Sequence record: SRR31156797_7476
DNA length: 34,800 bases
Reading direction: 5' to 3' (one strand)
Part shown: one piece after another, positions 1 to 34,800 of the stretch
Layout: each line of letters opens with the position of its first letter
How positions within the stretch are numbered: the first letter of the stretch is position 1
The notes under the pieces: generated by a model
The model's database searches: none
Seen by the model: only the letters and a program-made list of their open reading frames with translations
What the model was told of the DNA's origin: nothing
Translations under genes and position numbers: made by a program

Positions 1-509
1 CCCAGCCGGGCGCAGGCCAGCATGGTGATGGGAAGCTCTGCGCACATGGGCATGTGAAGCGTTACCCGGTCTCCTTTTTTCAAGCCGGCGAAGTCTCTGA
101 GGATGGCGGCAAACTCATTCACCCGAACATAGAGTTCCTGGTAGGTAATGTGTTCGGTTTTTTCATTCTCCAATTCCGGAACGAAGTGGATGGCTGTCTT
201 GTTTTTGTGATCCTTAAGGTGCCTGTCAACGCAGTTATGGCTTGCATTGACCGTCCCGCCTACAAACCATTTCCAACAAGGCGCATCGCTGGTATCAAGG
301 ATGGTATGCCAGTATTCGTACCATTCCAGGAGGTCTGCGTATTCTTTATAGCAGTTGGGGAAATTGTCCAGACTGAACCTATCGTAGATCGTCTCGTCAG
401 TCATATTGGCCTGGGCAATGAATTTCGTTGAGGGATAATAATAATCCTCTTCCTGCCAGTGAACAGCAATCTGCGCTTCAGAAGTTTCCACACGTTCTTT
501 TTCCGACAT
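1..509 (-). CDS. acs: Acetyl-CoA synthetase (AMP-forming), N-terminal part; runs off the window edge
   Basis: Not in the ORF track; translated by hand from ATG at 509: [21 protein letters not shown]...[20 protein letters not shown]...[17 protein letters not shown]...[29 protein letters not shown]. WF-GG-xN-xx-NCVDRH and [15 protein letters not shown] are typical Acs motifs. RBS AAGGAGGA at 517-524 (minus). Confidence 0.95.
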   Translation of the reverse strand, partial: [169 protein letters not shown]

Positions 510-645
510 GCTTGCATCCTCCTTGTTCAAATTAAACAGGTTTAGTTGCAAAAAAACAGTCGTTTTTTAGAGAGCAAAAACCATTAGAAACGGCCGTTTT
601 TTCCGACAACATTTCTCTGAGACTTCTATAGGCCGAATACTTTTT

Positions 646-670
646 AAATTGAATCAATTCAATTTGTCAA
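646..670 (-). promoter_or_regulatory. Putative sigma70 -35 (TTGACA, 670-665) for acs, with a perfect palindromic operator AAATTGAAT-CA-ATTCAATTT (646-665) in the spacer
   Basis: 9-bp-arm perfect inverted repeat read directly. The -35 is consensus; the -10 (TTAAAA/TAAAAA) is weak. Confidence 0.55.
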
Positions 671-700
671 TCAAAATCTTGGTCAGCTATCTCATAAATT

Positions 701-718
701 TTGTGAAAAAAATCACAT
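701..718. promoter_or_regulatory. CRP/FNR-family (or Rex-like) binding site TGTGA-N6-TCACA upstream of acs
   Basis: tTGTGAaaaaaaTCACAt matches the CRP core exactly and differs at two positions from the Rex consensus TTGTGAA-N4-TTCACAA. Confidence 0.6.
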
Positions 719-788
719 GGATGTTCCATTCTTAACTCAATGAGGTGTCATCTTTGAAGCAACGGATAGGGATGAAAGAGTGAAACTT

Positions 789-2663
789 TTATTGCGGTTC
801 ATCAAAGCGGCAACTGAGCACGACCATATCGTCTTCAAATACGCTCTTAACCTTGTACGGCAGTGTTTTGAACAGCCGAATCATTCCCAGATTGCTCGGT
901 GAGGTTATGGCAAACAAACCTGAAATGCCGTTTTCAAGTGCGGCCTGGGCCAGTTTTAGCAGGAGGTTTTTTCCGATGTGATGGCCTTGATATTCCTTGC
1001 TGACGGAGAAGGCCACTTCCGCCAAGTTGGTTGATGGAACCAGCAGGTATTCGCCGATGCCGATAACCTGTCCGAAACCGACTTCTCCAACGACAGCCAA
1101 CATAGTCATATCATTGACATAATCGATTTGAAGCATATCCGCCAGGTCGTCCTTGAAAAAGCTGTGCTTTTCATGAAAAAAGCGGGATACCACATCATCT
1201 TTTTCCAGGGAGTAGAAATGCTCCTGGATTCGCCGTTCATCTACAGGTTTCGCGGGCCGGAAAACCACTTCTTCGCCCTTGATTTCCCGGGTTTCTTCCA
1301 GCCTGAAGGGGTAAACACCATGGATGGATTCTTTCAGTGTACGTTCAGGACCCAGCAGGCCCATTTCTTTCGCCTCAAAAAACAGTTTTTCCCTGAAGTC
1401 GGGGTGCGCGATGCTGATCATGGCCATGGCGCGTTCCTGTAAGCTTTTTCCGAAAAGATTTACGACCCCATATTCCGTAACCACATAGTGGACATCCCCT
1501 CTCGGTACCACCACCGCTGTGTTTTCGAGCATGGGTACAATCCTGCTCTGGGTTCCTCCCGCAAATGTGGCGGTCAATAAAACGATGGATTTTCCGCCCG
1601 GGGAGCGGGAGGCGCCTCTCATGAAATCCAGAATGCCGGTTACGGCTGAATAATAATTGTGGGAAAGCGCATCGGCGGCCATCTGTCCCGTCAGATCCAT
1701 GGACATGCCCACATTGACGCACACCATTTTGTTGTGCTTCGCGATAATTCCGGGATCGTTAACATAATCAGAGGGGTAAAAATCGATGGAAGGATTGTCG
1801 TGGATATACTCGTAAAGCAACTGACTGCCGATGGCGCTGCTGGCGACCAGTTTCCCGTCATTAAACCCTTTTTTACGGTTTGTGATGACACCCCGGGCTA
1901 CCAGGTGCATGACATCATCGGTGATATACTGGCTGTGGACACCCAGGTCTTTCTTATGGGAAAGCGCCAGAAGGGTTGCTTGACTCGTCACACCCGGCCC
2001 GATCTGTATGGTGGATCCATCATCGATCAATCTGGCCACAAACTGGCCGATGGTATTGGCAGTTTCCGATTCCGGCATCGGGCTGATGGTCAAAAGGTCT
2101 TCATCATGCTCAACAATCACATCCACATCGTTTACATGAATAAAACTCTGACCCAGAACACGCGGCATATCGGAATTGATCTGGGCGATGACCATATCCG
2201 CGGAGAGTGCAGCGGCCAGTGTGATATCCACGGAGACACCCAGGCTCATCCAACCGAAGTCATCCGGAGAGGAAACCTGGATCAGGGCCACATGAATGGG
2301 TAGCTGCCGGCTTTTGAAAAGTCGTGGAATTTCCGAGAGGTTGATGGGTGTGATGAATCTCATTTCCCGGCGGGTGGTACTGGTTTTAGCGGAACCGAGG
2401 TAAAAGGATCTGATGTTCATGGTCCTGCACATGGTCTTATCCGCGATCAAGCTCAGGGGGGTTCGCTCCAGGGCCATCAACCTGACGATCTCAATATCAG
2501 AAAAACAATTGGAGGTTCCCGCAAGGGCTTTGACGAGGTGTTGCGGTTCGCCGCAGCCGGAGCCGATAAAAACGCGCTGGCCCCCTTTAATGAGCCTCAC
2601 AGCGTCGGAAGCGGTTTTCTTTTTTTCCACATAATGATCGGCCCAATGGGTTATGGATGCCAT
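789..2663 (-). CDS. Acetyl-CoA hydrolase/CoA-transferase-like domain fused to a C-terminal Pat-type GNAT acetyltransferase
   Basis: The N-terminal ~440 aa show 4-hydroxybutyrate CoA-transferase features (VALIQVS-PD-G-SLG-SVD, DGSTIQIG, DLTGQ, HYVVTEYG). The C-terminal ~170 aa resemble the Pat GNAT domain (FRP-xxxD, SRFF, QIDY, AEVAFSV, YQGHHIG, N-GM). Confidence 0.88.
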   Translation of the reverse strand: MASITHWADHYVEKKKTASDAVRLIKGGQRVFIGSGCGEPQHLVKALAGTSNCFSDIEIVRLMALERTPLSLIADKTMCRTMNIRSFYLGSAKTSTTRREMRFITPINLSEIPRLFKSRQLPIHVALIQVSSPDDFGWMSLGVSVDITLAAALSADMVIAQINSDMPRVLGQSFIHVNDVDVIVEHDEDLLTISPMPESETANTIGQFVARLIDDGSTIQIGPGVTSQATLLALSHKKDLGVHSQYITDDVMHLVARGVITNRKKGFNDGKLVASSAIGSQLLYEYIHDNPSIDFYPSDYVNDPGIIAKHNKMVCVNVGMSMDLTGQMAADALSHNYYSAVTGILDFMRGASRSPGGKSIVLLTATFAGGTQSRIVPMLENTAVVVPRGDVHYVVTEYGVVNLFGKSLQERAMAMISIAHPDFREKLFFEAKEMGLLGPERTLKESIHGVYPFRLEETREIKGEEVVFRPAKPVDERRIQEHFYSLEKDDVVSRFFHEKHSFFKDDLADMLQIDYVNDMTMLAVVGEVGFGQVIGIGEYLLVPSTNLAEVAFSVSKEYQGHHIGKNLLLKLAQAALENGISGLFAITSPSNLGMIRLFKTLPYKVKSVFEDDMVVLSCRFDEPQ

Positions 2664-2932
2664 GTTTTCACCTGCTTTTCGGTTGGTAATCGGTTATTAG
2701 GGCGCAACGGTCAGACAATTGCCCTTCGCCGGTACATTCGGGACTGAACCGGGGGGAAGACGCATGCTCAAGCCCATTTCCACAATCAATGATTATCAGA
2801 AAATGAAGAAAAGTTGTACATTTTTATTATTCTATGATATTTCTTCTCGTCAACTGGGGGGGTCGGCACTGCAAAAGGCCTGCAACAACGTCAAAGGCAT
2901 AAAAACCGGAGAAACATTTCACCTGAGATTCT

Positions 2933-3433
2933 ATGAAAGATGAACTGACCCATCAAGTTGATATGCTGCTTTCGGAAGGCAAAAGCAGGTTTCAAATCTG
3001 GAAGCGGCTTAAAAACAATGAAAATGCGGCCGGTCTGAGGCATTGTTTGAACAATAAAGCCCTTCTGAAAGATAAGAAGGCGTATCGATATCTGAACATC
3101 TTCCTGACTTTGATTCTTCTGTTCGTGACAACCAGTAAAATCCTGGGAGTTGTCCTTTTTGCAAAAGGTATCTATATTTTCATTTCTCTGGTTGTTCCGA
3201 TGATAAACATGTATATCATGAAAGAAGTTTTCTTTTTTAAACGCAGTGGTTATCTGTTTCTTGTCATCCTGAGTACCCTGTCACTCGTATATCAGGAAAA
3301 TCGGCATTTTCCTGAAATTCTATTTGTGCTTGCAATGATTGCCATTGCCGCCTTCTTGTATTTTAAACTGTTTCCGAAAAAATTACTCATCCCGGCACCT
3401 GTAGACAAACCTGTAGACAAGAAAGTTAAATGA
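2933..3433 (+). CDS. Hypothetical membrane protein (about 4 TM helices)
   Basis: 166-aa ORF filling the gap: soluble basic N-terminus followed by several hydrophobic stretches. Confidence 0.7.
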   Translation: MKDELTHQVDMLLSEGKSRFQIWKRLKNNENAAGLRHCLNNKALLKDKKAYRYLNIFLTLILLFVTTSKILGVVLFAKGIYIFISLVVPMINMYIMKEVFFFKRSGYLFLVILSTLSLVYQENRHFPEILFVLAMIAIAAFLYFKLFPKKLLIPAPVDKPVDKKVK

Positions 3434-3495
3434 GCGACGGAAAGCCCCCTTTTTAACCGGCATTGGTTCTCAACTTTTTTGGTTTGGGCGGTTTC

Positions 3496-5418
3496 ATGAA
3501 CACAAATGCTCTTTCCCATGGGGTTGTTCTGGAATTCCTCGATAACAAATTTCCCTTCAGTGAACTTGATCGATCCGATCGGATGAAGTTCGCCCGAAAA
3601 GCCACCATCGATTTTTTCCCGAAAGGGACCCTGATTCTCAGGCAGGGGGAGAGTGACGTTACCCACTTTTATATTATCCAGAAAGGCGGCGTGCGGAGTT
3701 ACCGGCTGGATGGCATGGGGAATATCACCTTAAAGGATTTCCGGGGTGAAGGGGAACATTTTGGCGCTCTTCCCATTATTCAGAATACCACGGCAAATCT
3801 CAATGTTGAAACCCTGGATGATACCTTCTGTTTTCTTTTTGACAAGAAGGATTTTCTGAATCTTCTTGAGACCCATCGGAAAGTAAAGCGTTATTACCTC
3901 AGTACCATGTCGGAGAAGATGGCCAAACCGGTCTATTCCGAACTTCGACAGCGGAAAATCTCACCCCGTGCCGAAGGCGCCCTGTTTCTCTTCAACGCCA
4001 GGGCCGGGGAGATCTCCAAAGGAACGCTTTTTACCGCATCGGTGGACACCTCGGTTCAGCAGATATCCCGGATCATGTCGGAGAAAAAGATCGGTTCAAT
4101 CCTTTTGACGGATGGCCGGGACGAAATCGTCGGCATTGTTACGGACAAGGATATTCGGGGTAAGGTTGTGGCCGGGGGGCTGGATTACCGTACAAAAGCA
4201 TCGGAAATCATGGCGGCACCGGTTCAGACCATTTCCGGTCATGCCGTCTGTTTTGACGCGTTGCTTGCCATGATAAAAAATCGGATTCACCATCTTGCCA
4301 TTGAAGAAGATGGAAAAATTTCAAAGATGCTCACAACCCACGACATCATGGTGGCCCAGGGGAGTTCTCCCTATTTTCTTTTCAGAGAAATCCAGGCACA
4401 GCGACGGATCAGTGGATTGTACGATCTCAGCAGGAAGATTCCCATGATCGTTCGCCCGCTTATCAAAGAAGGTGCAAAGGCCTGTAATGTGACCCGGATG
4501 ATCTCGGTGTTGAACGACCATGTCCTGGATCGCATGCTCAAGCTTCTTCAGGAGGAAATCGGGGATGCGCCCCTGCCGTTTTCCTGGTTGTTATTCGGCG
4601 GTGCAGGACGTCATGAACAGGTTTTCAAGAGCCGCCAGGCCAACGGCATCCTCTACGGCAACAGCCCCGATGAAAGGGTCTCCCGGAAAGCCAAGAAATA
4701 TTTCAGGACTTTATCCGAACGTGCGGTCAGGCATCTGATTGAATGCGGGTATCCGTCGGATGCGGATGATATTACCGCTTCCAATATGAAATGGCGACAG
4801 CCTCAATCCGTGTGGGACACGTACTTTCAAAACTGGTGCGGATCTCAGGATCGGGAAGAAAACTGTGACCCTGCCGATTTTTTCGATTTCAGGTCCGGGG
4901 CTGGGAATGCTGCCCTTGCGGAGAAGTTGAAAGAGCAGGTCCATGCCTTGACCCGGGGATGTGGGCAATTTTTGCGCTATCTGGCTCAAAAGTGCGCCTC
5001 ACTGGAACCACCACTGTCATTTTACGGTAATTTCGTGGTCGAAAAGGATGGTCAGTATGGAGAGACCCTCGATTTGGAGGGCAAAGGCCTGGCGTTTTTT
5101 GTTGATTTTGCACGGGCCATGTCCCTGAAATACGGGATATGTAATACCAACACGCAGGAAAGGCTCCGCATTCTGCTGGAGAAGCAGCATATCCCCAATG
5201 ACCTGGGTTCTGAACTTGTTGAGGCCCATGAGGTGCTGATGCATATAAAACTGGTTCATCAACTCCATCTGATGGAGGACGGGCGGAAACCGAACAATAT
5301 CATTTACCCTGATGATCTTTCGGATCTGGAAAAACAGACGCTGAAAGAGGTTTTCGAGGTTATCAGGCGCTTGCAAGGGCTGGCACGACTTGAGTTTGGA
5401 TTTCCGAAAAAACCATGA
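3496..5418 (+). CDS. cNMP-binding + CBS-pair + DUF294 nucleotidyltransferase-like protein (NTase motif degenerate)
   Basis: cNMP domain (FPKGT-I-QG, YIIQKGGV, GEHFG), CBS pair (VGIVTDKDIR, IHHLAI) and DUF294 region (GRHEQ, FFDFR, PPLSFYG, LSDLEKQTLKE). ATG at 3496 preferred over TTG at 3463. Confidence 0.88.
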   Translation: MNTNALSHGVVLEFLDNKFPFSELDRSDRMKFARKATIDFFPKGTLILRQGESDVTHFYIIQKGGVRSYRLDGMGNITLKDFRGEGEHFGALPIIQNTTANLNVETLDDTFCFLFDKKDFLNLLETHRKVKRYYLSTMSEKMAKPVYSELRQRKISPRAEGALFLFNARAGEISKGTLFTASVDTSVQQISRIMSEKKIGSILLTDGRDEIVGIVTDKDIRGKVVAGGLDYRTKASEIMAAPVQTISGHAVCFDALLAMIKNRIHHLAIEEDGKISKMLTTHDIMVAQGSSPYFLFREIQAQRRISGLYDLSRKIPMIVRPLIKEGAKACNVTRMISVLNDHVLDRMLKLLQEEIGDAPLPFSWLLFGGAGRHEQVFKSRQANGILYGNSPDERVSRKAKKYFRTLSERAVRHLIECGYPSDADDITASNMKWRQPQSVWDTYFQNWCGSQDREENCDPADFFDFRSGAGNAALAEKLKEQVHALTRGCGQFLRYLAQKCASLEPPLSFYGNFVVEKDGQYGETLDLEGKGLAFFVDFARAMSLKYGICNTNTQERLRILLEKQHIPNDLGSELVEAHEVLMHIKLVHQLHLMEDGRKPNNIIYPDDLSDLEKQTLKEVFEVIRRLQGLARLEFGFPKKP

Positions 5419-5475
5419 TTATTCAACACGAATACCTTTGAATCAGAATCCCTCGCCTGTGGTCATTGATGATTC

Positions 5476-6186
5476 ATGCCGATTAAAAAAATTATAAAAC
5501 GTCTTTTTCCATCTAGACAGCCGGCGCATCCCGCCATCGTTGCAAATAATCTTATCAGCGTTGCCTCGGACAAGGATTTACCTGTCCGGGACTGTGAATT
5601 TGTGGTGTTTGACACCGAGTTGACCGGTCTGAACCAGCGCAAGGATGAAATTATCGCCATCGGTGCCGTTCGCATAAAGAAAATGAGGATTTGTTGTGAT
5701 GAAACCTATTACGCACTGATCAAGCCGCGGGGAAAGCTCCATACGCCCAGCACCCTCATCCATCGGATTACACCCGGCCAACTGCAGGGAGCCGAGCCCA
5801 TAAACGATGTTTTGCCCCGTTTTATTGATTTTTGCGGCGGAGCTTTTCTGGTGGGCCATCACGTGTCTCTGGATCTGAACTTTGTCAATCGCGCATGTGA
5901 GAATTACCTGGGCGGCGTCATCCGGAGTTCAAGCCTGGATACCATGCGGCTTGCCATGGCTTACAAGGCATCCTTAAACGGCCCCTATTTTGATCATCAC
6001 GAAAAACGGAATTCTTACAGACTATCATTTTTAAGCGAAGAATTTCATCTCCCCAAGTTCGAGGAACACAATGCGCTTCAGGATGCTTTCCAGACCGCCT
6101 ATCTCTTCATATACCTGATCCATAAAATGGGGCTCGGAAATACCGGGACAGTGAATGATTACATGAAGGTTGGGGGAGGGCGGTAA
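5476..6186 (+). CDS. DEDDh 3'-5' exonuclease (DnaQ-like), usual partner of DUF294 proteins
   Basis: ExoI FDTELTG, ExoII GHHVSLD and ExoIII HNALQD all intact. Confidence 0.9.
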   Translation: MPIKKIIKRLFPSRQPAHPAIVANNLISVASDKDLPVRDCEFVVFDTELTGLNQRKDEIIAIGAVRIKKMRICCDETYYALIKPRGKLHTPSTLIHRITPGQLQGAEPINDVLPRFIDFCGGAFLVGHHVSLDLNFVNRACENYLGGVIRSSSLDTMRLAMAYKASLNGPYFDHHEKRNSYRLSFLSEEFHLPKFEEHNALQDAFQTAYLFIYLIHKMGLGNTGTVNDYMKVGGGR

Positions 6187-6201
6187 ACATAATGGCGGCA
6201 G

Positions 6202-6978
6202 TCAGGGAATTTGGGAAGTCCGGTTCTCGTCCAGTGCGATTTTGTTGATCAGGCTGGCCTGGTAACCGGCGCCGAAACCGTTGTCAATGTTGACCACGCT
6301 GACCCCGGAAGCGCAACTGTTGAGCATGCTCAGGAGTGCCGCGATACCGCCGAAACTTGCGCCGTATCCCACGCTTGTGGGAACGCCGATGACCGGGCAG
6401 GAGACCAGCCCCCCCACCACGCTGGCCAGTGCCCCTTCCATGCCGGCCACCACCACGGCCACATTGGCATCAAAGATATCTTCACAGGAATCCAGAAGCC
6501 TGTGAATCCCCGCAACGCCCACGTCAAAGACCCGTGCCACATTGTTGCCCAGGATTTCCGCCGTTACGCAGGCTTCCTCCGCAACGGGAATATCCGATGT
6601 TCCGGCGCATACCACGGCAATTCGGCCATCTTTTGAAACGGGGTGGGGGTTGAAAACCACCATCCTCGCTTGGTCATAATAGGTGCAATCCTCGAACTGC
6701 TCTGAAATTTCTTCAAAAACCGCACCCGTAACGCGTGTCCCCAGAATATTGAAATGATTGTTTTTCATCCGTTTCGCAATGCCTACGATCTGCGAAACAC
6801 TTTTTCCCTCGCAATAAATCACTTCCGGTACGCCGGTTCGGAGACTGCGATGATGATCTATTTTCGCGAAACCCATATCCTCATAGGGCAGTTTTTTAAG
6901 CTGGTCCAAAGCCGACGTCACAGAGCTTCGACCCTTTTGAACCTGCTCAAGGATTTGCTTTAAATATTCAAAATCCAA
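6202..6978 (-). CDS. larB: Nickel-pincer cofactor biosynthesis protein LarB (PurE/AIR-carboxylase-like)
   Basis: Motifs FAKIDHHR-R-G-PEVIYCEGK, AGTSDIPVAEEA, DVGVAGIHRL, AGMEGAL, VPTSVGYG, VVNIDNGFGA. Start reassigned to TTG at 6978, which has an AAGGAG RBS overlapping the upstream stop. Confidence 0.9.
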   Translation of the reverse strand: MDFEYLKQILEQVQKGRSSVTSALDQLKKLPYEDMGFAKIDHHRSLRTGVPEVIYCEGKSVSQIVGIAKRMKNNHFNILGTRVTGAVFEEISEQFEDCTYYDQARMVVFNPHPVSKDGRIAVVCAGTSDIPVAEEACVTAEILGNNVARVFDVGVAGIHRLLDSCEDIFDANVAVVVAGMEGALASVVGGLVSCPVIGVPTSVGYGASFGGIAALLSMLNSCASGVSVVNIDNGFGAGYQASLINKIALDENRTSQIP

Positions 6979-6991
6979 TGCTTTATTCTCC

Positions 6992-7480
6992 TTAATGACC
7001 ATGCCTCGTATTTGGGCTCGATTTAACCACCAGCACGGAAGCATCTTCGATGGCCCGCACCAGTTTCACGCTGGCATCCCCCATGACAAATTCCTCGGCC
7101 TTGGATATCTTTTTTCTGCCGATAACGATAATGTCGTAGTGACACTTTTGTTGCTGATCAATAATGCCGTCGGCCACTGTGGGGTAAGGTTCGGATGCCA
7201 ACAACGTTTTGATTCTGTCCGGGTGAAAGCCGCAATTTTCCAACCATTCCCTTGCCTTATACAGAATGGCCTCCCGCCGTTTTTTCTCCCGTCCCGTGAA
7301 TTTTTTCCCCATCAACGCTGAACTTGCGGAGGGCTGCCTGAAAATGTGAAAGAGGGTTATTTTAGCGCTTTCATCATGCAGGAATATCGCCTCCATACAG
7401 TTTAACACCGCGCGGGAAATGGCTGAATCGTTTATTGCAACCAGTATGGACTTTTCCAAGGCAATCCTCCCTGAATTCAA
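6992..7480 (-). CDS. Universal stress protein (single USP domain)
   Basis: KSILVAINDS..S..V, ITLFHI, YDIIVIGRK..S..EFVMGDASVKLV, SVLVV: the USP fold pattern. Confidence 0.88.
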   Translation of the reverse strand: MNSGRIALEKSILVAINDSAISRAVLNCMEAIFLHDESAKITLFHIFRQPSASSALMGKKFTGREKKRREAILYKAREWLENCGFHPDRIKTLLASEPYPTVADGIIDQQQKCHYDIIVIGRKKISKAEEFVMGDASVKLVRAIEDASVLVVKSSPNTRHGH

Positions 7481-7513
7481 TGCCCCGCCAAAGAAATGGA
7501 TAAATCCTTAATA

Positions 7514-8416
7514 TCATAACGACAAGAGATACCAGTTAACATTATCAATGATTTCATCGACGGATTCATAATACACCTCGGCGCTCCTTGCAAAGTGCAA
7601 CAAAATCTCATTCAGCACGGGGGGGATATAGGGATAGATTTTTCGAAGATTCACCAGCCGCCCTTTATCCAGAATCGAAAAATCTTCCGGCCCGACCCTT
7701 GTTTCCGCATCCCCATAGACATGGGGGCTACGTGAAATCATTGAATAGGTGTGGATGCCCTTGCCGATGGCATAGAGCAAAATATTGCCGACACCAAAAA
7801 TGTCAAGGCTGAAGGGATTTTCCTTGGTCTCGTAGTCATAATCAAAATCAATCCAGACATAATTGCCTGTTTCCTTTTCCATGATCAGATGGTCATTTCG
7901 AATGTCCCCATGTTTGAATCCGTTCTTGTGCAGAAACAAAATGGCCTTAAAGGCATCCAGGAGTCTGGCCAGAATTCCCGGAACCACATGGTGAAAATAT
8001 TCTTCATGGCCGACATTCAGTGCATCCAGGTACACAAAAATATTTGGGCCGTTCACAATATCCAGTACACGAACATTATTTCCCTTGATGTCGTGAAAGA
8101 CGGACCCCTGCATAAAATGCGGATGGCCTTTAACCAGATCAAGGATATCCCCTTCTTTCTTGGGATTTCTGAAACGGTTGATTTTAACGCTTCCGATGGT
8201 GGTGATAAAGGACTCAAAGAAGGCCAGTTTCAAAATCTTTGTGGCCCCGGTTTTCTGGTCCACCACCCTCTTTACCCAATACTTGGGATCATCAATGCCG
8301 AATCGTCTTTCACGCTCATTGCGGGTGACCGAAAAACGTGTGCCTCCGATATGAATCTCATCGCCACAATCAATCTGGAAAAAATCGGTAGTGTCCTCAA
8401 ACTTTCGAACCGTCAT
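7514..8416 (-). CDS. Atypical Ser/Thr protein-kinase-like protein
   Basis: KILK (beta3 Lys), KEGDIL (alphaC Glu), FLHKNGFKHGDIRNDHLI (catalytic loop), WIDFD (DFG equivalent), DIFGVGNIL (subdomain IX). Confidence 0.82.
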   Translation of the reverse strand: MTVRKFEDTTDFFQIDCGDEIHIGGTRFSVTRNERERRFGIDDPKYWVKRVVDQKTGATKILKLAFFESFITTIGSVKINRFRNPKKEGDILDLVKGHPHFMQGSVFHDIKGNNVRVLDIVNGPNIFVYLDALNVGHEEYFHHVVPGILARLLDAFKAILFLHKNGFKHGDIRNDHLIMEKETGNYVWIDFDYDYETKENPFSLDIFGVGNILLYAIGKGIHTYSMISRSPHVYGDAETRVGPEDFSILDKGRLVNLRKIYPYIPPVLNEILLHFARSAEVYYESVDEIIDNVNWYLLSL

Positions 8417-8419
8417 GGG

Positions 8420-8986
8420 CTAAAGCCCTTCCAACATCCTCAGGGGAAGACTTCCCATGGCTGTTTTTACCCCTTCCACAAAATTCTTGACGCCATGGTT
8501 CTCAATGGCAAGTCCCAGAAGTTTGCCCAGAACAAGAAGGGAATCCACATCCTCCTCATGCACATATTTGGGTTCCCCGAAATAAATTCTGATAAGGCCC
8601 GTAACCGAGACGCGCGAAATGACAGGCACCGTCAACATGGCTACAATCCCTTCTTCCGCGGCAAATTGGGGATACTGGATAAGGGGATTGTTCTTTAGAT
8701 CATGGATGATCTCAGGTTCTCCCGTGACTAAGGCGGACCATTTCTCATTGACGAACAGGGGACCTTTTTCAAGATACTTCCGGCTGATCCCAAAACTGCC
8801 CAAAGGGAAAAGCTGTTTTTCTCTTTCGTCCAGGACCATAATGGAACACCCTTTTGCTCCAAACGTGCGGGTGGTTCCTTCGGCCAGATGATTGACGAGC
8901 AAATCCAGGTCATCATAGGTTGAAATGGCACTGCTGATGGCTTTGAATTGCTTTAGATAGAATTTTCGAACCAGTTTTTCTCCCAT
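8420..8986 (-). CDS. Stand-alone GAF-domain protein
   Basis: AKGCSIMVLDE, SFGIS-YL-KGP, IQYP-A-EEGI-AMLTVPV, GLIRIY, LGLAIEN: GAF pattern with no output domain. Confidence 0.85.
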   Translation of the reverse strand: MGEKLVRKFYLKQFKAISSAISTYDDLDLLVNHLAEGTTRTFGAKGCSIMVLDEREKQLFPLGSFGISRKYLEKGPLFVNEKWSALVTGEPEIIHDLKNNPLIQYPQFAAEEGIVAMLTVPVISRVSVTGLIRIYFGEPKYVHEEDVDSLLVLGKLLGLAIENHGVKNFVEGVKTAMGSLPLRMLEGL

Positions 8987-9142
8987 CTTTAAATTCTCCC
9001 GTCTGCAATTTTGATGGGGTGTTGATAGTTGTGCAGGCCGTTTTAGAAAAAAATGATTATAATCGACAAGGCAAATCGGATTTTGATTTTTCTGGCTGAA
9101 TTTGGCAGGATGATAAAAATGCCTTCTATATTATTTGTCTAC

Positions 9143-9170
9143 ATTATACTGAAAAGTTAAAAAAAGTCCA
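9143..9170 (-). promoter_or_regulatory. Putative sigma70 promoter for the GAF-kinase-USP-larB operon
   Basis: TGGACT-16 nt-TATAAT on the minus strand in an AT-rich intergenic region. Confidence 0.5.
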
Positions 9171-9249
9171 TGGGATATTTTTCATGATGAATTCGCCAGG
9201 GTCGCCGGACGGGCTTTGGCAGCGCCACATGGATATGGGAGTTTGAACC

Positions 9250-9963
9250 GTGCAAAAAACAAAAATACCTTATGAGAAGCATATATACTGGTTAGCCAAG
9301 GACCAGGTTTTACAACTGAAAAACAGGCTTGAACGTGGGGGTGTCAAATTGAAGCACGCCAAGGGGATTGTCTGTACTCCCTTAGACAGGATCAGCAAAA
9401 TCACGAGTGTTGCACCAGAAGTGTGGGATGATACCTGCGGCAGACAAGGCAGCTGGTATCGGACCTCCCATAAAAACGGTTTATATCTGATCATCAGCTC
9501 CTTTGAACTGGATGACCTTGAAAACCAAAAATCGGCTGTGATCACCGAGTCCGATTTTGTGCTCCCCGAGCCGGCTTCTCCGGCGGCAAAAGAGGGTCTT
9601 TTTGAAGATCCTCGTCTCAAGGAAAGAATACCCGCCCGGTGGCAACAAGTGGAAGCAATGGAAAAAAGGATATACCTGAGATGGGCTAAAAGATTGGGTT
9701 CCTCCGTTCAGGACTATGAACAACTTTACCTGACCCACACGGCCAATCATGCCAATTTCATAAGTCCAAGGTTTTTCATTGAAACATCCGACGGCATCAT
9801 CCCCTACTCCATCGACCGGAGCGCCCATTTGTGTTCCTGCTGCGTGGAGCTGTTTCAAGTTCTGGGAAGCGAATTCAAGAAAAAACTGGTGGCGCCCTGT
9901 CCCGGCGCCACCATATTCGCACGCCTCAAGCCGGATCGATACCTGCTGGTGGAAAAACCTTGA
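9250..9963 (+). CDS. Hypothetical Cys-containing protein
   Basis: 237-aa ORF with GTG start and GGGAG RBS; carries HLCSCC and APCPG motifs near the C-terminus. Confidence 0.75.
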   Translation: MQKTKIPYEKHIYWLAKDQVLQLKNRLERGGVKLKHAKGIVCTPLDRISKITSVAPEVWDDTCGRQGSWYRTSHKNGLYLIISSFELDDLENQKSAVITESDFVLPEPASPAAKEGLFEDPRLKERIPARWQQVEAMEKRIYLRWAKRLGSSVQDYEQLYLTHTANHANFISPRFFIETSDGIIPYSIDRSAHLCSCCVELFQVLGSEFKKKLVAPCPGATIFARLKPDRYLLVEKP

Positions 9964-9988
9964 GGTCGAATCCCAACAATCTTATATC

Positions 9989-10017
9989 TTGACACCTGAA
10001 CCCATATCCCTTAAATT
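9989..10017 (+). promoter_or_regulatory. Putative sigma70 promoter of the EF-G gene
   Basis: TTGACA-17 nt-TAAATT. Confidence 0.6.
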
Positions 10018-10085
10018 TTCGCTCGTATCAAGAGGGGCCGGTTTGTGTGCCTGCCCACAAACCCTTAGGAAGGGTGATCATATCC

Positions 10086-12122
10086 ATGCCGACGCCACAA
10101 ACAAAGAAGCTGCAAAAAACCCGAAACCTGGGTATTATCGCCCATATCGATGCGGGTAAAACCACCGTAACGGAGCGGATCCTCTTTTATTCCGGTCGCG
10201 TCCATAAAATGGGCGAAGTCCATAATGGTGAGGCCACCATGGATTGGATGGCGGAAGAAAAGGAACGGGGCATCACCATTACCTCTGCCGTGACATCCTG
10301 CGATTGGCGTGGACGCATTATTAATATTATTGACACGCCGGGGCATGTGGATTTTACCATTGAGGTTGAACGTTCTTTGCGGGTACTGGATGGGGCCATC
10401 GGCGTCTTTTGTGCGGTGGGCGGTGTAGAACCGCAGTCTGAGACGGTCTGGCGCCAGGCGGATCGCTACCGGGTGCCCAAGATTGCCTTTATCAACAAAC
10501 TGGACCGCGTGGGCGCTGATTTTTTCAGGGCCGTGGAGATGATCGAAAAGCGTCTTGAAGCAGCCCCCCTTATTCTTCAGATCCCTTGGGGGGCGGAAGA
10601 TCAATTCAAAGGTGTCATCGATCTCGTTGGGATGGAGGCGATTTTGTGGGAAGACGACACCCTTGGCGCTGAATACAGCATTATTCCCATTCCTGAAGAA
10701 ATGGCCGGAGAGGCTTCCAGATATCGTGAGTTGCTTCTGGAAACTCTGGCGGATAACGATGATCAGGTGATGGAAAAATATCTTTCCGAGGAAGAAATCC
10801 CCATTCAGGAGCTGAAAGAAGCCGTTCGGAATGCCACCATCCAAATGGCCCTGGTCCCTATTTTCTGCGGTACGGCACTCAGGAATAAGGGCATCCAGCC
10901 CCTTTTAGACGGTATTGTGGATTACCTTCCCTCACCCCTGGATGTTCCTGCCATTGTGGGAACCCATCCCGTTACCGGCGAGGCGGAAACGCGTCCGGCG
11001 AAGCCCCGCGGCCCCCTTACAGCCCTGGCATTTAAAGTGATGATGGATCAGGGCAGAAAGATGACCTATCTTCGGATCTACTCGGGGACCTTAAAAGCCG
11101 GGGGGATGGTTTTTAATCCCGGGAAAAACATCAAGGAAAAACCGGCACGGCTTTTGAAAATGCATTCCAACAAACGGGAGCGTATCGATGTTGTGTCGGC
11201 CGGAGATATCGTAGCGGCAATGGGTCTGAAAATTACGACCACCGGCGATACGCTCTGCACGGAAAATGATCCAATTCTGCTTGAACCCATACAGTTTAAC
11301 GAGCCGGTCATCAGTGTGGCGGTGGAACCCAAGAAAGTTCAGGATCATGAAAAACTTTTGGAGGCCCTCAAAAAACTGTCCGACGAAGATCCCACATTCA
11401 AAACCAGATTAGATGAAGAGACGGGCCAAACCCTCATTTCGGGTATGGGTGAATTGCATCTGGAAATTCTGACCGAAAGGCTCAAGCGGGAATTTTCCGT
11501 TGAAATTAACCAGGGGAAACCCCAGGTGGTTTATCGGGAAACCATTACCGCGCCATCAATCCAGGAGGAAATATTCCAGAGAGAACTGGGCGGTCAACAG
11601 CACTTTGCGGGGGTTCAAGTGGAAATATCTCCCCTTAAAAGGGGATCCCATAATGAATTTGTGAACCAATGCAGGTCGGAAGGGCTCACCGAAGAATTTC
11701 TTGAGGCGATCCGCCTGGGAATCAACGAAGCCGAAGGGGGCGGTTCCGTGATGGGTTATCCGGTTATTGACGTACGAACCACCCTTTTAAAGGTTCAGGT
11801 GAAAGAGGCTTCCGGTGTCATGTCGTTCCGGGTTGCCGCCAACATGGCCTTCAAACAGGCCTTTGTGAAAGCGGAACCCATTCTTCTTGAACCCATCATG
11901 AAAACGGAAGTGCTGGTGCCCGAAGCGTTTACGGGAGATGTGATCGGCGATTTGAATGCCCGCAAGGGAAAAATATCCCAGATCGTCAGCAAAGGATCGA
12001 CCCAGGTGCTGACGGCCGATGTCCCCCTGTCAAAAATGTTTGGTTACTCCACGGCCTTGCGGTCCGCGTCCCAGGGCAGGGGGACCTTTTCCATGCAGTT
12101 CAGCCATTACGACCAGGCATAA
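10086..12122 (+). CDS. fusA: Elongation factor G paralogue (stand-alone, divergent domain IV)
   Basis: [62 protein letters not shown]. Not flanked by rpsL/rpsG/tuf. ATG at 10086 chosen as start. Confidence 0.93.
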
Positions 12123-12130
12123 ATTCATGG

Positions 12131-12901
12131 TTATTTCCTTTTGGCCTCAAGGACCGCTTTCCCTTTACCGTAATCGATGATTACCCCATCGGGTATGATT
12201 TCCGCCAGTCGAAAACCGCTCTCCCCAATGGTATCCCCTTCCCGATAGCCCTGCATATTGATGAAAACCCGACGCTCCGAAGGGTTGGGGGAATACATGT
12301 GTACATTGATTTCCAATGGACCCAACGCGGATTGTATGTCTTCGGGAAGATCATGGATAGAGGGTAACGTCACTTTTGGCCGTGGCGAAGGAACCGTTGC
12401 CTCGGTTGTCTTTGGACGATCCTTTGTCCCCTTTGGCGCCACAAATTGTTTGACCGGTTCCGCTGCGAGCTTTTCCCGTGGGCCGGCCTTCTTTGTCAGG
12501 GGACTTTTGATAGGGGCGGCTTCGTGGGTTTTTTCAGGCGATGCTTTACCGGTGCCGGGTGCCGGTTTGGTCTTTTCTTGAGATGGGGTGAACGGTTTTT
12601 CAAGAATTTGGACCTTTTGTTGAGTCTTCAGCCGCTTGTTTTCGGCAGGAGGGGCGGACGGTGGCAGGGCCGGATTTTCGACGGTTTTCCGAGCCGCCGG
12701 CAGGGGCGGGGAGGGCTCTTTCGGCCAGAACACCAAGGCCAGCACCACGAAAGCGACCAGAGACGCGCCACCCACCCAGAACCATGGATAGTATTTGCGG
12801 CGGTTCAGACCCCCTTCCTGATAAATGGCGCTCAGATCAGGTGCCTTTTCAAGTTTTCTCTCCCGTTCAGCGCGTTTCAGGGCGTCCAGGATCAATGACA
12901 T
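12131..12901 (-). CDS. GspB/ExeB-like protein (TM anchor, Pro/Lys-rich linker, C-terminal T2SS-B domain)
   Basis: MSLILDALKRAERER N-terminus, one TM, low-complexity linker, C-terminal INVHMYS-PSERRVFIN-YREGD-EI-PDGV; directly downstream of GspA. Confidence 0.85.
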   Translation of the reverse strand: MSLILDALKRAERERKLEKAPDLSAIYQEGGLNRRKYYPWFWVGGASLVAFVVLALVFWPKEPSPPLPAARKTVENPALPPSAPPAENKRLKTQQKVQILEKPFTPSQEKTKPAPGTGKASPEKTHEAAPIKSPLTKKAGPREKLAAEPVKQFVAPKGTKDRPKTTEATVPSPRPKVTLPSIHDLPEDIQSALGPLEINVHMYSPNPSERRVFINMQGYREGDTIGESGFRLAEIIPDGVIIDYGKGKAVLEAKRK

Positions 12902-12916
12902 GTGGATTCCTTCCGA

Positions 12917-14551
12917 CTAGTGGGTCTCGTGATTCAGGGCGGGGGAAGGTGTTTCCCGTTCCGCTTTCGTCAACTGAATCAGGGTCTGTTCTCCCACAAT
13001 GCCGTCCGCTTCTACAGCATGGGATCGTTGAAAATCCATGACCCGCATCTCCAGAATATCGTCAAACACATCCTTTTCGGTTCCGTTGGACACGTCGCTC
13101 AAGCCCTCTATGCGGTTTAGTTGGGCCCTCAGCCAGCGAACGTCAGGACCCATATCCCCTTTTTTGAGGATGGCGCTTTTGATGGGCGGCGGTTTCCAGA
13201 GCAAGGTGAAGTCCCCGAACCAGAAAGGGTCCAGGTCGGTTTTGGACAGGGACAGCCGGCTGTCCCCGAAATCCAGGATTACCGCCTGATCCTTGATCTG
13301 CATGGCAGCGGCATAATGCCTGCGCCCCCGGCTATCAATCAGTTCCAGAATCGCCGGACGGTTCAGGTGTTTAAGGGTGGTCCAGTTGCCCCTGTCGCTG
13401 TAGCATCGATAACCGGCGTTGGGCGCCCATTCACAAACACCCATGCCCGACATGGCCGGCCCATCTGTGTTTGGAATGGCCAAGCCCCAGTGTCTCAACA
13501 GGGATTGAAAAGCGTTTTGCTTATGGGTGTCGACCTTTTCTCCATAAAACACCTCATCAAGGGTTTTGGGCGTTTCTCCCGCAGCCTTAATTGTGGCCTC
13601 TTTATCGGGGTTCCCCTGCCACGGTGGCCACCAAAGGCCGAGATTCGGATCTTGAAAAAAAAACCATCCCGCTCCCAGAAGAACCGGAAACAGCAGCGCC
13701 AACAGCCATCCTGTGACGCCCGGGCTCCTAATAAGGGCCTTTCCCCCTCCCATGACTTCGGCGGCGGCTTTGCGGGCCAGGTTTCTATTGACAACCATGC
13801 GTTTTCTGCCGTAGGCACCCAACAGGGCGCGATCACAGATGGTATTGATCAGCCGGGGGATTCCGCCGGACAAACGGTGTATGAGGTGAAGTGTACTTCG
13901 CGTAAACAATGGGCGTTTACATCCCGCCACCTCAAGGCGATGTTCAATGTAGGCGGCGGTTTCTTCGGGGGACAGGGGTGTGAGATGGTAGCGGGCCGTT
14001 ACCCGCTGGCCAAGTTGGCGTAGTTCCGGCTTGGCCATCATGCCCTGGAGTTCCGGTTGGCCGATGAGAAGAATCTGCAAGAGCTTCTGGGTGGTGGTTT
14101 CCAGATTGGTCAGCAATCGAACCTGTTCCAATACATCGGTGCTGAGGTTCTGGGCTTCATCAATAATTACCACGGTCCGTTGCCCTTTGGCATGGATATC
14201 CAAAAGATGGCGATTCAAGTGGTCAATGAGCACCTTGAGGCTCTCCGCCGGGGTCGGGTAGGAGACTTTCAATTCGTCACAGAGGGACGCCACCAGTTCC
14301 AGGGAAGTTTGTTTGGGATTCAAGACCAGCGCAACTTCAACCCCTTCGGGAACCTGTTCCAGCAGGCTGCGGCACAGGGTGGTTTTTCCTGTTCCCACCT
14401 CTCCGGTCAACAGCACAAAACCGCCCTTTTCGCCCATTCCAAAGAGCAGATGGGCCAGGGCCTCCCGATGGCGCTGGCTCATGAAGAGGAACCGGGGATC
14501 GGGGGTCAGGGAAAACGGATTTTCCGTAAGCCCGAAATATGAAATATACAT
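12917..14551 (-). CDS. GspA/ExeA-family AAA ATPase with C-terminal peptidoglycan-binding domain
   Basis: YFGL-ENPFSLTPDPRFL, Walker A GEVGTGKT, Walker B IIDEAQ, LIGQPEL, GIPRLINTICD, one TM, PG-binding V-DFQ-H-DGIVGEQT. Confidence 0.92.
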   Translation of the reverse strand: MYISYFGLTENPFSLTPDPRFLFMSQRHREALAHLLFGMGEKGGFVLLTGEVGTGKTTLCRSLLEQVPEGVEVALVLNPKQTSLELVASLCDELKVSYPTPAESLKVLIDHLNRHLLDIHAKGQRTVVIIDEAQNLSTDVLEQVRLLTNLETTTQKLLQILLIGQPELQGMMAKPELRQLGQRVTARYHLTPLSPEETAAYIEHRLEVAGCKRPLFTRSTLHLIHRLSGGIPRLINTICDRALLGAYGRKRMVVNRNLARKAAAEVMGGGKALIRSPGVTGWLLALLFPVLLGAGWFFFQDPNLGLWWPPWQGNPDKEATIKAAGETPKTLDEVFYGEKVDTHKQNAFQSLLRHWGLAIPNTDGPAMSGMGVCEWAPNAGYRCYSDRGNWTTLKHLNRPAILELIDSRGRRHYAAAMQIKDQAVILDFGDSRLSLSKTDLDPFWFGDFTLLWKPPPIKSAILKKGDMGPDVRWLRAQLNRIEGLSDVSNGTEKDVFDDILEMRVMDFQRSHAVEADGIVGEQTLIQLTKAERETPSPALNHETH

Positions 14552-14574
14552 GGCTTTCCAATCAAAATGAAAAA

Positions 14575-15390
14575 TTACCCCATGCGGTTGGGGCGCTCTT
14601 TTCCGGAAGGCGCTTCAAACACCGGCGGTCGTTTCTCCAGAAAAGCCGTCACGCCTTCCACGCCGTTTGGCTGACTTGCCACATAAGACAATAGATTCCG
14701 CTCATTTTCCAGATGGGTTTCGAAGCTGGTGTTAAAGGAATCGGTCATCAGCTTTTTCGAAGCGGCAAAGGCGGTAAGAGACCTTTTCTTCAGTTTTATT
14801 ATGAGGTTAAATGCCGCCTCAACGGTTTCACCATCCTCCACCATTTCGGTAAGGAGCCCCCATTTGGCGGCATCTTTCGCATCCATGGGTCGATCAAATG
14901 CTGCGATTTCAAGGGCCCTTGCCGCCCCCACAAGCCGCGGCAACATGAATGAACCGCCACCGTCGATGCTGAGACCGTTGGAAGTATAACCCTGTTTAAG
15001 GGTGGCGGATGTTGCCATGACCCTGAAATCACACGCCAGGGCCATTGAAAAACCACCGCCGGCCGCCAGCCCGTTAATGGCTGCCACAACCGGTTTGGGC
15101 ATTCGCCGGATTTCAATGACGGCTTGATGAAACCGTGCCGCCAATTCATGGAAAGCCTTTGAAAGATCATTCCCATATCCCTTTACCCACCTTAAATCGC
15201 CGCCGGCACAAAAGGCATTACCTTTCCCCGAGATGACCACCCCTGCAATGTTCCGGTCCGAGGCCAAAGCCATAAGCGTCTCTGCAAGCCGTTGCACCAT
15301 GTCCAGATCAAAGGCATTGTAAGCTTCAGGGCGATTCAGGTAAACAATTGCAACGCCCTCTTTTTCTTCATGATGGATCGTATTTGCCAT
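14575..15390 (-). CDS. Enoyl-CoA hydratase/isomerase (crotonase) family, PaaG-like
   Basis: LNRPE-NA, FCAGGDL, PKPVVAAING-AAGGG-ALACD, AFLEKRPP-F. The two hydratase glutamates are absent; an Asp is present in GLSIDGG. Confidence 0.9.
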   Translation of the reverse strand: MANTIHHEEKEGVAIVYLNRPEAYNAFDLDMVQRLAETLMALASDRNIAGVVISGKGNAFCAGGDLRWVKGYGNDLSKAFHELAARFHQAVIEIRRMPKPVVAAINGLAAGGGFSMALACDFRVMATSATLKQGYTSNGLSIDGGGSFMLPRLVGAARALEIAAFDRPMDAKDAAKWGLLTEMVEDGETVEAAFNLIIKLKKRSLTAFAASKKLMTDSFNTSFETHLENERNLLSYVASQPNGVEGVTAFLEKRPPVFEAPSGKERPNRMG

Positions 15391-15450
15391 GGGGACCTCC
15401 CTGAAACTGTTGAATTCGACAATTCAATATTCTATTTTCTCATTAGCGCT

Positions 15451-15479
15451 TTGACAATCATCAATGTGGGTATTACAGT
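15451..15479 (+). promoter_or_regulatory. Putative sigma70 promoter of moaA
   Basis: TTGACA-17 nt-TACAGT. Confidence 0.55.
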
Positions 15480-15575
15480 TGACTCAGCTCCCCTATTCCG
15501 ATATGGATAACAGCGCTTGAATGAAAACTTGGTAATATACTTTATAAAACATATCTTAAACAAGAAACGATTTCA

Positions 15576-16577
15576 ATGGAAACCAAACAACCCTGCTTGA
15601 TTGATCACTATGAAAGGCGCCTCAATTACCTTCGGATTTCCATCACGGACCGGTGCAACCTTCGATGCCTCTATTGCATGCCATCCGACGGTCTCGAAAA
15701 GCTGGAGCACAAAGACATCCTGACATACGAAGAGATCCTTCGCCTGGCCCGCATCGCCGTTGGTCTGGGTGTGGATAAAATCCGTCTGACCGGGGGGGAA
15801 CCCCTTGTGAGAAAGGATTTCCCCCATTTGCTGCCCGAGTTGATGTCCATACCCGGGCTTCAAGATGTGTCCATTACCACCAATGGGATAAACTTGAAAG
15901 AACACTTGGAAAACATCCGTTCAGCCGGTGTTAAACGGATCAACATCAGCCTTGATAGCCTTAAAAGGGACCGATATCAGCAAATTACCCGTTTTGATGG
16001 TTTTGAGCGTGTCCGGGAGGCCATCCACCTGGCCCGGAGCCAGGGGTTTCATCCCATTAAAATCAATATGGTGGTACTCAAAGGGATTAATGACGACGAG
16101 GTGGCTGATTTTGCCCGGCTGTCCATGCGTTATCCTTTTCATGTGAGGTTCATTGAGTACATGCCCAGCGGTCTTCTTCTCCATAATGAGCCTTTGCATC
16201 ATGTATCAAATACCGTTATCCGGGAAAGGCTTGAAGCCATGGAACCGTTGATTCAGCTTCCCAGGAAGGCCATGGACGGCCCCACGGTACGTTACCGCTT
16301 TGAAGGGGCAAAGGGAGAAATCGGGTTTATCAGTCCTCTGACCCATCATTTCTGTCAGGTTTGTAACCGTTTGAGGCTTACCGCCAAAGGACATTTGAGG
16401 CCCTGCCTGCTTTCCGATCAGGAATTGGATTTGAGAGGCCCCATGAGGGCGGGTGCCACGGACCGTGATCTGGAAGAGATTTTTGCGGAAGCGGCCGAAC
16501 ATAAACCGCGTGCACATCATTTGAATTCGAAAGATTCAGAGTCGCTTTCAGGACGGATGTCAGCCATCGGGGGATAA
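15576..16577 (+). CDS. moaA: GTP 3',8-cyclase MoaA
   Basis: YLRISITDRCNLRCLYCM, RLTGGEPL, C-terminal FC-C-RLRLT-G-L-PCL cluster, terminal MSAIGG. Confidence 0.97.
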   Translation: METKQPCLIDHYERRLNYLRISITDRCNLRCLYCMPSDGLEKLEHKDILTYEEILRLARIAVGLGVDKIRLTGGEPLVRKDFPHLLPELMSIPGLQDVSITTNGINLKEHLENIRSAGVKRINISLDSLKRDRYQQITRFDGFERVREAIHLARSQGFHPIKINMVVLKGINDDEVADFARLSMRYPFHVRFIEYMPSGLLLHNEPLHHVSNTVIRERLEAMEPLIQLPRKAMDGPTVRYRFEGAKGEIGFISPLTHHFCQVCNRLRLTAKGHLRPCLLSDQELDLRGPMRAGATDRDLEEIFAEAAEHKPRAHHLNSKDSESLSGRMSAIGG

Positions 16578-16592
16578 TTCCATTGCGGAGTT

Positions 16593-17453
16593 TCAAAGGT
16601 TGCCCTTGGGCGTAAGCCCGGCCAACAGGTTTCCGGCGTTCAACCCCGTGATTTGGTCCATCTGCTCAGGGGAAAGTCCTGCAAGGGAAATCTCTTTGAA
16701 GTACCTTTGCGGTTTTAGAAGCGGGTAGTCACTGCCGAACAGTATTTTATCAAACCCCACCACCTCACCGGCAATTCTATACATTTCCGGACGGTATAGA
16801 AATGGTGATGCCGCTGTATCAAACCAAACGTTTTCAAGCACCTTTACCACTTCTTTTTTCATCAAGGCATAAAACAGAAGACCTCCGCCCCAGTGGGCCA
16901 GAATGATGCGGTTTTCCGGATAGGTTTTGACAAAATCATAAATCTGACGAAGGGTGTTGGGCGTTTTGCCGGGGTATTGATGCCCAACGGGTTCATTGGT
17001 GTGAAGCATCAGAAGACCATTTCGCTCTAAACACATGGCCATGACCGGTTCAAGGGCTTGAATCACCTCTGCTGTAATGCCGTCGCCGTAAACAGCCAGT
17101 TCCCCCACCCCCGAAAGTCCTTGAGCAAAACACCTTTCCGCCTCCCTTGCCCCTGTTGGCGAAAAGGGGGAGAAACAGGCCAGGCCCACCAGTCGATGGG
17201 GATACCGGCCCACGGCTTCAACCACATAATCGTTATTCAACTTGAAATATTCGGGATTCTCCCAGGGAAAACCGAACACCACGGACTTTTGAACACCTGC
17301 TTCGTCCATTGCCGCAATCAAGTCCCGAGCGCCCACCAGCTTGGCCTGGGGAGAGTTGTAAAGGGTTTTGAAAGCCTGCTCGCCTTTAAGAAAATCTTCC
17401 CGGTTCTCCCTGATACGGGGAGGAAAAATATGGGTATGGAAATCTATGATCAT
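16593..17453 (-). CDS. Amidohydrolase-family (amidohydro_2) metal-dependent protein
   Basis: IIDFHTH, GVGE, LHTNEP, ILAHWGG, FDTAA, LFGSDYP. Confidence 0.9.
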   Translation of the reverse strand: MIIDFHTHIFPPRIRENREDFLKGEQAFKTLYNSPQAKLVGARDLIAAMDEAGVQKSVVFGFPWENPEYFKLNNDYVVEAVGRYPHRLVGLACFSPFSPTGAREAERCFAQGLSGVGELAVYGDGITAEVIQALEPVMAMCLERNGLLMLHTNEPVGHQYPGKTPNTLRQIYDFVKTYPENRIILAHWGGGLLFYALMKKEVVKVLENVWFDTAASPFLYRPEMYRIAGEVVGFDKILFGSDYPLLKPQRYFKEISLAGLSPEQMDQITGLNAGNLLAGLTPKGNL

Positions 17454-17583
17454 TTGAGTACCGCCGCAAAAGATATTTTCAGGGCTTCCGGTGCCCTCAG
17501 TTATTAATAATGGGGGCCCGCCGGTTTTTTCATGATAGGACCATTAATATTAAAACAGAGAAGAAAGTCAATGGTCATAATTC

Positions 17584-19836
17584 TCACAACATGTCATACG
17601 GATCCACATCCACCATGAATTGTACCCGGTTTGCGCCCGGCATCCGTTCAAAAATCGTTTCCGCTTCTAGGAGAAAGTGTTTCAGCAGGGAAGCGCTTTG
17701 GCACTTGATCAGCAATTGCCAGCGGAATTTGCGTTTGAGCCGCGCCATGGGCGCCGCAACCGGACCCAACATTTGAATTTCCTTCCCCCGAGTGGGCCAG
17801 CTTTTCAGCATCTCCTTCAACCTCAACCCCAGTTCGCGCACCGTTGCTCCGGCTTTTGCGGGATCGTCACCCTGAAATTTCAAGCAGGCCAGATTGGAAA
17901 AGGGAGGATATCGAAGCTGTTGCCGGATGTTTTTTTCCTTTTCAAAAAAAAGATTGAAATCGTGATTCACTGCCGTTTGAATCACATAATGATCCGGATT
18001 GAAGGTCTGAATCATCACCCGTCCCTTTTGATCCCCCCGTCCCGCTCTCCCTGCCACCTGGCTCAGAAGTTGGAAGGTCCTTTCCCCGGCCCTGAAATCG
18101 GGAAATGCCAGCGACAGATCCGCCGCAACCACCCCCACCAGGGTCACGTTGGGAAAATCATACCCCTTGGTGATCATCTGTGTGCCCACCAGGATATGGG
18201 TTTTTTCACTGGCGAATTCTTTCAGGATATTGGAAGCTGCACCTTTTTTCCGGGTGGAATCCGTATCCATGCGGGATATTCGGGCGTCGGGGAAAAGGGC
18301 GTTCAGCTCAGTTTCCATCTTTTCCGTTCCGAATCCGAAAGGTCTCAGGCTGTGGCCCCCGCAGTTGGTACACGATACACTTGGCGGAGATTTGAAACCG
18401 CAATAATGGCAAACCAGACGGTTCAGATTGAGATGAAAGGTCAGCGACACATCACAGTTGGGGCAGCGCAGGGCCCGGCCGCATGATCTGCACAGAAAAA
18501 TTTGATGAAATCCCCTTCGGTTCAAGAACAAAATGGACTGGTTTCCCGTGTCCAGGTTTTCCCCAAGGGCCTTTTGAAGTGCGGGGCTGATCATGGGTTC
18601 CTTGCCGCTCGCATCTTTCACCTTCCGCATGTCCACGATTTCCATGCCGGGCATGGGCCGCTGTTCCACCCGCTCCGGCATTGAAAGCAGATGATAACGT
18701 TTGCCCCGGGCATTTTGAAAGGACTGGATGGACGGGGTGCCGCTTCCGAGGATAACCACGGCCTTTTCCAGACGTCCCCGTACCACGGCCACGTCCCTGG
18801 CACAATATGGCGGTCCGGCGCCGCCCGTCTGCACATAGGCGGTATCGTGCTCTTCATCCACAATAATCAATCCCAGTCGAGGCAGTGGGGCGAACAGGGC
18901 CGAACGGGCCCCGATCACCAGGTCCACTTTTCCGGTGGTCATACGAGACCACTGATAATGCCGTTCACTTTTGCTCAGCCCGCTGTGGTAAAGGGCGACC
19001 CGGTCCCCCAGTCGAACCTTGAAGAAATCTTCCAGATAGCCGGCCAGGAGAATTTCAGGGGCCATGAGTATGGCCTGCCGACCCGACTGAACCACTTTTT
19101 CGACGGCCCGGAAATAGACCTCGGTTTTACCGCTTCCCGTGACGCCGTAAAGTAAAAAGGCACCGAAATTTCCCCGGTCCAAACGCTCCTTGATTTGTGA
19201 CAGAGCTTTGAATTGGTATGGGTTCAGGGGATGCGGCCCGGTACCGGGTAATGTTCCCCGGGTTGACGGATTTTTGCGTACTGCGCGGCGCTTTGAAATG
19301 AATTTTTTGCGCCTTTTCTTCACGCGGTTTTCCACCCTGATCCATCCCTTTTCCTGAAGGGGATAGATTGTTTTCATGGGCCAGGGGAGCTTTTTTCCAA
19401 CGTGATTGCCGATCCAGTGCAATATGCGAATCTCTTCCGAATCAAAAAGCCGCCCTTCAAGAAAACCTTTTCCCCTTTTCGTCAATATGGCGGATTTAAA
19501 GGGTTCCCCCGGCAGGGAAGAATGGATTACCATGCCTAAGGGGTGACGGTAATAATCAGCGATCCATTTAAAGAAAGGGACCATCTGCGGGTGAAAGAGG
19601 GGTTCCGGGTCCAGGATATCCTCGATTTCCTTTAGGGTGAGATCGGGCGTTTCAGAGATCTCATCCACCACGTAGCCGGTTATTCGGCGACCATTGAAGG
19701 GGACCAGGACACGGCTGCCGATGTGAACCAACGATCTGATGCATTCCGGAACAGCGTATGAAAAGGGTTCCCTGACGGGCGCTGACACTGCGATGCTGAG
19801 ACAGGAAAAAGGTTCGGGAGGGGTGTTTTCACTCAT
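17584..19836 (-). CDS. priA: Primosomal protein N' (replication restart helicase)
   Basis: GVTGSGKTEVY, IGARSALF, DEEH, LNRRG, four CxxC pairs, GTQMITKG-DFP, QVAGRAGR, DVDP. ATG at 19836 overlaps the upstream stop (ATGAGTGA). Confidence 0.96.
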   Translation of the reverse strand: MSENTPPEPFSCLSIAVSAPVREPFSYAVPECIRSLVHIGSRVLVPFNGRRITGYVVDEISETPDLTLKEIEDILDPEPLFHPQMVPFFKWIADYYRHPLGMVIHSSLPGEPFKSAILTKRGKGFLEGRLFDSEEIRILHWIGNHVGKKLPWPMKTIYPLQEKGWIRVENRVKKRRKKFISKRRAVRKNPSTRGTLPGTGPHPLNPYQFKALSQIKERLDRGNFGAFLLYGVTGSGKTEVYFRAVEKVVQSGRQAILMAPEILLAGYLEDFFKVRLGDRVALYHSGLSKSERHYQWSRMTTGKVDLVIGARSALFAPLPRLGLIIVDEEHDTAYVQTGGAGPPYCARDVAVVRGRLEKAVVILGSGTPSIQSFQNARGKRYHLLSMPERVEQRPMPGMEIVDMRKVKDASGKEPMISPALQKALGENLDTGNQSILFLNRRGFHQIFLCRSCGRALRCPNCDVSLTFHLNLNRLVCHYCGFKSPPSVSCTNCGGHSLRPFGFGTEKMETELNALFPDARISRMDTDSTRKKGAASNILKEFASEKTHILVGTQMITKGYDFPNVTLVGVVAADLSLAFPDFRAGERTFQLLSQVAGRAGRGDQKGRVMIQTFNPDHYVIQTAVNHDFNLFFEKEKNIRQQLRYPPFSNLACLKFQGDDPAKAGATVRELGLRLKEMLKSWPTRGKEIQMLGPVAAPMARLKRKFRWQLLIKCQSASLLKHFLLEAETIFERMPGANRVQFMVDVDPYDML

Positions 19837-20983
19837 CCCGCATCCTTCTGACCCGGTTGATGACGGCTTGGGCCGTTTCTTCAATTTCCTCCGGGGTATT
19901 GTGCCTCCCTAGGCTGAATCTCAAGGCGCCCATGCCCACCCGGGGAGAAACCCCCATGGCTGACAGCACATGGGAGAGCGTTACCCTCCGGTCATGACAT
20001 GCGGCCCCGGTGGAGGCCATGAGGTTGGGAATTTCCGAAAGAATCCGTCCCCCTTCAAGGCCGGGGACTGAAACATTGAGGGTATTGGGGAGTCGCTTAT
20101 TTTTGGGGCCGTTTAAAACCAGGTCCGGAATACCCTCAAAAAGAAGGGTCTGCAACCGATTCCTCAACCGGGAGATTTCTTTTTCATCACGGATCAGCCG
20201 TTCCCGGGCAACCCCACATGCGGCACCGAACCCCACCGTCAGGATGGTATTTTCCGTTCCGGCCCGTCTTCCGTCCTCCTGGCCGGCGCCGTGAATGAGG
20301 GGTGTCAGGGTTAGACCTTCACGCATGTAAAGGGCACCCACACCCTTGGGGCCGTAAAGCTTATGGCCCGCCACACTTAAAAAATCCACCCCCAGTTCTT
20401 CCACCCGCACGGAAATTTTTCCCACGGCTTGGGCCGCGTCCGTATGCAGCGGGATGTTATATTCCTTGGCGATTTGGGAAATTTCCCTGATGGGCTGAAG
20501 GGCACCGGTTTCGTTGTTGGCCAGCATGATGGTGATGAGTCCCGTATGGGGCAAAATGGCTTTTTGAACTTGATCCGGGTCCATGAGACCTTTTTCATCT
20601 ACGGGAAGAATGGTCACATGCGCCCCCAGTTCCCCTAGAAACAGGGCCGGATTCAAAATAGCGGGGTGTTCGATTGCAGATGTAATCATATGAAATTGAT
20701 CAGGATGCCTGAAGTCAACAAGCCCTTTGAGAACCATGTTGTTGCTCTCGGTGCCCCCTGATGTAAAAATAATTTCACTCGGCTGACAACCCAGAAGAGC
20801 CGCCACATTTTCCCGGGCCCGCACCACCCCTTCCTTTGCCCTGGCGCCCAAAGGATGTGAACTGGAAGGATTGCCGAAATACTCCGCCATGAAGGGTGTC
20901 ATGGCGGAGATGGCTTCCGGAGCGATGGGGGTGGTTCCGTTATGATCCAGGTAAATGGGATGCTTCAAAACCGATTCCGTCAT
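19829..20983 (-). CDS. Cysteine desulfurase, group I NifS/IscS family
   Basis: IYLDHNGTTP, FGNPSS-H, FTSGGTESNN, MLANNETG, HTDAAQ, GHK-YGPKG (PLP Lys), RAGTEN, STGAAC (catalytic Cys). Start set at ATG 20983. Confidence 0.93.
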   Translation of the reverse strand: MTESVLKHPIYLDHNGTTPIAPEAISAMTPFMAEYFGNPSSSHPLGARAKEGVVRARENVAALLGCQPSEIIFTSGGTESNNMVLKGLVDFRHPDQFHMITSAIEHPAILNPALFLGELGAHVTILPVDEKGLMDPDQVQKAILPHTGLITIMLANNETGALQPIREISQIAKEYNIPLHTDAAQAVGKISVRVEELGVDFLSVAGHKLYGPKGVGALYMREGLTLTPLIHGAGQEDGRRAGTENTILTVGFGAACGVARERLIRDEKEISRLRNRLQTLLFEGIPDLVLNGPKNKRLPNTLNVSVPGLEGGRILSEIPNLMASTGAACHDRRVTLSHVLSAMGVSPRVGMGALRFSLGRHNTPEEIEETAQAVINRVRRMRDE

Positions 20984-21203
20984 AAAAACCGCCTTTCCAC
21001 AAAAAACAGGCCACCATAATCGTTGTTTGAATGAAACGTTAAAGGCCTGATCAATAACGCTTTCTACGCTTTTTAGAATAAATTTTGCCAATTGACAACA
21101 TATTACACAAATGATAGAGATATCATCGATTGGCCTTGCCGATACTTGAGAAGATTTCGCCAAACCAAAGCCAAACGGACGTTTTTGAGGAGAAAGAGCA
21201 GCC

Positions 21204-22193
21204 ATGCAATCCGTAAGAATTCTGGGAACGGGATCTTATGTGCCGCCAAAGGTTCTGTCCAATTTTGATCTTCAGAAAATGGGGCTGGAAACTTCCGATG
21301 AGTGGATTGTAAAAAGAACCGGTGTCAGCCAGCGACGGATCGCCGATCCGGATGTGACAACAGCTGATCTCGCCCGTGAAGCGGCGCTTAAGGCCTTTGA
21401 TATGGCCCATATCACCGCCAGGGACATCGACCTTATTCTTGTGGCCACCATTACGCCCGACACTTGCTGTCCTTCCGCCGCCAACTGGCTTCAGGCCAAG
21501 CTGGATGCGCCTAAAGCCATAACTTTTGATATTACGGCGGCTTGCTCCGGTTTCATTTTTGCTCTCAATGTGGCGGAGCAATACCTGCGGACGGGTGCCG
21601 CAAACCGGGTTCTGGTGGTGGCTTCCGAAGTGATGACCCGCACCGTGGACTGGACGGATCGCAGTTCCTGTATCCTCTGGGGCGACGGGGCCGGCGCTGC
21701 CGTGTTGCAGATGGGCGATGCGGGCCCGGAAATTCTATCCACCCATCTTCACACGGACGGCCACAATGGCCAGGATCTTTTATTGCCCGGGGGAGGCTCC
21801 AAAACCACGCCCATCTCCCATGAGAGCGTGGATGAAAAGCGCCATGTGCTTCAGCTGATTGAAGCCAACGCCAGTTTCAGAGTGGCGGTGAGGCATTTTG
21901 TTGAATCCATCAAGGAAGCGGCCCGGTACAACCATGTGGCGGTTCAGGATATTGACTGGTTCATTCCCCATCAGGCCAATTTGCGCATGTTTCAATCCAT
22001 GGCCAAGACATTGAAGCTCGGAATGGAAAAATTCTATGTTACCCTCAACAAATACGGCAATATTTCCTCGGCCTCATGTGCCATCGCTTTTGATGAAGCG
22101 GTTCGGGACGGTAGTATCCGGAAGGGGCATCTGGTCTGCCTTCCGGTGTTCGGCGGCGGGCTCACGTGGGGCAGTGCCCTGGTCCGTTGGTAA
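21204..22193 (+). CDS. fabH: 3-oxoacyl-ACP synthase III
   Basis: Catalytic triad AACSGF / PHQAN / YGNISS, plus GDGAGA and FGGGLTWG; GAGGAG RBS. Confidence 0.93.
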   Translation: MQSVRILGTGSYVPPKVLSNFDLQKMGLETSDEWIVKRTGVSQRRIADPDVTTADLAREAALKAFDMAHITARDIDLILVATITPDTCCPSAANWLQAKLDAPKAITFDITAACSGFIFALNVAEQYLRTGAANRVLVVASEVMTRTVDWTDRSSCILWGDGAGAAVLQMGDAGPEILSTHLHTDGHNGQDLLLPGGGSKTTPISHESVDEKRHVLQLIEANASFRVAVRHFVESIKEAARYNHVAVQDIDWFIPHQANLRMFQSMAKTLKLGMEKFYVTLNKYGNISSASCAIAFDEAVRDGSIRKGHLVCLPVFGGGLTWGSALVRW

Positions 22194-22228
22194 AAATTTT
22201 TTTTAAAAGGAAGAAGAGCATCTACCAA

Positions 22229-23005
22229 ATGATTCTTCAAGCACTGGAAAATGCCGGCATTGGATTTGAAGCCGGGTTTAAAGAATTTAAAGAAAACCGC
22301 CCGACACTTGTTATGATCCATGGTGCCGGAGGAGGTGCGCAGGTCTGGCGCAATCAGGTTCACCTGCTGAAATCGTCCCTCAACACCCTGGCCATCGATC
22401 TGCCGGGCCATGGGAAAACCGCCGGGAGCGCCCGGGAGACCATTGATGGGTATGCCCAATGGTTGATGGAAACGCTTAAAAGGTTTTTTTCTGATCCGCC
22501 CTTTCTCATGGGTCATTCCATGGGGGGTGCCATTGTTCAAACGGCGGCATTTGAAAGCCCTTCTTTGATGAGGGGGATCATCTTGGCAGGTACCGGTCCC
22601 CGCCTGGGTGTGGCACCGGCTTTTCTGGACGGCCTGTTAAGTAACTTTGAAAACACCATTGATACCATCATGGGTCATGCCTACGCCCCGGAAGTGGACC
22701 ACCGACTCCTTACAGAAGGTGCGGCTCTCATGAGAGAGGCCGGATCGGAGATTGTTCATGGGGATTTCATGGCCTGCAACCGGTTTGATATGCGAGACCG
22801 GATTGCAGGAATCACCTTGCCCACGCTTATCCTGTGTGGGGAAAAAGACCAAATGACGCCGCCCTCCCTTTCCGGAAAGATCAACGGATCCATTCAGGGG
22901 AGCCGGTGCGAAATAATCCCGTCGGCCGGTCACATGGTCATGATTGAAAACTCGAAAGCTTTTAACAAAACCGTGCTGGATTTTATTTTGGAGGCTGAAC
23001 GCTGA
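22229..23005 (+). CDS. Alpha/beta-fold hydrolase
   Basis: IHGAGG, DLPGHG, nucleophile elbow GHSMGG, GEKD, AGHM. Start set at ATG 22229. Confidence 0.9.
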   Translation: MILQALENAGIGFEAGFKEFKENRPTLVMIHGAGGGAQVWRNQVHLLKSSLNTLAIDLPGHGKTAGSARETIDGYAQWLMETLKRFFSDPPFLMGHSMGGAIVQTAAFESPSLMRGIILAGTGPRLGVAPAFLDGLLSNFENTIDTIMGHAYAPEVDHRLLTEGAALMREAGSEIVHGDFMACNRFDMRDRIAGITLPTLILCGEKDQMTPPSLSGKINGSIQGSRCEIIPSAGHMVMIENSKAFNKTVLDFILEAER

Positions 23006-23019
23006 TCCCGGGTTCCGCC

Positions 23020-23688
23020 ATGAAAAAAATATCGTCATTCAGTGCGATTCCCCCCCGCCTGAAAATTCGGGAGCCCGACGGGCTGACCGCCTGCCCGGAT
23101 TGCGATCTGTTGTTAAAAGAGACCGAGGGGGTGGCGCAGGGCCGAAAAAGCCGTTGTCCCCGTTGCGGCAACGTCCTTTATTCTCACAGGAGAAACTCCG
23201 TTGAACGGACCCTGGTGTTAAGCTTGACGGGGCTGATCCTTTTTTTTCCCGCCATGCTGCTCCCCGTTATGACATTGGATGCCATGGGGCTTACGATGGC
23301 AACCAACCTGGTTCACGGCATTTCCGTTCTTTTTGGGTCCGGTTTTCATGCGGTTGCCATTTTGGTGTTTTTCACCGGTGTGGCCGTGCCGTTTATCAAA
23401 TTACTGGTGTTGTTTGTTGTCTCTCTTTCCATCAAATTTAAGTCCAAATCATACCTGTTGATTCTTTTTTTTAGAGCGTACCAATTCCTGGATGAATGGG
23501 GAATGCTTGAAATTTATATGCTGGGCATTCTGGTATCCATCATCAAACTCAAAGATTTGGCCCAGCTATCCTACGGTATTGGACTTTTCTGTTTTACAGC
23601 GCTCTTGATGATGACCGTTTGCACCGCCGTAAGCCTGGATGAACATCGGTATTGGTCTTTGATGGATAGAAGGACGTCTCATGAGTAG
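23020..23688 (+). CDS. PqiA/LetA-family membrane protein, N-terminal half
   Basis: CPDCD...CPRCG zinc ribbon, TM helices, EWGMLEIYMLG-LVS-IKL. Confidence 0.9.
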   Translation: MKKISSFSAIPPRLKIREPDGLTACPDCDLLLKETEGVAQGRKSRCPRCGNVLYSHRRNSVERTLVLSLTGLILFFPAMLLPVMTLDAMGLTMATNLVHGISVLFGSGFHAVAILVFFTGVAVPFIKLLVLFVVSLSIKFKSKSYLLILFFRAYQFLDEWGMLEIYMLGILVSIIKLKDLAQLSYGIGLFCFTALLMMTVCTAVSLDEHRYWSLMDRRTSHE

Positions 23689-24304
23689 GGACGCAATGAC
23701 CGCACGGCAGGCAGGGTTTGTCCTGTGCCGGAAATGCCGTCTGCTGAGTGACCAAAAAGCGGTTGAAATCGATAACCATTGCCCCCGTTGCGGCGTGCGC
23801 CTGCATCTGCGCAAGCCTGAAAGTCTGGCGAGAACCTGGGCCCTTTTGATCACCAGCTTTATTCTTCTCTTCCCCGCCAATCTGCTCCCCATCATGACCG
23901 TGACCTATTTGGGCGAGAAGGAACCCAACACCATTATGCAGGGTATTGAATACTTTATACAATCCGGCACCTATATGATTGCGTTTTTGATTTTTTTCGC
24001 CAGCATCCTGGTTCCCATATTCAAGGTGGCGGGCATTATGTTGGTGCTGCTATCCATCCAGAGAAAATGGACAGGAAGGCTCAGGCATAAAACCTTGATG
24101 TTCAGAATGATCCGGTTCGTTGGACGCTGGTCCATGCTGGATATCTTCGTCATCGCCCTTATGGTGGCCATGGTGGAGTTCGGGACTTTGAATTCCATAC
24201 AAGCAGCGCCCGCTGCCACCTATTTTGCAGGGGTGGTGGTCTTTACCATGCTGGCTGCCAACACATTCGATACACGGCTCATATGGGAGGAAACGGACCG
24301 ATGA
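23681..24304 (+). CDS. PqiA/LetA-family membrane protein, C-terminal half
   Basis: CRKC...CPRCG, RKPESL-RTWAL, PANLLPIM, GRWSMLDIFV, FDTRLIW; overlaps the previous gene. Confidence 0.9.
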   Translation: MSRDAMTARQAGFVLCRKCRLLSDQKAVEIDNHCPRCGVRLHLRKPESLARTWALLITSFILLFPANLLPIMTVTYLGEKEPNTIMQGIEYFIQSGTYMIAFLIFFASILVPIFKVAGIMLVLLSIQRKWTGRLRHKTLMFRMIRFVGRWSMLDIFVIALMVAMVEFGTLNSIQAAPAATYFAGVVVFTMLAANTFDTRLIWEETDR

Positions 24305-26013
24305 AGGATGATCTTTTGGCAACCGGTAATATCAGCGAGCCGCAGCCCAAAAGCCGTCAAGGCATTTCACCCATCTGGATTCTGCCTTTGGTAGCCCTTA
24401 TCATCGCCGGTTGGCTGATCTATAAAAGCGTTGTGGATGCCGGTATCAACGCGGTGATTACATTTGCCACGGCCCAGGGTATTGAAAAGGGGAAAACCCG
24501 GGTTCTATTTCGCGGTACGCCTGTGGGATTGGTGAAGGATCTGGCCATTAACAAGGATTTCAAAGGGGTTGATGTTCAGGTGGAATTCGTCAAAAGTGCC
24601 CGAACCCTTCTTGCAAAAGATACCCGCTTCTGGATGGTGGAACCCCGTATTTCCACCCAGGGAATCACCGGATTGGAAACCATTTTAAGGGGCAATTATA
24701 TCGGCATGCTCCCCGGGAAAGGCGAAGAGGCCCGTAAATTCACCGCCCTTTCGGAGCCCCCGCCCATGACATCCACTGAACCCGGACTTCAGATTCAGCT
24801 GGCGGCAAATAATCAGGGTTCTTTAACCACCGGCAGTATGGTTTATTTTAAAGGGATTGAGGTGGGCAGGATTCAGCGATGTGCTCTGGGAAAGGACAAC
24901 AATGTGGTTATTGACGTCTTCATTCGCAAGGAACACGCCCCGTTACTGAAGAAAAGTTCACGGTTTTTCAGCGTGAGCGGTATCACGTTGGAAGGGGGGC
25001 TTTCCGGTTTTAAGATTCGCGCCGAGGCCCTCAGTGCTCTGGTGAAAGGGGGTATTGGGTTTTTCACTCCGGGAGGCGGAAAAGGGCTCCAAAATGCCCA
25101 AAATGGTGATGTATTTCATCTGTTTGAAACTAAAGATGCGGCGCTTCAGGAAGGGAGCTGGATTACCCTTACCTGTGATGACGGCATGGGGATTTCCAGC
25201 CAGACCCTTATTAAGTACCGGGGGCTGGAAATCGGCAGGGTTTCCGAGGTCAACCTGGATCAAAAGATGTCCCACGTGGTGATCAAAGCATCCGTTCAGT
25301 CGAAATATCAAACGCTTATGCGGGAAGGCACGGAATTCTGGCTGGTTAAACCGAAACTGGGGCTCGCCCATGCCAAGAATCTGGAGACCCTGATCACCGG
25401 TACCTATTTTGCTTTGAAACCCGGCAGGGGAAAGCCGAAACGGACCTTTACGGTTCTCGGGAAAGCGCCTGAAACCATTATTTTGAGAAAAGGCCTCCAG
25501 ATCACCCTTGAAGCGGAAAGGCTGGGCTCCATCAAACCGGATGACCCGGTCTATTTTCGCCAGATAAAGGTGGGAAAAGTAACCTACTGCCGTTTATCAG
25601 AAAATGCTACTTCCGTTTCAGTGGGTGTGGATATCGAAAGCCGTTACGCTAAATTGGTACGCAGTGATTCAAAATTTTGGAAAGCATCGGGTATTGACAT
25701 GCGTTTCGGGCTTTTCAGCGGGGCCGAGGTGAAAACCGAATCCCTTGAAGCGATGCTGGAAGGGGGCATCGCTTTTGCCACCCCCGGGAAACATTCCGAA
25801 AACGCCACGGTTTCCAAAAATCCCACAGTTTCCAGCAAAAGCAGGGGCGTGGAGCTGGATGAAAACGGGTCAGAAAAAAAGCCTTCCCCAAACGGTTCCA
25901 AAACATCGTCCCCGTCGGGTCGAGCCGCACGAAAAGGTGATAAATTCATCCTCCATGACAAACCTGAAGATGCGTGGCTCAAGTGGCGACCCGTCATTAT
26001 GCTGCCCGGATAG
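24301..26013 (+). CDS. MCE-domain lipid transport protein, LetB/YebT-like, with four MCE repeats
   Basis: ISPIWILPLVAL TM, then four MCE starts (ITFATAQG.., IQLAANNQGSL.., ITLTCDDGMGI.., ITLEAERLGSI..); ends F-LHDKPEDAWLKW. ATGA overlap at 24301. Confidence 0.9.
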   Translation: MKDDLLATGNISEPQPKSRQGISPIWILPLVALIIAGWLIYKSVVDAGINAVITFATAQGIEKGKTRVLFRGTPVGLVKDLAINKDFKGVDVQVEFVKSARTLLAKDTRFWMVEPRISTQGITGLETILRGNYIGMLPGKGEEARKFTALSEPPPMTSTEPGLQIQLAANNQGSLTTGSMVYFKGIEVGRIQRCALGKDNNVVIDVFIRKEHAPLLKKSSRFFSVSGITLEGGLSGFKIRAEALSALVKGGIGFFTPGGGKGLQNAQNGDVFHLFETKDAALQEGSWITLTCDDGMGISSQTLIKYRGLEIGRVSEVNLDQKMSHVVIKASVQSKYQTLMREGTEFWLVKPKLGLAHAKNLETLITGTYFALKPGRGKPKRTFTVLGKAPETIILRKGLQITLEAERLGSIKPDDPVYFRQIKVGKVTYCRLSENATSVSVGVDIESRYAKLVRSDSKFWKASGIDMRFGLFSGAEVKTESLEAMLEGGIAFATPGKHSENATVSKNPTVSSKSRGVELDENGSEKKPSPNGSKTSSPSGRAARKGDKFILHDKPEDAWLKWRPVIMLPG

Positions 26014-26028
26014 AGGCGCCTTTGAATC

Positions 26029-27339
26029 ATGGAAAAGACCCTTTCCCGGGACCGGCTAATTATTTTCGGGCGATATCCCGTGCCCGGAAAAACCAAGACC
26101 CGCCTGATCCCCGCCCTGGGACCGGTCGGCGCGGCCGATCTTCAACGCCGCTTGACGGAAAAAACGTTTCTTTCAGCGACCGAATTTGCGGCCCGTTATA
26201 AAACCACCATTGAATGCTGTTTTGAAGGGGGTACGCCCCAAAAGATAAACCGCTGGCTCGGTTCCATTCCCAGGTTATCTTTTCAGCATGCAGGTGACTT
26301 GGGTCAACGAATGCGCTTTGCCCTGTTTGACGCCTTGAATGAAGGAAGCAATCGGGTGGTTTTGGTGGGGACGGACATTCCGGGGGTAAACGCGGAAATT
26401 CTGGCGCAAGCCTTTGGTGCACTGCTGGAACACGATATTGTTCTGGGACCCAGCACGGACGGGGGATATTGGCTTATGGGTTTGAAACGGCCCATTGACC
26501 TTTTTCAGAATATCCATTGGAGCTCACCCAAGGTTCTTGAGCAGACCCTGGCACAGGCCCGGCACATGGGGCTGACGGTCCGTCTTCTCCAATTTCTATG
26601 GGATGTGGACACTCCTGAAGACTTAGGGAGATGGCGTCTTGAAGAAAATGTACCGGAGTTTTTTTTAACGGTTGTGATACCGGCCTTTAACGAGGAAAAC
26701 CATATCCGCCGGGCCATTTTGAGTGCAACAGGCCGGGACGTGGAAGTGATTGTGGCGGATGGGGGAAGCACCGATGGCACGGTCAGTGTGGCAGAATCCC
26801 TTGGCGTGCGCGTTATCCACTCCCCTTTGGGTCGCGCCAGGCAGCAGAATTGCGGGGCCGCTACGGCAAAGGGTGAACATCTGCTCTTTCTCCATGCGGA
26901 TACCCGTCTGCCCGAAGACTATGTGATCCAGGTTTTTGAAACCCTTTTGGCACAAGGAACGGTAATGGGCGCTTTTCGTTTCAAGACGGATTTTCGCCAT
27001 CCCCTGATGCGGCTTGTGGAGTGGATGGCCCACCTGCGGGCAAAATATTTGCGGCTTCCCTATGGAGACCAGGCGATTTTCATGAAAAAGGCGATTTTTG
27101 AAAGGGCCGGTGGCTTTCCCGTTGTTCCCATCGGGGAAGACCTTTTTCTGGTACGCCATCTGGTCAAACACGAAAATGTGCAGGTGCTCATGGCAAAGGG
27201 AGCAGCCGTCACATCGGGGCGCCGATGGAAAACCATTGGGCCCCTCAAAACCACATGGATCAACCAACTCATGTTGATGGGCATGATCATGGGGATTTCC
27301 CTTCAAACCCTGTCCCGTCTTTACCGAAGGTCATTGTGA
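26029..27339 (+). CDS. Fusion of DUF2064/TIGR04282-type transferase and TIGR04283-type GT2 glycosyltransferase
   Basis: N-half: P-PGKTKTRL, Q-GDLGQRM, VGTDIP, LGPSTDGGYWL-G, WS, DVDTPEDL. C-half: VVIPAFNEE, DGGSTDGT, GRARQQN-GA, LLFLHADT, PYGDQ, EDL, TSGRRW. Confidence 0.88.
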   Translation: MEKTLSRDRLIIFGRYPVPGKTKTRLIPALGPVGAADLQRRLTEKTFLSATEFAARYKTTIECCFEGGTPQKINRWLGSIPRLSFQHAGDLGQRMRFALFDALNEGSNRVVLVGTDIPGVNAEILAQAFGALLEHDIVLGPSTDGGYWLMGLKRPIDLFQNIHWSSPKVLEQTLAQARHMGLTVRLLQFLWDVDTPEDLGRWRLEENVPEFFLTVVIPAFNEENHIRRAILSATGRDVEVIVADGGSTDGTVSVAESLGVRVIHSPLGRARQQNCGAATAKGEHLLFLHADTRLPEDYVIQVFETLLAQGTVMGAFRFKTDFRHPLMRLVEWMAHLRAKYLRLPYGDQAIFMKKAIFERAGGFPVVPIGEDLFLVRHLVKHENVQVLMAKGAAVTSGRRWKTIGPLKTTWINQLMLMGMIMGISLQTLSRLYRRSL

Positions 27340-27426
27340 TGGATTTTCTTGACTTAAAAATGATCACCGGCTTATATAATCGTAACGGTTCAGCGTTCTA
27401 ATCCTTATCAGGCAGGTGAATATTTT

Positions 27427-28137
27427 ATGAAAGCGTCCCACCCAAACAAGGAATTTGAAGTCCTTTATGAAGAACTGGGATATACATTCAGGGACCCTGC
27501 CCTGGTCCTCCAGGCATTTCGGCATTCCTCCTATGTGAATGAACAGATGGGTGCCGGCCTTGAAGACAATGAGCGCCTCGAATTCCTGGGAGATGCCGTG
27601 CTCGATCTGGCCATCAGTCATTTGCTCATGGAAAAAAACAGGGATGCCGATGAGGGGGAACTCTCCAGATTCAGATCCATGGTGGTGGATGAAGCAGGGC
27701 TTCATGATGTTGCCACAAGGCTTGAACTGGGTCGTTATTTGCTTTTGGGAAAAGGGGAAGACCAGAGTCTCGGCAGGCAAAAACCGTCTATCCTTGCGGA
27801 CGTTACCGAAGCCCTTATCGGGGCCATTTATCTGGATGGCGGATTTGATGTTGCCAAAAAGATCATTGAGAAACTCTTTTCGCCACTGTTAAAGAAGGTG
27901 CGAACGGACGATCTGGTCCAGGATTTCAAGAGCTTGCTGCAGGAATTTACCCAGCAGGCGTTCAAAAGTCTTCCAAAATACCGGCTTACGGAAGAAACCG
28001 GGCCTGCACACGACAAGGTGTTTCGTATCGCTTTGGCTGTTAACGGCATGGTTTTGGCCGAGGGGATGGGAAAAAGCAAGAAAGAGGCTGAACAGCATGC
28101 GGCAAAGGAGGCGTTTTTGCGCCTGAAAGAAGATTGA
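27427..28137 (+). CDS. rnc: Ribonuclease III
   Basis: Signature NERLEFLGDAVL, EALIGAIYLDGG, dsRBD KS-LQE..GPAHDK-F..GKSKKEAEQ-AA. Confidence 0.98.
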   Translation: MKASHPNKEFEVLYEELGYTFRDPALVLQAFRHSSYVNEQMGAGLEDNERLEFLGDAVLDLAISHLLMEKNRDADEGELSRFRSMVVDEAGLHDVATRLELGRYLLLGKGEDQSLGRQKPSILADVTEALIGAIYLDGGFDVAKKIIEKLFSPLLKKVRTDDLVQDFKSLLQEFTQQAFKSLPKYRLTEETGPAHDKVFRIALAVNGMVLAEGMGKSKKEAEQHAAKEAFLRLKED

Positions 28138-29153
28138 GACCCCTGATTATCCCCATATTTATTTCCCATGCCGGATGTCCCCACAGATGCCTTTTCTGCG
28201 ACCAGGAAAAGATTTCCGCCCAACCATGTCATTCAATTGGCCCTCAACAGGTGTGCGAAACGCTGGATACGGCCATAGGTGCCAAAAGGTTTGATCCGAG
28301 CCGAAATACCGAGCTGGCCTTTTATGGCGGAACATTTACCGGGCTTAAAATAGCCCGCATGGAATCCCTGCTGAAAGCGGCGGCACCGTATGTGCATTCC
28401 GGAATGGTGAAATCCATCAGGATTTCAACGCGTCCCGATTCGCTGGATGAGCAACGCCTGGCGCTTTTGAAGGCATATGGTGTTACCACGGTGGAATTGG
28501 GCGCTCAATCCATGAATGACCGGGTCCTGGCACTTTCTCAAAGGGGTCATGCGGCCGGGGACACCGTAGCAGCGGTTCGAATGTTAAAGGAACACGGCTT
28601 CAAGGTGGGTATTCAGCTAATGCCGGGCCTTCCCGGCGATTCAAGTGAAGAATTCTTCGCCACCACCCGAAAGGTGCTGGCCCTAAAACCCCATATGGTG
28701 CGGCTGTATCCCGCCCTGGTGATAAAAGGGACCGGACTGGCCCGAATGTATGGGGAGGGGTCGTATCGACCCTTTTCTCTTAAGGAAGCCGTAGAGCTAT
28801 GTGTGGAAAGTGTCATTTTGCTTGAGGGAAATGGGATCCCGGTGATCAGGATCGGTCTTATGAGTTCGCCGTCGCTTCTGGATGAGGATCGCATCGTAGC
28901 AGGACCCTGGCACCCCGCCTTTGGATTTTTGGTCCGCTCGGCCATTCATTTCAGAGGCATTGCCCCAGATTTGCCGGTCCCCGGCGGGGCCCCATTGATC
29001 AAAATTTATGCCCCAATGCGGGAAATATCAATGGTAAGGGGCTATAAAAACAGGGGAATCAAGAAAATTGAACAAGAAACAGGGGCAAAGGTCATCTGTG
29101 TTGTGCCGGATGACACCGTTCCTCTGGGAAGGATTCGGTTAGAGAAGATATGA
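28134..29153 (+). CDS. Elp3/YhcC-like radical SAM protein
   Basis: IIPIFI-H-GCPHRCLFC, AFYGGTFT, STRPD, VELGAQS, QLMPGLPG, GPWHPAF. The TTG start overlaps the rnc stop and the stop overlaps the era start. Confidence 0.88.
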   Translation: MRPLIIPIFISHAGCPHRCLFCDQEKISAQPCHSIGPQQVCETLDTAIGAKRFDPSRNTELAFYGGTFTGLKIARMESLLKAAAPYVHSGMVKSIRISTRPDSLDEQRLALLKAYGVTTVELGAQSMNDRVLALSQRGHAAGDTVAAVRMLKEHGFKVGIQLMPGLPGDSSEEFFATTRKVLALKPHMVRLYPALVIKGTGLARMYGEGSYRPFSLKEAVELCVESVILLEGNGIPVIRIGLMSSPSLLDEDRIVAGPWHPAFGFLVRSAIHFRGIAPDLPVPGGAPLIKIYAPMREISMVRGYKNRGIKKIEQETGAKVICVVPDDTVPLGRIRLEKI

Positions 29154-30034
29154 GTTTTAAATCGGGTTTTATCGGCATTATCGGTCCACCCAACGTGGGT
29201 AAGTCGACCTTGTTAAACCGCATCATCGGGACGAAACTTGCCATTGTATCCCCCAAGCCGCAAACCACGAGAAACCGAATCCTGGGCGTTTTTCACCAGG
29301 ATGACTGCCAGATGGTCTTCATGGACACGCCGGGGATTCACCGAACACGGACGGCGCTTCACAAATCAATGGTTGATGCCGCTTTTGCCGCCTTTCATGA
29401 AGTGGACATTATTCTGATGATGATTCAAGCGGGTGCCCGTGAGGATCCCGCCGTTCCATCCATCATCAATGGTTTGAAATCAATTGAAAAACCCTTGTTT
29501 TTGGCCGTTAATAAAATTGATAAGGTTGAAAAAGAAAGGATTCTCCCGATTTTAGGGGATTATGGGGAAAGATTTCCCTTTGATGCCATGATTCCCATCT
29601 CAGCGCTCAAGGGCCATGGCGTGGATGCATTACTGCGCCAATTGAAATTGCGCTTGAAACCGGGGCCTGCGTTTTTTCCTTCGGATATGAACACCGATCA
29701 ATCGGAGGCGTTCATGGTTTCTGAAATTATTCGGGAGAAAATTTATCAATATCTCAGTCAGGAACTCCCCTATTCATGTGCCGTAACCGTTTTTCAGATT
29801 GAAGATGTGCCTGAGAAAAATCTGGTATCCATTGGGGCCGGAATCCATGTTGAAACCGAATCCCAAAAAGGTATCTTCATAGGCCGTGGCGGGAAGATGA
29901 TCAGAAACATTGGTCGTTCCGCGAGGCTTGAGTTGGAAGCGTTTTTCCAAGCAAGGGTCTATCTTGACCTGGCGGTACGTCTTGAGAAAAACTGGAGCAA
30001 AGACACCCGTGCTTTGAAACGGTTGGGATATTGA
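29150..30034 (+). CDS. era: GTPase Era
   Basis: FKSGFI-IIGPPNVGKSTL, PQTTRNRI, DTPG, NKID, ISALKG, EIIREK, ELPYS, KH domain IG-GG, LGY end. Confidence 0.98.
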   Translation: MSFKSGFIGIIGPPNVGKSTLLNRIIGTKLAIVSPKPQTTRNRILGVFHQDDCQMVFMDTPGIHRTRTALHKSMVDAAFAAFHEVDIILMMIQAGAREDPAVPSIINGLKSIEKPLFLAVNKIDKVEKERILPILGDYGERFPFDAMIPISALKGHGVDALLRQLKLRLKPGPAFFPSDMNTDQSEAFMVSEIIREKIYQYLSQELPYSCAVTVFQIEDVPEKNLVSIGAGIHVETESQKGIFIGRGGKMIRNIGRSARLELEAFFQARVYLDLAVRLEKNWSKDTRALKRLGY

Positions 30035-30061
30035 GGCCGGATTGCAGATTTTGGGAGACAT

Positions 30062-30094
30062 AAAAAAACCAACCCCGCAAGGCGAGGTTGGTTT
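30062..30094 (-). terminator. Intrinsic terminator, best on the minus strand and probably bidirectional
   Basis: Minus RNA AAACCAACCUCGC-CUU-GCGGGGUUGGUUU forms a 13-bp stem with one G-U pair and ends in a U7 run. On the plus strand the same pair is a C-A mismatch and the tail is UUUCUU. Confidence 0.85.
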
Positions 30095-30131
30095 CTTAGG
30101 AGGAAAGAGTAATTTTAAACTCTATATGACC
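30062..30131 (-). ncRNA. Predicted sigma54-dependent small RNA (~70 nt) with an anti-Shine-Dalgarno segment
   Basis: Lies between a -24/-12 promoter and a terminator and contains no ORF. Sequence: GGUCAUAUAGAGUUUAAAAUUACUCUUUCCUCCUAAGAAACCAACCUCGCCUUGCGGGGUUGGUUUUUUU. The 5' end is inferred from promoter geometry. Confidence 0.72.
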
Positions 30132-30141
30132 ATTGCTATAC

Positions 30142-30157
30142 TGCAATTAGCTTGCCA
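30142..30157 (-). promoter_or_regulatory. Sigma54 (-24/-12) promoter
   Basis: TGGCAAGCTAATTGCA: GG-N10-GC with both TGGCA and TTGCA elements. Confidence 0.85.
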
Positions 30158-30185
30158 AAAAAACCACAGGCTGTCAAATTTTCCA

Positions 30186-30198
30186 TAACCTATTGTTT
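30186..30198 (-). promoter_or_regulatory. IHF-like site
   Basis: AAACAATAGGTTA versus WATCAANNNNTTR (one mismatch), lying between the promoter and the enhancer-like sites. Confidence 0.45.
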
Positions 30199-30257
30199 TT
30201 TATGGGGTGAATTGGGGTTGACCATCTTTTTTAGTTTTATGACGGAAGACCGAAATA

Positions 30258-30273
30258 GTACAATATTTTGTAC
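30258..30273. promoter_or_regulatory. Putative enhancer (UAS) 1
   Basis: Palindrome GTACAA-tatt-TTGTAC centred about 134 bp upstream of the predicted start. Confidence 0.65.
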
Positions 30274-30334
30274 CAAAAATGCGCCTTAAAAAGCTTTACA
30301 GCTGCAAAACATTGAAATATTTAATGATTATCGA

Positions 30335-30350
30335 GTACAAGACCTTTTAC
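30335..30350. promoter_or_regulatory. Putative enhancer (UAS) 2
   Basis: GTACAA-gacc-TTTTAC, one mismatch to the UAS 1 palindrome, same flanks (a...ca), 77 bp away. Confidence 0.55.
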
Positions 30351-30352
30351 CA

Positions 30353-31717
30353 TTATAGGATGATGTTGTACTTTTTCATTTTGTGCTGAATCAGGCTTTT
30401 GGTTATCCCCAGGCTTTTGGCTGCGTGGGACTGAACATTGTTGGATTGGGCCAGGGCTCTTCGAACAAGCCTTTCTTCTATCTCTTCCATGGCTTTGGCC
30501 AGGGGGATATGGGCAGGGACAAATCGCTCCACATCGAATTCGGTTTCCGTGTCCACGAGTGTTTTCGGTAGATCATCCAGAGTGATAACACCGTCCGTAT
30601 GCAGCACCATGGCCCTTTCAATAACATTCTCCAATTCCCTGACGTTTCCCGGCCATGGGTGTGTGTAAAGCGCTTTCCATACTTCAGGGCGTAGCTCGAT
30701 TTTCTTTTGGCTATCCCCATCTTGAAATTTCTCAATGAAATGTTTTACGAGTAGCGGGATATCGTCTGTGCGCTCCTGAAGTGACGGTGCGTCGACGTGT
30801 ATCACATTCAGACGGTAGTAGAGGTCTTCACGAAATACCCCTTTTGCCACGTCCTCTTTGATGTTTCGATTTGAAGCTGAAAGGACGCGAACATCCACTT
30901 TGATGGTTCGGGTTCCCCCCACCCGTTCAAGCTCCATTTCCTGGAGGACCCGGAGGAGTTTAACCTGAAGGGCCGGCGGCATTTCCCCCACTTCGTCGAG
31001 AAAGATGGTACCCCCGTCCGCCAATTCAAATCGTCCTTTTTTCATGGCGATGGCCCCTGTAAACGCACCTTTTTCGTGCCCGAACAGTTCGCTGGCCAGA
31101 AGTGTTTCCGTGAGCGCCCCGCAGTTGATGGAAATGAGCGGTCTTTCTTTTCGGGGCCCCTGGTAGTGAATGGCTTTGGCAATGAGTTCTTTTCCGGTGC
31201 CCGATGGGCCGGTAATGAGAACCGACGCCTTGGAACTGGAGACCTTGTCGATGAGGTCATACACTTTCATCATCGGCTTACTTTTGCCCACCATATTGCC
31301 ATATCTGAAGCGATCGGAAAGGGCTTCCGCCAGCAGTCTGTTATCTTTCAACAGCCGGTGGTTCTCCATTGCCTTTTTTACCGTCAGCTTGAGCTTCTCA
31401 TTTTCAAATGGTTTCTGAATGTAATCATAGGCATGTTTTTTCATGGCCTCAACCGCCATTTCAATGGTTCCAAAGGCGGTCATCATGATGATGGGGATTT
31501 CCGGATTGATTTTTTTGCAAGTCTCAAGCAGTTCCATACCGCTCATGCCCGGCATTTTCATATCCGTGATGATCAGGTCGAGATCGGCTTCACGAAGGAT
31601 GCTGACAGCCATTTTGGCATCCCTGGCCGTTACGATTTCATACCCTTCAGCACCCAGAAGTGCTTCAAGCACAACGAGATAGTTTTTTTCATCATCAACA
31701 ATCAGGATGGTTTCCAT
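30353..31717 (-). CDS. NtrC-family sigma54-dependent response regulator (REC-AAA+-HTH)
   Basis: ILIVDDE, ITDMKMPGM, MTAFG, KPF; GPSGTGKE, SELFGHEKGAFTGA, FLDE, FREDLYYRL, WPGNVREL; Fis-type HTH. Start ATG 31717 with GGGAG RBS. Confidence 0.96.
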   Translation of the reverse strand: METILIVDDEKNYLVVLEALLGAEGYEIVTARDAKMAVSILREADLDLIITDMKMPGMSGMELLETCKKINPEIPIIMMTAFGTIEMAVEAMKKHAYDYIQKPFENEKLKLTVKKAMENHRLLKDNRLLAEALSDRFRYGNMVGKSKPMMKVYDLIDKVSSSKASVLITGPSGTGKELIAKAIHYQGPRKERPLISINCGALTETLLASELFGHEKGAFTGAIAMKKGRFELADGGTIFLDEVGEMPPALQVKLLRVLQEMELERVGGTRTIKVDVRVLSASNRNIKEDVAKGVFREDLYYRLNVIHVDAPSLQERTDDIPLLVKHFIEKFQDGDSQKKIELRPEVWKALYTHPWPGNVRELENVIERAMVLHTDGVITLDDLPKTLVDTETEFDVERFVPAHIPLAKAMEEIEERLVRRALAQSNNVQSHAAKSLGITKSLIQHKMKKYNIIL

Positions 31718-31748
31718 ATTTTTTGACTCCCTGAACAAAGAATCCGGA

Positions 31749-33194
31749 TTATCCCTTCGGTAGCCGAATAAGAACTCTGGTTCCCGTTTTTTCGGCATCG
31801 GATTCTTCATGATGGTTCTCGATCCATATGCCGCCCTTGTGGCCTTCGATGATATTGCGGACAATGGAAAGACCCAGGCCGCTTCCCTTGTCTTTGGTGC
31901 TGAAAAAAGGATCGAAGATCTTTTTCAAGTCTTTTTCACGAATGCCGCCCCCGTTATCTTCAATGATCACACGGTAATCATCTTTTTCTTGGGATACGCT
32001 GACTGAAAGGGTTCCGGCGTTTTCCATTGCTTGAATGGCGTTCATGAAAATATTTAGAAAAGAGCGGTAGAGCAAATGGGGATCTGCCCTGAGCGGCATG
32101 GGCTGATGGGACAATTTGTCCTCGAGTGAAATATTTTTGGTCTTAAGTTCCGCTTGTAAAAATTGTATGTTTTTGTTCAAGATTTCATCCAGATCACAGT
32201 TCTGAAAATGAGGTTCTTGCGGTCGGGCGAAGTCGAGGAATTCCGTAACAATATTGTTAAGCCGACTGGATTCTTCAACAATCAGGCCGGAGAGCTTGGC
32301 CTGTGATTTGTTGTCGGTCGACATGCTGCCCATCAGCTCGGCGGTGCTCCGAATGATTCCAAGCGGGTTTCTGATTTCATGGGATACGCCGGCAATCATC
32401 TCTCCCAGAGCCGCAAGCCGTTCCGACTGATTGAGCTGTGTTTCCAGCTCTCGTTGCTCCCTGGCTCTTTCAGCAATGGTTTTTTCCGCTTTGTGTACGA
32501 TCAGAAGAAGCGCCACAAAAATCATGCCCATGATCAGGATTGACAGACCGAAAATCAGATACTGAAATCGAACCAGGGATTCATATTCCTGCGTAAGGTC
32601 CTGTATCAATTCAAAGACGCCCAAAACATGCCCGGTGTCCCCCAGAAAAGGCCCTGCCCCCATGAATGGAATATAGGTCCTCAGCTTTTTTTCTCCCCCC
32701 GCTCGTTGAATACCGGTGCTCCATATGCCCTCTCCACCGGATACGAGTCTGGAAGAATTCTGGCCCAGAACCGCTTTTTTGTAGCCAAGGCTCTCCCGCA
32801 CTTTTTTTCCAATAAGATCGGGATCGGTGCTATAGGCGATAACGCCCTGGTTGATATCGTACATATTGACCAGATCGATTTTAAAGCTGTGGGTGGTATT
32901 TCGGACGATTCGATCCATCAAGGCCTGCTGTCGTTTTTCCCTTAACCGCATTTTTCCGAACTTTTGCGTGACGGGCAATACAAAATTTTGAAATACCTGG
33001 TGATTCAGGTTTTCACCCAGCAGCAGGGCGTAGGTTTCATGACTTTTCATGAGGATGTCTTTGGCACGTTGCGAAATGACCATGGAAAAGGGCAAACTGA
33101 ATATGATAAGAACAACAAAACTGGCATAGGCGAAAAACTTAACGAGCCTGAATTGTTTCCCCTTTGTTTCAGTTTTTTTATTTGGAAGCGGCAT
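31749..33194 (-). CDS. Membrane sensor histidine kinase (2 TM, periplasmic domain), cognate to the downstream regulator
   Basis: Two TM segments, H-box SHEIRNPL, N-box NIFMNA, DNGGGI, FDPFFSTK, GSGLGL. Start uncertain (33194, 33209 or 33281). Confidence 0.93.
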   Translation of the reverse strand: MPLPNKKTETKGKQFRLVKFFAYASFVVLIIFSLPFSMVISQRAKDILMKSHETYALLLGENLNHQVFQNFVLPVTQKFGKMRLREKRQQALMDRIVRNTTHSFKIDLVNMYDINQGVIAYSTDPDLIGKKVRESLGYKKAVLGQNSSRLVSGGEGIWSTGIQRAGGEKKLRTYIPFMGAGPFLGDTGHVLGVFELIQDLTQEYESLVRFQYLIFGLSILIMGMIFVALLLIVHKAEKTIAERAREQRELETQLNQSERLAALGEMIAGVSHEIRNPLGIIRSTAELMGSMSTDNKSQAKLSGLIVEESSRLNNIVTEFLDFARPQEPHFQNCDLDEILNKNIQFLQAELKTKNISLEDKLSHQPMPLRADPHLLYRSFLNIFMNAIQAMENAGTLSVSVSQEKDDYRVIIEDNGGGIREKDLKKIFDPFFSTKDKGSGLGLSIVRNIIEGHKGGIWIENHHEESDAEKTGTRVLIRLPKG

Positions 33195-33327
33195 CTTTTC
33201 CTTATACATAGGGTCGGCAGAGCCCGTTTCTTTTCTGTCCACATTCTTGCCGGGAAATAAAATTTCTGGTATTTTAAGCATTCGGACGGATCGTAGTCAA
33301 CAAGTAGGTATCAGAAAAGGCATCCAT

Positions 33328-34617
33328 ATGACAGCCCGAAATTTACGAGACCTCCCTTTCATGCTTTACGCAGACCCTGAAGGGAGGATTTATGAGCATC
33401 CATATCTCAGAATGGCCGGATTTTCCGGATCAAAGCACTCTCTGGTGGAACCGGAAGACCTGGTGATCATGCCGGAATTCAGCAAGCTCTTTTATATCCC
33501 CTCCTGTCCACCTCTGGGTCTTGACCCCCATACGGGACGACTGAAAACCGTTTATGAAATGGATGTGGAAGGGATTTCCACCCCCTGCCATGCGGTCGCC
33601 GTTTTTCTTGAACCGGGATTTGTCAGAACCCATCTTCCCGCGGCGGATTACAGTGAGAAATCCTTTGTGTTGCCGTCATGGGCCTATGGGGCCGTCGGCT
33701 TCAGGAACGACCAGTATTGGGCTGCGGCATTTGAGGTGGAGTATAATGAGCGATGGGATCCCCGTCATTATGACGACCGGGAACTGCTCCCGGCCATTTC
33801 CGATTTCAAGGAAAATAATTCAGGCGGGCCACTTGTCAACCATTTGACGACTTGCGCAACGGAAAACCATTGTTTTGCCGCAAAAAATCTATTCCTGAAA
33901 AGATGGGAAGCCCCACTGCCGGTCAGTCAAAAATGTAATGCCGCCTGCCTGGGCTGCCTTTCCCTTCAGCCGGGTGCTTCCTTTGAAGCGTCCCATGATA
34001 GGATCAGGTTCACCCCTTCAATGGATGAAATTGTGAATCTGGCCGTGGCACATTTAAACCATGCCCCTGAGGCCATTGTGAGTTTCGGGCAGGGTTGTGA
34101 GGGGGAACCTCTCACGGAATATGGGTTGATTGCGGATAGCATCAAGGAAATTCGAAGACAGACCCGAAACGGTACCATCAACCTGAATACCAACGGCAGT
34201 TTTCCCGACCGGATTCGAAAGATTGCGGAAAGCGGGCTGGATTCCATCCGCATCAGCTTGAACAGTGCCAGGCCGGATTTTTATGGTGCCTATTATCGAC
34301 CCAAAGCCTATGGATTTAATGACGTCATTGACGCCATCGCTTTGTCACGGAAGCTGGGGATGTATACCATGTTGAACTATCTGGTTTTTCCCGGCATTTC
34401 CGACCAGGCGGAAGAGATGGAGGCTTTGACGGCGTTGATTTCCAAAACCGGCGTAAACTTCCTCCATTTGAAAAACCTCTGTATTGACCCGGCCTTTTAT
34501 CTGGAAAATATGCCTGTAACCGGTGGTAAATCCATCGGAATGCGAAAAATGGCGGATCGTCTGAAGGAACGTTTCCCAGACCTGGAGTTGGGCTATTTTA
34601 ATCAGCCCGTTCGGTAA
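33328..34617 (+). CDS. Radical SAM protein of unknown function
   Basis: CNAACLGC motif, SFGQGCEGEP, NLNTNGS, DSIRISLNS; long N-terminal extension. Start set at ATG 33328. Confidence 0.88.
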   Translation: MTARNLRDLPFMLYADPEGRIYEHPYLRMAGFSGSKHSLVEPEDLVIMPEFSKLFYIPSCPPLGLDPHTGRLKTVYEMDVEGISTPCHAVAVFLEPGFVRTHLPAADYSEKSFVLPSWAYGAVGFRNDQYWAAAFEVEYNERWDPRHYDDRELLPAISDFKENNSGGPLVNHLTTCATENHCFAAKNLFLKRWEAPLPVSQKCNAACLGCLSLQPGASFEASHDRIRFTPSMDEIVNLAVAHLNHAPEAIVSFGQGCEGEPLTEYGLIADSIKEIRRQTRNGTINLNTNGSFPDRIRKIAESGLDSIRISLNSARPDFYGAYYRPKAYGFNDVIDAIALSRKLGMYTMLNYLVFPGISDQAEEMEALTALISKTGVNFLHLKNLCIDPAFYLENMPVTGGKSIGMRKMADRLKERFPDLELGYFNQPVR

Positions 34618-34800
34618 GCTTCTAGTCGAGTTGTGTATGAAAATCGCAATCGTTCACCGGGTGCAGCAAAATCACTTGTAAAGCCGATCAGCGCGTCTGG
34701 GCTGGTTTTTTGTAAATATTAACACCCAAAGGCACTCCCCTTTTCCATATTTTCAAATCTTCGAATTATGCATCCTGCCCCCTGACAACTGTCCCCTGCA

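Follow-up and report, generated by a model that had tools for sequence, protein, structure and literature searches.

The window analysed here, a stretch of 34,800 nucleotides from sequence record SRR31156797_7476, carries on its minus strand a module in which the genes of a sensor histidine kinase and an NtrC-type activator are followed, in this order, by two palindromes, an IHF-like site, a sigma-54-type promoter, a short non-coding stretch predicted to be a small RNA, and an intrinsic terminator (Table 1). The initial annotation had placed the palindromes, the IHF-like site, the TGGCA-N6-TTGCA promoter and the terminator at these same minus-strand positions, and had correctly identified the next gene as a convergent era.

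Table 1. Features of the kinase, activator and small RNA module and of the neighbouring era gene
Feature	Position	Strand	Basis or remark
Sensor histidine kinase	31749..33281	-	HisKA 2.3e-15, HATPase_c 4.1e-24 (Pfam)
NtrC-family response regulator / sigma-54 enhancer-binding protein	30353..31717	-	Pfam and translation
Upstream activator site 1 (putative), palindrome GTAAAAGGTCTTGTAC	30335..30350	-	3 nt past regulator stop codon
Upstream activator site 2 (putative), perfect palindrome GTACAAAATATTGTAC	30258..30273	-	77 bp from site 1
IHF-like site AAACAATAGGTTA	30186..30198	-	Between activator sites and promoter
Sigma-54 promoter (predicted) TGGCAAGCTAATTGCA	30142..30157	-	Exact TGGCA-N6-TTGCA; -24 GG, -12 GC
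Small RNA (predicted), ~65-69 nt	30063..30131	-	Fold, alignment, covariance model
Wider pairing region (predicted), RNA nt 19-40	30092..30113	-	Around core
Nearly invariant core ACUCUUUCCUCCUAA, proposed seed, RNA nt 22-36	30096..30110	-	Alignment of 23 sequences
Intrinsic terminator, 13-bp stem, 3-nt loop, U7	30062..30094	-	Stem 30094-30066, one U-G pair
era GTPase	29150..30034	+	MMR_HSR1 and KH_2 (Pfam); convergent, context only, outside the module

The kinase has two predicted membrane segments, judged by eye from the translation, on either side of a sensor region of ~170 aa, followed by HisKA and HATPase_c, and it may actually begin at a Met further downstream. Its best NCBIfam matches, AtoS (233.6, cut-off 646) and ZraS (202.7, cut-off 479), both lie below their cut-offs, and for its sensor region, which has no assigned family, the matches are all to unnamed atlas clusters, apart from a weak lead to sCache_3_2. 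The regulator belongs to the NtrC family by its domains, with receiver, sigma-54 interaction AAA+ and Fis-type HTH all present (Response_reg 3.2e-30, Sigma54_activat 3e-70, HTH_8 1.5e-07; AAA_lid_14 also above cut-off); together with the GAFTGA loop seen in the AAA+ translation, this bears out the earlier claim that an enhancer-binding activator adjoins the promoter. A start at TTG 31864 was rejected in favour of Met 31717, and the stop codon occupies 30355-30353. The regulator stays below every NCBIfam equivalog cut-off (AtoC 487.8 against 714, NtrC 427.6 against 558.6, ZraR 400.7 against 760, LuxO 373.5 against 800, GlrR 361 against 763). With regard to rpoN, Sigma54_DBD was found above cut-off in 5/5 related genomes.

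Both palindromes follow the pattern GTAmAA-N4-TTGTAC, and the promoter, with 10 nt between GG and GC, fits TGGCAC-N5-TTGCW and is the sole exact match within the window. The IHF-like site is a candidate, called by its resemblance to the IHF consensus. For the window by itself, 2 matches to the palindrome pattern compare with 0.46 expected (9 of 100 shuffles reach 2), and 5 matches to the promoter pattern at ≤1 mismatch with 6.2 expected; as these window-only statistics are not compelling, the weight of the argument rests on conservation in relatives.

The RNA is predicted to start at 30131, judging from promoter geometry, and to end within the U-run. The stretch contains no ATG, GTG or TTG frame worth listing and no minus-strand ORF of at least 40 aa; the ~70 nt of non-coding sequence closed by a 13-bp hairpin and U-run, as initially annotated, are recovered here as ~65-69 nt. 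The RNA strand has a predicted folding energy of -28.6 kcal/mol (z = -5.85; 0/200 shuffles as good), while the opposite strand reaches z = -1.52 and has a C-A mismatch, in agreement with the earlier remark that the G-U pair works on this strand only. A simple terminator scan listed nothing at the RNA locus; among aligned relatives, however, the terminator cells are 96.6% paired, against 31-57% in slid controls, with 0/500 shuffles as good. Towards its 5' end, the RNA varies in length and sequence among the 23 aligned sequences, whereas the core, which holds the anti-Shine-Dalgarno pentamer CCUCC, is constant, its columns being invariant or at least 90% conserved. No described RNA family was recognised initially, and none emerged here: Rfam 15 gives 0 matches in the window at gathering threshold, an E-value scan of 29950-30450 gives rnk_leader as its best hit (22.3 bits, threshold 50, driven by the terminator), the only Rfam match on loci L161-L175 is a tRNA, and a literature search found no published description of the RNA.

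The arrangement is strongly conserved among relatives. The comparison named in advance as decisive concerned promoter, CCUCC and terminator with covariation behind orthologous regulators, and its outcome favours the initial reading. Of the orthologous metagenome loci that extend 450 nt or more past the regulator stop, 25/25 have a TGGCA-N6-TTGC[AT] promoter, then the invariant core and then a hairpin with U-run; compensatory changes occur in 9/13 pairs of the stem. The promoter lies 191-196 nt from the regulator stop in 23 of these loci, and 251 and 308 nt from it in the other two. A covariance model of the RNA (R1), which scores the single copy in the window at 82.6 bits, finds it in 92/105 genomes of one Desulfobacterota family (MAG-quality genomes that may be incomplete), with the orthologous regulator directly upstream in every fetched case; by contrast, it matches none of 8 searched loci of kinase paralogues (≤48% identity). 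Tandem duplicates of the RNA in L099, G413, G452 and G488 all keep promoter, core and compensated terminator.

The putative activator sites are likewise fixed in position: relative to the promoter, most orthologous loci have site 1 at -190 to -194 and 23/26 locus rows have site 2 at -113 to -117, the exceptions being L100 and L113, where site 2 is shifted, and L109, where the palindrome is altered; a similar A-rich ...CA-N4-5-GTTA element, recognised by eye, occupies the position of the IHF-like site. In L109 the sites read GTTACA-N4-TGTAAC and the recognition helix of the HTH is changed along with them (ISRRMMNY in place of ITKSLIQH), which suggests that the regulator binds the palindromes. 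The initial proposal that the RNA is a direct output of the adjacent regulator thus gains support from the conserved sites and from the L109 co-change, while control by the regulator, like transcription from the sigma-54 promoter, is still deduced from sequence. Overall, the element is very likely a genuine sigma-54 small RNA controlled by the neighbouring regulator.

Two readings would dispense with such a dedicated RNA. According to one, there is no RNA gene at all, the hairpin being a bidirectional terminator shared by era and the kinase-regulator operon, and the promoter-like and palindromic motifs being non-functional or serving autoregulation or antisense control of era. The convergent era indeed ends 28 nt from the hairpin in a widespread synteny kept in most relatives, the plus strand can form a hairpin too, with UUUCUU behind it, the window-only motif counts are within chance, and the terminator probably does end the era transcript as well. 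Yet the U-G pairs and U7-8 runs are functional on the minus strand only, the 15-nt core is invariant although the proteins stand at ~54-70% identity and the flanks drift, and a terminator needs no conserved sigma-54 promoter 60-75 nt upstream of it, as found in 25/25 loci; moreover, in L162 and L163, where era is absent within 1.4 kb downstream, the regulator still has the unit behind it, and the unit duplicates as a whole. We consider this reading highly improbable, and nearly the same holds for the possibility that the RNA is real but is for the most part a processed read-through product of the regulator 3' UTR, its level tracking the operon rather than regulator activity. Small RNAs derived from 3' UTRs are common in other bacteria and no terminator separates the regulator stop codon from the RNA; against this, an exact -24/-12 promoter, two activator sites and an IHF-like site are conserved in position, which would be pointless without initiation there, and second tandem copies have their own full promoter region.

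Under the preferred reading of a dedicated sigma-54 RNA, the conserved core points to porin mRNAs as targets, a case built entirely on the genomes of relatives; a porin target was sought in the window and none is present, and the organism of the window would itself be expected to carry such a gene. The 15-mer TAGGAGGARAGAGTA, the complement of the core, occurs 112 times in 75/105 family genomes, against 7 occurrences of its reversed control in the same 105 genomes. Of these 112 occurrences, 63 are the RNA gene itself, 46 lie at porin-like start codons and 3 elsewhere; at the 46 sites (21 + 4 read as sequence, 21 placed by adjacency to porin-homologue matches), the 15-mer ends at or one base into the start codon. 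The proteins have a signal peptide and a C-terminal F or W, and pass the Pfam cut-offs for Porin_4 (38.5, 31.6, 35.3 and 29.3 bits) or KdgM (25 bits). Among 30 fetched porin-orthologue loci, the exact 15-mer is found in 14 and a near match in 7 more. For five genomes with a regulator of 90-94% identity, a duplex of 22 contiguous bp is predicted between the window RNA and the porin mRNA from -20 to +2, at -36 kcal/mol (background -12.1 +/- 4.1).

Substitutions in this predicted duplex tend to preserve pairing. In G439 and G440, which share the RNA core UUAAUUUUUUCCUCC and have the porin sites GGAGGAAGAAAUUAUG and GGAGGAAAGAAUUAUG, 14 bp are kept through 2-3 double changes; such covariation between RNA and porin is seen in this one lineage only, so it perhaps reflects one evolutionary event. 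Elsewhere, most single-base differences leave a G-U wobble, with G for A in the mRNA or U for C in the RNA; the exceptions are L279, L281 and L284, which have a U-U mismatch, and L280, which has a C-C mismatch. On the other hand, the porin genes of the family have homologous 5' ends with similar signal peptides, and conservation of their ribosome-binding sites could therefore be due in part to descent and selection for strong sites rather than to pairing. In the family of a Desulfovibrio MAG, the 15-mer was found in 0/121 sampled genomes.

A further alternative accepts the sigma-54 RNA but takes its CCUCC core for a general anti-Shine-Dalgarno decoy or a titrator of an RNA-binding protein, the complementarity to porins merely reflecting that these have the strongest and most consensus-like ribosome-binding sites. 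The presence of the pentamer itself agrees with this, as do three observations from wider searches: in four genomes the 13-mer complement, with ≤1 mismatch allowed, shows no enrichment relative to its reversed control; the porin query finds homologues in 46/105 genomes compared with 92 for the RNA, which makes other targets likely; and where other families of the phylum have RNAs with this core, their counterpart is a small lipoprotein instead of a porin. However, a decoy would not explain why pairing reaches 8-13 nt past GGAGG on either side and spans as many as 22 bp, why porin-like start codons, rather than other highly expressed genes, hold 46 of the 49 non-self 15-mers, or why the double changes of G439 and G440 preserve pairing, and the RNA is without the GGA motifs that mark CsrA-type recognition. 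We therefore regard a general decoy as unlikely, although less so than the two readings without a dedicated RNA, and lean towards porin mRNAs as the main direct targets.

Several sigma-54 small RNAs with upstream activator sites, and often IHF, are known: GlmY with GlrK/GlrR (QseE/QseF) in Enterobacteria, Qrr with LuxO in Vibrio, CrcZ with CbrA/CbrB in Pseudomonas, and Pxr in Myxococcus. As predicted here, each adjoins its own NtrC-type regulator as the main output of the system; however, none of them matches the present RNA in sequence or structure or reaches an Rfam gathering score, and the window regulator falls below the NCBIfam cut-offs for LuxO and GlrR. GlmY and CrcZ sequester proteins and Qrr needs Hfq, whereas a long duplex against ribosome-binding sites is predicted here and Hfq (PF17209) was found in 0/5 related genomes, which are possibly incomplete, while control genomes gave matches.

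The closest precedents come from the same phylum. In Desulfovibrio vulgaris Hildenborough, the response regulator DVU0679 has the sigma-54-dependent Dv_sRNA2 directly downstream, and the sigma-54 response regulator DVU0653 likewise has an ncRNA directly downstream, in each case as the mapped or predicted target of the regulator, according to the portions used here of Rajeev et al. 2011 (PMC3333781) and Kazakov et al. 2015 (PMC4641369), Tables S7 and S10; in these portions, the function of both RNAs is likewise not established and no link to porins is reported. The sigma-54 promoter lies 182 bp past the DVU0653 gene in the tabulated data, similar to the ~195 nt past the regulator found here, whereas the validated binding motif listed for DVU0679 is CGTGCGTATTCGCACG (PMC3333781, Table S7), in place of GTAmAA-N4-TTGTAC. 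In the family around a Desulfovibrio MAG, 0/121 sampled genomes show the promoter-plus-core pattern; the comparison with the Desulfovibrio RNAs goes by regulator motif and by this indirect pattern search. Of the initial claim to novelty, the RNA without an Rfam match thus stands, while its kind is less novel in view of the DVU0679 and DVU0653 precedents: the regulator-small RNA architecture is already known, and the predicted porin target is the new element.

In Enterobacteria, MicF, MicC, MicA, RybB and OmrA/B silence porins and MicL targets Lpp. These share with the present prediction a short RNA acting on the Shine-Dalgarno and start region of abundant outer-membrane-protein mRNAs under an envelope-related signalling system, but they are not homologous to it and depend on sigma-E or OmpR instead of sigma-54 and an enhancer-binding protein; moreover, the duplex predicted here, at 18-22 bp, is near-perfect and far longer than theirs, one core fits several porin families, and no Hfq was found. 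In bacteria poor in Hfq, C-rich small RNAs of anti-Shine-Dalgarno type, for example RsaE/RoxS in Firmicutes and RepG in Helicobacter, resemble it in directing a pyrimidine-rich single-stranded motif at a G-rich ribosome-binding site with no strict need for Hfq. Yet they are not known to depend on sigma-54, and their C-rich loops are short and often present several times, in contrast with the single linear core of 15-22 nt found here.

These comparisons lead to a model in which the membrane kinase would sense a signal, probably extracytoplasmic, and phosphorylate the NtrC-type activator, which would bind the two GTACAA-N4-TTGTAC sites and open the sigma-54 promoter with the DNA bent at the IHF-like site. 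The RNA, ending at its own terminator, would then pair through its single-stranded pyrimidine-rich core AUUACUCUUUCCUCCUAAGAAA with the region from Shine-Dalgarno sequence to AUG of porin mRNAs, for which an Hfq chaperone may be unnecessary because the duplex is long. Such pairing would block ribosome binding and probably destabilise the message, so that porin synthesis would fall, repression being the expected outcome. Since the core is complementary to porin ribosome-binding sites, the RNA probably switches off porin synthesis, and it is likely that a trans-acting RNA of ~65 nt, with its own transcription, serves as the dedicated output of the upstream two-component system and blocks porin translation.

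The kinase gene, the NtrC-type regulator gene, the ORF-less gap behind them and the small RNA follow one another on the minus strand of the window. The two matching palindromes, the IHF-like site and the TGGCA-N6-TTGCA promoter that the initial annotation had placed in this gap were all recovered at their proposed positions, as was convergent era as the next gene. The regulator begins at the methionine at 31717, the TTG of the longest ORF not being the real start. The terminator makes up the final 33 nt of the small RNA, with a 13-bp stem including one U-G pair and then U7, and is specific to the minus strand as had been proposed: the small RNA strand folds at -28.6 kcal/mol (z = -5.85), vs z = -1.52 and a C-A mismatch in the stem for the opposite strand. 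A small ORF within the RNA was rejected, there being no start codon and the core being invariant at every position, and a 5' hairpin (nt 9-13 with 22-26) was discarded as a conserved structure, its register shifting or the hairpin being missing in shorter variants when inspected by eye. Kinase residues 40-275 matched nothing in Pfam or NCBIfam, the sensor region of about 170 aa having no named family there, and comparison with the atlas gave only unnamed clusters and a 20% sCache_3_2 lead. Counted in the window alone, the promoter and palindrome motifs are not significant by themselves, and therefore the case rests on comparison with relatives; the small-RNA hairpin was not among the terminators listed by a simple scan of the window.

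Features of the kinase–regulator–small RNA module in the window, in reading order, and lipoprotein ORFs facing a second small-RNA type in related genomes (L339, L335 and L343 are fetched loci)
Feature	Coordinates	Strand	Remarks
Histidine kinase gene	33281-31749	minus	HisKA + HATPase_c domains
NtrC-type response regulator gene	31717-30353	minus	Response_reg, Sigma54_activat, AAA_lid_14, HTH_8; GAFTGA loop
Palindrome 1, GTAAAAGGTCTTGTAC	30350-30335	minus	first base three bases past regulator stop codon
Palindrome 2, GTACAAAATATTGTAC	30273-30258	minus	77 bp beyond palindrome 1
IHF-like site, AAACAATAGGTTA	30198-30186	minus	
Sigma-54 promoter, TGGCAAGCTAATTGCA	30157-30142	minus	
Small RNA, GGUCAUAUAGAGUUUAAAAUUACUCUUUCCUCCUAAGAAACCAACCUCGCCUUGCGGGGUUGGUUUUUUU	start about 30131	minus	
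era	end at 30034		convergent to small RNA, next gene
Lipoprotein ORF	L339:1239-1499	minus	
Lipoprotein ORF	L335:1239-1499	minus	
Lipoprotein ORF	L343:1254-1499	minus	

A scan of metagenomes with the kinase protein, a more specific query than the regulator, yielded orthologous loci at 54-93% identity, 26 with a complete regulator gene and 25 of these with at least 450 nt past its stop. The -24/-12 promoter, CCUCC core and terminator, whose conservation behind orthologous regulators had been put forward as a check, are kept in all 25: the distance from the stop to TGGCA-N6-TTGC[AT] is 191-196 nt in 23 loci, 251 nt in one and 308 nt in another, and in every locus (A)CUCUUUCCUCCUAA and then a hairpin plus U-run come after the promoter. 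Among 23 distinct sequences (RNA of 58-74 nt) the core shows little or no variation, and the 5' part varies in sequence and length. A covariance model built on these 23 sequences (R1) finds a single copy in the window, at 82.6 bits, and has no match at loci of kinase paralogues at ≤48% identity (0/8). A MAFFT alignment of the same sequences misaligned the divergent terminators, so that its RNAalifold consensus was poor (-4.21 kcal/mol), and was replaced by a model-guided alignment of 30 sequences, biased towards the R1 structure, in which 96.6% of terminator cells are paired and nine of the 13 pairs have changed on both sides. None of 500 shuffles equals this covariation, for which the initial annotation had proposed a test, slid registers pair only 31-57%, and compensated stems are evident by eye in the metagenome loci as well; the U-G pairs and the U-run single out the minus strand as functional. 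When genome contigs were scanned with the regulator protein, the matches listed were all paralogues at ≤54% identity and none of these 80 loci had the RNA downstream, a failure of the query, because orthologues up to 94% identical exist in the same genome collection. The small RNA has no match among Rfam families, and the initial annotation had not recognised it as a described one either.

That this RNA is an output of the adjacent kinase and regulator, as initially suggested, appears well supported by the DNA sites between regulator and RNA. Measured from the promoter, the palindromes of nearly all loci fall at -113 to -117 and -190 to -194, one locus (L113) carries three such activator sites in 77-bp steps, and an A-rich ...CA-N4-5-GTTA element, identified by eye, is kept between activator sites and promoter. 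At another locus, L109, the palindrome is GTTACA-N4-TGTAAC and the regulator is the sole one with an altered HTH helix (LGISRRMMNYKMKKY vs LGITKSLIQHKMKKY), which reads as a single case of protein–DNA co-variation. The Sigma54_DBD domain was found in all five related genomes.

The distribution of the RNA was examined with a strict pattern (promoter, gap of 25-55 nt, then CTCTTTCCTCCT) in 401 genomes evenly sampling the phylum of a Desulfobacteraceae MAG; it occurs in 14 genomes (reversed control, 0), four of which have an orthologous regulator directly upstream. Within the family of one of those four, R1 finds the small RNA in 92 of 105 genomes, and at all fetched family loci the regulator lies upstream, at 66-94% identity to that of the window. 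Most of these loci have era and a radical-SAM gene downstream of the small RNA; in two (L162, L163) era is non-adjacent and the small RNA is still found behind the regulator. Several genomes hold two tandem copies, which in some differ slightly in their 5' parts. At one such locus (L099:5720-6102), resembled by those on G413:C4, G452:C12 and G488:C88 (L252-L254), the duplication takes in what remains of the end of the regulator gene (3' remnant), the IHF-like site with both activator sites, and the promoter, together with an unaltered core and a terminator whose changes compensate each other. Gene order across window positions 26029-34617 and the corresponding loci (L082-L114, L206-L235) is conserved family-wide: a divergent radical-SAM gene, kinase, regulator, small RNA, convergent era, a second radical-SAM gene (Radical_SAM + Radical_SAM_C, Elp3/MnmL-like, with scores below cut-offs) and the ORF at 27427-28137.

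Within the window, scanning for the complement of the proposed seed returned only the small RNA gene's own antisense strand, and a duplex-energy scan of the entire window gave no site beyond that gene. Searching four genomes for the 13-mer complement with ≤1 mismatch produced no enrichment (36 vs 78 reversed-control matches), five of the 32 non-self sites lying at plausible ribosome-binding sites. The porin link came instead from antisense R1 matches and a stricter 15-mer. Weak wrong-strand matches of R1 on contigs of three genomes (G443:C73, G412:C55, G467:C355) are antisense to the ribosome-binding site of a gene beginning MKKLFVLG..., whose product of 396 aa has a signal peptide, a C-terminal Phe and a Porin_4 match of 38.5 bits (cut-off 27). 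With this one query, homologues were found in 46 of the 105 family genomes, and the leader TAGGAGGA[G/A]AGAGUA-AUG is present at 14 of 30 fetched porin-homologue loci, with a near match at seven more.

As an unbiased test, the 15-mer TAGGAGGARAGAGTA was searched in all 105 family genomes, giving 112 sites in 75 genomes vs seven for the reversed control. The small RNA gene's antisense strand accounts for 63 (coordinates within R1 matches), and another 46 belong to porin-like genes, where the match stops at the start codon or one base inside it, 21 + 4 of these being read as sequence and 21 placed by adjacency to porin-homologue matches. Of the remaining three, two are off start codons and one is the ribosome-binding site for a secreted protein of 537 aa with a C-terminal Phe. 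The porin-like proteins are of three or four dissimilar groups at least, whose C-termini include ...GVQFQITF, ...GAYWKISF, ...WQINF and ...RHMLVI(E/N)W; part of them exceed the Porin_4 or KdgM cut-off of Pfam, others have no Pfam match, and four short ORFs (91-247 aa) may be assembly breaks. No 15-mer site was found in 121 sampled genomes of the family around a Desulfovibrio MAG, an imperfect control because its base composition probably differs. Viewed from the relatives' genomes, porin mRNA is a plausible and testable target.

The predicted duplex joins RNA 5'-AUUACUCUUUCCUCCUAA-3' with mRNA 5'-UUAGGAGGA(A/G)AGAGUAAU-3' and spans Shine-Dalgarno sequence, spacer and the first two bases of AUG. 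Nucleotides 19-40 of the window's RNA form 22 contiguous pairs with porin mRNA -20 to +2 of five genomes that encode a regulator 90-94% identical to that of the window, at -36 kcal/mol; every other 66-nt segment of the same loci taken together gives -12.1 +/- 4.1. Shared descent and selection for a strong ribosome-binding site explain part of this conservation, given that the porin 5' ends are mutually homologous. Outside one lineage (G439, G440), single-base differences in either partner mostly give G-U wobbles, by A to G in the mRNA or C to U in the RNA (L111 and the group G418, G419, G420, G429, G430), the exceptions being mismatches, U-U at L279, L281 and L284 and C-C at L280. The G439/G440 lineage has UUAAUUUUUUCCUCC as its RNA core and GGAGGAAGAAAUUAUG and GGAGGAAAGAAUUAUG as the leaders of its porin homologues, so that, relative to the common pair, two to three positions are altered on both sides and 14 contiguous pairs are kept; the intermolecular covariation is that of a single lineage. 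The small RNA is more widespread than the one-query porin group, which makes other targets likely. In L186 (G343:C1, near 2025192) a cold-shock-protein-like ORF (LAEGIVKWF...) has a near-complement of the core, AGGAGGAAAGTGT, at its start, which could be a further target or chance. A search for Hfq (PF17209) gave matches in control genomes and none in five related genomes (G494, G499, G503, G145, G457). Its absence would fit a long, self-sufficient duplex and, if family-wide, would mean that the family's small RNAs act without Hfq.

A second sigma-54 small RNA type occurs in other families of the same phylum (L165-L175; genomes G213, G183, G325, G243, G299, G397, G349, G271, G119, G047), with the same core (..AGAAACCAACUCUUUCCUCCUCGAAA) and a terminator loop that keeps GCCCC. 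It has no Rfam match, no enhancer-binding protein was found within 1.5 kb, and three to five tandem GGCGnGATT direct repeats lie upstream in place of the palindromes. In three of five second-type genomes the exact 13-mer complement of the core is found at the ribosome-binding site for a lipoprotein of 81-86 aa, which carries a lipobox, has an alanine-rich helix, ends in KK and is weakly similar (E about 0.1, below cut-off) to the Alanine_zipper (major outer membrane lipoprotein) family, which suggests an Lpp/OprI-like target. It is possible, and on balance rather doubtful, that the window's RNA is one branch of a phylum-wide sigma-54 small-RNA superfamily of Desulfobacterota. Its members may share the core CUCUUUCCUCCU and be wired to different enhancer-binding proteins, here the adjacent kinase and regulator through palindromic sites, elsewhere perhaps an unlinked activator through tandem GGCGnGATT repeats. 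They may act by silencing whichever envelope proteins are most abundant, here several porin families and elsewhere a small lipoprotein of Lpp/OprI-like type. MicA, RybB and MicL are sigma-E-dependent RNAs of Enterobacteria, and by analogy a sigma-54-based envelope-homeostasis circuit may do their job without Hfq. Separately, the TGGCA-N6-TTGC motif occurs without the CCUCC core 120-300 nt past the regulator stop in L025 (Buttiauxella) and other paralogue loci, behind several unrelated NtrC-type regulators of other phyla.

Sigma-54 small RNAs adjoining their own NtrC-type regulators are known, including GlmY, Qrr, CrcZ and Pxr. Enterobacterial porin-silencing RNAs use other transcription factors and Hfq, and are functionally the closest analogues to the RNA described here, whose role is predicted from sequence. 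Closer precedents exist within the phylum, where three papers report that the Desulfovibrio regulator DVU0679 maps to Dv_sRNA2 just downstream of its own gene and that a sigma-54 promoter lies 182 bp downstream of DVU0653 (Rajeev et al. 2011, PMC3333781), four sigma-54-dependent non-coding RNAs (Kazakov et al. 2015, PMC4641369) and two RpoN-dependent small RNAs in strain G20 (Kuehl et al. 2014, PMC4045070). The DVU0679 binding motif (PMC3333781) differs from the window's palindromes, and the promoter-plus-core pattern is found in none of 121 sampled genomes of the Desulfovibrio-type family. The window's RNA is not demonstrably any of these RNAs, as judged by motif and pattern. Neither a description of it nor a sigma-54-dependent porin-targeting small RNA was found among PMC Creative Commons papers and bioRxiv. 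Taken as a whole, the comparative evidence points to a real, conserved and apparently undescribed small-RNA family, of a kind already known.

Sulfate-reducing and related Desulfobacterota have unusually many sigma-54 activators; we know of no outputs for most of them, and post-transcriptional regulation in the phylum is, to our knowledge, almost unexplored. The finding provides a complete, testable proposed circuit of sensor, activator, DNA sites, RNA, seed and candidate targets, kept in nearly the whole family, and with R1 an RNA gene missing from annotations would be placed in roughly 90% of the family's genomes. Porin silencing, if true, would exemplify long-duplex small RNAs functioning where Hfq is missing, and would connect two-component signalling with the permeability of the outer membrane in organisms that matter for sulfur and carbon cycling in sediments.

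Follow-up and report, generated by a model that had tools for sequence, protein, structure and literature searches.

A candidate sigma-54-controlled small RNA with complementarity to a porin start region in related genomes

The window analysed here, i.e. the whole 34,800-nucleotide stretch from sequence record SRR31156797_7476, contains a predicted small RNA (sRNA) gene, which is real as an observation and lies on the minus strand, though the original prediction gave its coordinates on the plus strand. The features of the locus are the following.

27427-28137, plus strand: rnc (RNase III), two genes from the sRNA, on the opposite strand
29150-30034, plus strand: era, converging on the sRNA terminator
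30062..30131, minus strand: predicted sRNA, ~70 nt; 5' end inferred from the usual sigma-54 spacing, 3' end in the U-run
30062..30097, minus strand: Rho-independent terminator; GC-rich stem core 30091-30069, run of seven U
30092..30113, minus strand: pairing region AUUACUCUUUCCUCCUAAGAAA, 22 nt, containing CUCUUUCCUCCUAA
30109-30096, minus strand: exposed seed CUCUUUCCUCCUAA, the seed of the original prediction
30106..30123, minus strand: small 5' hairpin, AGAGU (30123-30119) with ACUCU (30110-30106), 8-nt A/U loop
30143..30157, minus strand: sigma-54 promoter TGGCAAGCTAATTGC, -24 GG / -12 GC
30257..30274, minus strand: candidate upstream activator site, palindrome GGTACAAAATATTGTACT, 117 nt upstream of the promoter's TGGC
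30353..31864, minus strand: NtrC-type response regulator / sigma-54 enhancer-binding protein (longest ORF; Pfam)
31749..33281, minus strand: histidine kinase, 510 aa, HisKA and HATPase_c (Pfam)

The genes for the histidine kinase and the NtrC-type regulator lie directly upstream of the sRNA on the same strand. A hydropathy scan of the kinase gives two predicted membrane helices (approximately residues 46-70 and 238-262) around a periplasmic part of ~165 aa, and the regulator has a receiver domain, an AAA+ domain with GAFTGA and a Fis-type HTH (Sigma54_activat, 3e-70, Pfam). Because most orthologues of the regulator align from residue ~48-50, its true start is probably the ATG at 31717 (METILIVDDE). 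On the plus strand an operon of rnc, a radical SAM gene and era (27427-30034) converges on the sRNA terminator; upstream of rnc there are genes for a four-repeat MlaD-domain protein (24283-26013, plus strand) and a DUF2064 / glycosyltransferase family 2 fusion (26029-27339, plus strand). In several related loci (e.g. L044 and L054) the sequence after the terminator is similar to the complementary strand of the window's era at its 3' end, which suggests that these loci have the same convergent neighbour. A single metatranscriptome (0.05 share of words) yielded a 160-nt contig on era (29627-29786) alone, weighing neither way on sRNA expression.

The GG and GC elements of the promoter are 10 bp apart (TGGCA-N6-TTGC), the arrangement characteristic of sigma-54 promoters, and its TGGCA and TGC are invariant in 65/65 aligned homologues. 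By the usual sigma-54 spacing the sRNA would start near 30131, ~12 nt past the -12 GC. The candidate activator palindrome recurs in 42 of 66 loci in the form GTAC-N(4-12)-GTAC, mostly GGTACAA-N4-TTGTAC, and in most of these 42 it is situated ~113-118 nt upstream of the promoter, i.e. within the 80-200 bp expected of such a site. Further GTACAA / TTGTAC half-sites occur upstream in the window (30366-30371 and 30335-30340, minus strand), one of them inside the 3' end of the regulator gene, and in some relatives another complete palindrome is found ~193 nt upstream of the promoter. Matches to Sigma54_DBD identify rpoN in 5/5 related genomes.

Folding of 30133-30058 (minus strand) gives -28.6 kcal/mol with z = -5.6, a stability equalled by 0/200 shuffles, and the minimum free energy fold comprises the 5' hairpin, a mostly unpaired UUCCUCCU and the terminator. 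The succession of 5' hairpin, exposed pyrimidine stretch and terminator that had been proposed is thus present, on the minus strand; 3' of the ACUCU arm UUCCUCCUAA continues to 30096 and is followed by the terminator hairpin and U-run. The claim of an exposed seed holds for the last 7 of its 12 nt (CUCUUUCCUCCU; mean unpaired probability 0.70) but not for the CUCUU part, whose unpaired probability is just 0.20 because it is the 3' arm of the small hairpin. Across 65 homologues, those last 7 nt have a median unpaired probability of 0.90. The AGAGU/ACUCU hairpin is restricted to the closest relatives, and its 3' arm belongs to the pairing region, five nucleotides of which lie within the hairpin. 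Predicted homologues have a median length of 69 nt (range 50-81, n=65). As read from the sequence, the sole ATG of the sRNA opens a 3-codon frame. The whole transcript has no GGA motif, a single pyrimidine tract and no repeated motifs, in agreement with the earlier statement that it is not a CsrB/CrcZ-type sponge. With an A-tract on one flank and a U-tract on the opposite one, the terminator hairpin may act in both directions, serving era as well; the long U-run is that of the minus strand.

With the regulator protein as query, 80 loci were retrieved, all in MAGs labelled Desulfatiglandales, Desulfobacteraceae, "Candidatus Desulfacyla" or similar; in eight of them the downstream sequence was too short to judge. 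Among the 72 assessable loci, 66 have a sigma-54 promoter, a short variable leader, a pyrimidine seed and a terminator, in this order, ~200 nt past the regulator stop (one is cut by a contig end), and the module is absent from the other six (L075-L080), whose regulators are 54-63% identical. Of the order's 201 sampled genomes, 156 have the combination of promoter and seed, far more than expected by chance, given ~17 matches in all for the reversed control; mostly there is one copy per genome, at times two in tandem. A sample of the phylum gave the combination in 19/151 genomes, three of which belong to the same order and approximately five others of which look genuine. Where there are two copies, they are either in tandem ~450-560 bp apart, as at G057:C4:9306 and 9758 and at G120:C88:68711 and 69274, or on different contigs, and G353, G354 and G355 have two or three sRNA sites each.

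An alignment of 65 sequences has its invariant or near-invariant columns in the promoter elements and in the seed CTCTTTCCTCCT. In a seed-anchored register, which fits 57/66 sequences, most seed positions are conserved to at least 95% and the flanks drop to <60%; over alignment and register together the seed columns reach at least 90-95%, and the seed is the best-conserved part of the transcript, as had been anticipated, with a variable leader and terminator. A hairpin and U-run are present in 65/66 homologues with 36 different loop-proximal stem arms, and the stems vary with compensating changes. These terminators were folded one by one, because the terminator arms are misaligned in the MAFFT alignment, on which the single helix given by RNAalifold, three pairs within the promoter, is spurious. 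The variable 5' leaders have no conserved sequence but share a composition rich in A and poor in C, with runs such as CAAACAAA and GAAAACGAA. A fair degree of conservation is also seen in the A-rich linker and in CCAACC, with which the terminator stem begins.

CCUCCU is the anti-Shine-Dalgarno (anti-SD) sequence of 16S rRNA, and the original prediction envisaged a translational repressor with potentially many targets, naming fabH as a candidate in the window. The window has no exact complement of the seed besides the sRNA gene itself, an RNAduplex scan of it revealed no ribosome-site target that stands out, and fabH was rejected, with -15.4 kcal/mol versus -31.7 kcal/mol for the porin start region described below. 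No seed complement was found within 60 nt upstream of the kinase start, where feedback on the kinase was sought. In five related genomes AGGAGGAAAGAG (<=1 mismatch) was not enriched over the reversed control (48 vs 55, 44 vs 69, 14 vs 17, 42 vs 50 and 20 vs 17), which speaks against the idea of many targets.

The target work was done in relatives of the window's organism. A wobble-tolerant pattern followed by ATG singled out a recurrent site, UUUUUUUAGGAGGAGAGAGUAAUG, before a secreted protein of ~400-430 aa (G001, G004, G005 and G078), a porin as set out below. In the closest relatives the complementary start region reads UUUUUUAGGAGGAGAGAGUAAU(G) and pairs with 30113-30092; the predicted duplex of the window-type sRNA with it has 22 contiguous bp (2 G.U) and -31.7 kcal/mol. 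On the sRNA this duplex reaches from the 3' arm of the small hairpin to the A-tract that precedes the terminator, and on the porin mRNA it takes in the U-tract before the SD, AGGAGG, the spacer and the first two bases of AUG, such that the pairing extends past the seed on both sides.

When porin orthologues were located by protein search alone, blind to the start region, the best orthologue had the complementary start region in 11 of the 13 genomes with a readable 5' end (G001, G045, G057, G007, G012, G006, G017, G008, G058, G174 and G002), the site of G002 (L205) having one extra base, predicted to form a bulge in the duplex. G042, G039 and G142 were left out of the 13, the porin 5' end being unreadable. 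The two that do not match are G054, which has two sRNA copies and in whose closest orthologue (L134) the start region, GGGAGGGACC AUG, is unrelated, and G003, whose hit, in a 2.1-Mb MAG, is probably a paralogue. The porin proteins are 27-77% identical and their start regions almost alike; this conservation could partly mirror selection for high translation. In the set L131-L142 the start region is near-invariant while protein identity drops to 27-47%. Paralogous porins of the same genomes (L143, L144, L207 and L208) are without the complementary site.

Across the order, the start-region pattern occurs in 124/201 genomes versus ~30 control matches, a few of the pattern matches being the sRNA gene's own antisense strand. 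Thirty-two genomes were fetched for sRNA plus start region; 25 have a porin-like gene behind the site, and seven have other genes or no ORF there. Contiguous pairing of 14-22 bp is found in 25/25 sRNA-porin pairs, of which the pattern already demands 12 bp, so that the independent evidence in these pairs is the extension beyond the 12 enforced bases only. In G073, both strands of 800 kb of the 2.53-Mb genome (1.6 million positions, excluding the sRNA gene's own antisense strand) served as background, and the porin start region is the best site, with a longest contiguous match of 18 bp compared with 16 bp for the next, and, by a thin margin, with -30.6 versus -30.4 kcal/mol for the next, a G.U-rich site. 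The sRNA and porin genes are 17.6 kb to 1.09 Mb apart, and the RNA would therefore act in trans.

Outside the core, the partners have matched changes: AUUAC:GUAAU in most pairs, AUCAC:GUGAU in G048 and G066, AGC:GCU in G058, AUAGC:GCUAU in G073 and AAC:GUU in G115 and G041. When the 22 distinct types of pair are averaged, cognate partners share 17.9 bp at -28.4 kcal/mol and non-cognate ones 17.2 bp at -27.0 kcal/mol (permutation p = 0.009 for bp and 0.0008 for energy, values that relatedness can inflate). The cognate advantage of 0.7 bp / 1.4 kcal/mol is real but small, because both partners are so conserved.

Divergent seed types provide a stronger test than this comparison. In type B (loci L068-L074, regulator ~51-56% identical) the sRNA has CUUCUUCAUUUGCUUUCCUCCUGUUAG, and a 400-aa porin homologue in G349 has the start region CUAACAGGAGGAAAGCAAAUGAAGAAG, which gives 27/27 bp and -50.2 kcal/mol; the match comes from one of five type B genomes, and the G349 porin as query found no homologue (E <= 1e-20) in the other four, which are MAGs of 1.9-3.2 Mb. 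In type C (L063-65 and L071) the sRNA has AUCUCUUUAUCUCCUU, and porin homologues in G304 and G354 begin with AAGGAGAAAAAGAGAUG, pairing over 8+8 bp with one mismatch; this match was obtained in two of five genomes searched, four of which carry the type C seed. Sites with AAGGAGAAAAAGAG are present in G353, G355 and G354, and only that of L273 (G354) is at a gene start; L270, L271 and L272, where the sites are at no gene start, were rejected as type C targets. Each of the three divergent seed types thus matches a porin start region of its own genome, type B in G349 and type C in G304 and G354.

The target protein matches Pfam Porin_4 (PF13609) with 28.6 bits against a cut-off of 27. An AlphaFold model from 13 orthologues (pLDDT 67, pTM 0.69; pLDDT 30 for a single-sequence model) has as its top Foldseek PDB matches general 16-strand porins throughout, i.e. 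DcaP, Omp38, PorB, Omp32 and OmpF, with E values of 1e-14 to 1e-10. The target proteins also have a signal peptide ending in ...VPAMA and a C-terminal ...GVQFQITF, an aromatic beta-signal. Profile, modelled fold, signal peptide and beta-signal thus all point to a general 16-strand porin.

A search for Hfq (PF17209), which had been suggested as a check, found none in five related genomes, one of which consists of a single contig of 5.2 Mb, with a control detecting it in 5/14 known genomes, and ProQ was likewise found in 0/5 related genomes. At the gathering score Rfam gave 0 matches in the whole window (Qrr, MicF, GlmY, CrcZ, Pxr and all others), and up to E = 10 in 29950-30400 it gave sub-threshold, chance-level matches only. 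We found no description of this sRNA in the literature.

These results make it very probable that the sRNA works by base pairing and that what it pairs with is a ribosome-binding site of the AGGAGG(A/G)AGAG type; this part of the original prediction stands, whereas its reading as a general anti-SD regulator with many targets has support only in part. The reading we favour, with a probability of about 0.72, is of a sigma-54/two-component-controlled, trans-acting sRNA of ~70 nt that represses one 16-strand porin in a MicF-like circuit. It builds on the observed gene anatomy, the order-wide conservation and, in relatives, the complementarity to and co-variation with the porin start. A membrane histidine kinase with a periplasmic sensor part would control the adjacent NtrC-type regulator, which, bound at the upstream palindrome, would activate the sigma-54 promoter and hence transcription of the sRNA. 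Its region AUUACUCUUUCCUCCUAAGAAA would then pair with the translation initiation region of the trans-encoded porin mRNA, and the duplex would keep the 30S subunit off this mRNA, lowering porin synthesis. The window's own organism presumably carries the same porin gene; if so, its own Porin_4 start region would read ...UUAGGAGG(A/G)AGAGUAAUG. We infer that neither Hfq nor ProQ takes part; a long perfect duplex that forms with no chaperone and is perhaps cut by RNase III appears plausible.

Since the duplex lies on the SD and start codon, a block of initiation is the most likely effect, and we take the RNA to repress rather than activate the porin. The sign of regulation is not given by pairing alone, and the sRNA could instead raise porin expression by nuclease protection or by opening an inhibitory fold; that the duplex covers the SD and the first start-codon bases in every pair makes this very improbable, and in characterised cases, according to the accessible part of one report, a duplex over the SD and start codon blocks initiation (PMC10117139).

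Among the other explanations, the one that deserves most weight, unlikely as it is, takes the sRNA for a general anti-SD regulator, whose CCUCCU mimics the 16S tail and damps many AGGAGG-type mRNAs, the porin being merely the strongest. The seed does contain CCUCC, and GGRGGRRRGRG with ATG within 0-6 nt is commoner than the reversed control in the five related genomes (35 vs 6, 14 vs 9, 14 vs 9, 32 vs 15 and 20 vs 7), with several matches preceding envelope genes (TorF-like, TonB-receptor-like, lipoproteins and an OprB-like porin). Such enrichment is, however, what any SD-like motif before ATG gives, and the full 12-mer complement is not enriched. Moreover, the non-porin matches have 11-13 bp and approximately -20 to -23 kcal/mol without flanking match, compared with 17-22 bp and approximately -31 kcal/mol for the porin pairs, and conservation and co-variation reach bases outside the SD, something that a generic anti-SD would not need. 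A CCUCC-containing seed is thus not to be taken as a sign of a general anti-SD regulator, the specificity being carried by the flanking bases.

We give very little credence to the proposal that the RNA is a sponge or decoy, with a protein or another RNA as its partner rather than an mRNA start site: its pyrimidine-only, single-stranded and well-conserved tract and A-rich leader could be a protein site, but such a site occurs only once, GGA and repeated motifs are absent, neither Hfq nor ProQ was found as a possible partner in the five related genomes, and a protein site leaves the matched changes in the porin starts over three seed types unexplained. Least probable of all is that there is no functional RNA, the hairpin being the era terminator and the promoter-like and pyrimidine motifs DNA-level signals. 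Although the hairpin has a flanking A-tract and could end era transcripts, the activator site, promoter, seed and terminator recur in fixed order opposite era (66 loci, 156/201 genomes), the long U-run is on the minus strand and the stems change with compensation.

The favoured porin-repressing reading can be extended, tentatively and with a good deal of doubt, to an order-wide one-sRNA/one-porin circuit without Hfq or ProQ, of inverted-duplicate origin, with at least three co-evolved seed types and RNase III cleavage. The single-stranded body of the sRNA would in its entirety be antisense to the ribosome-binding site and start codon of the porin gene, its 17-27-bp duplex would be cut by RNase III (gene 27427-28137), and these anaerobes would use the circuit to set the permeability of their outer membrane. 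Read on the antisense strand, the sRNA genes (L249-L253; 30096-30125, plus strand, in the window) give AGGAGG, a spacer and ATG AAG AAA (AGGAGG..ATGAAGAAA), a resemblance to the start of the porin gene which suggests a possible origin of the sRNA gene by inverted duplication of the start site of its target.

MicF and MicC of enterobacteria are porin-repressing sRNAs connected with EnvZ-OmpR and other envelope regulators. The OmrA/OmrB sRNAs of enterobacteria repress outer-membrane proteins, as described in the available text of one source (PMC2588501). Like these, the proposed sRNA is trans-encoded, two-component-controlled and pairs at the start region of an outer-membrane porin, and the window-type target shares the 16-strand porin fold of OmpF, the MicF target. 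As in MicF-like sRNAs, there are a promoter and terminator of its own, no ORF and an accessible seed that is the best-conserved part; the conserved, co-varying complementarity to an SD and start codon that also marks the class is predicted here in relatives. The sRNA differs from MicF, MicC and OmrA/OmrB in having no sequence or Rfam relationship to them, in its sigma-54 promoter and NtrC-type activator (OmpR and sigma-70 for the MicF type), in that Hfq was not found in its relatives, in its far longer uninterrupted duplex of 17-27 bp and in having apparently one dominant target.

CrcZ-CbrB and Pxr-PxrR are examples of sigma-54-dependent sRNAs beside the gene for their enhancer-binding protein. 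Qrr-LuxO and GlmY-QseF/GlrR are others, according to the portions of the reports accessible to us (PMC10162802, PMC8745638). The window shares with them the order kinase, regulator, sigma-54 promoter and sRNA, with an activator site for the neighbouring regulator; unlike them, its sRNA has no Rfam match and a different target class. It is neither a protein sponge like CrcZ nor a decoy like GlmY, and it is usually present as a single copy per genome, whereas Qrr genes are multiple. In its proposed function the sRNA is like MicF-ompF and OmrA/OmrB, and in its layout like Qrr-LuxO and GlmY-QseF.

A further parallel in layout is found in Desulfovibrio vulgaris Hildenborough, where ncRNAs lie downstream of the sigma-54 regulators DVU0679 (Dv_sRNA2) and DVU0653; the accessible passages of the two papers state their function as unknown and propose no target (PMC3333781, PMC4641369). 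There, so far as those passages go, a regulator binding just 3' of its own gene drives a sigma-54 ncRNA, a likeness of layout alone, and the ncRNAs come from the same phylum-level neighbourhood as the window's sRNA; DVU0679 has GAYTGS, and the window's regulator GAFTGA. The present results may suggest a concrete target for Desulfovibrio sigma-54 RNAs beside response regulators. With respect to the target, NcS25 of Burkholderia cenocepacia is described, in the accessible part of the report, as a conserved sRNA that is predicted to target a porin start region, SD included, the predicted target being conserved as well (PMC10117139). It has no sequence relationship to the window's sRNA. According to the same accessible text, ncS25 is constitutively expressed with no sigma-54 motif upstream, and it is the promoter of its porin that resembles a sigma-54 site (PMC10117139); NcS25 was accordingly rejected as a sigma-54-dependent porin sRNA.

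If correct, the proposed circuit would be the first functional assignment of an sRNA in these largely uncultured sulfate-reducing, aromatic-degrading anaerobes. It would also mean that sigma-54 components were used independently to assemble the familiar chain of envelope sensor, sRNA and porin, in a lineage that yielded neither Hfq nor ProQ. A duplex of this length with co-evolving sides is well suited to compensatory-mutation tests. Seed complements of 11-13 bp also occur at other start sites (L082, L119/L108, L120, L116, L121 and L129), mostly of envelope proteins, including an OprB-family porin, a TorF-like protein, a TonB-receptor-like protein and lipoproteins; they could be secondary targets, or the match could simply reflect a strong ribosome site.
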